Below, piece after piece: positions 1 to 42,707 of a stretch of DNA of 42,707 nt. The stretch lies in the sequence record DRR723986_11617; one strand, 5' to 3'. Both the position numbers and the translations under genes were made by a program. The notes under the pieces were generated by a model that searched no databases, had not been told where the DNA came from, and saw nothing but the letters and a program-made list of their open reading frames with translations. How positions within the stretch are numbered: the stretch's first letter is position 1; every line of letters starts with the position of its first letter.

Positions 1-609
1 GACGCCCTGACCAACAACGATGACAACACCGCCGATGGCAATGGTTTGTTAAACGACACCCTGGGCGGAAATGTTGACGCTATCGATAATGGCAACGATC
101 TCAACGGCAACAACAACCCCGCGCTAATTGGCTTGGTCGATGCCGACAGCCTGAACGGCGGCCAGTGTGCTGACGCCGATGCCGACGGTGTCTGCGACAG
201 CCGCGACAAATGTGCCGATACGCCAGCTGGCGCTGCCGTTCTGCCAAATGGCTGCCACCTCGACGACCTACAACCGCTGCGTCTGGAAGGCGTGTTCTTC
301 GAGTTTGATAAGGCAGTACTGACCCCAGAGTCGGTAGCAACACTCGATGCCGCGATCAAGGTCATCCAGGCTTCAGGCGCCGAGCGCCTGGAAGTTGCTG
401 GCCACACTGACAGCAAAGGCAGCGATGACTACAACATGGACTTGTCACACCGCCGCGCCGCTGCTGTGCAGCTGTATTTCATTGAACACGGTATTGAAAG
501 CGAGCGCTTACAGGCTCGTGGCTACGGTGAGAGTCAACCTACCAGCGACAACGACAGCGAAGAAGGTCGTGCACAAAATCGCCGCGTAGAACTCAAGGTT
601 TTGAATTGA
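1..609 (+). CDS. OmpA/MotB C-terminal domain protein with D/N-rich linker and TSP3-like Ca-binding repeat (5'-truncated by the window)
   Basis: Frame open from base 1 (DALTNNDDNTADGNGL...); DADADGVCDSRDKC repeat; OmpA_C motifs FEFDKAVL, VAGHTDSKG, NMDLSHRRA, GYGESQP, RAQNRRVE. Confidence 0.9.
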   Translation, partial: DALTNNDDNTADGNGLLNDTLGGNVDAIDNGNDLNGNNNPALIGLVDADSLNGGQCADADADGVCDSRDKCADTPAGAAVLPNGCHLDDLQPLRLEGVFFEFDKAVLTPESVATLDAAIKVIQASGAERLEVAGHTDSKGSDDYNMDLSHRRAAAVQLYFIEHGIESERLQARGYGESQPTSDNDSEEGRAQNRRVELKVLN

Positions 610-665
610 TAGCGCGTTCATCGCGCTACCCATAATTTGCTGAATACAGTTTAGGAGAAAATCAC

Positions 666-2351
666 ATGGCAATCGATCTGCCACCCGTAATGCCACCGGT
701 CAATGCCAGCGTTGCACAAGTGCAAGCGGCAAAAAGCGCGTCGGCTACCGTAGTAGAAGCTGACGTCAACGGGACCACTGTGCGTGTTTACGGCAATGAG
801 TACCTGAGTGATAGCGATCTGCGCGAGTTGTTGGCCAGCGCAAAAACCCCAGCAGAAGCTGTTATTGGCCTTGCGAAGCGCTACTACCAAGACGGCCACC
901 TGCTGATGAAAGTGGACTACGCACGCATGCTCGACAGCGTGGCGATCATAGTCAAGCAGCTGAAACTCAATGAAGTGACTGGCGCCGAAGAAATGCAGCC
1001 GTATTTCGCAGGCCTGAGTGGCGATGCAGACCTCAGCATTGCCGAGTTCCATCGCGCTAAAGTGCTTGCCGACCTGCGCTCTCGCCGCGCTGGCTACGAC
1101 TATGACATCAGCTATGTTGAACAGGGCGACGACGCTGTCGACATTCAACTGAGCCGCAAGGCGATCGAAAATCACGATGCCACCGAGATCATCGTCGAAG
1201 CCAACAACAAAGGCAGCCGCTTCCTTGGTCGCTACTTCGGCTTGGCTGGTGTTAAGCACAAGTTTGAGTCCGGCACCCAGGCCTCAGTCTCTTACCAAAC
1301 CGCCTTCACCGATTTGGGTGAATCGCGTGACGGCGAAGAGCTGAACCAAGTCAGCATCAGCGTTGACCACCCTTTTGCTAGCGGCCTCTACGGCATTGAT
1401 ATCAACTATGTTGACTATCTGCGCGAGCCAGAAGCGCGGGTAACCACGCCAGGCTCATGTTTGATCCCACTGCTCAACCTGGGGTGTACACCTGCCCAAA
1501 GTTCAATGGTGGGTATCGAACTGGACGCAGAGATCCTCCAGGCCAGCCTTCGCGGCGAGCAGGTGCTTTACAGCACGCCTTGGCAGCAATTCAGCCTGAC
1601 TGAGCGCATTGAGTTCATCGACTCAACCATCGACCAGGAAGGTCGCAACGAGAAGCTACTCGACGAAAATTACCAAGTTGTCGAGCTGGGTGGTCGCTAC
1701 ACGCTCAACCGCTTCCAGAGCGAGGAGCAAAACGCCGCCAGACTGAACGCGTCGCTGAAACTGCGTGCCGGCTTTGGTGACGGCGGCACCCTCGACCGCT
1801 ACGACGAATATCGCGCTGCCTACCAGCAGCAAAACCCCGGGCAGCCCGTGCCCGACATCGTAGCGCCTGCACGCACAGCAGAGTTCATTGCCCTGCTGCC
1901 CTCGCTTAGCTACGAACAGCGCATTACCGACGGCGTAACCATGAAAACCACCGCCCGAGGCCAGTTCGCTGACGAGCAGCTGCCACAGCAGCAACAGTTT
2001 GTGTTGGGTGGCATGGACAGCATGAGCGCGTATCTGCCAGGCGTCCTGATTGGTGATGAGGGTTACCACCTCAAGGTATCGCTGAACAAGGCTATTAAAG
2101 CCGCTGAAGGCCTGAAACTTACGCCTTCGCTGTTCGCCGAATACGGTGGCAGCTGGTACAACAATACCAACAGCGACTTTGGTGACGAGCAAGCGCTTGC
2201 CGATGCCGGTCTGCGTCTGAAGCTGGAATACGGCGACTTCCTTTACTCTGAGTTGGTTGCCGCCAAATCCATCTACGACGATGTGGTTAACGATGACTTT
2301 ATCGAAGAACTGGAAGCCGACTTCTACTGGCGCCTTCGTCTAACCTTCTAA
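666..2351 (+). CDS. ShlB/FhaC/HecB-like Omp85 outer-membrane transporter
   Basis: RBS AGGAGA at 653-658; POTRA-like N-terminal region; NNKGSRFLGRY at barrel start; ARGQFADEQLPQQQQFVLGG before the loop-6 motif position; ends in beta-strand WRLRLTF. Confidence 0.75.
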   Translation: MAIDLPPVMPPVNASVAQVQAAKSASATVVEADVNGTTVRVYGNEYLSDSDLRELLASAKTPAEAVIGLAKRYYQDGHLLMKVDYARMLDSVAIIVKQLKLNEVTGAEEMQPYFAGLSGDADLSIAEFHRAKVLADLRSRRAGYDYDISYVEQGDDAVDIQLSRKAIENHDATEIIVEANNKGSRFLGRYFGLAGVKHKFESGTQASVSYQTAFTDLGESRDGEELNQVSISVDHPFASGLYGIDINYVDYLREPEARVTTPGSCLIPLLNLGCTPAQSSMVGIELDAEILQASLRGEQVLYSTPWQQFSLTERIEFIDSTIDQEGRNEKLLDENYQVVELGGRYTLNRFQSEEQNAARLNASLKLRAGFGDGGTLDRYDEYRAAYQQQNPGQPVPDIVAPARTAEFIALLPSLSYEQRITDGVTMKTTARGQFADEQLPQQQQFVLGGMDSMSAYLPGVLIGDEGYHLKVSLNKAIKAAEGLKLTPSLFAEYGGSWYNNTNSDFGDEQALADAGLRLKLEYGDFLYSELVAAKSIYDDVVNDDFIEELEADFYWRLRLTF

Positions 2352-2361
2352 GATAGAAATA

Positions 2362-2381
2362 ACGCCCGGTTCGCCGGGCGT
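2362..2381 (+). terminator. GC-rich hairpin after the Omp85 gene
   Basis: ACGCCCGG-TTCG-CCGGGCGT, followed only by a weak T tract. Confidence 0.55.
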
Positions 2382-2386
2382 CTTAT

Positions 2387-2425
2387 TAAAAAACCACCGT
2401 CTGCCAAGCAGCCGGTGGTTTTTTA
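2387..2425. terminator. Bidirectional intrinsic terminator between convergent genes
   Basis: TAAAAAACCACCG-T-CTGC-CAA-GCAG-C-CGGTGGTTTTTTA. Confidence 0.8.
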
Positions 2426-3586
2426 TGGCGCATCCAAAATATAGCTACGCAGCGGCGGAATGCCGTTAAACTCCACCGAACTATAGCTGGTGGTGTAAGC
2501 GCCGGTAGACAACCAGTACAAGCGGTCACCTTCCTCAAGGTTTACGGGTAGCTGATAGCGATGATCCTCGTAAAGAATGTCCATACTGTCGCAGGTGGGC
2601 CCGGCAAGAATGACTTCATCCTCACCGTCACTGTCCACTTCCCACAACACGGGATACTGTATCGCCTCACCGAGGGCCTCAATAAGGCCACCAAATAAGC
2701 CAATATCCAGATACACCCACCGGTCGAGTGAATCGTGTGATTTATAGGACACCTGCACCACTTCGCTCACCAACACCCCCGCTTCTGCAACCAGAGAGCG
2801 ACCGGGCTCAATGATCACCTGAGGGGGCGAGTCACCAAAATCTTCCTCCAAGAAACGCGCAATGGCGCGACCGTAGGTCTGCAAGTCCTGCGAGCGCTGT
2901 TTGTAATTGGCGGGCATACCGCCGCCCATATTGACCATTTTTAGCGCAATCCCGGCCTCGCGGAGCTGGTCGAAAATAAAATGCACCTTCGCAATCGCTG
3001 CGTCCCAGCTACTAATATCCCGCTGCTGGCTCCCCACATGAAACGAAATGCCATAAGGCTCCAGGCCCAGCTCCCGCGCAAGTAGGATCAGTTCTATGGC
3101 CATATCGCGCTGGCAGCCAAATTTTCTCGACAAGGGCCAATCAGCGGTCTCCGAACCCTCGGTTAGCACCCGCAAACACACTCGACTGCCTGGCGCAAAT
3201 TTTGCTAGCTTACGAATGTCCGATTCACAGTCGCTGGCAAAGAGGCGCACGCCCTGCTCGTAAGCAAAGGCAATATCCGTGGCTTTTTTAATGGTGTTGC
3301 CGTAACTGATTCGGGCACTGTCGATATTTAAGCTGCGGAGTTTTTGCAACTCATAGATGGAGGCGATGTCAAAGTTCGCACCCAGCGCGTCCAGGCAGCG
3401 AATAATATCTGCATCGGGGTTAGCCTTGACGGCGTAGTAAATATCGGCAAACGGGAAAGCGCCCTCTAGTTCGGCGTACTTTTCCCGCAAGGTAGGCAGA
3501 TCGAAGATCAAACACGGCGTCGGCTTATCGCAGGAAAAACGCTGAATGCGCTGCCAAGTCGCAGCCGCCAGCAATTGTTGAGACAT
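2423..3586 (-). CDS. Fold-type III PLP-dependent ornithine/lysine decarboxylase
   Basis: YYAVKANP (PLP lysine), FDIASIYE, SFHVGSQ, NMGGG, EPGR, GPTCDSMD, GAYT. Confidence 0.9.
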   Translation of the reverse strand: MSQQLLAAATWQRIQRFSCDKPTPCLIFDLPTLREKYAELEGAFPFADIYYAVKANPDADIIRCLDALGANFDIASIYELQKLRSLNIDSARISYGNTIKKATDIAFAYEQGVRLFASDCESDIRKLAKFAPGSRVCLRVLTEGSETADWPLSRKFGCQRDMAIELILLARELGLEPYGISFHVGSQQRDISSWDAAIAKVHFIFDQLREAGIALKMVNMGGGMPANYKQRSQDLQTYGRAIARFLEEDFGDSPPQVIIEPGRSLVAEAGVLVSEVVQVSYKSHDSLDRWVYLDIGLFGGLIEALGEAIQYPVLWEVDSDGEDEVILAGPTCDSMDILYEDHRYQLPVNLEEGDRLYWLSTGAYTTSYSSVEFNGIPPLRSYILDAP

Positions 3587-3765
3587 GGCAGGTCGCCTCT
3601 CCAGAGTACACAGGGCGAAAAAACGCGCAGTCTAGCGCAAAGTGACGCAAGTTGCTCGGTTGTCATAACACTGCAATGCACAGCCGCCATGATTAGTCAC
3701 GCTGGAAACAGAAAGACAAAGAAAGGAAAGTAACGCAGCGAATAAGCGCTGCCAGGAGAACAAAA

Positions 3766-3948
3766 GTGAACAACCAGAATACTGAGATAGACGTTAAAAA
3801 CCTATGCAGCCGCAAGCTTTGGGAGCTGCTCAAAAATGCCGAGTGGCAGAATTCTAGCGAAAAATTTGCCATCGAGCAGGAGCTGTCCGGCCGTCGTCAC
3901 TATATTGATGAGCTGGAAACCCTTACCGCAAAAGAAACCAGGCATTAA
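3766..3948 (+). CDS. Small hypothetical protein (60 aa)
   Basis: RBS AGGAG shortly before GTG; fills an intergenic gap; 26-nt convergent overlap with the next gene. Confidence 0.55.
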   Translation: MNNQNTEIDVKNLCSRKLWELLKNAEWQNSSEKFAIEQELSGRRHYIDELETLTAKETRH

Positions 3949-4858
3949 GTACAACTAAATAGGGGATCAACCCCAATAGCAAGAAGGGCAGACTAGACGC
4001 CCAAAAGTTTAACTGCTCTTCACAGCTCTGATGTATCGCCAAACTTAATTGCGCCGGCACTTGCCGAGCATCCCCCGCCCCCGCTGCGGGCAATGCCACC
4101 CCCGCCAACGCGCCACTTCTCATGAGAGCGACAGAGAACTTTTCTCCCGCGCCCACCTCACTGGCAATGCGCTCATAGCGCGCTCTCACCGGGCTATCGG
4201 GCATACGGCGGGCCGCTTGCTTTAGCGCCTGCGCCAGCGGCATTCCCGCGGCAATACATTCACCCAAGTGATTCACGTAGTGATAACTTTGATAGCCGGC
4301 TAGCGCCCGGCCGATGCCCGGCAGCCGGTAACAAAAACGCTGCACACACGGCGACTCGCGGCGATGCCAAAGCGCTGCAGCAATAGCACACAACAGCCCC
4401 AACGGCGCCAAGCCAAACACTATTGCCACCAGCGCCTCACTCGGCTGCAGTTGACGCGATACCAACAACAGCAAGGGCACCAGCAAAATAAAGCCACCCA
4501 CCAACAGAAGCGGTAGGCGTGACGCGCGACGAAAGCGCTGCTGAAACTCGGTAAGCAATCGATAATGCTCGGCCAGGCGTCGATATACATTCGCCAAATT
4601 CCCGACAGCCAAGCCCAGCTGCATAAAGCGCAGCTCCCAATCCAGGAACAGCCCGCCACTGCGCAGCTCGTCTAATACCACCTGCTGACCACTGGCAAAC
4701 TTTTGTGCCAAGGCATCGAGCTGAGCGCGGTGCGCAGCCTGCTCGCCCTTGCTAAGCAGGGCAATTAGTTGATCCCAGTTATTATCACCTGACTGGCTGG
4801 CTGTGTGCAGCGACTGAAACAGCATAAAACGCTGCGCCGAGGAAGAGGCTGAGCCCAT
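3923..4858 (-). CDS. Type II secretion F / PilC-like inner-membrane protein
   Basis: Two T2SSF-like repeats (VGNLANVYRRLAEHY; IAAGMPLAQAL...VGAGEKFSVAL) flanking transmembrane segments; RLPGIG motif. Confidence 0.7.
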   Translation of the reverse strand: MGSASSSAQRFMLFQSLHTASQSGDNNWDQLIALLSKGEQAAHRAQLDALAQKFASGQQVVLDELRSGGLFLDWELRFMQLGLAVGNLANVYRRLAEHYRLLTEFQQRFRRASRLPLLLVGGFILLVPLLLLVSRQLQPSEALVAIVFGLAPLGLLCAIAAALWHRRESPCVQRFCYRLPGIGRALAGYQSYHYVNHLGECIAAGMPLAQALKQAARRMPDSPVRARYERIASEVGAGEKFSVALMRSGALAGVALPAAGAGDARQVPAQLSLAIHQSCEEQLNFWASSLPFLLLGLIPYLVVLNAWFLLR

Positions 4859-4982
4859 AGCATCCCATAATTATTGTGTTTGCAGCTGCGACGGTAGGGT
4901 TGCGGCCGAGAAAGCCCTATACTCTACCACAGCTTGTTTTTAATCGGCCCGCCCGCTGGCCAGCACTGCGAACGGAACCACA

Positions 4983-5465
4983 ATGATCATTCGTTTACTC
5001 ATCGCCGCCGCCATCCTCTATGCCCTGTACCGCTTTGTGAAGCTAGTGCAGAGCAAACCACCACAGCAACGGCGTTCCTACTACATCACCCTGCTAGTCA
5101 GTATGGCCGCCGCCGGCTTGATATTGCTTTCCATAACCGGTCGCGTCCACTGGCTGGCCGGGCTGGTTGGTGGCGCCATGCCCTTCGTGCGACAGTATGT
5201 GCTGCAGCATATCTATCATAAAATCAGCAACAAACCACAGGGTGAGGCAGAGGCAAACGCCACCACACCGCCACCCCAAATGGATATGGATGAGTCCCAA
5301 GCCCTGTCTATTTTGGGGCTGAAGGCAGGCGCTAGTGACGACGACATCATCGCCGCCCACCGCAGCCTAATGCAGAAGCTGCACCCCGACAGAGGCGGAA
5401 ACGACTACCTCGCCAGCCAACTGAATGCAGCCAAAGACGTCCTGCTTAATAAAAGAACGGGCTGA
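4983..5465 (+). CDS. Membrane protein with C-terminal J (DnaJ) domain
   Basis: N-terminal TM helices; ALSILGL...HRSLMQKLHPDRGG...LNAAKDVL with HPD motif. Confidence 0.9.
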   Translation: MIIRLLIAAAILYALYRFVKLVQSKPPQQRRSYYITLLVSMAAAGLILLSITGRVHWLAGLVGGAMPFVRQYVLQHIYHKISNKPQGEAEANATTPPPQMDMDESQALSILGLKAGASDDDIIAAHRSLMQKLHPDRGGNDYLASQLNAAKDVLLNKRTG

Positions 5466-5633
5466 GGAAAACGCTACCGAATTGTGCGACGCGGGCTCGC
5501 TCTTGCTCGTAGCAGCTACATAATCACTCACGCTCGGAAACCCCAGCCGGGCGGATGCGGCTCCCCAGCACTTGAGTCACCCCACCGCCGCGCTAAAATG
5601 GGGCCCTCCGACTTTGTATCTGTGGAACAGGCC

Positions 5634-5918
5634 ATGACCAACGTTTTCGTCATTCAAAATCAACACGGCCACTACCTGGGCAAACAGCAACAGTGGCTGG
5701 ACGGCCGAGACCGAAAACTGCTTTACCGAACCGAGCACCACGACGAGGCGATAAACACCGTCTTTGAATTAAGCAGCAAGGATATCTGGCTGCGCGCCAA
5801 TGCCCTGGCATGCCCGCTTGATGAGCACCGCCAGCCGGACGTTGAGCCCGGGCCAGCGATTCCCGATGACACCGAGGTGGACTCACCAGAAAGCGCGATA
5901 GTAGAGGGTGAAAACTAA
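5634..5918 (+). CDS. Hypothetical protein (start probably ATG 5634)
   Basis: MTNVFVIQNQHGHYLGKQ...; host-like codon usage; the extension to 5484 looks non-coding. Confidence 0.6.
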   Translation: MTNVFVIQNQHGHYLGKQQQWLDGRDRKLLYRTEHHDEAINTVFELSSKDIWLRANALACPLDEHRQPDVEPGPAIPDDTEVDSPESAIVEGEN

Positions 5919-5937
5919 ACGATAATTCATCCTGATA

Positions 5938-5966
5938 CTTGAAACCCAGAGCTCTCCCCCCCATCT
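5938..5966 (+). promoter_or_regulatory. Sigma32 (RpoH) heat-shock promoter of htpX
   Basis: CTTGAAA (5938-5944), 14-nt spacer, CCCCATCT (5959-5966), directly upstream of htpX. Confidence 0.85.
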
Positions 5967-6002
5967 AAACCAAGAGTTTTTAATTCGAGGGTCCACGCAA
6001 CC

Positions 6003-6890
6003 ATGATGCGCATTTTTCTCTTTCTTGCCACCAACATCGCTATTCTGGCCGTGGCGAGTATTTCGCTGAGTTTACTCGGTGTCGACAGCTACATGGCGTC
6101 GAACAATGTCGATCTCGACCTTCGCGCACTGCTGATTTTCTGTGCGGTATTCGGCATGAGTGGCTCACTGGTATCACTGCTCATCTCTAAGTGGATGGCC
6201 AAGCGCTCAACGCGCACGCAGGTAATAACACAGCCGCGCAACAGCGAAGAGCGCTGGCTGCTGGAAACCGTTGCCGAACTCTCCCAGAAAGCCGGCATCA
6301 ACATGCCAGAGGTAGGCATATTCCCCTCTCCGGCTGCCAATGCGTTCGCCACCGGCTGGAATAAAAATGCCGCGCTGGTGGCGGTTTCTGAAGGTCTGCT
6401 GCGACAAATGCGTCCCAATGAGGTTCGCGCTGTGCTGGCCCATGAAATCGGTCACGTTGCCAACGGCGACATGATCACCCTGAGCCTGATACAAGGGGTC
6501 GTAAACACTTTTGTGATGTTCTTTGCGCGGATTATTGGTCACACCGTCGACCGAGTGGTATTTAAAACCGAGCGCGGTCACGGCATCGGCTTTTACGTGG
6601 TCACCTTCATCACAGAAATGGTGTTGGGCATTCTGGCATCAACCATCGTCATGTGGTTCTCTCGCTGGCGCGAGTTCCGCGCCGACGCGGCGGGCGCTCA
6701 CCTGGCGGGCAGGCAAGATATGATTGCGGCCCTGCAACGCCTGCAGGCGCAACAGGGCTTGCCCAACGATATGCCCGATGAACTTACCGCGTTTGGCATC
6801 CGCACGGGCGCTAAAAAAGACTTTGCCGCCCTGTTCAGCTCCCACCCGCCGCTTGAGAAGCGTATCGAAGCGCTTCGCAACGGTAGCTAA
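6003..6890 (+). CDS. htpX: Membrane zinc metalloprotease HtpX (M48)
   Basis: [11 protein letters not shown] start, [36 protein letters not shown]. Confidence 0.97.
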
Positions 6891-6892
6891 CG

Positions 6893-7543
6893 GTGATTGC
6901 CGGCCACCGCGCCCTGTTAGATGCGCTCCATGAAATGGGTGCGGCGGGCCTGAGCCCAGGAGCATCGGGCAATATCTCTGTGCGGGTCGACGATGGGATG
7001 ATAATCAGTGCCAGCGGCGCTGTTGCCGGTAAGGCCACTGACAACGACATCGTGTTTGTTGCCGAACAAACCACCAGCCTTGTCGACTGGCCGGACGATC
7101 AGCCCCGCCCTTCCAGCGAATGGCAAATGCACCAGGCCCTGTATCGCAGCCACCCGCATATCAACGCCGTCGTGCACTGCCACTCCACCAACGCTACCGC
7201 GCTGGCCTGCATGCGCCGCCCGATTCCCGCCTTCCACTACATGGTCAGTGTTGCCGGCGGCGACGATATTCCGTGTTGCGACTACGCCTTGTTTGGCAGC
7301 GAGGCATTGTCGACAGCGGTTTGCCAAACGCTGGCGCATCGCCACGCTTGCCTGATGGCCAACCACGGGCAGATCTGTATCGCTGACGATGCCACTCGCG
7401 CCCTTGCCCTCGCCAAAGAAGTCGAGGCATTAGCAGCAAGCTATTTACTGTGCCTGCAAAGCGGTGAGCCCGTGCTGTTGAGCGACCAACAAATGGCCGA
7501 GGTCATGAACGCTTTTTCTCACTATGGCCAACGTCTGAAATAG
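6893..7543 (+). CDS. Class II aldolase/adducin family protein (FucA-like)
   Basis: SGNISVR, PSSEWQMH, VVHCHS, LMANHG. Confidence 0.9.
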   Translation: MIAGHRALLDALHEMGAAGLSPGASGNISVRVDDGMIISASGAVAGKATDNDIVFVAEQTTSLVDWPDDQPRPSSEWQMHQALYRSHPHINAVVHCHSTNATALACMRRPIPAFHYMVSVAGGDDIPCCDYALFGSEALSTAVCQTLAHRHACLMANHGQICIADDATRALALAKEVEALAASYLLCLQSGEPVLLSDQQMAEVMNAFSHYGQRLK

Positions 7544-7749
7544 TCGCAGGCTATTTTTAATCTGCCCTACTCCCACCCTTACATCGACTGTTGCACTGCT
7601 ATAAAACAGTGGTAAGCTCAGCCTCGGACGCACTAATAGCGTGCATACAATGCACCGTAACAAGGCGTTCATCTTTGATCAGTATAAACACAACAAGAAA
7701 TGTAACGGGCCAAACTGGTGCCGACAGTAAAACCAAAACGGGGAAAGAC

Positions 7750-8547
7750 ATGAGAAAAACGCTACTGGCTATCGCCATTTCAACTGCTGCTGCCGCAGCG
7801 AGCGCTGACTACCAACTGGAAGCGGGCGCTTTCTACGGTCAGGGTGAGTTAGGCGCAGGCAATGCGCAATCAGACTACGATTTAATGGGTGTTGCCGGCC
7901 GCTACAACTTCGAATCTGTCGACACTAGCAAAGGCCCTCACGCTGAAGCCGCGTTCCTGGATAAGAGCTCATCGGTTGGTTTTGGCTACATCAGCCGCGA
8001 GCCTGATGCGGCCGGTACCGACGACGTAGACAGCTTCGACTTCGATGTTCGTGTCGTTACAGATACCAACCTGATTATTGAAGCGGCCTACGAGGAGTCT
8101 GAAGCCGGTGACGACGAATCTGATACATTCGGCGTAGGTGTGGGTACCTATCTGAATGACACCACAGATATCGTTGTAAGCTACCAAGCTACCAACGACG
8201 ATAGCAACGGGGACGAAGATGCTGATCAACTCAATGTCGTCGTTCACGGTGTAAACCCACTGACTCAGGGCGCAACACTGGCCTATGACGCCGCTTTGTC
8301 TTACATTGACGGCGAAGACGACGATGGCCATGCACTCGCAGTTGGCGCGACTTACTACTTCAATAAAAACCTCGGTGTTGGTCTTTCCGCGGACCTGACG
8401 GAAGTAGGCGACGATAACACTGACACAGTGACCCTCGACGTAAGCTACTTCCCTCAGCCAAATATTGAGCTGATGGCTGCGTACTTTGACCAGGGCGGTG
8501 ACGAAGACATCGACGGCATTATGTTCGGCGCTGCAGTGCGTTTCTAA
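7750..8547 (+). CDS. Putative outer-membrane porin / beta-barrel
   Basis: ATG 7750 gives signal peptide MRKTLLAIAISTAAAAASA; KGPHAEAAFLDKSS motif; amphipathic strands; terminal Phe. Confidence 0.8.
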   Translation: MRKTLLAIAISTAAAAASADYQLEAGAFYGQGELGAGNAQSDYDLMGVAGRYNFESVDTSKGPHAEAAFLDKSSSVGFGYISREPDAAGTDDVDSFDFDVRVVTDTNLIIEAAYEESEAGDDESDTFGVGVGTYLNDTTDIVVSYQATNDDSNGDEDADQLNVVVHGVNPLTQGATLAYDAALSYIDGEDDDGHALAVGATYYFNKNLGVGLSADLTEVGDDNTDTVTLDVSYFPQPNIELMAAYFDQGGDEDIDGIMFGAAVRF

Positions 8548-8561
8548 ACGCTAGCGCAACG

Positions 8562-8592
8562 AAAAAGGGCTGCTCTCGGGCAGCCCTTTTTT
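8562..8592. terminator. Bidirectional intrinsic terminator
   Basis: AAAAAGGGCTGC-TCTCGG-GCAGCCCTTTTTT between convergent genes. Confidence 0.9.
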
Positions 8593-8606
8593 ATGCCGAT
8601 AAAAAC

Positions 8607-9674
8607 CTATTCCGTTATCCGATTTGGGTAATCGATATAACCTGCGGGCCCCGGCGTATATAGCGTTTTAGGGTCAATATTGGCCAACCTCCCTCCCATC
8701 GCCAAACACCGCGGTAAGTCAGGGTTGGCAATAAATGCCCGACCAAACGATACCGCTGCGATCTGCGAATCGCCACACAAGGCGCCCTCGGCTTCGTCAG
8801 CGGTATAGCTGTCGTTAACGATCAATGGACCGGAGAAATTCTCTTTGGCCAACGCAATGTGATCGCCAATCTTGGGCATGCGAATCACATGCAGGTAGGC
8901 CAGACCGATCGCGTCCACCGCTTTTAACAGCGCCGCAAACGTCTGCTGGTAATCCTCATCGTGTAAGTCGTTAAAGGGGTTCCCCGGGCAGATTCGCATA
9001 CCGACCTTTGATGCCCCGTCGACCTCCGCCATCGCCTCGAGCACTTCCAGTACAAACCGCAAACGATTAGCCAAGGTGCCACCGTAGTCATCGCCACGCT
9101 GATTGGTGCCTGTGGAGAGAAACTGCGCGGGCAGATAACCGCTGGTGCAATGCAGCTCCACACCGTCAAAACCTGCCGCATAGGCGCGCTGTGTCGCCGA
9201 CGCATAATCGTTAATCGTACGCCGGATATCCGCGCGACTCATCTCCTCGGGCACAGGGAAATCCTGCATACCTTGCTCGGTATATATCTGCCCTTTTGCG
9301 GCAATGGCCGATGGCGCCAAGGTACGCACACCCGGTGCTTTATTGTCCGGGTGAGCCACGCGACCACAGTGCATTAATTGCAGAACAATTTTACCGCCCT
9401 CGCCGTGCACTGCCTCGCAAATCTCGGCCCACGCGGCCTGCTGCGCGTCAGTGTATATTCCTGGGGTTCGGCAGTAGCCTTTACCCTCTGCGCTGGGGTG
9501 GGTACCCTCGGTGATAATCAAACCCGCTGTGGCGCGTTGGCGGTAGTATTCGCGCATCAGGTCATTGGGCATGTCACCACTCTCATCGGCGCGCGAGCGC
9601 GTCATGGGCGCCATCACAACACGGTTGCTGAGCGCTAAACCGCCCAGTTGCACCTCGCTTAATAACTTCATCAT
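8607..9674 (-). CDS. Old Yellow Enzyme / alkene reductase (NemA-like)
   Basis: NRVVMAPMTRSRA, YYRQRA, QLMHCGR, GFDGVELH, YGGTLANRLRF, FGRAFIANPDLP. Confidence 0.92.
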   Translation of the reverse strand: MMKLLSEVQLGGLALSNRVVMAPMTRSRADESGDMPNDLMREYYRQRATAGLIITEGTHPSAEGKGYCRTPGIYTDAQQAAWAEICEAVHGEGGKIVLQLMHCGRVAHPDNKAPGVRTLAPSAIAAKGQIYTEQGMQDFPVPEEMSRADIRRTINDYASATQRAYAAGFDGVELHCTSGYLPAQFLSTGTNQRGDDYGGTLANRLRFVLEVLEAMAEVDGASKVGMRICPGNPFNDLHDEDYQQTFAALLKAVDAIGLAYLHVIRMPKIGDHIALAKENFSGPLIVNDSYTADEAEGALCGDSQIAAVSFGRAFIANPDLPRCLAMGGRLANIDPKTLYTPGPAGYIDYPNRITE

Positions 9675-10291
9675 CTCACCCGAATTTTCGGTGCAGGCGC
9701 GCCGCGCCGCATGCGATTTAAAAACTCATTTACCGGCGCAGGCTCGGCCACTTCGGCCAGACCCTCAGGGCGGTTTAGCCAAAATTCCTTCCAGCTGGGA
9801 AAGAGATCATGGAACGCCCCTTCATAGGGTTCGCGGCCGGGCCAACGCATTTTCATATCCCCAATCGGTGGTTTATTGAGGTCTGTGGCATACCAGTAGC
9901 ACGGTAAGCGGCGACGGAAAAACCAGCGGCCGTCTTTGCGCTCGTAATCGTCCCAGTAGAGCATTTGCATAATTACCCACTCACCGCCGCATTCGTGCTC
10001 GTTCTTGGAATACAGCACGCCGTGGGCATGGTCGGGGTCACTGAACTCGATAATGTGGTTGCCGGTATGGTGAGACGTGCCGGTAAACTGCAAACGTAGG
10101 GTATCATCGACCCACGCCTTCAAATGCGCGCGGCCGCTGTGCTCGCGGCTCACACGAATATCCTCAGCAAATAGATTCACATGGGCGTCCAGGTCGCGCA
10201 TATCCAGCGACAGGGCATACTTCGCCACCAGCTGGCGAATCTCATCCAGCGACTCAAGGCGGTCAATACGTTGTTCCAGAGAGTGTGTCAC
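9671..10291 (-). CDS. NTF2/SnoaL-like protein (BaiE/LinA/scytalone dehydratase-like fold)
   Basis: RIDRLESLDEIRQL..YALSLDMRD, SHHTGNH, YWDDYERKDGRWFF; 4-nt overlaps with both neighbours. Confidence 0.82.
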   Translation of the reverse strand: MTHSLEQRIDRLESLDEIRQLVAKYALSLDMRDLDAHVNLFAEDIRVSREHSGRAHLKAWVDDTLRLQFTGTSHHTGNHIIEFSDPDHAHGVLYSKNEHECGGEWVIMQMLYWDDYERKDGRWFFRRRLPCYWYATDLNKPPIGDMKMRWPGREPYEGAFHDLFPSWKEFWLNRPEGLAEVAEPAPVNEFLNRMRRGAPAPKIRVR

Positions 10292-11073
10292 GCCTTGTCC
10301 TCCCAGCGTGCGCTACCGGTATTCAGTTCTGCCATGCGCCCGCCGTCGACATTCAACACGGCACCGGTTATGTAAGACGCTTCGTCACTGGCGAGAAATA
10401 AAATCGCGTTGGCACATTCACGCGGGTCACCAATGCGGCCCAGTGGAATCGTTTTCCCCGTGGCGCGCTGAGTCTCTTCATCCGGGTTCACCGTTTCCAA
10501 GGCCGGTGTGAGAAACGCGCCCGGTACCACCGTGTTGACGCGTATCGCAGGCGCCCATTCAATTGATGCGCTCTTACTCAGGGCAATAACGCCCGCCTTG
10601 GCCGCGCTGTAACCAGCCGTAGCCACCGAGCCCGCCAAACCGCATACCGACGAAACATTGACCACGGCCCCGCGGTGTTTCTTGAGCTCGCTGTAAGCCT
10701 CGCGCATGAGGAACATCGCGCCATCCAGGGAAACCTGAAAGTTTTGATGCCAGGCCCTGGTGCTGTGATTCGCCAGCATACCGGGCACCATCAGCACCGC
10801 ATTATTCACCACAATATCGATGCGACCGAAGGTCGATAGCGTATCTGCCACCAACTGTTTTACTGCCGCCTCATCGCTCACATCCACCGACAGGGGCAGG
10901 CACTCACCACCGGCCTCGCGAATTTGCTCGGCAACAACTTCCAGCGGCTCAAGGCGGCGACTACAAATCACCACCTTGGCGCCTTCCTCGGCAAAGCGCA
11001 GCGCCGTTGCCGCACCGATGCCCTGCCCGCCGCCAGTGATGATCGCCACCTTGTTGTGCAGTCTATCCGCCAT
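10288..11073 (-). CDS. Short-chain dehydrogenase/reductase
   Basis: TGGGQGIG, NNA, YSAAK, VDGG. Confidence 0.93.
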   Translation of the reverse strand: MADRLHNKVAIITGGGQGIGAATALRFAEEGAKVVICSRRLEPLEVVAEQIREAGGECLPLSVDVSDEAAVKQLVADTLSTFGRIDIVVNNAVLMVPGMLANHSTRAWHQNFQVSLDGAMFLMREAYSELKKHRGAVVNVSSVCGLAGSVATAGYSAAKAGVIALSKSASIEWAPAIRVNTVVPGAFLTPALETVNPDEETQRATGKTIPLGRIGDPRECANAILFLASDEASYITGAVLNVDGGRMAELNTGSARWEDKA

Positions 11074-11100
11074 GTCTCTCTCCTTAACTAAATCGATATT

Positions 11101-12828
11101 TCAACGCAGGCACTGCTGCTGATCGCGCTGGTAATAACAGCGCCCACCGATCCACAGCTGGTCCACCTTGAAATTGAGTAATTGCTCAGGGCCTCGCAGA
11201 GGGTCGCGATCAAGCAACACCATGTCGGCCAGTTTGCCGGGTTCCAATGAACCCAGTTGTTCTTCTTGGAAGCTCTGCCATGCGGCGTCGATCGTTACCG
11301 AGCGAAGCGCCTGCATAATGGAAACTCGCTGATCGTCACCCAACACCTTGCCGCTGCGGGTTTCCCGTGTAACGGCTGACCACAACAGACGACCAATATC
11401 CATTGGCACTACGGGGGAGTCTAAGTGGGTGGTGAATCGCAGCTCGCGATCCAAGGCGTTTTTCAGTGGGCTGATCGCGGCGGCGCGCGCTGGCCCAAGA
11501 AATTGATCGCGGTGCCGGTCGCCCCAGAAGAAGGTATGCGCCACAAAGAAACTCGGCGTCATTCCCAATGACTTCATCCGGTCTAACTGGTCGGGCCTCG
11601 CTGTTTGCGCGTGAACCACGATGGCTCTGGGGTCGGCGTTTGGGCATTGCTGCTGGGCACGCTCGAAGGCGTCCAACAGCATATCGATAGCCGCATCGCC
11701 ATTGCCGTGGATGGCCAATTGATAACCGCGGCAATGATACGCGGCCACATCGTCGTCGAGCTGCTGCTGGGCATAACGGGCGAAGCCAACAAAATCGGCA
11801 TCGCTATGGCGGTGATACGGCATTGCCAGATATGCGGTGTAGCCCTGAATAGAGCCGTCCGCCACTAACTTAACGGCCGGTGTCGCGAATTTATTTGACT
11901 GAAAACGCTGTAGGTTCAATTCACCCGACAACAGCTTTTCACCCACCTGTTGCCCCATCGGCCAGGCAATCACACGCTGGGGAACGCGGTTCAGCATCGA
12001 CAAACCATAAAGTCCCTGCAACATTCGGCCATCCACGCCGCCACTCTGCACCGTGGTGACACCCGCTTGCAGGTATTGTTGGGTCGCCATATCTGCCATG
12101 GCGACAAAATCCAGCAAGGTAAAATCCATCGCCAGCGGCGCAACCAGATCCGTTGCATGCTCTAGCAATAGGCCGGTAGCGCGACCACTCTCATCGCGTT
12201 GAATTTCGCCGCCCTCGGGGTCGGGAGTCTCCGGGCCAATCCCCGCCAATGCCAGCCCAGCACTATTGGTCACCGCCAAGTGACCGGAGCTGTGCATCAG
12301 ATAAATTGGCCGCTGCGTTGACACAGCATCTAATTCGTCGCTGGTGGGGTGGCGCGCCTCAGTCAACAGCGAATCATCGTAGCCGAAGCCAAACAACCAC
12401 TGCCCCTCTTTCAAGGCTGACTCCGCGGCGCGCAACCGCGATTGAATATCGGCAATCGAATTCACGTTGCCGATTGGCGGGCTGCTTAAGTCGACACCCC
12501 GCGCGGAAAGTCCGGTGCCGGGAAAATGGCCGTGGGCGTCAATAAAGCCGGGAAGCAAGGTTCGGCCCTGCAAGTCGTAAACGGTGACATCGTCATCGAT
12601 TAACGCGCGGATTGCCGCGTTGCTCCCAACGGCCTCAATGCGCTCGCCGTTAAGCAGCAACGCTTCGGCAATGCGATTTTCCGCATCCATCGTGAGAATA
12701 TGGCCGTTAACGAACGCTTGCTGGCTCGGCAATGGTGGTTGCGGCCCCCGCCAACTGAACCACAATGCCGCCGCCAGTAAGGCGAGTAAACCCAGCAGCA
12801 ACGACAAGCTCTTTATCACTAAACGCAT
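11101..12828 (-). CDS. Amidohydrolase-3 (YtcJ-like) with N-terminal membrane anchor
   Basis: PGFIDAHGH, KLVADGS, AIHGNGD, VVHAQ, GSLEPGKLAD; hydrophobic N-terminus. Confidence 0.88.
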   Translation of the reverse strand: MRLVIKSLSLLLGLLALLAAALWFSWRGPQPPLPSQQAFVNGHILTMDAENRIAEALLLNGERIEAVGSNAAIRALIDDDVTVYDLQGRTLLPGFIDAHGHFPGTGLSARGVDLSSPPIGNVNSIADIQSRLRAAESALKEGQWLFGFGYDDSLLTEARHPTSDELDAVSTQRPIYLMHSSGHLAVTNSAGLALAGIGPETPDPEGGEIQRDESGRATGLLLEHATDLVAPLAMDFTLLDFVAMADMATQQYLQAGVTTVQSGGVDGRMLQGLYGLSMLNRVPQRVIAWPMGQQVGEKLLSGELNLQRFQSNKFATPAVKLVADGSIQGYTAYLAMPYHRHSDADFVGFARYAQQQLDDDVAAYHCRGYQLAIHGNGDAAIDMLLDAFERAQQQCPNADPRAIVVHAQTARPDQLDRMKSLGMTPSFFVAHTFFWGDRHRDQFLGPARAAAISPLKNALDRELRFTTHLDSPVVPMDIGRLLWSAVTRETRSGKVLGDDQRVSIMQALRSVTIDAAWQSFQEEQLGSLEPGKLADMVLLDRDPLRGPEQLLNFKVDQLWIGGRCYYQRDQQQCLR

Positions 12829-12879
12829 CAGCGCTTCTCCTTATGCCGACCTAACCTCGATCAACTAGCAATAGTTCAC

Positions 12880-15018
12880 TCACAGAGAAACCGCCAACTC
12901 ACGTGCACTGCGCACCGCGCCTTCGATGTAGCCGATCTGCGCGCTGTCGCCAATATTGTGCACATCCAGCCCGCTTGCACGCAGCGCTTCTTCAAGTGCG
13001 GTGTTCGCGTCTGCGCCCTGAGCAATAATGACGGTGTCGGCAGCAACGCGCTGGCTCTCGCCTTCTCGCTCGAACACCACCTCACTGGGCGTGATGGCAC
13101 TCACCGTGGCATGGGCCAGCAACTGCACACCGTGCTCAGACAGGCCGTGCAATACCCGCCAGCGGCGCACTATGCTGAGCTCAGAGCCAAAGTCCCTGCC
13201 GGGCTCAAGCACAGTGACATCCCGGCCACGCTCTACCAGCAGTTCCGCCACTTCCACACCAACCAGACCGCCGCCAATGATCACCACGCGGCGACCAATG
13301 GGCATATACAAGCGGCTGAGACGGCGCATGCGTTCAATATTGCGGTTCAGGCGAAACGCGTGCATCAATCGCAGCATCAACCGCTGCACAAGCGTCAGCT
13401 TGCCGTGGGCATCCCCTGCAAACAACATATCGCGTAGCGCCTCACCATCTAAAACGTGTGGTAGCTCCTTACCTTGCAGCGGCGGTGCCTGGCGACGTGC
13501 GCCCACCGCAAGCACAACGGAATCCGGGCGCGCCGCTCGAATATCGTCAGCACTTGCCATTTTATTAAGCACCACCTGGGCAGAAGAGGCCTCAAGCCCG
13601 CGCGCAAGATAATCGATGAGCTTGCCATTGGGCTCATAGGCGAGCGCCGCCACGCGCAAGGTGCCGCCGAGCTGGTCGTCTTTCTCCCACAGAGTCACCG
13701 TATGACCGCGCTCGGCCAGCACCCGCGCGGCCTCCATTCCTGCGGGGCCACCGCCAACAACCAATATGCTCCTCGGCTGAGGCGCCGGCACGCTGCGCAT
13801 CAAGCTTGCCTCCTCACCCGTCGCGGGGTTTACTGCGCAGCACAGCGCCTTGTTGATAAAAATCTGACTGACGCAAACGTAGCAGTATATACAGGGGCGA
13901 ATATCCTGCTGACGGCCGTCGCGCAGTTTATTGGGCAGCTCTGGGTCGGCAAGCAATTTGCGCCCCATAGCCAAAAAATCGAAATCGCCTTGGGCAATGT
14001 GCCGCTCCGCAACATCGGGCTCTATACGACCCACCGCAATAACGGGAATAGTGACCGCCGAGCGAATCGCCCTGGCAAAATCGATATAGCCACCGGGCTG
14101 GTGAACCAGCGGCCCCTCGGTAAAGCCAATGGCGCTGTTGTTTGAATACGCACTCACATTTATTGCGTGGCAACCGGCTTTGTCCAACCACTGCGACACC
14201 TGCACGGCATCGTCGAGCTTTATCCCGCCCTCGGTGCGATACTCACAGGCATCGAGTCGCACCATAATGGGAAAATCATCCCCCAAGGCAAGCTTGATCG
14301 CGTCTACCACCTGCAGCAGCAAACGCGCTCGGTTGGCTAACTCACCGCCGTATTCATCCTCTCGGCGGTTGGCATAGGGTGATAAGAAAGACGACAGCAA
14401 ATAGCCGTGACCGGCGTGAATTTCCACCGCATCAAAACCCGCCTTAGCAACACGCGTAGCGGCAGACGCGAAACATTCGATTACCCAATCGATGTCCGCC
14501 TGGTCCATTTCTTTGAAACGCGGGCCCTTGCCATCAGGCCCCGCAGCACGAACAAAATTGGCCATCTCAGCCATCGTCAGACCGTTACCCATATCGTTGG
14601 CTGCGGGCTTGGGTATAGACGGCACCAGTATTTGCCGCCCTTCGACCACATCGTAAGCAGAGACTTTTCCGCTGTGATTTAGCTGCGCGGCAATGCGGCA
14701 GTCATGACGATGAACCCGCTCAGCGAGGGTGCGCAAGCCCGGTAGAAACTCATCTGAAGACAGGCCCAACATGCGCGGCATCGACATTCCCAACGGCCAC
14801 GCCACCGAGCTGGTTTCCAGCACGATCATACCCGCGCCGCCTGCAGCCCTCGCCTCGTAGTAGTCCATCGCTCGGTCACCGAGGCTGCCATCTTCCAGAA
14901 TATACTCGGTGCCCATTGCGGCTAATATGGTGCGATTGCGCAGCCGCATGCCGGCGATATCACCCTCAGACATCAAGTGTGGATGGCGGCACTCGCCCAC
15001 TTCACGCACATCAATCAT
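12880..15018 (-). CDS. Multi-domain NADH:flavin oxidoreductase (FadH/BaiCD/BaiH-like)
   Basis: OYE barrel (EIHAGHGYL), Fe-S motif CIYCYVC...CAVNP, Rossmann motifs VVGGGPAG and IIGGGLVG. Confidence 0.9.
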   Translation of the reverse strand: MIDVREVGECRHPHLMSEGDIAGMRLRNRTILAAMGTEYILEDGSLGDRAMDYYEARAAGGAGMIVLETSSVAWPLGMSMPRMLGLSSDEFLPGLRTLAERVHRHDCRIAAQLNHSGKVSAYDVVEGRQILVPSIPKPAANDMGNGLTMAEMANFVRAAGPDGKGPRFKEMDQADIDWVIECFASAATRVAKAGFDAVEIHAGHGYLLSSFLSPYANRREDEYGGELANRARLLLQVVDAIKLALGDDFPIMVRLDACEYRTEGGIKLDDAVQVSQWLDKAGCHAINVSAYSNNSAIGFTEGPLVHQPGGYIDFARAIRSAVTIPVIAVGRIEPDVAERHIAQGDFDFLAMGRKLLADPELPNKLRDGRQQDIRPCIYCYVCVSQIFINKALCCAVNPATGEEASLMRSVPAPQPRSILVVGGGPAGMEAARVLAERGHTVTLWEKDDQLGGTLRVAALAYEPNGKLIDYLARGLEASSAQVVLNKMASADDIRAARPDSVVLAVGARRQAPPLQGKELPHVLDGEALRDMLFAGDAHGKLTLVQRLMLRLMHAFRLNRNIERMRRLSRLYMPIGRRVVIIGGGLVGVEVAELLVERGRDVTVLEPGRDFGSELSIVRRWRVLHGLSEHGVQLLAHATVSAITPSEVVFEREGESQRVAADTVIIAQGADANTALEEALRASGLDVHNIGDSAQIGYIEGAVRSARELAVSL

Positions 15019-16027
15019 CGCGGGTCTCCGCTACCAGAAATTGTCCGTACCAGCGCCGAAATTTGGCAAAGGGGCCGTCGCCATCGCACAACATTGGTTT
15101 TTCCAGATAGCGTTTCCGCGCCCAGATAATGCGGTCTTCTTCCATTTGCTGGCGAATATCATCAATAATCGCCTGCCCCACGCGGCCCACTTTTTGGCCA
15201 TTGCCATCGCGCTGAATAAAGGCGTACATCGCCTTGGTGTTGTGGGCATCAATCGGCGTTAGATTCGCCATTAGCACCGTTTCACATATGCCGCTGAAGC
15301 GCACGGTGGAGATCCCCGGGCCGATACTGCTGTTCTCAATCCGGCCTTCGATACGCCCCTTGGGAGTTTCCATTTCCGTTTCAAGCAAACCAAAACGGCA
15401 GTGTTCTTCAAAGCGCATCACCGTCGGCTCAGGCACTTCCGGTGTGCCGTGCACAAAGCGAAAGTGGGCAGCATCCACCGCATTTTCGCCAATCTCTTGC
15501 GGGTGAGTCGCAATATCCCATTCATAGATTTTTAGCTCTCCCCAATCATCTGTATCGGGTATCGCTTCATCAATCTGCGGCGGCTCAAACAGTGGCTCGA
15601 TCCCCTCAGGGTGATACCAAACATAAATACACTGGTTTTGCTCGCGCACCTGCCAACTGGGTATCACCTGCTCACACTTGGCAACCCGCGGCGGCATTCT
15701 TTCAGCGTAGGGAATGCCCGTGCACTCACCGTCGCCATTAAACTGCCAACCGTGAAAGGGGCAGACAATACTGTCGCCCACCACACGCGAGCCGCCGCCC
15801 GCCTGGTCGCGTATGCCGTAGCCCAAATGCGCACCCATGTGCGGGCAGTAGGCATCCAGCACTTTGGCTTCACCGGCTTCGGTACGAAAAATCACCAATT
15901 CCTGGCCAAAGTATTCCAGCGGCAGCGACTGCCCCACTGCCAGTTGCTGGGAGTACAGCACCTGAAACCAGCCGTAGGGCATGGGCAGCTCGACGCGAGG
16001 GCGTTTTGTAGAAGCAATAATCGTCAT
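15011..16027 (-). CDS. Rieske non-heme iron oxygenase, KshA/cholesterol-7-desaturase-like (start ATG 16027)
   Basis: PYGWF, CPHMGAH...CPFHGW, ENAVDAAHFRFVH, EDRIIW. Confidence 0.88.
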   Translation of the reverse strand: MTIIASTKRPRVELPMPYGWFQVLYSQQLAVGQSLPLEYFGQELVIFRTEAGEAKVLDAYCPHMGAHLGYGIRDQAGGGSRVVGDSIVCPFHGWQFNGDGECTGIPYAERMPPRVAKCEQVIPSWQVREQNQCIYVWYHPEGIEPLFEPPQIDEAIPDTDDWGELKIYEWDIATHPQEIGENAVDAAHFRFVHGTPEVPEPTVMRFEEHCRFGLLETEMETPKGRIEGRIENSSIGPGISTVRFSGICETVLMANLTPIDAHNTKAMYAFIQRDGNGQKVGRVGQAIIDDIRQQMEEDRIIWARKRYLEKPMLCDGDGPFAKFRRWYGQFLVAETRDD

Positions 16028-16031
16028 AAAC

Positions 16032-16796
16032 CTATCCTCGCACTGCACCGCCGCCGTCGACAGACAGCAGCTGACCGGTAATAAAAGACGCTTTGTCAGA
16101 GAGCAAAAACGCCACGGCATTGGCAATTTCTGCGGGCTCACCCAGGCGTTGCATCGGGGCGACCTTCCGCAATTGCTCCGCCATTTTGGGCTGCTCTTCA
16201 AAATACTTTTCCAAGCCTGGAGTGCGAATAACCCCGGGCGACACGGCGTTAATGCGAATACCCTGAGTGGCGTACTCAGTGGCAGCACTTTTCGTCAGAA
16301 TATTCACACCGCCCTTTGCCGACGCGTAAGCGGTATTAAACGCCTGGCCACGCAGCGAGGCGTTGGACGAAATATTCACAATGCTGCCACCGCCGTTAGC
16401 GAGCATGGCGTCGATCTCATACTTCATACACAGCCAGGTATTGGTCAGGCACAGCTCCAGCGTTTGGTCGAACACCTTGCGCTCAAACTGGTGAATGGGG
16501 CCGCTACCGCGACTCACCGCTGCGTTATTGCATGCCAGATCGAGTCTGCCAAAGCGCGCCAGGATGGCCGCGACAACTTGCTTTACCTCGTCCTCGGCAC
16601 TGACGTCACAGTGCATATATACCGCACGCTCCCCGTCCTGATTTAGCTCCGTAACACAACGCTGACCGGCCTCATCATTCACATCCAAAACCGCAACCCT
16701 GGCTCCCTGAGCAATCAATTCTTCGCAAATCGCGCGGCCAATTCCCGTTGCGCCGCCGGTGACTAATGCGACTTTATCCTGCAATGCTATAGACAC
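16032..16796 (-). CDS. Short-chain dehydrogenase/reductase
   Basis: TGGATGIG, NNAA, YASAK, VDGG. Confidence 0.93.
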   Translation of the reverse strand: MSIALQDKVALVTGGATGIGRAICEELIAQGARVAVLDVNDEAGQRCVTELNQDGERAVYMHCDVSAEDEVKQVVAAILARFGRLDLACNNAAVSRGSGPIHQFERKVFDQTLELCLTNTWLCMKYEIDAMLANGGGSIVNISSNASLRGQAFNTAYASAKGGVNILTKSAATEYATQGIRINAVSPGVIRTPGLEKYFEEQPKMAEQLRKVAPMQRLGEPAEIANAVAFLLSDKASFITGQLLSVDGGGAVRG

Positions 16797-16807
16797 TTTC
16801 TATCTCC

Positions 16808-17314
16808 TTAGGAAGCATGAACGCGGCGCACAGGGTGCATCGCGAATAAAACAATAAGCGGTACCACCAGCGCGGCAACCACCCCGGTATACACCGACTT
16901 CAACAAGGTAAAATCGACTCGGCTGAGTGTCTCCACGCCTGCCACAGAAAACAATACGGCGAGCACCGGCACGCTCAACAAGGCTGCCAGTAGCGCCAGC
17001 GCTAGGGCTTTTAGCGCATCGCGATGGGGCGCCAGCCAGCCCAGGTAGCGAATAAATGCGAATGGCGGTTGCACCGCCGCCAAGCCCAGCTTGGCAACTT
17101 TGCGGCGCTGCAGAGGCAGTACGATCAAACTGAGAATAAAAACCAGAATGGCGGCCGTTGCGATAAAGTCGACGATCACGCCCTGACCGCCCCACACCGC
17201 AAGGGTGGGTTTTTCCTCGCTGAGGTACCAGGCAAAGGCACCGTTTACACAGCCATTGATCACACCGTTGGTGGAGGCTTCCTTATAAATATGGCGGCGG
17301 CTATCTGAAGTCAT
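16808..17314 (-). CDS. Hypothetical integral membrane protein (about 4 TM; start ATG 17314)
   Basis: RBS GGAG upstream of MTSDSRR; four hydrophobic segments; first gene of the leftward operon. Confidence 0.7.
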   Translation of the reverse strand: MTSDSRRHIYKEASTNGVINGCVNGAFAWYLSEEKPTLAVWGGQGVIVDFIATAAILVFILSLIVLPLQRRKVAKLGLAAVQPPFAFIRYLGWLAPHRDALKALALALLAALLSVPVLAVLFSVAGVETLSRVDFTLLKSVYTGVVAALVVPLIVLFAMHPVRRVHAS

Positions 17315-17446
17315 ACCTACTCCAATTGCGTAATTGCTTTTAATTATTAGGCTCTTAGTATTGTTGGACACACGCATTTGCTAAAGCACAAAAACTTTCA
17401 GAAACGCCGACATTAAATACCAATAACGCGGCGCAAAGAGTGTCCT

Positions 17447-18535
17447 ATGACCATGCCTCAACCGACAGCCATGCACGAAATGCCCGTGCGCAAATTCCTG
17501 CGATTGCTCGACTATTTGGACAAAGTCGGCATCGACCAGCGCGCCATCGCCAAACGCTCTGGCTTGAATATCGACGATTTAATGGCAGCCGACGACGATA
17601 AAATGCTGCCCGGCTACCGTTATTCCAGCCTCTATGAATTGGCCGCCGAAGCCATGCAACAACTCAATATTGCAGTGCCCTGGGGCTCGGGAATAGGCAG
17701 CGATGTGTTTCGCTTTATGTGCTATAGCATTATCAATTGCCAAACCCTAGAAGATGCCCTGCACCGCGCACAGCGCTATCAGGAAATGCTCTACAGCATG
17801 ACCGGTTATCGCATAGAGCTGATTGTTGATGCCGGTACCGCAGAGCTTATTTATCACTTTGATGCCGACAAAATCAGCCCGGAGTTTTTGCCTGACAGCT
17901 GGGATCGCACGGAGTTTTCAGACACCGTTGCGAAAGCATCGGGTATGCGGGTATGGCACGCCTTTATGGGCTGGCTGGTCGGGCGCGACATTGAGCTAAG
18001 CGGCCTGAAAATTGCCGCGCCAGAATTCTCCTACGCCTACTCAGACAGCGTGAACAGCGTGATGGGCGTGCCGCCGCAATATGACTGTGACTACACCGCG
18101 ATTTGTTTCCCTGCTGAGTGCCTGCGCTACCGCACAGTTCACACCAGCGAATCGCTGGAAGCCTTTTTGCGCAACGCGGTTTACGCCCTCATTTCACAAG
18201 ACTCGCGGCCGGCAAGTACCGGCGCGGCCATCCGCTCCCTGTTAGCCAAAAGCGGAGCAGGCGCGCTGCCTAGCTTTGAAGATATGGCCGAAAACCTTCA
18301 CATGTCGCCGTCCAGCCTGCGCCGCCGCTTAAACAGTGAGGGCACCAGTTACCAGGAACTGAAAGACCACTATCGCCGCGACATCGCCATGCGCCACCTG
18401 CGCGACGACAAACTAAAAATTCACGAAATCGGCGAGCTACTAGGCTTTCTTGAATCCAGCTCGTTTATTCGTTCATTTCGCAACTGGACCGGCCTAACGC
18501 CAAAACAATACCGTTCTGAATTTATCGACGACTGA
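17447..18535 (+). CDS. AraC-family transcriptional regulator (OruR/VqsM-like)
   Basis: LHMSPSSLRRRL..EGTSYQ, LGFLESSSFIRSFRNWTGLTP. Confidence 0.92.
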   Translation: MTMPQPTAMHEMPVRKFLRLLDYLDKVGIDQRAIAKRSGLNIDDLMAADDDKMLPGYRYSSLYELAAEAMQQLNIAVPWGSGIGSDVFRFMCYSIINCQTLEDALHRAQRYQEMLYSMTGYRIELIVDAGTAELIYHFDADKISPEFLPDSWDRTEFSDTVAKASGMRVWHAFMGWLVGRDIELSGLKIAAPEFSYAYSDSVNSVMGVPPQYDCDYTAICFPAECLRYRTVHTSESLEAFLRNAVYALISQDSRPASTGAAIRSLLAKSGAGALPSFEDMAENLHMSPSSLRRRLNSEGTSYQELKDHYRRDIAMRHLRDDKLKIHEIGELLGFLESSSFIRSFRNWTGLTPKQYRSEFIDD

Positions 18536-18551
18536 GCCGTATCCCGGGCAC

Positions 18552-18575
18552 AAAAAAGGCGAGCCGCAGCTCGCC
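18552..18575 (-). terminator. Intrinsic terminator of the TonB-dependent receptor gene
   Basis: Plus strand AAAAAA-GGCGAGC-CGCA-GCTCGCC, i.e. hairpin plus U6 on the minus strand. Confidence 0.75.
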
Positions 18576-18653
18576 ATAGAGGGGATATTCGAGAGTCGCG
18601 CAAACCAGAGCAACACCATGTGTCGCCCTGGCGCTGAACCCTGACGCTGAACC

Positions 18654-21014
18654 TTAGTAGCTGTAACTCAGCGACACAGCCCATGTGCGCGGGCTATTGT
18701 AGCCGCCGCTCACAAAGGGGCCGACCACATAGCTGTTGGTCAACACACGCTTGTCTTCAAGGTTTTTACCTTCCACCGCAACACGCCATTTGCGATCCTG
18801 GGTCTCAAAAGCGACCGAGGCATTCACAATGTGGTGCTCTTCTTGTTGCTGCACGTCGGCAAAGGCATCGCGCTTATCTATTGGAGAGTTGGTGTAGGAC
18901 GATGTTCTCCACGATACATCAGCCGCCGCCGTCAAGGTACCGTAGTCACGAATGTCGACAACATACTGGCTGTTCAGCTGGGCATTCCACTCAGGAGAAA
19001 AACCGATCTCGGTGAAGGGCGCGATGTCCACGTCGTTACCGGCGCTATCTTGCGTTTTATATGACTTAACGGTGCTATTCAGATAGCCCACATTTAGGCC
19101 TAACAACCAGCTGTCAGTGGCTGAGAAACGCATTTCCAGCTCGCCGCCTTCTGTGGTCATTTCACCGACGTTATCCACCGACTGATCAAGGCTCGCACCA
19201 TTCAACACGGTTATTGCAAACTGCTTGTCCTGATAATCGTTATAGAACAGCTCGGCGTTCATCTGCAGTCGACCCGACAACATGGTGGTCTTCACACCAA
19301 GGGTGTATGCCATCACCGTTTCAGGGTCAAACTCTGTCACTAAGCCGCCCTGATTCTGGAAGCCGCCCGCTTTAAAGCCACTTGCCACACCGCCGTATAC
19401 CAGGGTGTCCTCGCTGACGAAGTGCGACAACTTCACCGTGGGTGATAGCTCGTGCCAGGATTCACTGGCCTTGGGGTTGATGTCATTTGACGTTGTAAAC
19501 GAGCGGGTGAACGGCGTCGCCCAACCGGCGAACGCAGGGCTTGTCTCAACAGTCGCTTCCTGCCCCGGCGCGATCGCCACGATGGCACTGGGCGGGAACC
19601 CCTGAATCAAGGCGAGAGCAAAGAAGCGCTGATCGATTGTCGAACGCTGCTCGATAGCCTTGCTGTCCTTTGTGAAGCGCAGACCGGTCGACAACTGCCA
19701 ATCGGAGGCAAAATCCCAGTCCAGCGAACCGTAGACCGATTTAGACTCAACTTCCTGCCGGTCGTAGAAGTCCTCTTTGCGGTGGGTTTGTACCGCGCGC
19801 AGGCGCTCATATTGCTCAGTAATATTGTTGTAGTCCTGCTTACCATCGAGGTAGTAAGCGCCGATCACACCACTGAGCGTTTCGCTGCTGTAGTTAAATT
19901 GGAATTCCTGGCTGAAATCTTCGCTCTCAACCGGGCGTAATGTGGTAATGAATTGCTGGTCAGTGCCATCGAAGTCAAACACCTGCGTGTTGTCCATCGT
20001 ACGACGGGCGGTCACCGACTTAAACGACCACGTATCGTTGATGTCCCACTGGTAGGTTGCCGCCAGCGTGGTCGTTTCAATTTCATAGTCATCAAAGCCA
20101 TCGCCAAACTCGGTATTCACCACATCGCGGCGATTAAACGAGGTATCGTTGGCGCTATTGACCAGCCCGGTTCCAGGGCCGAAGAAATTGTTTGCCCCCG
20201 AGATCACAAAGTCGATACCCGCCAGGGTAGCAGCGTCAACCGCCAGGCGCTCAGGCAGGCGCGCCGCCGAATTGTCTTGCATAATATCGGCGGCAAGGGT
20301 GAGTTCATGACCCTCTTTCATGCGCCACAGCAGGCTACCGCGCAACGCGGTAACGTCTTCATCCCAATAGCCTTCGCCATTACTGCGATTCCGTTGCAGC
20401 GCGTCGCGCTCACTGCGCAGGAACCCGGCGCTGCCGTATAAACCGGCATCGCTGCTAATCGGCCCAGAGACACTGCCGCTTAACTCTGCTGCGCCGAACG
20501 CGCCGTATGAGGCTTTGACATCACCCATTAACTCGTCGCCAGGCTTGCGCGTCACATACTTCACCGCACCACCAATAGTATTGCGGCCATAGAGGTTACC
20601 CTGGGGGCCTTTCAACACCTCGATACGCTCTATGTCATAGGACTTCAGCAGCGCCCCCGTTGTGCGGTTTAGGTAAATATCATCGAGATAGATTCCCACC
20701 CCCTGATCGAAGCCGGGGTCATTACCGATACCGCGAATAAACACCTGCACCGCGCCCGCAACCAAACCACTGGTTTCGTTGAGGGTCACATTGGGCGTCA
20801 TGCGTTGCAGGTCAGTAATATCGTCAACCTGTGCGGTTTCTAACTGCGAACTGCTGAAAGCGCTCACCGCCATGGGCACTTCTTGCAGGCTTTCAGCGCG
20901 CTTACGGGCGGTGACTAGCACCTCTTCTATCGGCGAGTTATTCGCCAAGACGGGCAGGGCTGGTGTGGCGATACCCAGACACATGAGGCTGGAAATAAGA
21001 CGTCTATGAGTCAT
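18654..21014 (-). CDS. TonB-dependent receptor
   Basis: Signal peptide, TonB box EEVLVTARKR, plug IERIEVLKGPQGNLYGRN, C-terminal PRTWAVSLSYSY. Confidence 0.95.
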   Translation of the reverse strand: MTHRRLISSLMCLGIATPALPVLANNSPIEEVLVTARKRAESLQEVPMAVSAFSSSQLETAQVDDITDLQRMTPNVTLNETSGLVAGAVQVFIRGIGNDPGFDQGVGIYLDDIYLNRTTGALLKSYDIERIEVLKGPQGNLYGRNTIGGAVKYVTRKPGDELMGDVKASYGAFGAAELSGSVSGPISSDAGLYGSAGFLRSERDALQRNRSNGEGYWDEDVTALRGSLLWRMKEGHELTLAADIMQDNSAARLPERLAVDAATLAGIDFVISGANNFFGPGTGLVNSANDTSFNRRDVVNTEFGDGFDDYEIETTTLAATYQWDINDTWSFKSVTARRTMDNTQVFDFDGTDQQFITTLRPVESEDFSQEFQFNYSSETLSGVIGAYYLDGKQDYNNITEQYERLRAVQTHRKEDFYDRQEVESKSVYGSLDWDFASDWQLSTGLRFTKDSKAIEQRSTIDQRFFALALIQGFPPSAIVAIAPGQEATVETSPAFAGWATPFTRSFTTSNDINPKASESWHELSPTVKLSHFVSEDTLVYGGVASGFKAGGFQNQGGLVTEFDPETVMAYTLGVKTTMLSGRLQMNAELFYNDYQDKQFAITVLNGASLDQSVDNVGEMTTEGGELEMRFSATDSWLLGLNVGYLNSTVKSYKTQDSAGNDVDIAPFTEIGFSPEWNAQLNSQYVVDIRDYGTLTAAADVSWRTSSYTNSPIDKRDAFADVQQQEEHHIVNASVAFETQDRKWRVAVEGKNLEDKRVLTNSYVVGPFVSGGYNSPRTWAVSLSYSY

Positions 21015-21200
21015 GCTTTCTCTTCCGTTTTACCGAGTTATTATGTTTATTCACTCTCGCTACTATGCACTGTAGTCGTGCATTTACGTGTTTTCCAAGT
21101 CAGAGCTTACGCCTGCAGCCGTGAAAAACGACAACAAAATCATTCATAAAAATGCGCCGAAGCGTTCATTTTTTGTACAGCACAAAAATTGCAGTTTGAG

Positions 21201-22298
21201 TCATTGATGCAAGCTCGCGAACCCATCTTCTGCCGCTCGGCTCCCAGCGGGCGGCTCGTCTAAACCGGGAATATGGCAGACGCCATTCACGTCACTGCTG
21301 CTGGCCTTTGCCTGATCCACAGGCTGATAGAACTGTTTGTACCAACGCCGCCCTCGGGCAAACGGCCCATCACTTTTTAGTTGTAATACCCGCGTCGCCG
21401 CCCGCTTGTTTTGCCAAATGCCAAAATCGGATGCCAACGAATCCAACGCTCCCGCCTGAATTTGACGGGCCTGCTCCCGCTCCGCCTCGCCCGGCGAGCT
21501 GTTGCCACTGTTCACCAACACGCCGTGCCAGAGTTTGGTCACACCGTCTTCCACTGGTGTATTGGCAATGAATTCAATGCTCTCCACCTCGGCAAATAAC
21601 TGGTGAGACAGCAACAGGCCGGGGCCGGTGTACCACGTGGTGGTTTGCAGCATCGCCTGGTATTCCTTGTGAAAACCGCCCTGACGCTGAATGTAGATGT
21701 GGTCGCGCCACTCATTCTCGAAGTATTCGCAGGGTGCACCGTGGGTCGGCCCTAAGTGCCGGGCATCCGCCATATTATCGATCACCTCCTGAGGCTGAAC
21801 GGGCAGCTCACCGAGGTGATCCATTTGCCACTGAATCCACTGTGGCTGGTGCCACTGGTCCAAGGCCGGTGCCGGGTATTGCGGCTGGCTACCGTCTTCG
21901 TCAAACCACATCCAGATACCACCAATGCCCTCCTCCACCGGGTAGCTGGTTAGCTTAGCCGAGCGCGGCATCGGGCCGTCGTGATAGGGAATGTCATCGC
22001 AAACCCCATCCGGCCCAAAGCGCCAGCCGTGGTAGGGGCAGCGAATCGACGAACCTTCGATTTGCGCGCCTTCTTTAGCGATAACAGCGGTATCGCTGGC
22101 GGCGATGTGACACTGCATATGCGGACAATAGGCATCGAGCAGCACCGGCTTGCCATCCTCGCCGCGATAGAGTGCAAAATCGCGGGCAAAAAAACGCAAG
22201 GCCAGCGGCGACTGTCCAAGCTCGCTCGACTCTGCAATTAAAAACCAACCTCTGGGAAAGGTGTTTGGACCCAGTCCATAGTCTGCGGCCTTCGCCAT
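21201..22298 (-). CDS. Rieske oxygenase, 3-ketosteroid 9-alpha-hydroxylase (KshA)-like
   Basis: FPRGWF, CPHMQCH...CPYHGW, IDNMADARHLGPTH, DFGIWQNK, DGPFARGRRWYKQFY. Confidence 0.85.
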   Translation of the reverse strand: MAKAADYGLGPNTFPRGWFLIAESSELGQSPLALRFFARDFALYRGEDGKPVLLDAYCPHMQCHIAASDTAVIAKEGAQIEGSSIRCPYHGWRFGPDGVCDDIPYHDGPMPRSAKLTSYPVEEGIGGIWMWFDEDGSQPQYPAPALDQWHQPQWIQWQMDHLGELPVQPQEVIDNMADARHLGPTHGAPCEYFENEWRDHIYIQRQGGFHKEYQAMLQTTTWYTGPGLLLSHQLFAEVESIEFIANTPVEDGVTKLWHGVLVNSGNSSPGEAEREQARQIQAGALDSLASDFGIWQNKRAATRVLQLKSDGPFARGRRWYKQFYQPVDQAKASSSDVNGVCHIPGLDEPPAGSRAAEDGFASLHQ

Positions 22299-22310
22299 TG
22301 CTTACTCCTT

Positions 22311-23072
22311 TTAAATACTATCGGGGCGGAACATGGCGTCATGACCGCCGTCCACATACAGCAGAGAGCCGCTGACAAACGCCGCCTCTCCGCTCAGTAA
22401 AAATCCGATGGCGTTGGCCATATCCTTCGTCTCACCCGCGCGCCCGAGGGGGATGCTGGCCAGAAACTCTTTGATCGCCGGGCCGTATTCCGGGTGGTTT
22501 TCCGTCTCGGCTGTCATCGCAGTGCGGGTGTAACCCGGTGCCACCGCATTCAAACGCACGCCGCGGCGCGCATAATCAGGCGCCTTATGACGCATCCATC
22601 GCGCCAATGCTTGCTTGGAACCGCTGTACGCGGCATGGCCGCTCACCGCCGACAAGCGCGCCGTCATCGCCGCATGGTCACCGGCGATAAGCGCTTCGAT
22701 ATACACGTCGTCGCTGGGCTGGGGCGCAGAGTTAGAGGACACCAGAACCACCGCGCCGTGGCGCTGCGCCAAGGCATCAGCCAGGCCCTCCACTAGCGCG
22801 ACCGATCCAAAAAAATTCACCTCGGGGATCAGCTCAACACGTGGACTGGTTCCGCCGATGCCTGCGCAACAGACCAAGCCATCCAGACCATCGGGGAAGG
22901 CGCTCAATATTTGGCTGACCGCGCCGCGGCGGCCCGACTCCGTCGATAAGTCTGCGACAATATCGGCATCCTGGCGGTCCAGGCCGACCACTCGCTCGCC
23001 ATCACTCACCAAGCGCTCACACACCGCCGCACCAATGCCTGATGCGCTGCCTGTTACCACGTATCCGCCCAT
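22311..23072 (-). CDS. SDR, 3-alpha-hydroxysteroid dehydrogenase-like (start ATG 23072)
   Basis: VTGSASGIG, ADLST..GR, LDGLVCCAG, VNFFG, YSGSK, VDGGHDAMFRP. Confidence 0.85.
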   Translation of the reverse strand: MGGYVVTGSASGIGAAVCERLVSDGERVVGLDRQDADIVADLSTESGRRGAVSQILSAFPDGLDGLVCCAGIGGTSPRVELIPEVNFFGSVALVEGLADALAQRHGAVVLVSSNSAPQPSDDVYIEALIAGDHAAMTARLSAVSGHAAYSGSKQALARWMRHKAPDYARRGVRLNAVAPGYTRTAMTAETENHPEYGPAIKEFLASIPLGRAGETKDMANAIGFLLSGEAAFVSGSLLYVDGGHDAMFRPDSI

Positions 23073-23115
23073 GATCTTCCCCTTTGTTATTCTGATTGCT
23101 TGGCTGAGGCAAACC

Positions 23116-23877
23116 TCAGCCGACTCTTGATTGGCCGCCGTCCAGCGCGATGCTTTGACCATTCACGTAGCGACAGGCATCGCTGCATAAGCTGGCGACA
23201 AACTCACCAATATCCTCTTTGCACTCACCGATGCGGCGCATGGGGATAGAGGCAACAAACTCGGCAGCTTCCTCTGGCCGGTTCTCCGTCCACCATTGCA
23301 ATGCCGGCGACATCGCGTGGGGCAAAATGACATTCGTGCGAATACCCTCTGGCCCCCACTCGCAGGCGGCGGCCCGGCTGTAGGCGCGAATCGCTTCCTT
23401 CACGGCCGCATAAGCTCCGTACCCGGACATATCCCAACGCATCGCCGCCGACGACGCTAAATTCACAATCACGCCATCGCCTTTCAAATGGGGGTAGCAC
23501 AACTTCATCAGGCGCAGTGTTGCCACCGGCCCGGATTGCCAGCCCGCCTCAATCGCGTCTTCGCTAACGTCGAGCAAATTTCCCAATGGCACTTCCTGTG
23601 CATTGTTCACCAGGATCTGAAGGCCACCCAGCTCCGCCACGCAGCGTTCAACCGCGGCGGCTAATTCCTCTGCACTCTTTACATTGGCGCTAATTGCCAA
23701 GGCCTCGCCGCCCGCTGCCGCAATGCGCTCGCGTGTTGATTCGAGCTTATCGAGGCTGCGCCCGAGCAGAGCGACCGCCGCGCCGCGTTCGGCTAACGCC
23801 AGCGCAATACCCTGGCCAACGCCTTGCCCGGCACCCGTTACCAGTGCCACTTTATTTTTCAAAAACTGTTCTGCCAT
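23116..23877 (-). CDS. Short-chain dehydrogenase/reductase (start ATG 23877)
   Basis: TGAGQGVG, VNNA, YAAVK, LDGG. Confidence 0.92.
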   Translation of the reverse strand: MAEQFLKNKVALVTGAGQGVGQGIALALAERGAAVALLGRSLDKLESTRERIAAAGGEALAISANVKSAEELAAAVERCVAELGGLQILVNNAQEVPLGNLLDVSEDAIEAGWQSGPVATLRLMKLCYPHLKGDGVIVNLASSAAMRWDMSGYGAYAAVKEAIRAYSRAAACEWGPEGIRTNVILPHAMSPALQWWTENRPEEAAEFVASIPMRRIGECKEDIGEFVASLCSDACRYVNGQSIALDGGQSRVG

Positions 23878-24121
23878 AACTCCCCCTTGGCATTTTTTAA
23901 GGATGGTAGCCCCCTGTCTCGGCGAACCCGACGACAAAAAACACTATTTTTATGCACATTTTCGTTACCTCATCGGCGCTGAATTTTTTGGCCAACGAAT
24001 CTGATTGGAAATGTGCTCAGCAAGTGTAGTGCGCCTCTCTACTATGGGCGCCACCCATCGCGGTGAGCTCGCCGTGACCCTTCGACGACTATCCTGCAAC
24101 GAGTAATGAGAAGCGCAAATT

Positions 24122-24988
24122 ATGAAGTTTTGCTACAACCCAAGTATGTGCCCGGTAGGCCAATACACAGCGCTTGCACACAGCGCCGAGCAGCTCGGCT
24201 TTAACAGCTTGGCACTGCCAGACAGCCTGAGCTTTCCCGAACACTCATCGTCGAAATACCCCTATAACGGCTCCGGCTCGCGAGATTTTCTGAAGGGTCA
24301 GCCGTTTGTCGAACCGATGGTGGCGATTCCCTTTCTTGCGGCACATACCAAAACACTGCGTTTTGTCACCTCGGTCTACAAGCTGGCGGTTCGCCAACCA
24401 TTGGTGGTGGCCAAACAGTTGTCGAGTCTGCTGTCACTGTGCGGTGACCGGCTGGACTTCGGCGTTGGTATCAGCCCCTGGCCAGAAGACTTTGAAGGCT
24501 GCCAAATTCCCTGGGAAAAACGCGGTCAGCGCCTGAACGAGCAAATCGATATTCTTCGCGGCCTGCTCAGCGGCGACTTCTTTAGCTACCAAGGGCAACA
24601 GCTGTCGATCGACAGCATGCAGCTCTGCCCCACTCCCGAATTCGCCTTGCCGATTTTGATTGGCGGCCACTCCGACGCCGCCTTAAAACGGGCCGCAAGA
24701 CTTGGCGATGGCTGGATTGGCGCCGGCGCCAGCCTCGACGAATACCGCCAGCTTATCGACAAGCTTAAGGAATACCGCAAAGTCTACGAGCGCGAGCACC
24801 TGCCCTTTCGTATTCAAGTGGCCTCGGGTGATGTATTTAGCCAACGAGGACTCGACGCGCTAACTGAAATGGGCGTGGATGAGTGCCACGTCGCCTTCCG
24901 CAATGCCTATGAAGATGGCGTCGACCGAAGCAGCCTTGCACAAAAACAAGACCAACTGGCCAGCTTCGCGCAGCGCTTGATCCGCTAA
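24122..24988 (+). CDS. Luciferase-like (LLM) oxidoreductase, resembling the probable F420-dependent Rv2161c type
   Basis: AEQLGF, SSKYPYNGSG, EPMVAI, R-P-VVAKQ, PILIGGHSDAALKRAARLGDGW. Confidence 0.8.
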   Translation: MKFCYNPSMCPVGQYTALAHSAEQLGFNSLALPDSLSFPEHSSSKYPYNGSGSRDFLKGQPFVEPMVAIPFLAAHTKTLRFVTSVYKLAVRQPLVVAKQLSSLLSLCGDRLDFGVGISPWPEDFEGCQIPWEKRGQRLNEQIDILRGLLSGDFFSYQGQQLSIDSMQLCPTPEFALPILIGGHSDAALKRAARLGDGWIGAGASLDEYRQLIDKLKEYRKVYEREHLPFRIQVASGDVFSQRGLDALTEMGVDECHVAFRNAYEDGVDRSSLAQKQDQLASFAQRLIR

Positions 24989-25031
24989 GCCGAATCACTC
25001 TTGCACCTTTGCAGATAGGTGCGTCCCGCTT

Positions 25032-25055
25032 GCCGGTGTATGCCGGCTTTTTTTT
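25032..25055 (+). terminator. Intrinsic terminator after the LLM gene
   Basis: GCCGG-TGTATG-CCGGC followed by T8. Confidence 0.7.
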
Positions 25056-25107
25056 GCTCGGCGCACTGCCAAAGCAAAAATGGTGGAAGCAGAAACCCCA
25101 CTCCAAA

Positions 25108-25144
25108 TAAGACACTTGACTTATTAAGACGATCGTCTTATCTT
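25108..25144 (+). promoter_or_regulatory. Sigma70 promoter overlapped by tandem TetR-type operators
   Basis: TTGACT (25116-25121), N17, TATCTT (25139-25144); perfect palindrome TAAGACGATCGTCTTA (25125-25140) and near copy TAAGACACTTGACTTA (25108-25123). Confidence 0.8.
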
Positions 25145-25151
25145 GCCCAGC

Positions 25152-25817
25152 ATGACAACAGACCAGCACGACAATCTCAGCTTAAGCAGCGGCGCCTTGC
25201 AGCTCGTACTCAGCGCCGAACAATTGATCGCAGACAAGGGCATAGACGGAGTATCCAGCCGCGAAGTTGCCCGCGCCGCCGGTCACAAAAACCACTCTGC
25301 GGTGAACTATAACTTCGGCTCCTTTGACGGCCTGATAGAAGCGATCATCGACTATCGGGTGCGCCCGATTAATCAACAGCGGGAAGTGCTGCTCACCGCC
25401 TTGCTGGAACAACAGCAACAGCCAACGCTTTACGCGCTGGTCGATTTAATGGCCAGACCACTGGCCAGTGAGTTGCTTCGCGGCAATGGCGAGAGCCGCT
25501 ATCTAAGCTTGATTGCGCAGCTGTTATCGCGCGGTCACTGGCGCGAGCTGTTCCTGCGCAATCGCGCGCGCTCTTCGGCCTTGATCAAAATCAGTGAGCT
25601 TATGGCCGCGCAATTGGCCGATACGCTGCCGAGTGAGATCTACAACGAGCGCGTTCGCTTGCTGGGTAGTCAGATTATTTACAGCATTGCCGAGTGGGAC
25701 AACTTGCAGCACAAGGGCCAGCTCGCGCTGGACGAGAGCAGCTTGGAGTGGCGCCTGCAAAACCTGATCGAATACGCGATAGGCGGCCTGACCGCCAACC
25801 ATAATAAGAGGAACTAA
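25152..25817 (+). CDS. TetR/AcrR-family regulator (start ATG 25152)
   Basis: AEQLIADKGIDGVSSREVARAAGHKNHSAVNYNFGS HTH. Confidence 0.9.
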   Translation: MTTDQHDNLSLSSGALQLVLSAEQLIADKGIDGVSSREVARAAGHKNHSAVNYNFGSFDGLIEAIIDYRVRPINQQREVLLTALLEQQQQPTLYALVDLMARPLASELLRGNGESRYLSLIAQLLSRGHWRELFLRNRARSSALIKISELMAAQLADTLPSEIYNERVRLLGSQIIYSIAEWDNLQHKGQLALDESSLEWRLQNLIEYAIGGLTANHNKRN

Positions 25818-25819
25818 GC

Positions 25820-26656
25820 ATGGAACTCATGCCGCACATCGAACTCGTTATTCTCAGTATTTTCCTGATCGCCTTCCTTGTTGAGCTGGCGGGGGGCCGC
25901 CTTAAAAAATCGCCACGGCCGCTGCGCGACTTTGTATTTATGTTATTTGGCATGTTTTCCAACCTACTTCTGGCTGGCGCGGTCATCGGTAGTGTGATCG
26001 GTTGGCTGCTAGCCAAGCAATTTCCAGACAGCGCTGGCAGCCTCGCTGGCACAGCCTTCTGGTTGGCCTTTCCGGTTATTTTCTTTATTGAAGAGTTTGC
26101 CCATTACTGGCTGCACCGCGCCGCCCATGAATGGCGCTGGCTGTGGAAAATCCACCGCACCCACCACAGCGCCGAGCACCTGAATATTTCCGTGGTCTAC
26201 CGCTACAATTTCTTTTGGGTATTCATGTTGCCGCAAACCTGGATGGGCGCTCTTGCAGTGTATTTCGGCCTGGGAGAGGCCTTCCTGGCAGCGGTGTTTG
26301 TCACCTACCTGGTGAACCTTGGTACCCATAGCAGCTATCGCTGGGATTTGTGGCTGCGCAACAAAGCCCCCGTATTGGAACCCGTATGGAAGGTGATTGA
26401 GCGCGTCGTGACCCTGCCCGACACGCATCATGCCCACCATGCCTATGGCAAGTCTGCCCACCCCAATGGCAACTATGCCGTCACCGTGTTCTTGTTTGAT
26501 ATGCTGTTTGGCACCGCCAAAATTCCCAATGGCCGCCAAACCCGCTACGGCTTGCCCATTTCCCCGCGCTTGCACTGGGCTGAGGAATTGCTGTGGCCAG
26601 TGGTGCGCAAACCGCTGCTGCCCAAGCCCGAGCAAGCGGCAAAAACCGACGTCTAG
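25820..26656 (+). CDS. Sterol desaturase / fatty-acid hydroxylase family membrane di-iron enzyme
   Basis: His boxes HRAAH, HRTHH, HHAHH; GNYA...FDMLFGT; several TM segments. Confidence 0.88.
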   Translation: MELMPHIELVILSIFLIAFLVELAGGRLKKSPRPLRDFVFMLFGMFSNLLLAGAVIGSVIGWLLAKQFPDSAGSLAGTAFWLAFPVIFFIEEFAHYWLHRAAHEWRWLWKIHRTHHSAEHLNISVVYRYNFFWVFMLPQTWMGALAVYFGLGEAFLAAVFVTYLVNLGTHSSYRWDLWLRNKAPVLEPVWKVIERVVTLPDTHHAHHAYGKSAHPNGNYAVTVFLFDMLFGTAKIPNGRQTRYGLPISPRLHWAEELLWPVVRKPLLPKPEQAAKTDV

Positions 26657-29172
26657 CGAGCCGCTCGCGCCTTGGTATAGGCGGTGGCCTGTGCCGACAG
26701 CGGATCGTCTGGCCAGGGGTGTTTGGGATAGCGCCCCTTCATTTCTTTTTTTACCGCCTCGTAACTGCTGCGCCAGAAGCCAGCCAGATCACTGGTAACC
26801 TGCAACGGTCGCTGAGCCGGTGACAATAAATGCACCAACAATGGCTGCCTGCCCTCGGCAACGCGCGGGGTATCTTCGCAGCCAAACATCTCTTGCAGCT
26901 TCACCGCCAACACCGGCGGCGAAGCACAATAATCGACGCGAATTTTCGAGCCTGACGGCACACTAATACGTTCCGGCGCGGCGCGCTGCAGGGCCTGCTG
27001 CTGCGGCCAGTCCAACTGCGCCAACAGCATGGCCTCAACATCCAGGGCCTGAATATCACGTAATTTGCTCACCCCGTTTAGATACGGTGGCAACCATTGC
27101 TCCAGCGAGTCCAACAGCGCGCTGTCGCTAAAGTCAGGCCATTGCCCGGGCGCGCAGTCGTTCTCGGCCAGCAAGGCCACCCTCCCCTGAAGCTGACGCG
27201 CTGCCTCCGACCAGCGCAGCAACTCCAATCCTCTGCGACGCAACAAGGCCATCAGTGCCTGCTCGCGCAGGGACTCTTCCAACGCGGTTTCTGGTCGGCT
27301 GTCGAGCAGTAACTTGCCCAGCCAGCGCTGGCGCTCGGCAACAAAACGCTGCTGAGCATCATCCCAATCTGCCGACACCCGCTCGCTGATTAGCGGCGAC
27401 AGCGCGTCTTCTAATACCGACTCAGGCAGTGGACAAGCCAGGCGAATGCGGTCATTGCTGTCGCCGACATTGGCACTGAGTTCAATGGCCACTATGTAAG
27501 GGCTGCCGCGCAGCGGATCATCACTGGCCAGGAATGCCGAGCGGCCGTTACTTAATTGAAATTCATGGCTGCCTGCAGCGCGCTGACGACCAATGCGGTC
27601 GGGAAAGGCCCTGGCAGTCGCGATCGCCAGCGCTCGCTCGGTGTTGCCATCAAAGACGCCGTCGCTATTCGCGCCCGCCAACAAGCGCTGATACTGCGCG
27701 CTCTGCTGCAGGATACGGCGGTAGCGTTTTGGCTCGCGAGATACCTCGGCCATGCGCAAGGCAATGTCAGCCCCCGCCATGCCCGGCAGATCGCGCTCAC
27801 CCAACAGCGCTGCCAACAAGCACGCCGACTCGGCAACACCCAGCGCATGGCCATGCAATAACATGTGCGCCAGTCGCGGTGGCAATGGCAGGCGCGCCAT
27901 TGCCTCGCCGTGCTCGGTCAAGCTCAGCGCCGCGCCGCCCTCGTCCACCGCGCCGCAGGTTTTCAGTAATGCCAGCGCCTGCTCGCAGTGTGCGGGCGGT
28001 GGCGCATCCAACCAAAGAAGCGCCTCCGGGGAACTGCCCCACTGCAGGCATTGCAATACGAGGGCACTCAGGTCACTTTGCAGAATTTCAGGTTCGCTGT
28101 GGGCCTGCAAACGCTGTTGCTCGGCTTCGCTCCACAGGCGATAAGCCACCCCCGGCGCCTGCCGACCGGCGCGGCCAGCGCGCTGCGCTGCCGACGCCGC
28201 GGAGATTCGCTGAGTGTGCAAACGGCTGCTGCCGTTACGAGCATCGAACACCATTGTCCGCTCTAGACCACAGTCGATGACGATGTTTACGCCATCGATG
28301 GTCAGACTGCTCTCGGCGATATTGGTGGCCAGTACCAACTTGCGCTGACCCGGCGGCGGTGTGGCGATGGCCCGCCGCTGCTCGGCCAGACTCAGATTGC
28401 CATACAGCGGCGCGATCAAGGTGTGCTTGTCGAGCGCTGGCGCTAATCGACTGGCCAGACGATGAATGTCTGCCTGACCTGGCAGAAAGGCTAAGATATT
28501 GCCGGCATGCTGGCTGTGAGCCGCTACGATACAGCGCTGCATCTGCTCCAGATAATCCGGGGCACGACCGTCGCGCCGCTTTGCCAGTGCCTGGTAGTGA
28601 ATATCGACCGGATATTGCCGCCCCTCACTGCGCAGCACCGGGGCGTTGTTTAAATACTCGCTCAGTGCGTCGCCATTCAGGGTGGCCGACATCAGCAGTA
28701 ATTTCAGCGGCGCCTCGCGCAGCTCGGAAAATAAGCGCCGTCCTTCCAGGGCGAGCGCCAAGCCTAAGTCTGCATCCAGACTGCGCTCGTGAAACTCGTC
28801 AAAGATCAGCAGGCCCACCTGCTCCAGGCTCGGGTCATCCTGTAGCATGCGCTGCAGAATCCCCTCGGTGATCACTTCAATGCGCGTCTTGCCGGAGACT
28901 CGGCTCTCCAGGCGCACGCGATAACCCACGGTCTCGCCCACCGCCTCGCCCAACAGCTGCGCCATGCGCTCGGCGGCGCCCCGCGCGGCAATACGGCGCG
29001 GTTCCAGCATGAGAATTTTGCGCCCGGCCAGCCAAGGGGCATCGAGCAGCGATAGGGGTACTTGGGTTGTTTTACCCGCACCTGGCGGCGCTTCCAGCAC
29101 CAGCTCATCACGCTGCGACAGCGTGTCTTTGAGCTCGTCGAGCAAGGCAAAAATGGGCAGCACGTCGGCCAT
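26653..29172 (-). CDS. hrpB: ATP-dependent RNA helicase HrpB (start probably ATG 29172)
   Basis: APPGAGKTT, DEFHERSL, MSAT, LATNIAESSLTI, QRAGRAGR, MKGRYPKHPWPDDP. Confidence 0.95.
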   Translation of the reverse strand: MADVLPIFALLDELKDTLSQRDELVLEAPPGAGKTTQVPLSLLDAPWLAGRKILMLEPRRIAARGAAERMAQLLGEAVGETVGYRVRLESRVSGKTRIEVITEGILQRMLQDDPSLEQVGLLIFDEFHERSLDADLGLALALEGRRLFSELREAPLKLLLMSATLNGDALSEYLNNAPVLRSEGRQYPVDIHYQALAKRRDGRAPDYLEQMQRCIVAAHSQHAGNILAFLPGQADIHRLASRLAPALDKHTLIAPLYGNLSLAEQRRAIATPPPGQRKLVLATNIAESSLTIDGVNIVIDCGLERTMVFDARNGSSRLHTQRISAASAAQRAGRAGRQAPGVAYRLWSEAEQQRLQAHSEPEILQSDLSALVLQCLQWGSSPEALLWLDAPPPAHCEQALALLKTCGAVDEGGAALSLTEHGEAMARLPLPPRLAHMLLHGHALGVAESACLLAALLGERDLPGMAGADIALRMAEVSREPKRYRRILQQSAQYQRLLAGANSDGVFDGNTERALAIATARAFPDRIGRQRAAGSHEFQLSNGRSAFLASDDPLRGSPYIVAIELSANVGDSNDRIRLACPLPESVLEDALSPLISERVSADWDDAQQRFVAERQRWLGKLLLDSRPETALEESLREQALMALLRRRGLELLRWSEAARQLQGRVALLAENDCAPGQWPDFSDSALLDSLEQWLPPYLNGVSKLRDIQALDVEAMLLAQLDWPQQQALQRAAPERISVPSGSKIRVDYCASPPVLAVKLQEMFGCEDTPRVAEGRQPLLVHLLSPAQRPLQVTSDLAGFWRSSYEAVKKEMKGRYPKHPWPDDPLSAQATAYTKARAAR

Positions 29173-29218
29173 AGAATACGGTTCAAGCAAGGCGGCGGCA
29201 TGCCGCCGCAGCAAGGGT

Positions 29219-30094
29219 TTAGATAAAGGCTTTCAAGTCGCGCAGAAAGTCTTCCAACTTATCGTGGTGTACCCAGTGGCTGGCGCCGGGGTAGCGTTTG
29301 ATTATCGCATCTTTGAAGTAGGCCAAACGACCGCTTTCTTCCGGGTCTTCAACAAAGGTTTCTGTTCCCCAAGCCAGGAAAGTCGGGCATTCGATATTGG
29401 TGAAAATTTCCTTCAGTTCTTCCTCACCACTTTCCAGCCGGTTCAGCTTGCGGGTGTAGTTATCAAACTTCCAGCTGTAGGTACCGTCTTCATTCTGGCT
29501 GGCGCCGTGACAGGTCAGGTGCCGAGCCTGCGCCTCGGTGAGATGGGGGTTTTCCTCGTGCATACGCTCAAAGGCGTCGTGGAGGTTGGCGTAGCGGCGC
29601 GGCAGGCGCGATGACATGCCGTGGCGTACTTTCACCCAGTCACGCATTTTTTGGCGATAACTCATGGTATCGCACACTTCGGTCTCATCTTTGTCCGGCA
29701 AAATGCCTTCAATATTGACCAGTTTCTTTACGTTCTCTGGGTAAATAGATGCGTAACGGCTGGCGATATTGCCCCCCATCGAATGGCCAACAATGGTCGC
29801 CGGACCTAATTTCTTCTGATTAATCAGCTGCGCGATATCGCACACGTAAGCTTCGAAGCTGTAGTGACCATCGGGAGACCAGGCACTGTCGCCGTGGCCA
29901 CGCAAATCAGGCGCGATAATATGCCAGTCGTGGCGCAGCTCTTCGGCGATCCAGTCCCAATTTCGGCAGTGGTCCTGGCCTCCGTGAATCAAGATCAGTG
30001 GTGGCGCGTCCGGGTTGCCCCAGTCCACGTAATGCAGCCTCAGGCGCTGGGAAATATAAATATGCGACGTCGGGCCATGTAAATCGGGAATCAT
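29219..30094 (-). CDS. Alpha/beta-fold hydrolase
   Basis: IHGG oxyanion motif, PDLRGHGDS, GHSMGG nucleophile elbow, ASHWVH; RBS AAGGAG before GTG/ATG at 30097/30094. Confidence 0.9.
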   Translation of the reverse strand: MIPDLHGPTSHIYISQRLRLHYVDWGNPDAPPLILIHGGQDHCRNWDWIAEELRHDWHIIAPDLRGHGDSAWSPDGHYSFEAYVCDIAQLINQKKLGPATIVGHSMGGNIASRYASIYPENVKKLVNIEGILPDKDETEVCDTMSYRQKMRDWVKVRHGMSSRLPRRYANLHDAFERMHEENPHLTEAQARHLTCHGASQNEDGTYSWKFDNYTRKLNRLESGEEELKEIFTNIECPTFLAWGTETFVEDPEESGRLAYFKDAIIKRYPGASHWVHHDKLEDFLRDLKAFI

Positions 30095-30249
30095 CACTCT
30101 CTCCTTATCCAATGGCCCCGGGCGGGCTGCCACCCGAGGCCCTGACCATCATAGGACGCAAGACTAAATGAAACTAGGGCCTGTTAACATCCAGCCGGGC
30201 GCTTTTACCGTAAAGCATTTATAAACCAAAAACCCAATGGAGCGTCGCT

Positions 30250-31272
30250 ATGCTAGATCCCATTTCACTGGCTGAGCGCGGGTTAATCCCTGACCCCCTT
30301 ATTCGCCGCGGCATCCGCCGCCAACTTCAGGACCGTCTGGCCCAAGAGGGCCGCGATGATATCGATGCCAGCGAGCAGCGTCGTCGAGAATTTCGCGAAG
30401 CGCTGCGTCACTCAGAAATTGCCATCAATACCGACGACGCCAACGACCAGCACTACGAGGTACCTGCTGCACTCTTTGAATTGATGCTTGGCCGTCGCTT
30501 GAAATACTCAAGCTGCTGGTGGGGCGATGGTATCGACAATATCAACGACGCTGAAGAAGCCATGCTTGAGCTCTACGCAGAGCGAGCTCAACTGCGCGGT
30601 GGCCAGCGTATTTTGGAGCTCGGCTGCGGCTGGGGGAGTTTCTGTTTGTGGGCCGCCGAGCGCTATCCCGGCAGCCATATTACTGCGATATCCAATTCGC
30701 ACGGACAGCGCGAATACATCGAGGCACAGGCGCGACTGCGTGCGCTGGATAACCTGGAGGTAATCACCTGCAATGTCGCCGACTTAACACTCGACCAGCG
30801 TTTCGACCGCGTTGTTAGCATTGAAATGCTGGAGCATGTGCGCAACTACCGCGAGCTACTGAAAAACGTCGCAAGCTGGCTGGAGCCAGAGGGCCTGATG
30901 TTTGTGCACATCTTCTGTCATGCCCACCTGCACTACCCCTTTGATGGCGGCTGGATGACCGACAACTTTTTCGCCGGTGGTCAGATGCCCGCCTTCGACA
31001 CGCTTATGCACTTCTCGGAGCATATGCGTGTCGCCGATAGTTGGCGCGTGAATGGCCTGCATTACGCGCAAACGTTGGAGGCATGGCTAGAGAAGTTAGA
31101 CCAGCAGCGTCCGCGGGCAATGCAAATTCTCGCCGATGCACCCAACCCTCGCGTTCAATTCCAGCGCTGGCGCATGTTTATGCTGGCCTGCGCGGAGTTG
31201 TTCGCCTATCAGGGCGGCAATGAATGGCTGGTGGGCCATTATTTGCTCACCCCTGGGCAGCAAGCCGACTGA
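30250..31272 (+). CDS. SAM-dependent methyltransferase, cyclopropane-fatty-acyl synthase-like family
   Basis: ANDQHYE, KYSSC, ILELGCGWG, SIEMLEH. Confidence 0.88.
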   Translation: MLDPISLAERGLIPDPLIRRGIRRQLQDRLAQEGRDDIDASEQRRREFREALRHSEIAINTDDANDQHYEVPAALFELMLGRRLKYSSCWWGDGIDNINDAEEAMLELYAERAQLRGGQRILELGCGWGSFCLWAAERYPGSHITAISNSHGQREYIEAQARLRALDNLEVITCNVADLTLDQRFDRVVSIEMLEHVRNYRELLKNVASWLEPEGLMFVHIFCHAHLHYPFDGGWMTDNFFAGGQMPAFDTLMHFSEHMRVADSWRVNGLHYAQTLEAWLEKLDQQRPRAMQILADAPNPRVQFQRWRMFMLACAELFAYQGGNEWLVGHYLLTPGQQAD

Positions 31273-31276
31273 GCCA

Positions 31277-32932
31277 TTAGGCGCTGAGTTGAGCCTCCTG
31301 CTCAGCGCGTTGACGCAGCACAAAGCGCTGAATTTTGCCGCTGGAGGTTTTCGGCAGCGCGTCGACAAATTCAATTTCACGCGGGTAGGAATGCGTCGAC
31401 AGGCGGCTGCGCACATGTTGTTGTAGGGCTTCCACCAGAGCGTCGTCGCCAGTGCTACCTTCAGCCAATACCACATAGGCTTTCACAATCGCGCTACGCT
31501 TGGCATCGGGCTTGCCCACAACACCGCTCTCTACCACCGCCTCGTGCTCCAGCAGACTGCTCTCCACTTCGGCAGGGCCGATGCGGTAACCCGCTGAGGC
31601 AATAATGTCATCATCGCGACCGGTGTAAGCGTGCGACCCGTCACCGTTACTGATGACCACATCACCCGTTAGGTAGTACTTGCCGTGATAGGGGCGTTTT
31701 TCATCCCAGGTGTAGCCCTGGAAGAAGTACAGCGGCGAATTTTCCATATCAATCGCCAGCTCGCCCGTCTGCCCCGGCGCCACTTCATTGAAGTTTTCGT
31801 CCAGCGCCACGAGTCGATAGCCGGGAATTTGGTAGCCCATGCTGGCCTCGTGCTGAGGGTGGGACAGCTCGTGGAAATTGGCCGACGTCATGCCCGTTTC
31901 CGTTTGGCCGTAGTGGTCACACACCGTGCAATCAAAGGCGCGTTTTACCCAGCTAATCACCTCTGGATTTAGCGGCTCGCCGGCACTGCTGGCCACCCGC
32001 AGATCGATCTCAGGGTAGTCTGCCAACAGCTTGTCGTTCGCCATCAGCAGGCGGTAGGCCGTGGGCGCCGCCGCCAAATTACTGATCTTGTATTTGCGCA
32101 AAAACTCAAAGGTATTGTCAGCCGTAAAGCCGGCCTCGTTAAAGTGTGTGGTGCAGCCCAGCAACAGCGGGCCCACCACCGCGTAATACAAGCCGTAAGC
32201 CCAGCCGGGGTCGGCCACATTCCAGAAGTTGTCGTCCTCACGCAGGCCGACGGCGTAGCGCATATACATCCAAAATGCCGCCAGTGCGCGGGCAGGCACT
32301 GCTACGCCCTTCGACTTGCCGGTGGTTCCCGACGTAAACATCTGCAGGAAAGGCTCGTCAGCGGATATTTTAACCGGCGCGAACTCCTCGCTCTGGCGCT
32401 CAATTTCCGGCCAGTAGAGAAAGTCTGCCTCGCTGGCCAGCGCATCACCTTCATCTGCCAGTAACAGCGATGTCGGCAAGCCCTTTACCTCACGTAATTT
32501 CGGCCACTGCTCGGTGTTGGTAACAATCAGCTTGGTTTTCGCGGTTTGCAGGCGATATTCAATTGCACCAGAGCCGAAAGCGGTAAACAAAGGCTGATAA
32601 ACGGCGCCCGCGCGCAATGCGCCCAGCACACAGATCAATAGTTCAGGCGTACGCGGCAACAAACAGGCAATGCGATCACCACGGCCAATTCCGCGGGCCT
32701 GCAAAAAGCCGGCGAACTGCGCGGATCGGCGCTGTAACTCAGCAAAGGTCATCTCTCCAGGCTGACCGTCAACACGCTCGTAGCGCAGCGCCACGCGACT
32801 CTCGTCGGTGGCATAGCGGTCACAGATCTCCTCGCAAACGTTCAGACCGTCGTTAAAATCACCGACAAAATTCTGTACTATTTGCTCCATGGAAAAGTTT
32901 TTAGCGAATTCCTGATAATTGCTCGCGTTCAT
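31277..32932 (-). CDS. Short/medium-chain acyl-CoA synthetase
   Basis: FTSGTTGKSKG, SAGEPL, YGQTETG, YLTGD, GRDDD, PKTSSGKIQR. Confidence 0.93.
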   Translation of the reverse strand: MNASNYQEFAKNFSMEQIVQNFVGDFNDGLNVCEEICDRYATDESRVALRYERVDGQPGEMTFAELQRRSAQFAGFLQARGIGRGDRIACLLPRTPELLICVLGALRAGAVYQPLFTAFGSGAIEYRLQTAKTKLIVTNTEQWPKLREVKGLPTSLLLADEGDALASEADFLYWPEIERQSEEFAPVKISADEPFLQMFTSGTTGKSKGVAVPARALAAFWMYMRYAVGLREDDNFWNVADPGWAYGLYYAVVGPLLLGCTTHFNEAGFTADNTFEFLRKYKISNLAAAPTAYRLLMANDKLLADYPEIDLRVASSAGEPLNPEVISWVKRAFDCTVCDHYGQTETGMTSANFHELSHPQHEASMGYQIPGYRLVALDENFNEVAPGQTGELAIDMENSPLYFFQGYTWDEKRPYHGKYYLTGDVVISNGDGSHAYTGRDDDIIASAGYRIGPAEVESSLLEHEAVVESGVVGKPDAKRSAIVKAYVVLAEGSTGDDALVEALQQHVRSRLSTHSYPREIEFVDALPKTSSGKIQRFVLRQRAEQEAQLSA

Positions 32933-33097
32933 GTTCCTGCCCGTTTGTTAATGCGTGTTTTATAACTATTGTGTGCTAGCGCCAACGCGCTAGACCGCGA
33001 AGAAAAAACTCAGCTTAGGCAATGCACCGCCCGAACAGAATGACATGTTCCAGCAGATAATTTGACAAGTTTTGCAGCACAGGACGGTCGCCATTTG

Positions 33098-34102
33098 ATG
33101 AAAAATCTCACCTTTTCGTCACACTATGCCCGCGCGATCCTGTGGGGTTTAGAACAGCAGGGGCTGGATACCGACGCCCTGCTGCAACAGCGCGGCATCG
33201 ACCCTCAGCTGGTGCGCCAGCCAAAAGCCCGCGTGCCTACCGACCAATTTATCCGCCTGTTTAGACTGTGCTGGAAGGTCCTTGATGACGAGTTTATGGG
33301 GCGCAGCACGCTGCCCTGCCGGGTCGGCCACTTTCACTTGATGAGCGCCCTGGTCGTTCACGCCGACAACCTCGAGGAAGTCCTCAGACAGAGCATTCGC
33401 GCCTACAGTTTATTTTCCGATGATGTCCGCATTGAGTTGCGACACAGCGGCGACGAAGTGGAACTGAGCCTCAACCACCTGCGCCCCGAGCTCGACCCCG
33501 ATAACTTTCTGGTTGAATGGTTACTACTGGTTTGGCACCGCTTGGTAGGCTGGATGATCGGCCGAAAAATCGTCCTCAGCCACGCCAATTTCAAACATGC
33601 CCTGCCCGCCCATTTTGACGAGTATCGCTTTATTTTTCCCTGCGAATGCCACTTTGAGCGCGAGCGAAACAGCCTGTTCTTCAGCAAAAACTACCTGAGC
33701 ATGCCGGTATGCCGCAGCAAGGAAGAGGTCGATGAATTTGTTCTGAGTTCCCCCCGCGACCTGCTGATCTGGACCGACGAAGACAACAGCCTCAGCACCC
33801 GCGTACGCCAGCTTCTCGAAGCTCAGGAAGAGTCGCGTCTACCCAACTTGGAATGGGTGTCAGAGCAGCTGCATATGACCTCCTACACCCTGTGTCGCAA
33901 GTTAAAAAGTGAGGGCAGCTCCTACCAAAAAATTAAAGACAACCTGCGCCGCGACCAGGCCATTGTGATGCTCACCCGGCAAAATCTCAGCGTTAGCGAT
34001 ATTTCGACAAAACTGGGCTTTGCCGAACCGGGTGCCTTTTCCCGCGCCTTCAAACACTGGACGGGGCTCAGCCCCCTCAGTTACCGCAAGCAAGACCACT
34101 AA
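33098..34102 (+). CDS. AraC-family regulator, divergent from the acyl-CoA synthetase (start probably ATG 33098)
   Basis: LDDEFMG, LKSEGSSYQKIKD, LGFAEPGAFSRAFKHWTG. Confidence 0.92.
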   Translation: MKNLTFSSHYARAILWGLEQQGLDTDALLQQRGIDPQLVRQPKARVPTDQFIRLFRLCWKVLDDEFMGRSTLPCRVGHFHLMSALVVHADNLEEVLRQSIRAYSLFSDDVRIELRHSGDEVELSLNHLRPELDPDNFLVEWLLLVWHRLVGWMIGRKIVLSHANFKHALPAHFDEYRFIFPCECHFERERNSLFFSKNYLSMPVCRSKEEVDEFVLSSPRDLLIWTDEDNSLSTRVRQLLEAQEESRLPNLEWVSEQLHMTSYTLCRKLKSEGSSYQKIKDNLRRDQAIVMLTRQNLSVSDISTKLGFAEPGAFSRAFKHWTGLSPLSYRKQDH

Positions 34103-34464
34103 GCCCGGGCCGCCGCTGCGCTGGCGAGTAAGCGTTGTTGCTCCCGGTCGAGCATACGACTCACCTGCTTTAGCTCGCGAATCTTGGCATCCACCGCGGC
34201 TTTTTTCTCCGCCATCAACAACGCGCCCTGCTCACAGTCGATACGGTCACTGCGCAGCGCGTCCAGCACATCGGAAATCTCGGCGAGTGAGAACCCCAGC
34301 TCCTTCAGTTGGCGAACCATCGCCACCCGTGCCACGGCTTTTTCCGGGTAGTCGCGGTAGTTGTTGCCGCGCCGTTGCACTTCTTTTAACAGACCCGCCT
34401 TCTCGTAATAGCGCAGTGTATGACGGCTAACACCGGTGCGCTGCTCCAGCTCGGCTATTCGCAT
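34099..34464 (-). CDS. MerR-family regulator
   Basis: MRIAEL..TGVSRHTLRYYEKAGLL, NNYRDY, LGFSLAEI. Confidence 0.93.
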   Translation of the reverse strand: MRIAELEQRTGVSRHTLRYYEKAGLLKEVQRRGNNYRDYPEKAVARVAMVRQLKELGFSLAEISDVLDALRSDRIDCEQGALLMAEKKAAVDAKIRELKQVSRMLDREQQRLLASAAAARA

Positions 34465-34485
34465 CTACCTCTCCACAACAGTGGT

Positions 34486-34517
34486 TTGACATTAGAGTGC
34501 ACTCTACACCTTAGGGT
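34486..34517 (+). promoter_or_regulatory. MerR-type long-spacer promoter with operator
   Basis: TTGACA (34486-34491), 20-nt spacer, TAGGGT (34512-34517); perfect palindrome TAGAGTGCACTCTA (34493-34506) in the spacer. Confidence 0.85.
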
Positions 34518-34546
34518 AGCTTCACCGTCAAGCAAGGAGCAATACC

Positions 34547-35611
34547 ATGACCATACTGATTACCGGCGCCACGGGTTTTATTGGCCGCCACGTCTGCGCT
34601 GAATTATCGAAAAACCAAGCCCTTATCGCGGTGCTGCGCCAACCCGAGCAACAACTGCCGCTACTTCGCCAGCAAGTCGATGCACTGGGTGGCAACGGCA
34701 CCCACATCCAGGCGGTCGCTGGCGATCTGGAGCGGCCGAAGCTGGGAATTAAAGACTCGTTGCCCACGCTAGACGCCGTCATCCATCTCGCCGCCCGCTT
34801 CGCCTGGAAGTTAGCCCCCAACATCGCCCAAAACAGCAATGTAGGCGGCAGCCTGGCGGCGGCCGAACTGGCGCGGCAACACAATTGCCGATTGGTTTTT
34901 ATCAGCGGTTTTATGCTGGAAAATCACCAACACCTAAACCGTCTCGGCATCCACCCAACCGGTCCCGAGCGCACCGACTGGCGCAGGGTATACCGCCGCG
35001 CCGGCGCCTACGAGGCCAGCAAGCTGGAAGCGGCGTTCCGCGTTCGCGCTTTTGCACAAGCCAACGATATGGATCTTGTCGAAGTGCAACCCGCCACTGT
35101 GGCGGGCCACAGCCAAACCGGCATGTTGGATGCTCAGCAGCCGCTGTTTAATTTGCTGGATAACCTCGCTCATGGGCGCCTGGCCATGGTGCCGGGCAGC
35201 CCCGAACATTGGCTGCCGCTGGTCGCTGTTGATGTATTGGCAACGTTGATTGCCCATGCCACCACCAGCGAAAATGCCCCCGGGCGATTGCTGGCCCTGG
35301 ATGCCAATACGCCAAACCTGCAAGGCACACTGGCAATTGCCGCGCAGGCGCTCGACATGACTGCGCCTAAACGTCACTTACCACTGCGCCTACTGTCATG
35401 GCTGCTGCGCATTCCCGGTATGCCCACGGTAATGAACACCTCACCAGAGGCACTCAATTTTATCCAAACCACCCGTTTCGATACCCGAGACACTCAGCAA
35501 TTCATGCAGCAACTGGGCATTGAAACGCCGGATATCACGCAAGTGATTGCTCACTCGGCGCAGTTCTATCACCACCTTCAACAGGCTGCGCTGTCACCTG
35601 CCGCAAGCTGA
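34547..35611 (+). CDS. Extended SDR / NAD-dependent epimerase-reductase
   Basis: ITGATGFIG, IHLAA, YEASK; RBS AAGGAG. Confidence 0.88.
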   Translation: MTILITGATGFIGRHVCAELSKNQALIAVLRQPEQQLPLLRQQVDALGGNGTHIQAVAGDLERPKLGIKDSLPTLDAVIHLAARFAWKLAPNIAQNSNVGGSLAAAELARQHNCRLVFISGFMLENHQHLNRLGIHPTGPERTDWRRVYRRAGAYEASKLEAAFRVRAFAQANDMDLVEVQPATVAGHSQTGMLDAQQPLFNLLDNLAHGRLAMVPGSPEHWLPLVAVDVLATLIAHATTSENAPGRLLALDANTPNLQGTLAIAAQALDMTAPKRHLPLRLLSWLLRIPGMPTVMNTSPEALNFIQTTRFDTRDTQQFMQQLGIETPDITQVIAHSAQFYHHLQQAALSPAAS

Positions 35612-35653
35612 CACGCCCTTCCCGCTACGCCGTGTTGCCGTTGACGATGCCGG

Positions 35654-36103
35654 TCAAGCAGCGGCTTCAACAAACTGCTTCAAGGCGAGATTCTCGGCCG
35701 CCATGCCCTCGCGCACTGCCTTACCGGTAAACATATCGGCCAGTGCGCGCAGTGGCCCTGTTATCGGCAGCTCATTTCTATAACGCACGCCTCCGCAGGG
35801 CAACGCTTCTATCGAGCGGCTGCGCTCACCGTAAGCGAACAGGGTGAACCACCCCATATCGCACCAGCGCAAACGCTTTCCGGGCACCACTTCCAGCACC
35901 TTGTGTTTCACTTTCATCGTCTTGGCGCCCAAGCGAACAGTTACATCGGCGATTTCGCCCTCGCGACACTGGCCCTGCGCCTGAATCAGCCACGGATTCC
36001 AACGGTGGTAGCCGTCAAAATCGGCAATCACTGCAAACACATCGTCGGCATCAGCATTAATATCAATGTGCGTGGAATAGAAAATTTCTCGAAACATCAT
36101 CAA
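35654..36103 (-). CDS. SRPBCC (START/polyketide cyclase-like) domain protein
   Basis: IDINA..DDVFAVIADFDGYHRWNP ... ENLALKQFVE. Confidence 0.8.
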   Translation of the reverse strand: MMMFREIFYSTHIDINADADDVFAVIADFDGYHRWNPWLIQAQGQCREGEIADVTVRLGAKTMKVKHKVLEVVPGKRLRWCDMGWFTLFAYGERSRSIEALPCGGVRYRNELPITGPLRALADMFTGKAVREGMAAENLALKQFVEAAA

Positions 36104-36152
36104 CCCCGCTCGCCCTATGAATAACGCTTACTCTACCGCCATAGATCGCGGT

Positions 36153-36500
36153 TTAACGCTGCTCCACTTTCGCACGCTGAATAAGTTGCCTAGTACGCAG
36201 TAGTAGATACCCGGCAAATCCCACCGCGACACCTGGCACCACACCAACAAGCAAACAGACCCAACCATGCCGAACGCCGTATTGCCTGGCCTCAAAAATC
36301 ACCCATATCACCAACACCGCCCAACACACCAATACATCGGTTGAGTAGCCCGTTGAAAATGGGTTTACAAAACCCGCCGCGAACGCACCGATAATATCCG
36401 GGTTCTCCAACAACGGCGGCACAACCACCGCAGAGAAGAACACAGTGAAAAACACCGCTGCCAAAACCAGCAGTCCCCTGAAAACAGACTCTGACATCAC
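36153..36500 (-). CDS. Small membrane protein (DUF2834-like)
   Basis: Three TM segments; GFVNPFSTGYSTD, VPGVAVGFAGYL. Confidence 0.65.
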   Translation of the reverse strand: MMSESVFRGLLVLAAVFFTVFFSAVVVPPLLENPDIIGAFAAGFVNPFSTGYSTDVLVCWAVLVIWVIFEARQYGVRHGWVCLLVGVVPGVAVGFAGYLLLRTRQLIQRAKVEQR

Positions 36501-36605
36501 GCCCCCTACCTATTTCTATTTTTGCCGGTCAGTGTATCCCGCCACGTTACCGCATGGCGAGCCTACTCTGGGGCGTGTGGCTAGGCGTTGTAGCTAGGTG
36601 TTGTG

Positions 36606-36956
36606 TTAGGAATAGTGAGCGTAAGCGCGGATGACTTTACCGTTGTGTCCAAAGTGGAAAACTTCGTTCGAAAGCCCCAACACGCCCTCATACACCAACG
36701 CGACACTATTGGCGCCGCACAATGTATGCAGCAAGGTGAAATGCAAATCCGGGAATTTTTTAAGCGCCCCCGACCAGTACTCGCCGACGGCAGCTTTGCC
36801 ACGCAGCGTACCGCTGGGCTCTCCGGTTAACTGAATAATCGCTGGCGATGACATTTCAAAGTCATCGTCATAGTGAGCCAGAATTTCATTTAAATCGTGG
36901 GAATTCCATGCCGATACCCACTCCTGTGCAAAGGCCTCGGCCTGTCGCTTATCCAT
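36606..36956 (-). CDS. NTF2/SnoaL-like small protein
   Basis: WVSAWNSHDL..ILAHYDDD, GKAAVGEYW, FPDLHF. Confidence 0.82.
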   Translation of the reverse strand: MDKRQAEAFAQEWVSAWNSHDLNEILAHYDDDFEMSSPAIIQLTGEPSGTLRGKAAVGEYWSGALKKFPDLHFTLLHTLCGANSVALVYEGVLGLSNEVFHFGHNGKVIRAYAHYS

Positions 36957-36983
36957 GCTTACAACTTCCTTTAAAAATACGTT

Positions 36984-37364
36984 TTACTGTGATCGATCAA
37001 CCTTCAACAACAGCAGCGCAATTGCGCATGCTGCCAACTCCAAAATGAGATAGCCGTACATATAAGCGTTTGCACCGCCATCAAGATATATGCCCAAAGA
37101 GCGTCCAAACGCCATGCCAAACATCAACAAAAAAACGCTAACCACAGCAACTCGCAGAGTGTTTACGTTGCTGGCCAGCAGCAACAAGATCACCCCCACC
37201 GCTGCCGACATGCCGCCGTAGGTCGCTCGCAAATCGATAACCGCAGAACTGGATGTCACCGAGCCATCAACAACAAAGCCAAAGGTCTCTAGTGGCATGG
37301 CAAAGAACAGCAGGCCGTATACAAAGAAAATCAAGGCCGTGGCAAGTACAAAGACTTTGCTCAT
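36984..37364 (-). CDS. 4-TM membrane protein (DUF4345-like; start ATG 37364)
   Basis: DLRATYGG, GRSLGIYLDG; RBS AGGAG. Confidence 0.7.
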   Translation of the reverse strand: MSKVFVLATALIFFVYGLLFFAMPLETFGFVVDGSVTSSSAVIDLRATYGGMSAAVGVILLLLASNVNTLRVAVVSVFLLMFGMAFGRSLGIYLDGGANAYMYGYLILELAACAIALLLLKVDRSQ

Positions 37365-37589
37365 AGTAATCAGTACTCCTGTCGTAGTCAGGCTGCTAAC
37401 AAAAAAAGGCTCTCGCCTGATAGCCGTTATCCGATATGCGCGGTGCAAGCCTTTCGAAAAATAGCGTTAGATACCTCTACGCCTCCGGCTACGCTGCTTA
37501 AAGCCGGTGCATCGCGCAGATGGGCTCGAATCCAAAGGCAACCGCGAACCGTAAAGCTTTTACCATAAATCACAATAAGAGCATCCGCC

Positions 37590-37895
37590 ATGAAACAATT
37601 ACTGCTTCGCATTTACGACGGCTACACCTACATTTTTGACTCAAGCAGAATTCCGCTAAGACACATACCGGACCCTGTTAGCCGGTTTTATATCATGACG
37701 ATCCTGGCCGCTATGTGGAGCTTCAGTTTCGCTATGTACGTAGGCAGTATCATCTACTTTGGCATCAGTTTAGCGGCTCACGTGATACTTTTACTGATGT
37801 TTTTCTTCACCATCGCCGTATTCCACGACGCAGAAAAAAATCGGTCCTCATGGTTACTCAAGCTGCGTAGCCAAAAGCGATTCAAGGCTCGATAA
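37590..37895 (+). CDS. Hypothetical membrane protein
   Basis: 101-aa ORF with PLRHIPD motif and two hydrophobic segments. Confidence 0.65.
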   Translation: MKQLLLRIYDGYTYIFDSSRIPLRHIPDPVSRFYIMTILAAMWSFSFAMYVGSIIYFGISLAAHVILLLMFFFTIAVFHDAEKNRSSWLLKLRSQKRFKAR

Positions 37896-38009
37896 GGGTA
37901 GTTACACCTTCCGGGGTTTGAAGTCACGGCCTGTACACAGTCCGCGAAGATTCGCAAAGCCAAGCGCCCCCCCCTGCCCCAGCAACCGCTGGGCAGTGGT
38001 TACTAATAG

Positions 38010-38420
38010 TTATTCGTGAAGCCAAGGGGCGTAACTAAGCCCTATCAACACGCCCTCAGGACTCATAAAGCGAGCAATTGTCTGCCCCCAGGGCTCCTTG
38101 CGCGCCTCATGAATAAAAGCCTGCCCTTTCTCCTTCATTTCACACACGGCCGCCTCGACCGCCGCTGCTTCGGCCAGCTCAAACTCTATGGTTGAGGTAG
38201 GCTCCGCAAACTCCGCTGGCCATTCGTCCTGACCAAAGCAGGACTGCGCTGCCATCGCCAGCGGCCATACGCCAAAGTGATTTGCGCCGGGAAACCTGTC
38301 CATAAAACGATAGTCATCCATCGCTTCCAATGGCAAACCCAAAGCGTCTTTATACAAGGATGCGCTCGCTGCCGGATCTTTTGTTATTGCCGCAAACCCT
38401 GCAATACACTTAACGTCCAT
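38010..38420 (-). CDS. VOC/glyoxalase-family protein
   Basis: LYKDALGL, IEFEL, EPWGQTIARFMSPEG; RBS AGGAG. Confidence 0.85.
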   Translation of the reverse strand: MDVKCIAGFAAITKDPAASASLYKDALGLPLEAMDDYRFMDRFPGANHFGVWPLAMAAQSCFGQDEWPAEFAEPTSTIEFELAEAAAVEAAVCEMKEKGQAFIHEARKEPWGQTIARFMSPEGVLIGLSYAPWLHE

Positions 38421-38459
38421 TTTATCTCCTATCGCCCATAGGCGATCCTATTGAACTAC

Positions 38460-38529
38460 ATTTAACGAAGTGTTTTGTCACTTGGACTGGGGCACCATCG
38501 CAGCAATGCCAACGACGTCGAGGTTAAAT
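38460..38529 (-). repeat. Possible degenerate attC site
   Basis: Minus strand ATTTAAC...GTTAAAT, 70 bp; inverse core matches the cassette's start core; only partial inner pairing (GTCG-TTGG with CCAA-G-TGAC) and asymmetric spacers. Confidence 0.35.
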
Positions 38530-38575
38530 TAAGCCCAGCCTGACAGCGTTATTGCCGGGCGACCGCTGCTCCTTT

Positions 38576-38779
38576 TCATGTCAACGAACGATAGACACTA
38601 TACCCGCCGATTACACAGATTGCGGTAACTGAGGATGCAATTAGATCTACCGTCTTTTTGCGAATGCCTTTCTTTCTCAGAGGCACCCCAATAAAAATAT
38701 AGCCAACCATAAATGATGCTACCGCTATACCGCAAAGCCAGCAGACGGTGCTACTTATATCCTGAACAACTGAATTCAT
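38576..38779 (-). CDS. Cassette-encoded small 2-TM protein
   Basis: 67 aa; two hydrophobic helices around a basic loop; begins about 20 nt after core GTTAAAT. Confidence 0.7.
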   Translation of the reverse strand: MNSVVQDISSTVCWLCGIAVASFMVGYIFIGVPLRKKGIRKKTVDLIASSVTAICVIGGYSVYRSLT

Positions 38780-38799
38780 GAAACCACTTCCTGCTGGAC

Positions 38800-38863
38800 A
38801 TTTAACGCTCAGCTAGGGGGCGAGGTGCGTAGAACTTTGTCCCCCTTGAGCGCCTTGTTATGT
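38800..38863 (-). repeat. attC site (64 bp)
   Basis: Minus: ACATAAC AAGGCGCTCAAGGGGGAC...GCCCCCTAGCTGAGC GTTAAAT. Confidence 0.88.
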
Positions 38864-39258
38864 TTTGCTGGCACTGTGTATGTATAGTGGCAGGCATCAG
38901 GGTAAACTGGAGTAATTATGTATGACACCCTGAAGCTTGAAACATCAAGCTGGCCTGGCGTAATTAGAACCTGTGTTTGGGATAATGCCCCCTGAGACTC
39001 TAGTGACAAATTAGCAGTAAGTAGCCGGCCTTGTTCATTCGCTTGATCGAACATGACAGACGACAAAACAACGTTCTCGATCTTTGTTGGAACAGCGATA
39101 GTAAGGAAGCGAAGGTCCTGTCCCTTTACTTCAGCATTTTGGACAGTTACTTCAACACCTTCATTAAACCTAGTACCTATTGCCTCTGACTCGCACTGCC
39201 AGCCCACGCCCATTGAAGGGAATGCCAGTAGAAAGATAATAGTAAGGTTATACCTCAC
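38809..39258 (-). CDS. Cassette-encoded putative secreted protein (start probably GTG 39258; reads into its attC)
   Basis: RBS AAGGAG before GTG; signal-like MRYNLTIIFLLAFPSMGVG; two Cys; stop lies inside the attC. Confidence 0.7.
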   Translation of the reverse strand: MRYNLTIIFLLAFPSMGVGWQCESEAIGTRFNEGVEVTVQNAEVKGQDLRFLTIAVPTKIENVVLSSVMFDQANEQGRLLTANLSLESQGALSQTQVLITPGQLDVSSFRVSYIITPVYPDACHYTYTVPAKHNKALKGDKVLRTSPPS

Positions 39259-39272
39259 GAACTCTCCTTGAA

Positions 39273-39359
39273 ACATAACTCTCGGCTTTGGGGCTGGCGT
39301 GAGGCGCAGCGGAACGACAGTCCCAGCCCCGTAGGGGCGACAACAGGCGCTTGCTACGC
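39273..39359 (-). repeat. attC site (87 bp) with variant inverse core AGC instead of AAC
   Basis: Minus: GCGTAGC AAGCGCCTGTTGTCGCCCCTACGGGGCTGGGAC...CCAGCCCCAAAGCCGAGA GTTATGT. Confidence 0.82.
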
Positions 39360-39360
39360 A

Positions 39361-39711
39361 TCAATGGCACTTAATTACTCCAGAAACCAAAGGATACTGG
39401 CTACAGAACCTCTGGGGACATATGAATTCCTCAAGCCTTGCATTTGCTGGACTAATAATTTCATATGATCCATCGTAGCCATCTGGGCATAGCTCCCTTG
39501 CTCTCTGCTCCCAGTAAACTTTATTGGTTTCCAGGCTGTAATTGTAGCCCCCGATTTGAGAATATTCGACGATGTAAGTATTTGCTGCTACTCGCTTATC
39601 TAGGTAGCCCGTTCTGCCTCCATAAATGCCAAAATCAGCCTTCTTATATTCGGCCGGAGCACATCCACTAAGCGTTGCCAAAATTGGAAATAAATAAACG
39701 ACCCTTAACAC
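39361..39711 (-). CDS. Cassette-encoded lipoprotein
   Basis: Signal with lipobox LSG-C; four further Cys (ARELC, FICPQRFC, terminal KCH). Confidence 0.8.
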   Translation of the reverse strand: MLRVVYLFPILATLSGCAPAEYKKADFGIYGGRTGYLDKRVAANTYIVEYSQIGGYNYSLETNKVYWEQRARELCPDGYDGSYEIISPANARLEEFICPQRFCSQYPLVSGVIKCH

Positions 39712-39729
39712 TCAGATTTTCCTCTTGAT

Positions 39730-39795
39730 GCGTAACGCCTCAATAACCTGCAGCAGAAGCGTAGCGCAGGCGCGTAGTTAATTGATTTGTTAAGT
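39730..39795 (-). repeat. attC site (66 bp)
   Basis: Minus: ACTTAAC AAATCAATTAACTACGCGCCTGC...GCAGGTTATTGAGGC GTTACGC. Confidence 0.88.
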
Positions 39796-39798
39796 GAT

Positions 39799-40725
39799 TC
39801 AATTGCACAGGACTCGATTGATCTCATTAAACCAACTCTCCCTGTGAATAATCCGTTCTTTGTGTAGGTTATTCTCTAGGATTTCAGCCTTAGTTAAACC
39901 AGACAGAACTTCCCAATTGTTTTCAATGATATATGTGGCATTGTTTGTTTGCGTGCTTTCCAAGATGTATAGATTTTTGTCAGGGAAACCAAAGATCAAA
40001 TAACCTGAAAATCCAGCTCTACCTACTGCAACAAAGTCGGGCTCATGTACATTGATAGATTCCAACCTTTTATCAATAACAAGCTTATTTCCTTCCGAGA
40101 GATTCTCTGTAGCTTCATGTACAAGTGGCTTTAGCTCGCCCCAAGGTTTTTTCCCTGGAGGAAGGACATCCCAATTCAGCTTACGAAGAGGAGCCCTAAT
40201 AATAGAATCGAGACTCTCACTCCTAATCTCGCAATATCCAAAAATCTCAAGGAATAGGTTGATTATATGAACCAGATGATCTTCGTTCTCGGTAGTAAAT
40301 TCTATCGGGGCTGAGACGATGAATTTTTCACTGTCAGCATTTGTGGCGATATTCAGTTCAACAGCCGGAGGCTCTACATTCTCTCTGGGATAGCGCTAGT
40401 AAGGAATATCTACGATTTTCGACTTTTCCTCAAAATCGTATCTACCTCTGAACTCTTTCCAGGTCCATTCTTGCTGTCTATAGTGTATTTCCTTTGGCTC
40501 GTCTTTTAGTGGGATTTCTTTACCCTCGGCATTGAATTTAGAAATGTTGCCAATTGCTTTCGGAAGGACAGTTTCCCCAGGAGATAAATCAGGACTAAAG
40601 CCAACATCTATAGCTGCGACACTATCAATATCTGATACTCCAACGCTCAGAACTATGGGCTGCCCCTCTTGCAACCCTTTAGTGTACGCGCCTAGCGTTC
40701 TGATCCGCTTTTTATTGATAATCAT
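39799..40725 (-). pseudogene. Cassette-encoded 308-codon unknown gene interrupted by one in-frame TAG (40396-40398)
   Basis: ORFs 40396..40725 and 39799..40065 share a frame; manual translation between them is stop-free (DIPY*RYPRENVEPP...NLFLEIFGYC...LNWDVLPPGKKPW...RLESIN); fills the cassette exactly; RBS AAGGAG. Confidence 0.82.
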
Positions 40726-40748
40726 AGATAAAACTCCTTTCTGTATTC

Positions 40749-40830
40749 ACTTAACGCCGGTAGCAAAGGCGAGCATTAGCGAGTCCAGCCCGCGTTTTTA
40801 TGCGGGCGATTTTGTCTACCCTTGTTAAAT
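40749..40830 (-). repeat. attC site (82 bp)
   Basis: Minus: ATTTAAC AAGGGTAGACAAAATCGCCCGC...TTTGCTACCGGC GTTAAGT; upstream gene's TAA lies in the inverse core. Confidence 0.9.
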
Positions 40831-41121
40831 GTATGACCACACCGCACCTATGATAAGTAGAAAAATTATTGCAGCCTGAACCTTATTAGCTTTACTTTGC
40901 TCAGCTCTAGCTTCAGGCGTATCAGTTACCCCTTCTTGATGATCAAAGCCACCTTCATCAAGATCTTCATTGAATATGATGAGACCATTAACGAAAACAG
41001 CGACCATTACCAGCAAAGTTGCCGTTAGCCAGTAAAACCCCGTGAAGTACTGTATGCCCCAACCAATTAGGAGGCATACAGAGATCATGATTGCTGCGAG
41101 CTTTAGGTCGATTCCATTCAT
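40825..41121 (-). CDS. Cassette-encoded small 3-TM membrane protein
   Basis: 98 aa; hydrophobic helices with an acidic loop (NEDLDEGGFD); stop inside RYYYAAC. Confidence 0.78.
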   Translation of the reverse strand: MNGIDLKLAAIMISVCLLIGWGIQYFTGFYWLTATLLVMVAVFVNGLIIFNEDLDEGGFDHQEGVTDTPEARAEQSKANKVQAAIIFLLIIGAVWSYI

Positions 41122-41131
41122 CAGCTAGTAC

Positions 41132-41251
41132 ATTTAACGCCTACCGCAGCGGCAGACAGAACGGAGTGCCTTTTGTGCTAATGTTTGTGCGGCAGCGAGT
41201 AGCACAAAAGGCACAGAGTTTTGGCTGTCCAGCTGCCGGTACTCGTTATGT
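41132..41251 (-). repeat. attC site (120 bp)
   Basis: Minus ACATAAC...GTTAAAT; inner perfect 15-bp inverted repeat GTGCCTTTTGTGCTA / TAGCACAAAAGGCAC. Confidence 0.92.
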
Positions 41252-41254
41252 GTT

Positions 41255-41803
41255 TTACTGCTCAAAAGAAGCCTCCAGCTCCAAAACCACTTCATTGTCT
41301 TGTCTGTAGCTCGTGTATACCTGATAACCATTTGGAACGCTTCCAACAAAGTCCCGTATAGCCAGCGCATGCATTGCAAGCATATGTTGATGTTTGGGTT
41401 TGTCCCCTCGGTACACCGAATGCGCCCACCAACGTGGCTTAAATTCTCCCGTGGCGTCATAGACCTTAGTAGAAGCTGCACTCAATTGAAAATACTGTTC
41501 TTTGCTCTTGGAGTCGTATGGCTTAAAAGATACCATTACATAGTAGTCTGCTTGTTGCGAAATCGTAGTTTCATACATCCCTCTGTAGTTCAGGATGTAG
41601 GAGGTGTAATTTGCTAACTTTTGAATTGTATCGTCTGGAAGAGTCTCTTCTTCAAATACAACGTAATATTGAGAATCGCTTGCTACACCGTAAGAATCCC
41701 CCCTATTCACGAAGCGCGTAAATTCGTCGCTACCAGATTTGGCTCCTAGATTAGCACTGCAACTGGAAACCAAAATTAAAGAAATCAATAACAAATATCG
41801 CAT
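41255..41803 (-). CDS. Cassette-encoded lipoprotein of unknown function
   Basis: MRYLLLISLILVSS-C lipobox; 182 aa; fills the cassette. Confidence 0.8.
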   Translation of the reverse strand: MRYLLLISLILVSSCSANLGAKSGSDEFTRFVNRGDSYGVASDSQYYVVFEEETLPDDTIQKLANYTSYILNYRGMYETTISQQADYYVMVSFKPYDSKSKEQYFQLSAASTKVYDATGEFKPRWWAHSVYRGDKPKHQHMLAMHALAIRDFVGSVPNGYQVYTSYRQDNEVVLELEASFEQ

Positions 41804-41827
41804 AAATTATCTCAGAGTCTCGCGGAC

Positions 41828-41893
41828 ACATAACGCTCGCCACACCAGTACCAAACCGCAGGTTTGGTATCTGCGTGCTGGCGCTTGTTAAGC
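41828..41893 (-). repeat. attC site (66 bp)
   Basis: Minus: GCTTAAC AAGCG CCAGCAC...TACCAAACC-TGC-GGTTTGGTA...GTGTGG CGAGC GTTATGT. Confidence 0.92.
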
Positions 41894-41899
41894 AGTTCT

Positions 41900-42679
41900 T
41901 TAGTGTGATTTGATAACATTTTGCAATAGCTTTCCTGCCATGTCATGAACTTCGTCGAATGTTAATACGTCTATATTGGCACTGCTTGCGTTAAAACGCT
42001 TTAGCTTATCCTTTTGCCTTTGCGACATTGTTTTACTACGCCCCATAATCAGCAACCCTCGAGGAGACGAAATATCAGGTAATAAGGTTTTTGCATATGC
42101 GCCATTCGAATCAATCCATTCTTGAAAATCTAAAACCTGCCCCAGCGCATGGGTAAACTTTGAGGAAAACTCATCCGCATTAGTGAAAATTTTGTCCTGA
42201 GGTTTTTCTATTTCTACCAAAATGTACTTGTTATCTAGTTTCTTTATGACGAAGTCAGTTATGTATTCAACGCCAAGCTTCTGTTTGGGTATTACCTCGG
42301 ACGCAATTGGGTCCAAAAAAACGGGGTTATTGGATAAAAATATCTGATACTCTTCTTCTCTTTCTTCTTTTTCAATAAGCTCTGAAAAATTTCTAATCAA
42401 GCTTGCTGTTATAAGTATGCGGCCTTCCAGCATTAAATTAAAAAAGTCTTCTTTGAAAGAGCCTTCTTTTCCGGCTTTAATATCGGAGATAAAATTCTGC
42501 TGATAAACAAACTGTATTAGTGGGTCGAAGAGCTCAGAGTTATGTGCACTTTCCAATACAACATATCTCAAGGCTTCATTGACCTTATTCAGAAGATCAC
42601 CATTTAATGACTTAGTCAGATAGCCTGTTGGCTTATCGTTAGAAAAATATAGGCCGCCACTTAGTTCATTTTTTGATTG
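41900..42679 (-). CDS. Shedu (SduA, DUF4263)-like anti-phage nuclease domain protein; start uncertain
   Basis: EEEYQIFLSNNPVFL, ITDFV, LVEIEKP, ALGQVLDF, LLIMGR, LKRFN, VLTFD; frame open to 42679, where an in-frame TGA (42680-42682) bounds it. Confidence 0.8.
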   Translation of the reverse strand, partial: QSKNELSGGLYFSNDKPTGYLTKSLNGDLLNKVNEALRYVVLESAHNSELFDPLIQFVYQQNFISDIKAGKEGSFKEDFFNLMLEGRILITASLIRNFSELIEKEEREEEYQIFLSNNPVFLDPIASEVIPKQKLGVEYITDFVIKKLDNKYILVEIEKPQDKIFTNADEFSSKFTHALGQVLDFQEWIDSNGAYAKTLLPDISSPRGLLIMGRSKTMSQRQKDKLKRFNASSANIDVLTFDEVHDMAGKLLQNVIKSH

Positions 42680-42707
42680 TCAATTCAACTGGTCATTGCA
42701 ACACACT

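What the first reader, a model, noticed from the sequence alone, without database searches (positions are those of the whole stretch)
39799..40725. Otherwise intact 308-codon cassette gene split by a single amber codon; candidate new defence gene
Seen: the ORF track shows two fragments, but they are one frame with exactly one stop (TAC-TAG-CGC, codon 110), no frameshift, a good RBS and a perfect fit to a 1019-bp cassette. The C-terminal part has motif-like blocks (NWDVLPPG..PW; PDFVAVGRAGFSGYLIFGF; YILES...NATY...NWEVLSGLTKAEIL) that I cannot assign to a family. It is the only soluble cargo here besides Shedu. Inference: a toxic or anti-phage gene silenced by a recent nonsense mutation (for example CAG or AAG to TAG). 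More speculatively, a read-through switch activated by suppressor tRNAs of TAG-recoding phages.
Basis: partly seen in the sequence, partly recalled or inferred. Interest (0 to 1): 0.78.

Follow-up and report, generated by a model that had tools for sequence, protein, structure and literature searches.

The report
Amber-broken integron cassette, candidate defence gene
A roughly 1-kb integron cassette gene is knocked out by a single premature stop codon; it is a dead copy of a very large unnamed protein family that usually sits among anti-phage defence genes.

Summary
On the minus strand, 39799-40725 is one frame of 308 codons with a single internal TAG at codon 110 (plus-strand 40396-40398). 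It has a good RBS and fills a 1019-bp attC-bounded cassette.

The TAG is lineage-specific damage, not a programmed signal. All 64 aligned homologs have a sense residue there, and none of 61 loci has TAG. The closest DNA relatives have GAG, so the change is G>T. TAG ends 5 other long ORFs in the window. No usable restart codon follows the stop. Reads could not be checked.

The family is large: 2064 clusters at 50% identity, in bacteria and archaea, almost always about 300 aa. It has no Pfam, NCBIfam or PADLOC model and no Foldseek match. It was found in 1 of 50,697 phage records.

Its neighbours are rich in defence genes: 35 of 150 adjacent ORFs hit PADLOC, against 7 of 105 ORFs more than 4 kb away. 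Of 80 loci, 22 carry a CapP/CapH, RmrA-like or LexA-like regulator nearby. Eight have an adjacent DUF2188 gene (PADLOC candidate PDC-S16).

Verdict: a pseudogenised cassette of an uncharacterised, probably stress-induced defence effector. The read-through switch is unsupported.

The parts
39799..40725 (-). Disrupted cassette gene: 308 sense-or-amber codons plus the terminal TAA. Read through with X it is P0001.
   Evidence: 599 homologs at E<=1e-3, the best 97% identical and 308 aa
40396..40398 (-). In-frame amber codon (TAG, codon 110) inside the conserved N-domain motif P-Y-x-R-Y-P-R. The closest relatives have GAG here.
40399..40725 (-). The only translatable product: a 109-aa N-terminal fragment. 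It ends before three predicted strands of the N-terminal domain (114-138) and lacks the whole C-terminal domain.
   Evidence: this exact sequence is not in the 15-billion-protein collection
39802..40395 (-). 198 codons downstream of the stop, encoding the rest of the N-domain and the conserved C-terminal alpha/beta domain. There is no in-frame ATG, GTG or TTG until codon 221.
40734..40738 (-). Shine-Dalgarno AGGAG, 8 nt before the ATG. This leader is conserved in cassette copies of other genera.
40749..40832 (-). attC of the preceding cassette (R'' TTTAAC ... R' GTTAAGT). Its R' marks the 5' boundary of this cassette. Only about 16 nt separate it from the RBS, which leaves no room for a promoter.
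   Evidence: (DNA fold z = -2.5)
39730..39797 (-). This cassette's own attC (R'' CTTAAC directly after the stop codon ... R' GTTACGC), forming the 3' boundary.
   Evidence: The single-strand fold is not better than shuffles (z = -0.5); the site was identified from its core sites and from conservation in relatives.

Best explanation
This is a promoterless 1019-bp cassette in a chromosomal integron array. Its single gene has been inactivated by one G>T substitution (GAG Glu110 to TAG). Translation stops after 109 residues, inside the N-terminal domain, and nothing downstream can restart, so the cassette is a recent pseudogene. This much is shown, provided the base call is correct. The intact gene belongs to a very large, horizontally mobile family of two-domain soluble proteins of about 300 aa, with no annotated domain and no recognisable fold relative. 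From its genomic company I infer that the family is an anti-phage or stress effector that can act as a single gene. In about a quarter of loci it is kept transcriptionally off. There it would be switched on when a DNA-damage or ssDNA-sensing protease (CapP, an RmrA-like XRE-M78 fusion, or a self-cleaving LexA-like repressor) removes a repressor. In some loci it has a small DUF2188 (HicB-like) partner. The biochemical activity is unknown. The amber allele most likely reflects relaxed selection on a poorly expressed distal cassette, or selection against a costly gene. It is not a regulatory device.
For: Pseudogene:
- There is one stop in 308 codons.
- The other 64 members of alignment A2 have K (25), E (24), Q (11), S (3) or L (1) at that column.
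- Codons in the 61 loci where the motif was found: AAG 13, CAA 12, AAA 12, GAG 11, GAA 7, others 6, TAG 0. L001-L005, L009 and L011 have GAG.
- 74 of 80 loci hold a full ORF of at least 297 aa.
- TAG ends 5 other ORFs among 42 greedy ORFs of at least 100 aa.
- There is no in-frame start between codons 111 and 220.

Cassette:
- Core sites and boundaries are conserved in Halomonas, Salinicola, Alcanivorax, Methylophaga and Aliamphritea.

Family:
- 2064 proteins at E<=1e-3 among the 50%-identity representatives.
- No fused forms were found.
- No Pfam, NCBIfam or PADLOC hit.
- The model is confident (pLDDT 89.8) but has no Foldseek match at E<=1e-3 in PDB or BFVD.

Defence context:
- 35 of 150 immediate neighbours hit PADLOC at E<=1e-8, against 7 of 105 ORFs more than 4 kb away (Fisher p = 3e-4) and 1 of 28 chromosomal ORFs of the window.
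- capP lies upstream in 14 of 80 loci (E 1e-24 to 1e-70), in 12 of them on the opposite strand. Lau et al. describe this layout for CapH/CapP-regulated immune operons (10.1101/2022.04.27.489752, passages).
- RmrA-like fusions occur in 5 loci and LexA-like repressors in 3.
- DUF2188 (PDC-S16) is adjacent in 8 loci.
- Only 1 of 50,697 phage records holds a homolog.
- Homologs occur on small lactic-acid-bacteria plasmids.
Against: - No reads were available, so a base-call error would dissolve the pseudogene.
- The defence role rests only on guilt by association. There is no phenotype, no catalytic motif and no fold match.
- 58 of 80 loci have none of the regulators, and 72 of 80 have no adjacent DUF2188.
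- The window's own cassette has neither partner.
- PADLOC hits include regulators and generic domains. For example, a relaxase hits RecD-like models and a CMAS methyltransferase hits mad2.
- The ORFs are crude greedy calls, not gene predictions.
- DNA-damage-responsive regulators fit a repair or stress function as well as immunity.
- The SocA/Panacea antitoxin seen upstream in L013 pairs with an MqsR-like toxin, not with this family.
Confidence: 0.72

Rival explanations
1. Sequencing or assembly error: the real genome has GAG (or another sense codon) and the cassette gene is intact.
For: Everything else about the gene is perfect: 0 deviations at 58 conserved columns. Another record of this family (Aliamphritea spongicola AP025283, L009 and L011) carries multiple frameshifts, while a second assembly of that species encodes an intact 308-aa protein. 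Errors in public records of this gene are therefore plausible.
Against: The lesion here is a substitution, not a homopolymer indel of the kind seen in L009 and L011. Distal integron cassettes are commonly degraded (established knowledge). No data point to low quality at this site.
Confidence: 0.12
2. Programmed or conditional read-through: the amber codon is a switch that lets the protein be made only when a suppressor tRNA (for example from a TAG-recoding phage) is present.
For: It is a single clean amber in an otherwise intact candidate defence gene. The next base is C, which I recall gives a weak termination context; this was not tested here.
Against: 0 of 61 loci and 0 of 64 aligned homologs have TAG at this codon. 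The 97%-identical relatives are intact. The short relatives that were aligned (10 of 17) are all C-terminal pieces, none a 109-aa N-terminal fragment. TAG terminates 5 other long ORFs in the window. No tRNA gene and no Rfam element lies in the window.
Confidence: 0.02
3. The family is not an immune effector. It could be a DNA-damage or stress-response function, or a housekeeping function of mobile elements, that merely travels in the same variable regions.
For: The recurrent regulators (CapP/CapH, LexA-like S24, XRE-M78) all respond to DNA damage (passages in 10.1101/2022.04.27.489752 and 10.64898/2026.05.16.725639). Neighbours also include integrases, a relaxase, a transposase and plasmid genes.
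Against: PADLOC hits are enriched at immediately adjacent genes relative to genes more than 4 kb away. The distribution is extremely patchy across bacteria, CPR lineages and archaea. The gene moves as a stand-alone integron cassette next to a Shedu cassette. Lau et al. count CapH/CapP-linked DUF2188 operons among putative defence systems.
Confidence: 0.25
4. The family is the toxin of a RosmerTA-like or Panacea-type toxin-antitoxin pair, and the amber codon rescued the host from an orphan toxin.
For: RmrA-like XRE-M78 fusions lie next to the gene in L018, L026, L038, L079 and L030. ImmA/Rosmer antitoxins pair with many unrelated toxins (PMC10440598, passages). DUF2188 has been likened to the HicB antitoxin (PMC13621843, passage).
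Against: P0001 hits no PADLOC model, RmrT included, at E<=1. 74 of 80 loci keep an intact gene, and most have no antitoxin-like neighbour. The cassette copies in six other loci also stand alone. The Panacea protein in L013 already has an MqsR-like partner.
Confidence: 0.1

Closest known systems
'DUF2188 + hypothetical protein system' next to CapP/CapH (Lau et al. 2022, Fig. 6F legend, Extensimonas perlucida)
   Same: The gene order given there is CapP-like, CapH-like, two hypothetical proteins, DUF2188. That is the order in my locus L034 (capP, capH-position gene, 197-aa gene, homolog, DUF2188) and close to L068. The regulators sit upstream on the opposite strand, as described.
   Different: I could not fetch the Extensimonas proteins, so sequence identity with this family is inferred from layout only. 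The system is uncharacterised in that paper. The window's copy has no capP, capH or DUF2188.
RosmerTA (RmrT toxin with RmrA XRE-M78 antitoxin)
   Same: A full-length RmrA match lies 452 nt upstream on the same strand in L038 (E 1e-108). Weaker RmrA-like fusions occur in L018, L026, L079 and L030.
   Different: No RmrT model matches P0001. 75 of 80 loci lack RmrA. Toxicity is untested.
Integron cassettes that encode single-gene phage defence, such as the Shedu cassette in this same array
   Same: A promoterless attC-bounded cassette of about 1 kb with one ORF and its own RBS. A SduA nuclease-domain cassette lies two cassettes upstream at 41900-42571. That integron cassettes encode defence systems comes from the abstracts listed (10.1101/2024.07.02.601719, PMC12614218).
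   Different: No experimental evidence exists for this family, and this copy is broken.
PADLOC candidate PDC-S16 (Pfam DUF2188)
   Same: It is the most frequent single partner, adjacent in 8 of 80 loci and on either side.
   Different: It is a separate protein of about 80 aa and is absent from the window.
Programmed stop-codon read-through or amber recoding
   Same: A single in-frame TAG in an otherwise conserved ORF.
   Different: The stop is not conserved in any homolog, and TAG is an ordinary terminator here.

Membership tests
Integron gene cassette | An attC site with inverted core sites (R'' RYYYAAC ... R' GTTRRRY) directly downstream of a single ORF | tested here: met
   R'' CTTAAC starts 4 nt after the stop and R' GTTACGC lies about 60 nt further on. 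Four more sites of the same design occur at 38803, 40752, 41135 and 41831.
Integron gene cassette | The same cassette boundaries are found around the gene in unrelated genomes (mobility as a unit) | tested here: met
   GTTAAGTGAA..AGGAG..ATG upstream and CACTTAACAA after the stop are shared with L001-L005 and L009, that is 6 of 8 other loci aligned. They are absent in L007 and L008.
Integron gene cassette | The array is attached to an intI integrase and attI | not testable with these tools
   No integrase domain was found among the 16 ORFs scanned at 30-42.7 kb. Cassette orientation places intI beyond the right end of the window.
Nonsense-mutation pseudogene | A premature stop at a position that is a sense codon in homologs, with no alternative product | tested here: met
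   0 TAG in 61 loci and 64 of 64 sense residues. No restart codon before codon 221.
Nonsense-mutation pseudogene | The stop is real in the organism's DNA | not testable with these tools
   No reads were available. The exact 109-aa fragment is absent from the protein collection.
Programmed read-through or recoded amber | The stop codon is conserved, or recurs independently, among homologs | tested here: not met
Programmed read-through or recoded amber | The host does not use TAG as a regular terminator, or encodes a suppressor | tested here: not met
   5 other long ORFs end in TAG and the window has no tRNA gene. Only 42.7 kb was examined.
CapH/CapP-regulated immune operon | capH (HTH) and capP (M78 peptidase) upstream of the operon on the opposite strand | tested here: inconclusive
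   Met for the family in 12 of 80 loci, with capP on the same strand in 2 more. A capH model hit accompanies it in L014, L017, L068, L072 and L058. Not met for the window's cassette: there is no capP or capH hit among the 40 window ORFs scanned.
CapH/CapP-regulated immune operon | Expression is induced by DNA damage and the operon protects against phage | not testable with these tools
   Needs experiments.
RosmerTA | The toxin matches an RmrT model and is paired with RmrA | tested here: not met
   No PADLOC hit for P0001 at E<=1. An RmrA-like neighbour is present in only 5 of 80 loci.
Any curated protein family (Pfam, NCBIfam, PADLOC, PHROGs) | A significant profile match | tested here: not met
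   0 families in Pfam, NCBIfam and PADLOC at E<=1. The only hit is phrog_14975, of unknown function, at E about 1e-3.

The most novel reading that the evidence does not exclude
The 308-aa family is a real, previously unnamed class of single-gene anti-phage effector with a fold unlike any solved structure. It spreads as an integron cassette and as a plasmid or island gene across bacteria, CPR lineages and archaea. In many hosts it would be armed only when DNA-damage sensors (CapP/CapH, LexA-like, RmrA-like) lift repression, sometimes with a HicB-like DUF2188 partner. The window would then hold a silenced 'biobank' copy one base away from function. The bolder idea, that the amber codon itself is a phage-suppressor-triggered switch, is not excluded by any direct test, but I put it at 0.03 or less.
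Probability: 0.35. Interest if true: 0.6.

Novelty: new member of a known kind. Interest (0 to 1): 0.4.

Why it matters
The amber codon itself is ordinary cassette decay. The value lies in the family it exposes. It has more than 2000 sequence clusters and no domain annotation. Its structure model is confident yet unmatched. Its link to defence genes and to DNA-damage-sensing regulators of immune operons is statistically supported. Intact alleles 97% identical to the window's gene exist, so a direct test for phage protection is cheap. A positive result would add a new effector type to the set of immune operons regulated by CapH/CapP. It would also add to the evidence that chromosomal integrons stockpile defence cassettes, including dead ones.

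Tried and rejected
- Sequence families: Pfam, NCBIfam and PADLOC gave nothing for the read-through protein or for its two halves. PHROGs gave only an unknown-function family at E about 1e-3.
- PDB by sequence profile, for the full length and for the C-terminal domain: nothing below E 0.05.
- Foldseek: the full model against PDB and BFVD, and the C-terminal-domain model against PDB, gave 0 matches at E<=1e-3. The best hit was ZorC 8r68 (E 0.13, TM 0.28). Anti-sigma/GHKL-like chains recur at TM 0.25-0.32. I treat these as noise.
- ESM Atlas: no usable hit for P0002. For P0015 there were only sub-0.9 leads, namely GapS4b at 0.82 and HATPase_c-like models at TM about 0.3. I did not pursue them because Pfam shows no GAPS4b match.
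- Fused forms: none among 7999 long candidates.
- Split forms: 17 short hits. The 10 I aligned are all C-terminal fragments.
- Panacea-toxin idea: dropped, because the Panacea protein in L013 is an MqsA-type antitoxin with its own MqsR-like toxin.
- Complex prediction for the homolog with DUF2188 was not available, so binding stays untested.
- Burroughs & Aravind 2020, cited by Lau et al. for DUF2188, could not be opened. It may name this family.
- A search for 'PDC-S16' found no paper.
- Rfam and tRNA scans of the window were empty.

Full report
**The observation**

The gene lies on the minus strand. Translating 39799-40725 gives 308 codons and the terminal stop, with exactly one internal stop at codon 110, in the context IPY*RYPR. 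The coding strand reads TAC TAG CGC, which is cta at plus-strand 40396-40398. ORF listing splits the frame into a 109-aa ATG-started piece (40396-40725) and an 88-aa TTG-started tail. There is no frameshift. AGGAG sits 8 nt before the ATG.

The gene is bracketed by two attC-like sites. Upstream, on the coding strand, the sequence runs TTTAAC ... GGCGTTAAGTG (plus-strand 40749-40832). Downstream it runs CACTTAAC ... GGCGTTACGC (39730-39797). Three more sites of the same design lie at 38803, 41135 and 41831. As single-stranded DNA, three of the four full sites folded beat shuffled controls (z = -2.5, -6.0 and -4.5). The cassette's own attC did not (z = -0.5). The fifth fold, at the 38803 site, covered only a 31-nt piece and is not informative.

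The cassette is real and mobile. The same 5' leader (GTTAAGTGAA..AGGAG..ATG) and the same post-stop CACTTAACAA core flank the gene in Halomonas, Salinicola, two Alcanivorax, Methylophaga and Aliamphritea. That is 6 of the 8 other loci aligned; Aliikangiella and Cellvibrio lack them. The left 35 kb of the window is ordinary chromosome, with HrpB, a TonB receptor and acyl-CoA ligases, at GC 0.52-0.63. GC falls to 0.42-0.50 from about 36 kb to the end. No integrase is in the window. Cassette orientation puts intI beyond the right end, at least three cassettes away.

**Is the stop damage or design?**

The read-through protein (P0001, X at 110) found 599 relatives at E<=1e-3, nearly all 300-325 aa. 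The best is 97% identical, 308 aa long and intact.

- In a 65-sequence alignment, the other 64 members have K (25), E (24), Q (11), S (3) or L (1) at that column.
- In genomic DNA I located the motif in 61 of 80 loci. Codons were AAG 13, CAA 12, AAA 12, GAG 11, GAA 7 and six others, with no TAG. My regular expression missed the other 19 loci, but one search shows them as intact ORFs.
- The closest DNA relatives (L001-L005, L009, L011) all have GAG, so the change is G>T on the coding strand, which is C>A at plus-strand 40398.
- 74 of 80 loci carry an uninterrupted ORF of at least 297 aa. Three are cut by contig ends, one is a 266-aa ORF, and two are frameshifted.
- The two frameshifted copies lie 39 kb apart in one Aliamphritea spongicola record. 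Another assembly of that species encodes an intact 308-aa protein, so those shifts may be assembly errors.
- The window's protein deviates at none of 58 columns that are at least 90% conserved; other members have a median of 1 deviation. The lesion is therefore recent.
- TAG terminates 5 other ORFs among 42 greedy ORFs of at least 100 aa (TAA 21, TGA 15, TAG 6 including this fragment).
- No tRNA gene and no Rfam element is in the window.
- No ATG, GTG or TTG is in frame between codons 111 and 220, so the conserved C-terminal domain cannot be made on its own.
- The exact 109-aa fragment is absent from the 15-billion-protein collection. A search for shorter relatives gave 17 hits, and the 10 I aligned are all C-terminal pieces.

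Everything fits a lineage-specific nonsense mutation, or a base-call error that I cannot exclude without reads. Nothing supports programmed read-through.

**What the family is**

It has no Pfam, NCBIfam or PADLOC match at E<=1, and only an unknown-function PHROG at E about 1e-3.

- A profile search of 1.84 billion 50%-identity representatives found 2064 proteins at E<=1e-3, 1510 at 1e-10 and 432 at 1e-30. Nearly all match end to end at about 300 aa.
- No longer, fused forms were found.
- Record titles of the 80 loci span many lineages: Pseudomonadota, Bacteroidota, Bacillota, cyanobacteria, Chloroflexota, Verrucomicrobiota, Planctomycetota, Deinococcota, Acidobacteriota, actinobacteria, Desulfobacterota, Atribacterota and three CPR lineages. 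They also include methanogenic archaea.
- Only 1 of 50,697 phage records has a homolog (30% identity).
- 20 plasmid records have a homolog. These include small Lactococcus and Latilactobacillus plasmids and Leptospira, Priestia, Bacillus thuringiensis and Deinococcus plasmids.

AlphaFold2 with 65 sequences gives a confident model (pLDDT 89.8, pTM 0.55). It has a beta-rich N-terminal domain (about 1-140) and an alpha/beta C-terminal domain (about 145-308). The amber codon falls in the N-domain's most conserved motif (Y109, R111, Y112, R114), before three of its strands. Invariant or near-invariant polar residues in the C-domain include N156, E160, W185, R220, E256, T264, Y265, R291 and H294.

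Foldseek found nothing at E<=1e-3 in PDB or BFVD for the full model, or in PDB for a separately predicted C-domain (pLDDT 82.4). Profile searches of PDB sequences were empty, and the ESM Atlas gave only sub-threshold leads. I cannot name a biochemical activity.

**Genomic company**

I called ORFs crudely (greedy longest-ORF sets) in the 80 loci and scanned the gene on each side.

- At E<=1e-8, 35 of 150 immediate neighbours hit a PADLOC model; one of the 151 was dropped for the size limit.
- The comparison sets were 7 of 105 ORFs lying more than 4 kb away in the same loci and 1 of 28 chromosomal ORFs of the window. Fisher p values are 3e-4 and 0.019.
- Hits include GajA/OLD, AbiLi, BilD, dGTPase, type IIG and type III restriction enzymes, an Argonaute-associated nuclease, PycTM and 2TM effectors, and several PADLOC candidate families (PDC-S49, -S59, -S31, -S33, -S06).
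- Some hits are generic. A relaxase hits RecD-like models, so the absolute rate is inflated; the same caveat applies to the controls.

Two partners recur.

(i) An M78 metallopeptidase lies upstream in 14 loci. All 14 match the capP model (E 1e-24 to 1e-70), 12 on the opposite strand and 2 directly upstream on the same strand. A small HTH gene beside it matches capH in L014, L017, L068, L072 and, weakly, L058. A third gene of 196-250 aa gives weak Sigma70_r2 hits in L020, L025 and L040 (E 1e-3 to 6e-3). Five further loci have fused XRE-M78 proteins matching RmrA; L038 matches over its full length at E 1e-108. Three have LexA-like S24 repressors. In all, 22 of 80 loci carry such a regulator.

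(ii) A DUF2188 protein of about 80 aa (PADLOC PDC-S16) is immediately adjacent in 8 loci, on either side.

**What is in print**

Passages of Lau et al. (10.1101/2022.04.27.489752) state several points.

- CapH and CapP sit upstream of, and opposite to, the immune operons they regulate.
- CapP is a DNA-damage-activated peptidase that cleaves the CapH repressor.
- 24 systems add a sigma-70-like gene.
- Among non-CBASS operons there is a 'DUF2188 + hypothetical protein system' of Extensimonas perlucida, made of CapP-like, CapH-like, two hypothetical proteins and DUF2188.

That is the gene order of my L034, so the family has probably already been drawn, unnamed and untested. I could not fetch those proteins to confirm it.

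The abstract and passages of 10.64898/2026.05.16.725639 say that ssDNA activates CapP and that CapP+CapH regulate a range of immune operons. A passage of PMC13621843 likens DUF2188 to HicB antitoxins by HHpred. Passages of PMC10440598 describe ImmA/Rosmer and Panacea antitoxins as promiscuous hubs. A passage of 10.64898/2025.12.03.692087 lists a DUF2188 protein as a putative Thoeris-island effector. Burroughs & Aravind 2020, the source cited for DUF2188, could not be opened. A search for 'PDC-S16' found no paper.

**Mechanism: shown and inferred**

Shown:
- There is one cassette gene with one amber codon.
- The homologs are intact and have sense codons at that position.
- The cassette boundaries are conserved across genera.
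- The family is large and unannotated.
- Its neighbours are enriched for defence genes and for damage-sensing regulators.

Inferred:
- The intact protein is a self-sufficient effector, since it travels alone in cassettes.
- Its expression is held down in some hosts, by CapH, LexA-like or RmrA-like repressors, until DNA damage or infection.
- It sometimes works with DUF2188.
- The window's allele is a dead copy. The likely cause is relaxed selection, because a promoterless cassette several positions from the integron promoter is weakly expressed (established integron biology). Selection against cost is an alternative.

I put the pseudogene reading at about 0.85 given a correct base call. I put a defence or abortive-infection function for the family at about 0.55, and a non-immune DNA-damage function at about 0.25. 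A classical toxin reading is unlikely: most loci have no antitoxin-like partner, and the Panacea protein upstream in L013 has its own MqsR-like toxin.

**Verdict**

The amber codon is ordinary decay. The family behind it is a worthwhile, cheap-to-test candidate for a new defence effector. Interest 0.4.

Noticed in passing
window 41900-42571 (-): A 223-aa cassette ORF with only the Shedu SduA C-terminal nuclease domain (Pfam SduA_C E 7e-20; PADLOC SduA E 4e-38, aligned to the last about 165 positions of a 383-position model). It is much shorter than typical SduA.
   Followed up: partly
L009 6001-6919 and L011 6001-6899 (Aliamphritea spongicola AP025283.1): Two 90%-identical copies of the family lie about 39 kb apart in one genome. 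L009 has two frameshifts and L011 has additional ones. A second assembly of the species encodes an intact 308-aa protein, so these may be assembly errors rather than pseudogenes.
   Followed up: partly
L081 1-4912 (Lactococcus cremoris SK11 plasmid 5, NC_008507.1): On this 14-kb dairy plasmid the homolog follows an annotated DEAD/DEAH-box helicase of about 1560 aa, with an 18-nt gap on the same strand. This may be a two-gene module. Giant ORFs also lie next to the homolog in L077 (1679 aa), L061 (1238 aa) and L079 (ResIII, 1141 aa).
   Followed up: no
L020 3856-5773, L025 3979-5979, L040 4019-5834 and similar: The capP/capH modules next to the family often include a third gene of 196-250 aa with weak Sigma70_r2 similarity (E 1e-3 to 6e-3). 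This matches the sigma-factor variant mentioned by Lau et al.
   Followed up: partly
L013 4563-5955: An MqsR-like toxin (weak, E 3e-4) plus a MqsA-HTH-Panacea antitoxin pair sits directly upstream of the homolog. It is a separate toxin-antitoxin module in the same island.
   Followed up: partly
window 38809-39276 (-) and 38803-38865: This 155-aa cassette ORF runs into its own attC, with the stop codon inside the R'-proximal arm. Cassette sizes in this stretch are about 930, 1019, 383 and 696 bp.
   Followed up: partly
window 30250-31272 (+): A cyclopropane-fatty-acid-synthase-type methyltransferase in the chromosomal part hits the PADLOC mad2 model at E 1e-21. This is an example of a generic-domain false positive that inflates PADLOC hit rates.
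   Followed up: no
window about 35650-36150: GC content drops from about 0.59 to about 0.50 and then 0.42-0.45 towards the right end. This marks the distal end of the cassette array against chromosomal genes (an NAD-dependent epimerase-family gene at 34547-35611). The attC sites left of 38800 were not mapped.
   Followed up: no
model residues about 174-308 of the family: Anti-sigma-factor and HATPase_c-like chains recur among the non-significant structural hits (Foldseek TM 0.25-0.32; Atlas TM about 0.3). The C-domain has a helix with a conserved Asn (N156) and a Gly-rich G-x-x-G-F-x-G segment. This is too weak to call a GHKL fold.
   Followed up: partly
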